Source: Promethearchaeota archaeon (GTDB taxonomy: Archaea; Asgardarchaeota; Lokiarchaeia; Sigyniarchaeales; SOKP01). From it: a stretch of DNA of 12,343 nucleotides. Below, one piece after another: positions 1-12,343 of the stretch. The DNA lies in the NCBI GenBank assembly GCA_048939015.1, contig JBHLPW010000099.1:1-12343 (forward strand), in the 5' to 3' direction. Numbering within the stretch: position 1 is the first letter of the stretch; each line of letters begins with the position of its first letter. The notes under the pieces were generated by a model. It was not told where the DNA came from and made no database searches. It saw only the letters and a program-made list of their open reading frames with translations. Made by a program: the position numbers and the translations under genes.

Positions 1-79
1 AAATAAGACAGAAAATGTTGATTTATTTATCCCATGTAGATGAATAATATCAGGATTTATTGTTTTGATATATCTTTTC

Positions 80-307
80 TCAATCAATTCCACGAAATTT
101 TATTAATAGGATCACACCAACACAGACAAGGATAATAATCGTTACTATACTAATTATATATATCGAACCAAGTACCATTCTTGTTGCATATATTGGCATT
201 CCAATCCGTTCATATAAATTAGGGAAAATAAATATCGAGATAAATAGTGATATCAATTCTCCACCTGCTATTCCGAACAAAATAAATCCAATATTTCTCT
301 TTTTCAT
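80..307 (-). CDS. Small hypothetical membrane protein (2 predicted TM helices)
   Basis: 75-aa ORF with a basic N-terminus (MKKRN) and two hydrophobic stretches (IGFILFGIAGGELISLFISIFIF; VLGSIYIISIVTIIILVCVGVILLI). Confidence 0.65.
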   Translation of the reverse strand: MKKRNIGFILFGIAGGELISLFISIFIFPNLYERIGMPIYATRMVLGSIYIISIVTIIILVCVGVILLIKFRGID

Positions 308-414
308 TTTTCAAATAACTGGGTTTTTAATTGCATTAATGACTTCTTTAGACATAAATTATGATTATACCTTTTATTTTAAATAATAATAAAATAGTAA
401 GAAAAAAAAAAGAT

Positions 415-849
415 TTAAGGAGTTACTGTTAATGCTTTTTTATCAAAATCTTCTGGATCTCCACCTTTCTCCATAAATTCAGCAAATCTCTTTAGGCTAT
501 CAAGAAGCATACCACCTGCGGAAGTAAGAATTTTAGAATTTTTTTCATCTTCAAATTCTCCCCAAAGTAAAGCATTGCATAGATCGCCCTTTGGTTTTAA
601 TATATATCCCATCTTAGTAAAGATTGATCCCTCTATATCGAGTGATATCTTTTCATTTTCAACTTCTTCTACACGATTAGAGATTAGATCTCCTAAGGTA
701 CTTTTAACTTCCCACCTCTTTGGTCCAATTGATTTTAATTCATTTACAGTTAAGTTCCATTTAGCTTCATAAGTATCACCATCAATTAATATATCATAAA
801 TAGTCTTTGCTGAAGCTTTTATATCATCATTAATTTCGACTCTTGGCAT
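415..849 (-). CDS. SRPBCC/START-like (helix-grip fold) ligand-binding protein
   Basis: N-terminus VEINDDIKASAKTIYDILID...W matches the SRPBCC pattern (I.A....V...L.D......W). Internal EEVENEKISL strand and a C-terminal helix (LLDSLKRFAE). Good Shine-Dalgarno upstream. Confidence 0.7.
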   Translation of the reverse strand: MPRVEINDDIKASAKTIYDILIDGDTYEAKWNLTVNELKSIGPKRWEVKSTLGDLISNRVEEVENEKISLDIEGSIFTKMGYILKPKGDLCNALLWGEFEDEKNSKILTSAGGMLLDSLKRFAEFMEKGGDPEDFDKKALTVTP

Positions 850-853
850 ATCA

Positions 854-860
854 TCACCTC
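854..860 (-). promoter_or_regulatory. Shine-Dalgarno site GAGGTGA for the SRPBCC gene
   Basis: Minus strand reads GAGGTGA-TGAT-ATG; matches the archaeal GGAGGTGA consensus, 4 nt before the ATG at 849. Confidence 0.7.
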
Positions 861-1052
861 AAATTTGTTGCATGTATATTAATGACATATTAGTTATTAT
901 ACATTTGTGTCGGTTAAAACTTCTGAATTTGATAGTATATTATTTGATTACTGCTTTCCTAATTATTTAGAGTTAACCATAGTTTTATATATCGAATTGT
1001 GATCATTATCCATACAACATTTAACTTCAAAAAGATGGAAGAATGAAAAAGG

Positions 1053-2732
1053 ATGAAGAAAATAAAGTTGATACTTATTCTACTTTCTTATGTCATTCTC
1101 TTTAATTTTCAGTATTTGTTGATAAATTCTGGAGTAAATATGAGTTATAAGCCTAATTCCGAGATTTCTGTTCAGACCGGTGCTGCTCAATATGAGTGTA
1201 TAGACGCTTGGATCATTATTGGGGGAGATAAACCATCACATGCTGAATGGGATTTAGTATTATTAACATGTGAATGGGTTTATGATCAAGCATTAGCATG
1301 TGGTAATACTCCTGATGAAATAAGAATGTTAGTTCCACTATATTCTGTCACATACACGGACCGGGAATATGCGGCTACTTCTCGTAGTAATTTAGATAAT
1401 ACATTTAATATATGGGCACCAAGTAAGGTTGGTCCAAATGGAATTTTAATGGTTTATATACATGATCATGGAGGAACCGATGGGATGGCAATGGCTCCTT
1501 TTCCTGGATTAGCTTCTTGGGAGGTTGATGCATATTTAGATAGTTTTGAAGCAGCTTCAGGATGTGACCGGATCATTGTTGTTTATGAAGCATGTGCTTC
1601 TGGATCTTGGTTAGATGATTTAAGTAAATCGGATAGAATAATTATGACTTCAACGGAACCTGGTTATAGCGCATGGTGGAGTCCGATCCCACCTCATATT
1701 TCAATGTTCGGAGAAGGTCTTTATAAATCCATCCTTGCAGGAAATTCTGTTGGAGATGCTTTCGTGGATGCTCACCATGAGATTAAAGCTTTAGGTTATG
1801 AGGTGCAAAACCCATGTATTGAGGATAATCATGATGGTGTTGGACATATAGTAAACGCATGGGGACAACTTCCAAGTTCAGGAGATGGAAATGATGCAAA
1901 GAACACATTCTTATGTCAGGGATGTCCTCCTATTTTGATTCAGGCTCCGCAAGTCATATTTGCGCCATTAAAATTTTGGGTGGCACATGACCCCGCAATG
2001 ATTAATTTCCCAATTTCAATAGGAGTTGATAATTCAACAGACATTTCAAAAGTGATTTGTAGAGTAATATCTGAAGATTGGACACCCCCAGAACCGACCG
2101 ATAATTTCAACAATGAAACAATGGTACTTTGGGATGAGAATGAAATGTTTTTTCAATGGGAATTAACTGATCCTGATGGTGATGGTAATTTTTCTGGAAC
2201 AGTAGAGATCTTGTCCCCAAGCCGTGATTCTGACTATAAACTAAACTTTATTGTGGAGGATGTGGATGGAAGACGCAGTCAGATTGTTTCCACTAAAATA
2301 GGGGTTAATTCAGATGGAAATGCTCCAGTAGATACTGTTGATCCTATAGTAATAATTACAAATCCAGCCGAGAGAGCAGTATTGACAAGTATTGTTAATA
2401 TTACAGCAGAAGGAGATGATGATCAGGCTCTTGATAAAATTCAGATTTATTTCGATGATACTTTAATGAAAGAAGAAACAATGCCTTCGTATTATCCTTA
2501 TCCAGAAGTAATCTATAGTTTAAATACGTCAAAGTATAGTGATGGATTACATACTATTAAAGCTGTTGCGATCGATACGGCAGATAATACTCAAGAAACT
2601 TCAATTATAGTTCAAATTGGAGAAGATGAAATACCAGGCTTTCAAATAACATTAATATTCGGTGGAACAATATTAGGAGTTATCATAATCTTTATCACTT
2701 ATAGAAAAAAGAAATTGGATTTGCACGAATAA
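1053..2732 (+). CDS. Secreted C13-family (legumain-like, clan CD) cysteine peptidase with Ig-like domain and C-terminal IPGF-TM-basic sorting/anchor tail
   Basis: N-terminal signal-like segment (MKKIKLILILLSYVILF). Catalytic motifs YIHDHGG (His139) and VYEACASGS (Cys181) resemble legumain DHG / EACESGS. DxDxDG-like loops (DNHDG, DPDGDG). Bacterial Ig-like domain from about 2331 to 2620 (DTVDPIVIITNP...DGLHTIKAVAIDTADN). C-terminus IPGFQ-hydrophobic-YRKKK. Confidence 0.85.
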   Translation: MKKIKLILILLSYVILFNFQYLLINSGVNMSYKPNSEISVQTGAAQYECIDAWIIIGGDKPSHAEWDLVLLTCEWVYDQALACGNTPDEIRMLVPLYSVTYTDREYAATSRSNLDNTFNIWAPSKVGPNGILMVYIHDHGGTDGMAMAPFPGLASWEVDAYLDSFEAASGCDRIIVVYEACASGSWLDDLSKSDRIIMTSTEPGYSAWWSPIPPHISMFGEGLYKSILAGNSVGDAFVDAHHEIKALGYEVQNPCIEDNHDGVGHIVNAWGQLPSSGDGNDAKNTFLCQGCPPILIQAPQVIFAPLKFWVAHDPAMINFPISIGVDNSTDISKVICRVISEDWTPPEPTDNFNNETMVLWDENEMFFQWELTDPDGDGNFSGTVEILSPSRDSDYKLNFIVEDVDGRRSQIVSTKIGVNSDGNAPVDTVDPIVIITNPAERAVLTSIVNITAEGDDDQALDKIQIYFDDTLMKEETMPSYYPYPEVIYSLNTSKYSDGLHTIKAVAIDTADNTQETSIIVQIGEDEIPGFQITLIFGGTILGVIIIFITYRKKKLDLHE

Positions 2733-2820
2733 GTAGAAATATCTTAAGAATTTATTTTCATAGGGATTTATCTCAAATTTTATTTAGAAAATTTGATATC
2801 GGATATTTATTGCAAGTAAT

Positions 2821-3294
2821 CTATAATTTTAGACCCATTATTAATTCATCATAGATTTCTTTACCTGTATATTCAAAACCGCATTTTCTATAAAATTCTC
2901 CAGCATTACCGTCCGATTTAGAATGACTTGTCAAAAGTTCTTTTGCTTTTGGTCTACTTTTTACATGATTGATTATAAGTTCCATTGCTTCCTTACCATA
3001 ACCCTTTCCTTGATATTTTGCATCAATCATAAACCTCCAGAGAAAATATGTAGGACGGTGATTTGGATTAGATCCATATTTTAATGAGCTATCGCTAATC
3101 ATTACAAAACCTATGGGTTTTTTATCGGCGTAAATTGCTCGAAACCAAGCATCTTTACTAAAATAAGCCTCAGCTAATGATTTGGCATTAGAAGCAACTA
3201 AATTTTTCTGTTCTGGTTTAACATCTAATTGTAAAACTGACATTAAATTAAGTTTAGAGATTTTTTTTAAAGATATTTTGGGTAATTTACTCAC
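2821..3294 (-). CDS. GNAT family N-acetyltransferase (spermidine/spermine acetyltransferase-like)
   Basis: Acetyl-CoA motif A (RFMIDAKYQGKGYGKEAM) and motif B (NAGEFYRKCGF); N-terminal VASNAKSLAEAY. The GTG start overlaps the TPR gene end by 8 nt. Confidence 0.9.
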   Translation of the reverse strand: MSKLPKISLKKISKLNLMSVLQLDVKPEQKNLVASNAKSLAEAYFSKDAWFRAIYADKKPIGFVMISDSSLKYGSNPNHRPTYFLWRFMIDAKYQGKGYGKEAMELIINHVKSRPKAKELLTSHSKSDGNAGEFYRKCGFEYTGKEIYDELIMGLKL

Positions 3295-4921
3295 CTATTA
3301 ATTCTTTAAATTCTTTTGAGTCCTTTATCCCATCAAAATTTTTATCTTTAATTGCTCTTTCTATAAAATTTTCATCAAGCGTTATTATTTCTGCTAGGAT
3401 TTCCAAAGCTTTTTCTTTATTATCTCTTAGTGCTTCAATAGAAGCAATATTATATAAAATTTCACTATTTGTTGGGTTCTTTTTTAAAGCTTTATTCAGA
3501 TAATATTCTGCTTTTTCGAAATTTTTCAAGGTCAAAAATAAATAGCCAAGATTGTTCTGAACTTCAGAAACATTGAATTTATAGCTTTTGGGGTCTTCCC
3601 TTGCATAGTTCTTAAAAATCTTTAGAGCGTCAAGGTACATTTTTTCTGCATCCTCAAATTTTTGTAATCTAGTATATAAGGTTCCAAGGGAATTCTGGAT
3701 AATCGCATTATTATACATATATACTTCTGGATGTTCCATAGCTAATTGAGAAGATATTTCTAATGCTTCATTGAAATATGGTACAGCTTCATCAAATCTA
3801 TTTAAACTAGCATATAAATCACCAAGATCTAATAAAGTTAAAGTTAATTCTGGGAACACCTGATCGGGATAATGATCAGCAATACTTCTTTTAATCTTCA
3901 ATGCTTCAAGGTGCATCTTTTCTGCCTCTTCATATCTCATCAATTCACTATAAGTGAGGCCAAGATTACTATGAGTTTTCGCAATGTCAAGTAAGTACAT
4001 ATCATAAGTTATTTTTGCTAATTTTTTGTAATTTTCTATAGAATCAACAGTCCCATCTTGAATATCTTCAATTAAATCTAAATCGATTCCACCTTTTCCA
4101 TATTCATTCGTCATAGGAGGTGCTTTGGGTAGATATATATCATAATATCTTTTTAGTAACTCATTATATCCTCTTAAATCATCAAGATATGATTTTTCTA
4201 CATCACTATATTCTTTTGAATGAAAATCAGGTGAATGTGCATCATAATACTGTCGTTGTAACTCTTGATATGAATCTAAAGCATCACTATATATATTTTC
4301 AGCCTCATCAAAACGTTTTAAGTCTATATATAAGGTTCCGAGGTTTTTTTGAGTTGCAGCGATATATGGTAAATATATTTTATAATATTTTTTTGCAAGA
4401 TTTTTATAAATATCTAGAGCATTGAGATAGATTTTCTCTGCGGTATCAGAACTTCCTAAGATAGATAATAAATTACCCAGTACAATTAAGATTGGTGCTT
4501 TGTATTTATCCTCAAGTACAAATAATTCTTCAGCAATATCAATTAATCTATTATGAGTCTCATCGAATTGTTCTATATTATTTGCAATTGTTAGGAACTC
4601 ATCAACATATTCTTCGGAGGGATTTATTTTTACTTTATGATAAAGAATCTCAATTTCATCATAAAGTGTGATTTTTCTTTTTGCCTTATAATATTTTAGA
4701 GCAATTTCATGGTGTTTATTCTCTGCAAGAATTCCAAGCATTTCTTTTATCAAGGGAAACGGAAAATTGTATATTAGATCTTTTGCTTTTCTTTGTTTTA
4801 ATATTCCAGTTTCCAATAATTCTTTGAAGCTACTCTCAATATTTGGCAGTTTATAAGAAGTTATAAGATTTCTTTTGTTAATATTAGTCTCAATATCAGT
4901 ATTTATTATACTTAAAACCAA
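3287..4921 (-). CDS. Tetratricopeptide-repeat protein; true start uncertain, frame is open to 5140
   Basis: Multiple long TPR units (NLGTLY...RFDEAE..Y..AL..Y..L) and a terminal YNIASIEAL...ALEIL...AIKDKNFDGIK...EFKEL capping domain. The listed TTG start is preceded by 73 more sense codons. Confidence 0.85.
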   Translation of the reverse strand: MVLSIINTDIETNINKRNLITSYKLPNIESSFKELLETGILKQRKAKDLIYNFPFPLIKEMLGILAENKHHEIALKYYKAKRKITLYDEIEILYHKVKINPSEEYVDEFLTIANNIEQFDETHNRLIDIAEELFVLEDKYKAPILIVLGNLLSILGSSDTAEKIYLNALDIYKNLAKKYYKIYLPYIAATQKNLGTLYIDLKRFDEAENIYSDALDSYQELQRQYYDAHSPDFHSKEYSDVEKSYLDDLRGYNELLKRYYDIYLPKAPPMTNEYGKGGIDLDLIEDIQDGTVDSIENYKKLAKITYDMYLLDIAKTHSNLGLTYSELMRYEEAEKMHLEALKIKRSIADHYPDQVFPELTLTLLDLGDLYASLNRFDEAVPYFNEALEISSQLAMEHPEVYMYNNAIIQNSLGTLYTRLQKFEDAEKMYLDALKIFKNYAREDPKSYKFNVSEVQNNLGYLFLTLKNFEKAEYYLNKALKKNPTNSEILYNIASIEALRDNKEKALEILAEIITLDENFIERAIKDKNFDGIKDSKEFKELIGE

Positions 4922-5140
4922 TAGTAATTCTATGGTTTCCTTATTTGATAACAGAATATCAGAAATAATTCGTATATAAAAAGTTTGTATTTCAATTAAC
5001 TCACTCTCAGAATTAAAGGGTTTTAATTTATCAAAGTCGATTCTATTATAATTCTTTTTAATTAGTTTTATTAACCCGGAGTGTTCTTCTGGAAGCTGTT
5101 TAATTAATTCAACAACTTTATTTGGATATCTTACTTTAAA

Positions 5141-5803
5141 TCACTTCTTTTTCATTTTTAAGTCTTTTCTAAAATAAGAATCTCCATAGGAAGTATATAA
5201 AACGGCTGCAGGATTATGAGGATTTGATCTATCTTTTGCAATTAGAGTACTAACTGGAGCATTTGAGAGTTGGGTAAAGGTAATATCATGTCCGACGCAT
5301 AAACCAATTATTAAATTCAAATCTGTTTCTGCTTTATTTAAAATTAATGCTTGAGCAACAGGATTACAAGAAACAATTCCAAGAGGATATCCTGTTTTGG
5401 AAAGATTAGTGTAGTCTTCAGGAACTTCCAGATCTGTTTTTTTAATGCTTCCATTTTTACAGCAAACAGAACAAACTTCAAAACCATATTCAATTAAGAT
5501 TTCTGCTGTTTTTTTTGCTTCTTTTCGTAAACCAACACAAAATGCTAATCCAATTTTATTATATTCCATTCCTTTTGCAAATTCAATAGTATCTTTTAAA
5601 CGAGGCCAGTGAATATAACCAGATGCTTCTATGATGGAAGCTACTTTTGTAGTTCTTTTTATGATCTCATTTGTTTTGTAAATTTTCAGTACTTCCTCTT
5701 CGACTTCAGGACTCAAAATCATAGGACAATTTCCTATATTTTCGTTTTGTTTCTCTATGGTGCAAAAATTAATGCTATTACATTTATGACAAGTAGGATC
5801 CAT
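5141..5803 (-). CDS. DUF1847 family cysteine-rich putative metal-binding protein
   Basis: Motifs CHKC...C...CP, PRLKDTIEFAK.M.Y.KIGLAFCVGL, VCCK.G, CNPVAQA.ILN, GLCVGHD, LIAKDR...HNP. Confidence 0.85.
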   Translation of the reverse strand: MDPTCHKCNSINFCTIEKQNENIGNCPMILSPEVEEEVLKIYKTNEIIKRTTKVASIIEASGYIHWPRLKDTIEFAKGMEYNKIGLAFCVGLRKEAKKTAEILIEYGFEVCSVCCKNGSIKKTDLEVPEDYTNLSKTGYPLGIVSCNPVAQALILNKAETDLNLIIGLCVGHDITFTQLSNAPVSTLIAKDRSNPHNPAAVLYTSYGDSYFRKDLKMKKK

Positions 5804-5853
5804 ATTATTTCCCTTTTTGTTTTCATTTTTGATTTGATTTGTAAATAACTTTA

Positions 5854-5907
5854 CTATTTAAGAATTTTTCTCGTTACTAAATCTATTTCAGCTAATTCTA
5901 ACTTCAT
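5854..5907 (-). pseudogene. Degenerate duplicate of the ogg 3' end (17-codon mini-ORF MKLELAEIDLVTRKILK)
   Basis: Aligns to the Ogg C-terminus LKLNLAELDL[YLWYL]ETGKILK* (5998-6066): 12 of 17 residues identical, a 15-nt in-frame gap, and the stop at the same position. Confidence 0.7.
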
Positions 5908-5924
5908 TATTACAATTTTTTTAT

Positions 5925-5946
5925 TCGTGAAATTTATCTTTCACGA
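5925..5946. repeat. Perfect 8-bp inverted repeat TCGTGAAA-N6-TTTCACGA
   Basis: Arms at 5925-5932 and 5939-5946, extendable by about 4 bp with a one-base bulge; intergenic between ogg and DUF1847. Function unknown. Confidence 0.6.
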
Positions 5947-5997
5947 TAATTACTATTTAATGGTTATAATTGACAAATTTACTAGTTAAAACTCAAT

Positions 5998-6624
5998 TTA
6001 CTTAAGGATCTTTCCTGTTTCTAAATACCATAAATATAAATCTAATTCTGCTAAATTCAATTTTAGTTTATTTCCAATTTCTTTCAGTATATTTTCAATC
6101 TCGAGATATTTAGATTTACCTAACGATTTAGGTTTTTGAATTAGATTATAACTAACTAAAAGATCTATAATATGAAAATCGATTATAGCATAGTTTTTGT
6201 ATCCTATATTTCTTAAAAAGTGACTAGCTTCTTTATAGCCAATCCCTTTAATGTTTTTTACTATCCATTCTCGTAAATTCTGATCATCACTTTCAATTTT
6301 TAATTTATTTTGTAATTCTTCGATCTTCTTTCGTGCCTCAAATATATACTTAGATCGCACATTTGGAAATCTATATTTATATTCTTTAAATTTAGATATT
6401 AATTCTGTTTCAGGAAGGGTTAGAAATCCAACACCCATCCTTTTCTGAACTTCGATACATCGTTCTGCACTACAATTTGCGGTAGTAATGCAAAAACACA
6501 ATTCATTGAATATTAAATCAAACTCTTGATTTTTAAATTCTCCAAAATCCGCGATACGTGCATCAACTAAATTTTTGACTTCGCTTGTTTTAAGTGCTTG
6601 AATTTTATCTAATAACTCTAGCAT
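5998..6624 (-). CDS. ogg: 8-oxoguanine DNA glycosylase/AP lyase (OGG2 type, HhH superfamily)
   Basis: FNELCFCITTAN, YRFPNVRSKYI, helix-hairpin-helix IKGIGYKEASHFLRN with catalytic Lys, AIIDFHI with catalytic Asp, and LDLYLWY..TGKILK ending in the C-terminal Lys typical of OGG2. Confidence 0.95.
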   Translation of the reverse strand: MLELLDKIQALKTSEVKNLVDARIADFGEFKNQEFDLIFNELCFCITTANCSAERCIEVQKRMGVGFLTLPETELISKFKEYKYRFPNVRSKYIFEARKKIEELQNKLKIESDDQNLREWIVKNIKGIGYKEASHFLRNIGYKNYAIIDFHIIDLLVSYNLIQKPKSLGKSKYLEIENILKEIGNKLKLNLAELDLYLWYLETGKILK

Positions 6625-6732
6625 TTCTCAGAAAGGGGAATCAAATTTAAAAGTAATCTATTAAAATTTTTAGGAATTTTAAATAATTATTATTTAGAAA
6701 AATAAGTAAAATGGATTAAATACAAAAATTTA

Positions 6733-6849
6733 GCGGGAATTGCCAAGTCTGGTCAAAGGCTATTAAGATTTTATCAAAAGCCGATTTTAGGCGGTGGACT
6801 CAGAATCCATTCTCAAAGGAGTTCGGGAGTTCAAATCTCCCTTCCCGCA
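6733..6849 (+). tRNA. tRNA-Leu (anticodon CAG), intron-containing; CCA not encoded
   Basis: Acceptor stem GCGGGAA/TTCCCGC plus discriminator A; D arm GCCAAGTCTGGTCAA^AGGC; anticodon arm GTGGA-CTCAGAA-TCCAT; long variable arm; T arm GGGAG-TTCAAAT-CTCCC. The cloverleaf forms after removing 32 nt. Confidence 0.96.
6757..6788 (+). other. 32-nt tRNA intron at non-canonical position 21/22 with a BHB motif
   Basis: Central helix GGUC(6751-54)/GAUU(6783-86); bulges AA^A (6755-57) and UU^A (6787-89); intron helix GGCU(6758-61)/AGCC(6779-82). Cutting after the second base of each bulge restores the D arm exactly. Confidence 0.85.
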
Positions 6850-6859
6850 TTTTTTATTT
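6850..6859 (+). terminator. Oligo-T archaeal terminator after tRNA-Leu
   Basis: TTTTTTATTT directly follows the discriminator base. Confidence 0.55.
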
Positions 6860-6919
6860 GTGATTGTCAAAATAATAATATAGTAGGAAGATTATATAGT
6901 ATTATATATTGAAAACCAT

Positions 6920-7615
6920 TTGAGTAGTAAAATGCCAGAAGAAGAATTGCCAGAGTCAGAAAAAGAGAGAATTATAGTTTTTCAATACAATGATCAATTG
7001 AATGAGTTCCAAGAATTAGAGCTAGAAGAAGATGTTGAGATATCTGAGTTACTGGATCCTGACTTTGTACTCCTTATTGTTGACCCATCTAGATTTAGAG
7101 TCTGGATTTGGCATGGAAGCAACACAACAACACGAATGAGATTTATTGCTGCCCGGTTAGCTCCAAGTATTAGAGACAGGTACGGAATCGGTTTTAAGAT
7201 ATCAGCTGTAGACGAGGGGAATGAAACCCTAGGTTTCAAAGTAGCAGCTAAGATGGAAGAAGAACCGGATTATGCAGAAGCCCAAACGGGACCCGCATAT
7301 AAAGAAACTGCGGAAGATTTAGAATTGATAGAAGCGTTATCTAGAGAAAAAATACTATTACTTTTAGAAAAAGCAGGAGTTCCAGAAGGATATGACCGAA
7401 AAATGGTTATAGTAAAAAATAAAATATTTGGTTACAAAGAATATGATAGAAATTACTTAGGTTCAGTAATTAAAGAGAAAAAGCTCTTTCCATTAAAAGA
7501 AGAAATTGATGATGGTCCATATTTAGCGGAAAATTATATCCCAAGAATGCTTTTTTCTTATAATAATGTTGTTTTAACTGAACTTCTACAAAAATCTGAG
7601 AGAAATAATAATTAA
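6920..7615 (+). CDS. Gelsolin-domain protein with C-terminal extra domain (Asgard 1DGelX-like architecture); start may be the ATG at 6932
   Basis: LLDPDFVLLIVD....VWIWHGSNTTTRMRFIAARLA..I...ISAVDEGNET..F matches the gelsolin repeat consensus (L.S.DVFILD...IYVW.G..S...E...A...A...V.EG.E...F), followed by about 115 aa of unrelated sequence. Confidence 0.8.
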   Translation: MSSKMPEEELPESEKERIIVFQYNDQLNEFQELELEEDVEISELLDPDFVLLIVDPSRFRVWIWHGSNTTTRMRFIAARLAPSIRDRYGIGFKISAVDEGNETLGFKVAAKMEEEPDYAEAQTGPAYKETAEDLELIEALSREKILLLLEKAGVPEGYDRKMVIVKNKIFGYKEYDRNYLGSVIKEKKLFPLKEEIDDGPYLAENYIPRMLFSYNNVVLTELLQKSERNNN

Positions 7616-7647
7616 TTCCAATCTTATCTCTGGTGCGATATAAAATA

Positions 7648-7797
7648 ATGTCCCATGTTAGACGAAGACCAACCCCACAACGTGTATCTACCTTAAAAAA
7701 AAGACAAAGGAAAAAAAAAATTCTCGGTTTATTTCTTATGATAATACTATTTGTGAGTATTATACTATCGATTCTTTTTATAATCCTTTCAGCTTAA
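7648..7797 (+). CDS. Small 49-aa tail-anchored membrane protein (not in the ORF track)
   Basis: ATG 7648 to TAA 7797 translates to MSHVRRRPTPQRVSTLKKRQRKKKILGLFLMIILFVSIILSILFIILSA: strongly basic N-half plus one C-terminal hydrophobic helix. It fills the gap between two + strand genes. Confidence 0.65.
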   Translation: MSHVRRRPTPQRVSTLKKRQRKKKILGLFLMIILFVSIILSILFIILSA

Positions 7798-7871
7798 TCT
7801 ATGGTTAAATAATTAAATATATAATTCAAAATCCTTTACCTAATTCATCATTAAAAAAAGGGTAATTTAAA

Positions 7872-8594
7872 TTGGAACTGAAGAAAATTGATTATCTCTT
7901 TATCATTATAATTATTAGTTTAACAATTCTATCGTTAGATCTTTTAGTAAATGCATCTCATAGAGAAGCGATAGAAAATATTTCAATGTATCCACAATTT
8001 CAAGATTTAGGTTCTGGTCTTTTCATTACATTTATAGTTTGTATGATTGGAAATTTGCTTCCAGTCCCTACACCATATACTTTTGTAGTATGTTTTAGTG
8101 CTCAACCTTTTCGAGAATTGAACATTTTTATCCCTTTATTAGTTGGATTTATAGCTTCATTAGGATGTCTAGTTGGTGAGATGGGCGGGTACTTAGTTGG
8201 GAGAGGAACTTCTGAATTGATTTCAATAGAGAGAAGTGAAAATTTAAAACGTTATCAACAATACTTAGTAGATCATCCAAAAGTTGCTCCTTTTCTCATT
8301 TATCTTTTTGGAGTCACTCCACTAAATGATGATATGATAACTGTACCATTGGGCTTAATAAAATATGATATAAAAAAGACCGTTTTCTGGATATGGTTTG
8401 GGAAACTTGGATTAATGCTCATTTTCGCTTATAATTTACTTAATATTTGTATGTTTCTAGGAGGGGAAAATTGGATATTTAGTATAATCACACTATTTTT
8501 CACTGTAATTACAGTATATCTTATGTTAAGGGTAAATTTAGGGGAACTCTTTAAAAAAATTAAAAAAAAAAAGATAGATGTTGAAACTAGCTAA
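7872..8594 (+). CDS. DedA/VTT-domain (SNARE-associated Golgi protein family) membrane protein
   Basis: Multi-TM protein with GNLLPVPTPY, ASLGCLVGEMGGYLVGRG and FGVTPLNDDMITVPLGLIKY...GK motifs; TTG start. Confidence 0.85.
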   Translation: MELKKIDYLFIIIIISLTILSLDLLVNASHREAIENISMYPQFQDLGSGLFITFIVCMIGNLLPVPTPYTFVVCFSAQPFRELNIFIPLLVGFIASLGCLVGEMGGYLVGRGTSELISIERSENLKRYQQYLVDHPKVAPFLIYLFGVTPLNDDMITVPLGLIKYDIKKTVFWIWFGKLGLMLIFAYNLLNICMFLGGENWIFSIITLFFTVITVYLMLRVNLGELFKKIKKKKIDVETS

Positions 8595-8649
8595 ATTTCA
8601 AGATATGGTTATTTAGAAAAATTAATCAGATATGAATTTTTAGTTAAAA

Positions 8650-10176
8650 TCAGTTTTTATCTCGTATTTCAATACCATCAGGCAAAGTCACACTATCAAC
8701 CATTAATCCCTCGGCTTGCCGATAATCATCAAAAGACCTTTCAGCAACTTTTTTCATATAATTTTTCAATTCCTCCTCCATTTTGTTGTCCAAGTCATTT
8801 GGTTGATGATCTTTTAGAATTTGATCAACTTTTTCTCGTGCCATCTGGACTATATCTTTTCCACCTTTTTTAAGCCAAGTTGTTCTTCTTGCTCTATTCG
8901 CTAACCGAGGCATATACAGCTCAGATTTCATATGTTTTCGCGTATGATTTTCTGCGAGAAAATTAACACCTTTTACGTCACTCGTTGCTACTTTCTTTAT
9001 TACATCAACTGCTATAGTATCTTCATTAACCGTTATTCCTTCCATTGCTCTTTTAACCATACCTACTAAATCATCATCAATTACAAGTAGTTCTAAGGCT
9101 TCAACCAAAGTGGCCTCATATGTGCCCGCACAGGTGATGTAATTAACTCCTGCCTGAGCAGCTAACATAAGAGTTTGTAACCTTTCATATCCATTTTGTA
9201 AATCTAACACTTTTGAATCTGTTCCTGCACCGGGACCTCGTGAGGGAATGTTATAAAATCTAGCAAGTTGAGCAATACCTGCAGTAATTAAACCCATCTC
9301 CACAGAACCCATTGCAGAGTTTCCCGTTCTCATATCTGTGATGTGTGAGACCGTTCCAAAAAAGATTGGAGCTCCATGGTTAAGGACTTGAGATAGTACG
9401 GCACTTCCTACTATTTCCGCATTAGTTTGGGTTAATAATCCGGCTAAGGTAACTGGAGATGATGCTCCTGCTAAAGCTTCAGGAGCTATAATCGTTGGTT
9501 GTTTATATTTTGTGAAAACAGCAAATCCATTAGTCATTAATATAGGAAGGTGTAGAGGGCTAGTAGGATTCATAAAACCAACAAATCTTGGCTTTTTAAT
9601 AAGTTCCTCATCACCACCTACAATGATAGATGCCATGTTCATCATATCCTGTGAAGCTAATCTTCCTAGACATCCTAATCCATAAGGTTTTTTAGTATTT
9701 TTTACCCATTGATATATACATTCAGAATGAATAGTGATATATGAGATATCATTTGGCCACACATCAATATGACTGCAATTTATGTGTTCCAAACTATCAA
9801 CAATTTTTATCTGCTGAATTGTATCAGCGAGTACAGTCTTTCTTACACCTGTTCTTTTCGATTCATCCTTAATTTTAACCGGTGTCCCTATAGTAGCAAA
9901 TTGAGTGTTTTTGGTATTGACTTCAAAATTAAATTTCCCATCTGGACCATATAATTTAAATGAATCTGGAACTGTCTTTAGCTTGTCCTTTATCATAGAC
10001 TCGGGGAATTTTACAAAATCTGAATTCTCAGATACAATTGCTCCATTTTCTTTTAATAGATTTCGAGTCTCTTGAGCATCTATTTTAATTCCAACGTCTG
10101 AGAGTAATTGCATTGAAGCAGAATGAATTGCTTCAAGCTCATCATTGGAAAATACTTCTATTTTCTTTAATCTCAT
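8650..10176 (-). CDS. Non-pyrrolysine MttB-superfamily corrinoid-dependent methyltransferase (substrate unknown)
   Basis: IHSASMQLLSDVGI, NPTSPL, AGASSPVTLAGLLTQTNAE, GAPIFFG, DMRTG, QLARFYNIPSR, TDSKVLDLQNGYE, LVIDDDL, FLAENHTRKH. No in-frame TAG; the Pyl-equivalent site just before TDSK is Gly (GGA, 9223-9225). Confidence 0.93.
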   Translation of the reverse strand: MRLKKIEVFSNDELEAIHSASMQLLSDVGIKIDAQETRNLLKENGAIVSENSDFVKFPESMIKDKLKTVPDSFKLYGPDGKFNFEVNTKNTQFATIGTPVKIKDESKRTGVRKTVLADTIQQIKIVDSLEHINCSHIDVWPNDISYITIHSECIYQWVKNTKKPYGLGCLGRLASQDMMNMASIIVGGDEELIKKPRFVGFMNPTSPLHLPILMTNGFAVFTKYKQPTIIAPEALAGASSPVTLAGLLTQTNAEIVGSAVLSQVLNHGAPIFFGTVSHITDMRTGNSAMGSVEMGLITAGIAQLARFYNIPSRGPGAGTDSKVLDLQNGYERLQTLMLAAQAGVNYITCAGTYEATLVEALELLVIDDDLVGMVKRAMEGITVNEDTIAVDVIKKVATSDVKGVNFLAENHTRKHMKSELYMPRLANRARRTTWLKKGGKDIVQMAREKVDQILKDHQPNDLDNKMEEELKNYMKKVAERSFDDYRQAEGLMVDSVTLPDGIEIRDKN

Positions 10177-10186
10177 TTTTCCATCT

Positions 10187-10828
10187 CTATTTAACTAATT
10201 TTTTTATCAGTTTAACTGCTTCTATAGCATCATCTGCCCATCCATCTGCACCAATTTGATCAGCCCATTCCTCAGATGTAGGGGCACCACCAACAATTAC
10301 TTTATATTTTTCTCTTAACCCTCTATTTTTTAATTCATCTATAACTTGTCGTTGGAAATCCATAGACATGGTCAATAATGATGAAAGTCCAATCACATCA
10401 GCATTCACTTCTTCTGCCTTTTCTACAAATTTTGCAGCAGGAACTTCTACTCCCAAATTGAAAACTTCAAATCCATTTGAAAAAAGAAAACTCCCTACAA
10501 GGTCTTTTCCAATACTGTGCACATCACTTTCTACTGTACCTATAACCACTTTTCCGGCTGTTTCTTTACTTTGTCCAGATTCTTTAATTACAGGGTCTAA
10601 GATATCATCAATTGTATTTTTGACAACATTTGCAGAACCAACTAAATCTGGTAGGAATATCTCTTCTTCTTCAAATTGCTTACCTATGTATTGCATGACA
10701 GATCCAATTATTTTTAATAAATCAACTGCAGAGGCTTCATTTTTTTCTATTGCCGAACGACAGATCTCTTTTAAACCCTCTTCATCCCATTCTATAATCG
10801 CATCTTTAATACTTTCTTCAAGCGTCAT
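10187..10828 (-). CDS. Methyltransferase cognate corrinoid protein (MttC/MtbC-like)
   Basis: N-terminal cap (GKQFEEEEIFLPDLV), B12-binding motif GTVESDVHSIGKDLV (DxHxxG), GLSSLLT, VIVGGAP, IGADGWADDA. Ends 10 nt before the MttB start. Confidence 0.95.
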   Translation of the reverse strand: MTLEESIKDAIIEWDEEGLKEICRSAIEKNEASAVDLLKIIGSVMQYIGKQFEEEEIFLPDLVGSANVVKNTIDDILDPVIKESGQSKETAGKVVIGTVESDVHSIGKDLVGSFLFSNGFEVFNLGVEVPAAKFVEKAEEVNADVIGLSSLLTMSMDFQRQVIDELKNRGLREKYKVIVGGAPTSEEWADQIGADGWADDAIEAVKLIKKLVK

Positions 10829-10952
10829 TTTTTAATTGTTTGAAGTAATTATAATATTCATTTTTATAATTTCAAATATGTAAAAAACTTTATCTAAATA
10901 TTCAATATTGAAATGTTATGCCAGATATACTATATTAACTTAAAGAGAGAAT

Positions 10953-12239
10953 GTGAAACTTATGCCAGAAATAAAAAAAACTTTTCAGGAGATAAATAAA
11001 GAGAACCGAATTGAATGGGATAAATTAAATTTTGATACTCAACTGATCCGTGCTGGTGAAGATCCGTACCCTGAAACTTCACATAGTATACGAACGCCTA
11101 TTTATGCTACAAAATCATATACTTATTCTTCTTTTAGTGAATTATCGAAAAATCATTATCACTATTCAAGGATGGAGAATCCTACAGTTTATGCGTTAGA
11201 TTATAAATTAGCAACACTACATAAAGGAGAAAGTGCGATCTCTGTAGCATCTGGTATGGCTGCCGTTCATTTAGCATGCTCAAGTGTTTTACAGCAACGA
11301 GTAGAACGTATTCGACCAAATAAGCTCAAAAAATTAATTCTAGAATCAAAAGGTAAAGGGATTCCTAATATTATCATTCATATCAATCAATATGTTGATA
11401 TTTACCGAATTCTTACAAGATTATACCCTCAAATGGGATTTGAATGTAGAATAGCAAATCTCTGTGATTTATCAGAAGTAAAGAACAAAATTGATGAAAA
11501 TACGAAATTTATTTTTCTAGAATCACCAGTAAATCCTTCTATTGATATTGTAGATATAGAAGCTTGTGCGAATTTAATTCATGAAGTAAATGGTAAATGT
11601 ATCGTTGATAATACATTTGCATCTCCTGCTCTTCAGTGTCCTCTCGAATTAGGTGCAGATCTTGTTGTTGAAAGTCTTACTAAATATATCAATGGTCATG
11701 GAGATTGTTTAGGGGGAGCTATAATTGGTCCTAAGAATGATATTCAAGACATTCGGTTTTTTTGGCATTCAATGCAAGGTCCTGTATTAAGTCCTTTTAA
11801 TGCATGGCTAATTTTACGAGGAATTAAAACTCTAAATTTAAGAATGGAACGCCATTCCTCAAATGCAATGCAATTAGCTCAATTTTTAGAAAAACATCCT
11901 AAAGTTAGAAATGTTGTATATCCTGGATTAAAGTCTCATCCTGGTCATGAAATTGCTAAGAAACAGATGAAAGATTTTAGTGGAATGATTGGATTTGAAT
12001 TAGAAACGGTTGAAGCAAGTAACAAATTCATTGACCTGTTGAAATTAATTAAGGTTGGAGTTTCTTTAGGTGATTTAACTTCTCTTATTGAATATACATC
12101 TATTATGACAGGATTAGAGCTTGCACAATGGGAGTTAAAAGCTATGAAAACTTCAAAAACTCATTTTAGATTTTCTGTAGGATTAGAGGATCCAGAGGAT
12201 TTAAAAGCAGATCTTGAGCAAGCGCTAAATCAATTATAA
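10953..12239 (+). CDS. PLP-dependent Cys/Met-metabolism enzyme (methionine gamma-lyase / cystathionine gamma-synthase family), divergent; start may be the ATG at 10962
   Basis: YSRMENPT, ASGMAA, FLESPVNP, VDNTFASP, SLTKYINGHGD (PLP-Lys244), RGIKTLNLRMERH, VYPGL, GVSLG, FRFSVGLED. Confidence 0.93.
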   Translation: MKLMPEIKKTFQEINKENRIEWDKLNFDTQLIRAGEDPYPETSHSIRTPIYATKSYTYSSFSELSKNHYHYSRMENPTVYALDYKLATLHKGESAISVASGMAAVHLACSSVLQQRVERIRPNKLKKLILESKGKGIPNIIIHINQYVDIYRILTRLYPQMGFECRIANLCDLSEVKNKIDENTKFIFLESPVNPSIDIVDIEACANLIHEVNGKCIVDNTFASPALQCPLELGADLVVESLTKYINGHGDCLGGAIIGPKNDIQDIRFFWHSMQGPVLSPFNAWLILRGIKTLNLRMERHSSNAMQLAQFLEKHPKVRNVVYPGLKSHPGHEIAKKQMKDFSGMIGFELETVEASNKFIDLLKLIKVGVSLGDLTSLIEYTSIMTGLELAQWELKAMKTSKTHFRFSVGLEDPEDLKADLEQALNQL

Positions 12240-12297
12240 ATTCTTTAATTTAATGAATATTTATTGTAAAAAAAAAAAAAAAAGAAATTACATTATT

Positions 12298-12343
12298 ATG
12301 AAATTAAGTAAATTAAAAGTGTTAACAAGAGAAGAGATTGAAC
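12298..12343 (+). CDS. Partial CDS, probable N-terminus of a second MttB-superfamily methyltransferase
   Basis: ATG 12298 gives MKLSKLKVLTREEIE running off the window; it aligns without gaps to the start of the MttB at 10176 (MRLKKIEVFSNDELE). Only 15 codons are visible. Confidence 0.6.
   Translation, partial: MKLSKLKVLTREEIE

Follow-up and report, generated by a model that had tools for sequence, protein, structure and literature searches.

Non-pyrrolysine (non-Pyl) enzymes of the MttB superfamily are very numerous in anoxic habitats. We know of only a handful of substrates for these enzymes, all of them quaternary amines. The MtgB/MtgC/MtgA system of Desulfitobacterium hafniense (PDB 2QNE, 9YCE) pairs a non-Pyl MttB-family enzyme with an adjacent DxHxxG corrinoid protein. 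The Pyl-dependent MttB of Methanosarcina barkeri (7XCL) belongs to the same superfamily. Methionine gamma-lyases (MGL), such as those of Citrobacter freundii (2RFV) and Pseudomonas putida (1GC0), carry the fold-type I Cys/Met catalytic set. We analysed a window of 12,343 nt, which is one entire contig, where relatives of all three are encoded side by side. The nearest relatives are all Asgard MAGs.

Layout of the locus

Briefly, the cassette core consists of MttB1 and a corrinoid protein, divergent from a PLP enzyme and MttB2, with a convergent transporter. MttB1 (8650–10176, minus strand) is a non-Pyl MttB-superfamily methyltransferase of 508 aa (PF06253). The cognate corrinoid protein (10187–10828; 213 aa) is encoded 10 nt upstream on the same strand. 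On the plus strand, a Cys/Met-family PLP enzyme, hereafter the lyase (10962–12239; PF01053, 425 aa from its ATG), is followed by a spacer (12240–12297) and the first 15 codons of MttB2 (12298–12343). The MttB2 ATG is 58 nt past the lyase stop and opens an MttB-like frame. All of these features lie where a preliminary description had placed them. Its figure of 124 nt for the divergent gap holds when counted from GTG 10953, at which the lyase ORF opens. However, the true start is probably ATG 10962, because homologues are 425 aa long, and the gap is then 133 nt (10829–10961). This AT-rich region is predicted to hold the promoters for both sides. Loci that share the gene order of the window retain the intergenic blocks TATAATTGAAAAT, GTAAAAAAGTTTATCTAAAT and AATATTGAAA.

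The start of a second contig (C109) repeats the end of the window (109 bases; window positions 12236–12343). The sole difference is A17 in place of the A16 run in the spacer, which is the assembly break point. C109 carries the rest of the 12298 gene (L010:64–1572; 502 aa, no internal stop). Hence, the second MttB, previously described as probable, is real and complete. An MFS_2/GPH transporter (L010:1625–2995, minus strand) comes after MttB2, and a 72 aa ORF, orf72 (L010:3162–3380, minus strand), lies beyond it.

The MttB paralogues

MttB1 and MttB2 are 53% identical. Both match PF06253 (MttB1, 347 bits, profile positions 28–494 of 500, no internal stop; MttB2, 324 bits, positions 28–491). Against TIGR02369, the trimethylamine methyltransferase MttB equivalog, the scores were 417 and 383 bits, respectively, both under the 525 cut-off. 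M. barkeri MttB is the top solved match for MttB1 (261 bits). Unlike that enzyme, the cassette MttBs have no in-frame UAG and no pyrrolysine; the residue aligned with Pyl of 7XCL is Gly in MttB1 (GAGTDSK) and Val in MttB2 (GAVTESK). They also have Arg where M. barkeri MttB has Tyr.

Similarity to MtgB is full length (240–245 bits). The equivalent of MtgB Arg312 (PSRGPG) is retained in MttB1, MttB2 and ~140 orthologues. Conversely, three of the four glycine-betaine ligands are replaced: the cation-pi pair Tyr97 and Phe356 by Ile and Thr/Ser, and the carboxylate ligand His348 by Cys. Hence, we do not assign these MttBs to MtgB, and the loss of these ligands argues against an MttB that uses glycine betaine independently of the lyase. 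The corrinoid protein has B12-binding (PF02310) and B12-binding_2 (PF02607) domains, and its DxHxxG motif is DVHSIG at residue 102. Its best NCBIfam match is MtgC, at 198 bits and under the 310 cut-off. Judged by adjacency, both MttBs are predicted to methylate Co(I) of this protein.

The Arg312-type residue binds the acidic group of the substrate in characterised non-Pyl members (PMC13080624, PMC12155760). Because both paralogues keep it, as do all characterised non-Pyl members (PMC13080624), the MttB step most likely precedes the lyase. The opposite order had also been proposed. In that case, an S- or N-substituted amino acid would first be cleaved by the PLP enzyme, and the MttBs would demethylate the methylated group set free. 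Gamma-lyases, as a family, release thiols or sulfides, and the lyase opens the plus-strand operon in the layout of the window. However, methanethiol, dimethyl sulfide and trimethylamine have no acidic group for the Arg to bind. Furthermore, trimethylamine use requires Pyl, absent here, and MttB2 precedes the lyase in most genomes. We consider that a lyase-first order is improbable.

The MttB1 clade has the signature motifs APEALAG, PYGLGC and YITCAGTYE; MttB2 has an APAASAG motif. Putative pocket positions differ between the paralogues, being Glu/His in MttB1 and Ala/Ala in MttB2. The conserved Glu of APEALAG could pair with an alpha-ammonium group. PYGLGC and YITCAGTYE each contain a near-invariant Cys private to this MttB clade, one of them at the MtgB His348 position. 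If these residues formed a metal site, MttB1 and MttB2 might convert methionine itself, or a comparable thioether, to homocysteine by demethylation, and drainage of the homocysteine to H2S and 2-oxobutyrate by the PLP enzyme would pull an unfavourable step. MGL-type enzymes are known as a family to desulfhydrate homocysteine, and methionine is abundant for a peptide fermenter. Nevertheless, this role for the cysteines is conjecture, and MttB-family enzymes are not known to have a metal site. By the thermodynamics of methionine synthase, methyl transfer from methionine to pterin is also strongly uphill. Direct thioether demethylation is, in our view, slightly more doubtful than the lyase-first order.

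The PLP enzyme and its linkage to MttB genes

The lyase matches PF01053 at 394 bits and falls under the cut-off of every NCBIfam equivalog, including TIGR01328 for methionine gamma-lyase (347 bits; cut-off 549.7). MGL is its best solved relative (295 bits) but identity is only ~40%. The catalytic set is intact. The motifs TKYINGHGD, VDNTF, QY, YSR and FRFSVGLED align with K210 (the Schiff-base PLP Lys), D185 (the PLP-N1 Asp), the stacking Y113, Y58/R60 (Tyr-x-Arg) and the carboxylate Arg R374 of 2RFV. An MGL-like VSLGD motif is also shared. In contrast, the lyase has an N-terminal lid shortened by 6 aa, an inserted basic segment of ~20 aa and YTS(I/V/L)MTG, YTSIMTG in the window, in place of HPASMTH.

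The active-site Cys115 of bacterial MGL (YGCT) is also replaced, by Asp in the window (YVDI) and by Gly in most members of the clade. The loop is YTG(I/V/S/T) in ~105 of the 121 clade sequences, and YVDI occurs only in the nearest kin of the window. The idea that the Asp of YVDI binds a cationic side chain throughout the clade was discarded, with only 10 of 121 members having Asp. In the kin of the window, an acidic residue may have moved from position 240, where most members have E, to position 115. Methionine specificity cannot be read from the lyase, because substrate-side residues differ from those of MGL and vary within the clade.

Among 1.84 billion (1.84e9) representatives, the lyase clade is one 50%-identity cluster. 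Scores are 671 bits within the cluster, and the next match is at 277 bits. No bacterial members were found among these representatives or in a genome-contig search. By sequence, the enzyme belongs to a private MGL-derived clade. Other Asgard PF01053 genes, with 38–48% identity (L109–L112, L119, L120), have no MttB nearby. A corrinoid gene lies 4.8 kb from another such gene, L114.

The core, with lyase and MttB sharing one contig, recurs across a single Asgard family (more than 60 species-level genomes) and once in a sister family (one genome). Genome counts overstate independence, because the carriers are related organisms. In the genome-contig search, 12/12 Asgard loci retained cassette neighbours wherever flanking DNA was present. 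Lyase orthologues were linked to MttB and corrinoid genes wherever flanking sequence was available, so the lack of linkage elsewhere that the preliminary description named as a refutation was not observed. The core is kept amid unrelated flanks in L093, L094 and L095, the last from another family. Internal order varies, lyase–MttB2 or (in most genomes) MttB2–lyase, and linkage is retained. MttB2 is missing from several cassettes (g2 loci, L019, L022 and L024).

Within the genus of the window, MttB1-positive genomes were also lyase-positive in 22/22 cases. Four lyase-only cases were all contig-edge fragments, and ~27 genomes had neither gene. In a 100% complete congener (G207), the VTT gene is followed directly by orf72; exactly five cassette genes are missing between the same flanks. 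The five-gene block is a single insertion/deletion unit, gained or lost together. The lyase is also the sole true PF01053 gene in this genome. An ordinary trans-sulfuration enzyme is ruled against, because the lyase is this genome's only family member, is absent together with MttB1 and belongs to an isolated clade.

These data bear on whether the PLP gene simply travels with a methyltransferase cluster through shared ancestry, with no metabolic coupling. All carriers are within one order, and the wider neighbourhood (TPR, DUF1847, Ogg, gelsolin-like and VTT genes) is largely syntenic among close relatives. However, the core survives where flanks differ, linkage is kept when internal order is reshuffled, and the insertion/deletion spans exactly five genes. 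Co-presence and co-absence of lyase and MttB1 are also perfect within the genus. We disfavour the absence of coupling as very unlikely.

An anabolic role has also to be weighed. The PLP enzyme could act as a sulfhydrylase that makes homocysteine, which MttB-loaded methyl-corrinoid would methylate to methionine. This would suit the genome's only PF01053 gene, and another locus of the genome unites an MttB, a corrinoid protein and a homocysteine S-methyltransferase. Furthermore, MtgB-type demethylation and methionine synthesis have common components in Ruegeria (PMC12478193). However, one in two congeners lacks the whole block, some of these genomes being 100% complete, and hence an essential biosynthetic role fits poorly. 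The cassette contains no homocysteine methyltransferase, and its dedicated importer suggests catabolism. We place the anabolic reading a little below direct thioether demethylation, but above a lack of coupling. Instead, we lean towards the cassette being an accessory catabolic module of one Loki-type Asgard family.

Proposed pathway and described systems

The preliminary description proposed that the lyase and MttBs act in series. As a genomic inference this is well supported, because linkage holds and ordinary trans-sulfuration does not fit the lyase; the substrate, step order and methyl acceptor given here are what we infer. With modest confidence, we favour import, demethylation and then gamma-elimination of a methylated, amino-acid-like onium compound. 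Briefly, the GPH/MFS_2 symporter would bring in the zwitterionic compound. The two sister MttBs would pass its methyl group(s) to Co(I) of the shared corrinoid protein. The methyl would leave to pterin via an MtrH-type enzyme encoded outside the cassette, with RamA-type activases supplied from elsewhere in the genome. Finally, the PLP enzyme would split the demethylated amino acid into 2-oxobutyrate, ammonium and a leaving group.

Our best guess for the substrate is S-methyl-L-methionine, which would yield methionine and then methanethiol and 2-oxobutyrate. Several points count against this. We know of no MttB-family enzyme that uses a sulfonium, and GPH transporters are not, to our knowledge, amino-acid carriers. 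In addition, one MttB would suffice for S-methylmethionine, yet most cassettes hold two.

Ancillary machinery is available in this genome, which encodes three MtrH and seven corrinoid proteins and has two RamA-like genes. The folate/pterin outlet suggested previously is plausible given the three MtrH genes, although no such gene is in the cluster. In genus g13, a gene of the URO-D family with HxC..C directly follows MttB1 in 6/6 genomes, and the methyl may exit through its product instead. This addition is a hint of sulfur chemistry. Conversely, URO-D-family enzymes also include O-demethylases and chloromethane dehalogenase (PMC13222342).

The transporter matches PF13347 at 213 bits and TIGR00792 at 169 bits, under the 231 cut-off. 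Among solved proteins it is closest to the MFSD2A lysophosphatidylcholine symporters (82 bits; MelB, 62 bits), which may be a weak hint on the substrate. The genome has ~27 MFS_2 paralogues, so transporter type says little on this point. An orthologous transporter adjoins an MttB in another Asgard family too. An MttB and MFS_2 pair on contig C20, with four GDPD genes, was considered as support for a lipid head group. This was weakened by the ~27 paralogues and by the C20 MFS_2 being only 26% identical to the cassette copy.

The importer is relevant to another candidate, N,N,N-trimethylhomoserine, imported free or as a DGTS-derived glyceryl ether. MttB2 and MttB1 would N-demethylate it stepwise, and the PLP enzyme would then act on the resulting homoserine unit, giving 2-oxobutyrate by gamma-C-O elimination of its O-substituent or of water. 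Characterised non-Pyl MttBs act on alpha-N-betaines, for example glycine betaine and proline betaine (PMC13080624). The pocket differences between the paralogues (Glu/His versus Ala/Ala) would suit distinct methylation states, Cys/Met-family enzymes are known to eliminate gamma-O-substituents of homoserine, and a GPH-type transporter related to MFSD2A would fit. However, PLP binds the amine only after loss of all three methyls, and demethylation of tertiary or secondary amines is not known for any non-Pyl MttB. Cassettes without MttB2 and the uninformative transporter type also count against this substrate. A literature search found no paper on anaerobic demethylation of DGTS or homoserine betaine. 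We consider this route unlikely, albeit less so than the lyase-first order.

For the favoured onium pathway, what matters is that the two MttBs remain linked to a PLP lyase and importer of their own despite reshuffling, unrelated flanks and an exact five-gene deletion. This linkage narrows the search for substrates to amino-acid-like onium compounds, a short list that can be tested. Should S-methylmethionine or another sulfonium prove to be the substrate, the MttB family would extend to S-methyl donors, and coastal-sediment Asgard archaea would compete for plant- and alga-derived methyl-sulfur compounds. Were it homoserine betaine, the cassette would be the first pathway by which betaine-lipid head groups are broken down anaerobically, and its MttBs the first non-Pyl members to demethylate tertiary or secondary amines. 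Either way, a concrete methylotrophic and fermentative capability would be added to Loki-type archaea.

Consistent with the preliminary description, which knew of no characterised MttB system coupled to such a lyase, our literature search found no paper describing a cassette of MttB, corrinoid protein, lyase and transporter. The MtgBCA system differs in having an MtgA-type methyl-acceptor enzyme, which the cassette lacks; the cassette has two paralogous MttBs, the PLP lyase and the GPH importer. MtgBCD of Ruegeria pomeroyi demonstrates that one corrinoid protein can connect MttB-type demethylation with methionine metabolism (PMC12478193). However, it operates in an aerobic bacterium, its methyltransferase works in both directions and serves methionine synthesis, and no PLP lyase takes part. 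Among described systems, only in the phosphocholine pathway of Eubacterium limosum (MthB/MthC/MthA/MthK) does an MttB-family enzyme rely on an accessory enzyme that is encoded alongside it and shares its substrate skeleton (PMC12155760). There, the MttB lineage and host domain are not those of the cassette. Furthermore, the accessory enzyme of that pathway is a kinase that prepares the substrate, whereas the PLP lyase described here most likely consumes the product.

Layout of the locus and the complete MttB2 gene

The window spans all of contig C7, part of a 4.86 Mb genome that is 95% complete. MttB1, an MttB-family protein of 508 amino acids, is encoded at 8650-10176 (-). The corrinoid protein gene (10187-10828, -) lies 10 nt upstream of MttB1; it encodes 213 amino acids including a DVHSIG motif. 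Across an AT-rich gap is the Cys/Met-family PLP gene, hereafter the lyase (+ strand; ORF from GTG 10953, probable ATG 10962, stop 12239). MttB2 (+) starts at ATG 12298, 58 nt past the lyase stop, and its MttB-like frame exits the contig. Reading frames and profile matches agree with the gene positions in the preliminary description, where the second MttB was called probable. It is a complete gene. The 5' end of C109, the next contig of the same genome, repeats the window's final 109 bases apart from one additional A in a poly-A run. C109 holds the rest of MttB2, and the full gene (L010:64-1572) is stop-free (502 amino acids; PF06253, 324 bits). A convergent MFS_2/GPH transporter follows, then a 72-aa ORF, orf72. 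The poly-A run (window 12266-12283; L010:31-49) is A16 in the window and A17 in C109; the assembler split one locus there. The divergent intergenic region (10829-10961) contains blocks conserved among loci sharing the window gene order. These include two ATTGAAA repeats ~40 nt apart and TATA-like boxes.

Linkage, gain and loss of the cassette

The lyase clade stands apart: in a collection of 1.84 billion representatives, its members make up a single 50%-identity cluster, scoring 671 bits, and the next protein of normal length reaches 277 bits. Its range is narrow. In a set of 400 Asgard genomes, 75 of the 134 from the window's family have a match at E <= 1e-40, nearly all being clade members. 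Outside the family, the clade occurs in one sister-family genome and two odd bins. The MttB1/MttB2 clade is found in the same genomes. Within the window's genus, all MttB1-positive genomes (22/22) are also lyase-positive; the four cases of lyase without MttB1 are all contig-end fragments. Some 27 genomes of the genus, many of them 95% complete or better, have neither gene, and none of these has a PF01053-like match at 1e-40. Cassette genes lie no more than 4 kb apart on one contig in more than 60 species-level genomes, and the core is kept amid unrelated flanks at loci L094, L095, L096 and L099. Gene order takes two forms: the lyase precedes MttB2 in the window's genus, and MttB2 precedes the lyase elsewhere. 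Some cassettes lack MttB2.

The most clear-cut case is the congener G207, which is 100% complete and has a left flank identical in genes (C13 peptidase, TPR, DUF1847, Ogg, gelsolin-like and VTT). There, orf72 is within ~340 bp of VTT, and exactly MttB1, the corrinoid protein, the lyase, MttB2 and the transporter are absent. Hence, the cassette is a unit of gain and loss. The DUF1847 protein (window 5141-5803, -; 177 bits) is conserved on the left side of the cassette in several congeners and is also present in cassette-free G207, so it is outside this unit. A 231-aa protein (window 6920-7615, +) has no Pfam match; its nearest protein-atlas cluster is a 'gelsolin-like domain protein' of Promethearchaeota (score 0.98). 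The genome encodes two paralogues of this protein, and its synteny with the cassette is limited to some genera. In a second cassette-free congener (L125:12025-12348, G205:C38), VTT is followed, next to the contig end, by a weak match to the MttB C terminus (37% over 123 aa), perhaps either a remnant or a diverged copy.

We conclude that the linkage is real, on four lines: an isolated clade, a narrow range, coincident presence and absence, and a shared neighbourhood. The preliminary description had made its coupling of lyase to methyltransferases depend on such synteny, and on the lyase not being an ordinary trans-sulfuration enzyme. The latter role was not borne out. The lyase is the sole true PF01053 gene in the window genome, which therefore has no trans-sulfuration pair, and congeners without the cassette have no PF01053 genes. 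That the lyase and methyltransferases are uncoupled is highly improbable.

Active sites and a candidate pathway

By alignment, the lyase retains the Schiff-base Lys, Asp, stacking Tyr, Tyr-x-Arg and carboxylate Arg of methionine gamma-lyase (MGL). Relative to MGL it carries a basic insert of ~20 aa, its N-terminal lid is shorter, and YTSIMTG stands where MGL has HPASMTH. It scores below every NCBIfam equivalog cut-off.

Ordinary residues, Gly in MttB1 and Val in MttB2, occupy the pyrrolysine position. The two proteins are 53% identical, and their identity to the two other MttBs of this genome is only 28-29%. Both are roughly equidistant from Pyl-MttB (7xcl) and the glycine betaine methyltransferase MtgB (9yce, 2qne), at 224-261 bits. 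Four glycine betaine ligands are experimentally defined in MtgB: Tyr97, Arg312, His348 and Phe356 (PMC13080624). Both cassette MttBs retain the Arg alone. The same study reports that every characterised non-Pyl member conserves this residue, and that it binds the acidic group of the substrate (PMC13080624). Consistent with this rule, MthB requires phosphocholine, not choline (PMC12155760). The paralogues share two near-invariant cysteines, in PYG(L/M)GC and YITCAGTYE, and differ at APEALAG (MttB1) versus APAASAG (MttB2). These cysteines (PYGLGC, YITCAGTYE) are specific to the MttB1/MttB2 clade, and one substitutes for the MtgB His348 ligand; they could form a metal or redox site.

In the proposed pathway, the transporter would bring in a zwitterionic methyl-onium amino acid, from which MttB1 and MttB2 would methylate the Co(I) corrinoid protein. 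An MtrH-type enzyme would then pass the methyl group to a pterin. Outside the cassette, the genome encodes three MtrH, two RamA-like and seven corrinoid proteins. Once demethylated, the amino acid would undergo gamma-elimination by the lyase, yielding 2-oxobutyrate, ammonium and a leaving group. We lean towards this order and logic; the reverse order, with the lyase acting first, seems improbable. The 2-oxobutyrate would be fermentable. An anabolic role for the cassette is improbable.

S-methylmethionine is, tentatively, our best single guess at the substrate; one demethylation yields methionine, a natural substrate of an MGL-derived enzyme. Homoserine betaine or a betaine-lipid head group is an unlikely substitute, and direct demethylation of a thioether is rather improbable. 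Genus g13 has a URO-D-family gene directly after MttB1 in 6/6 genomes examined (L099:11528-12523, L104-L108). The product is divergent (331 aa; PF01208, 56 bits), with HxC..C present, and the window's genome has no such gene. Members of this family include corrinoid:thiol methyltransferases as well as O-demethylases and a chloromethane dehalogenase (PMC13222342). Given these mixed functions, the g13 gene only hints at sulfur chemistry. With S-methylmethionine as substrate, methanethiol release from methionine would account for a thiol-type enzyme acquired in g13.

Related loci and known systems

In one genus of another Asgard family, the cassette transporter has an orthologue that sits tail-to-tail with an unrelated non-Pyl MttB (L113:4106-9286, L115-L118). 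Identity is 60-64%, versus 36-38% for the next paralogue, and a different PF01053 gene is 1-3.5 kb away. A PHP-domain gene comes next.

The window genome has a second corrinoid operon (L012, G000:C70, 7933-12518). This encodes a D-Ser-dehydratase-like PLP enzyme, RidA, a corrinoid protein, a stand-alone homocysteine S-methyltransferase and an MttB, a set that resembles a split methionine synthase supplied by a methylated amine. A further cluster (L011, G000:C20, 3808-14118) has four tandem glycerophosphodiester phosphodiesterases, an ADP-forming CoA ligase, the fourth MttB, an MFS_2 transporter, a PIG-L deacetylase and an acyl-CoA synthetase. It may be a glycerophosphocholine head-group route.

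All cassette components are from known families, and non-Pyl MttB genes were already recorded in Asgard archaea (PMC11291895). Our literature search found no paper combining MttB with methionine gamma-lyase; MttB with cystathionine gave a single paper, which was unrelated. To our knowledge, the kinase MthK is the sole accessory enzyme described for any MttB system.
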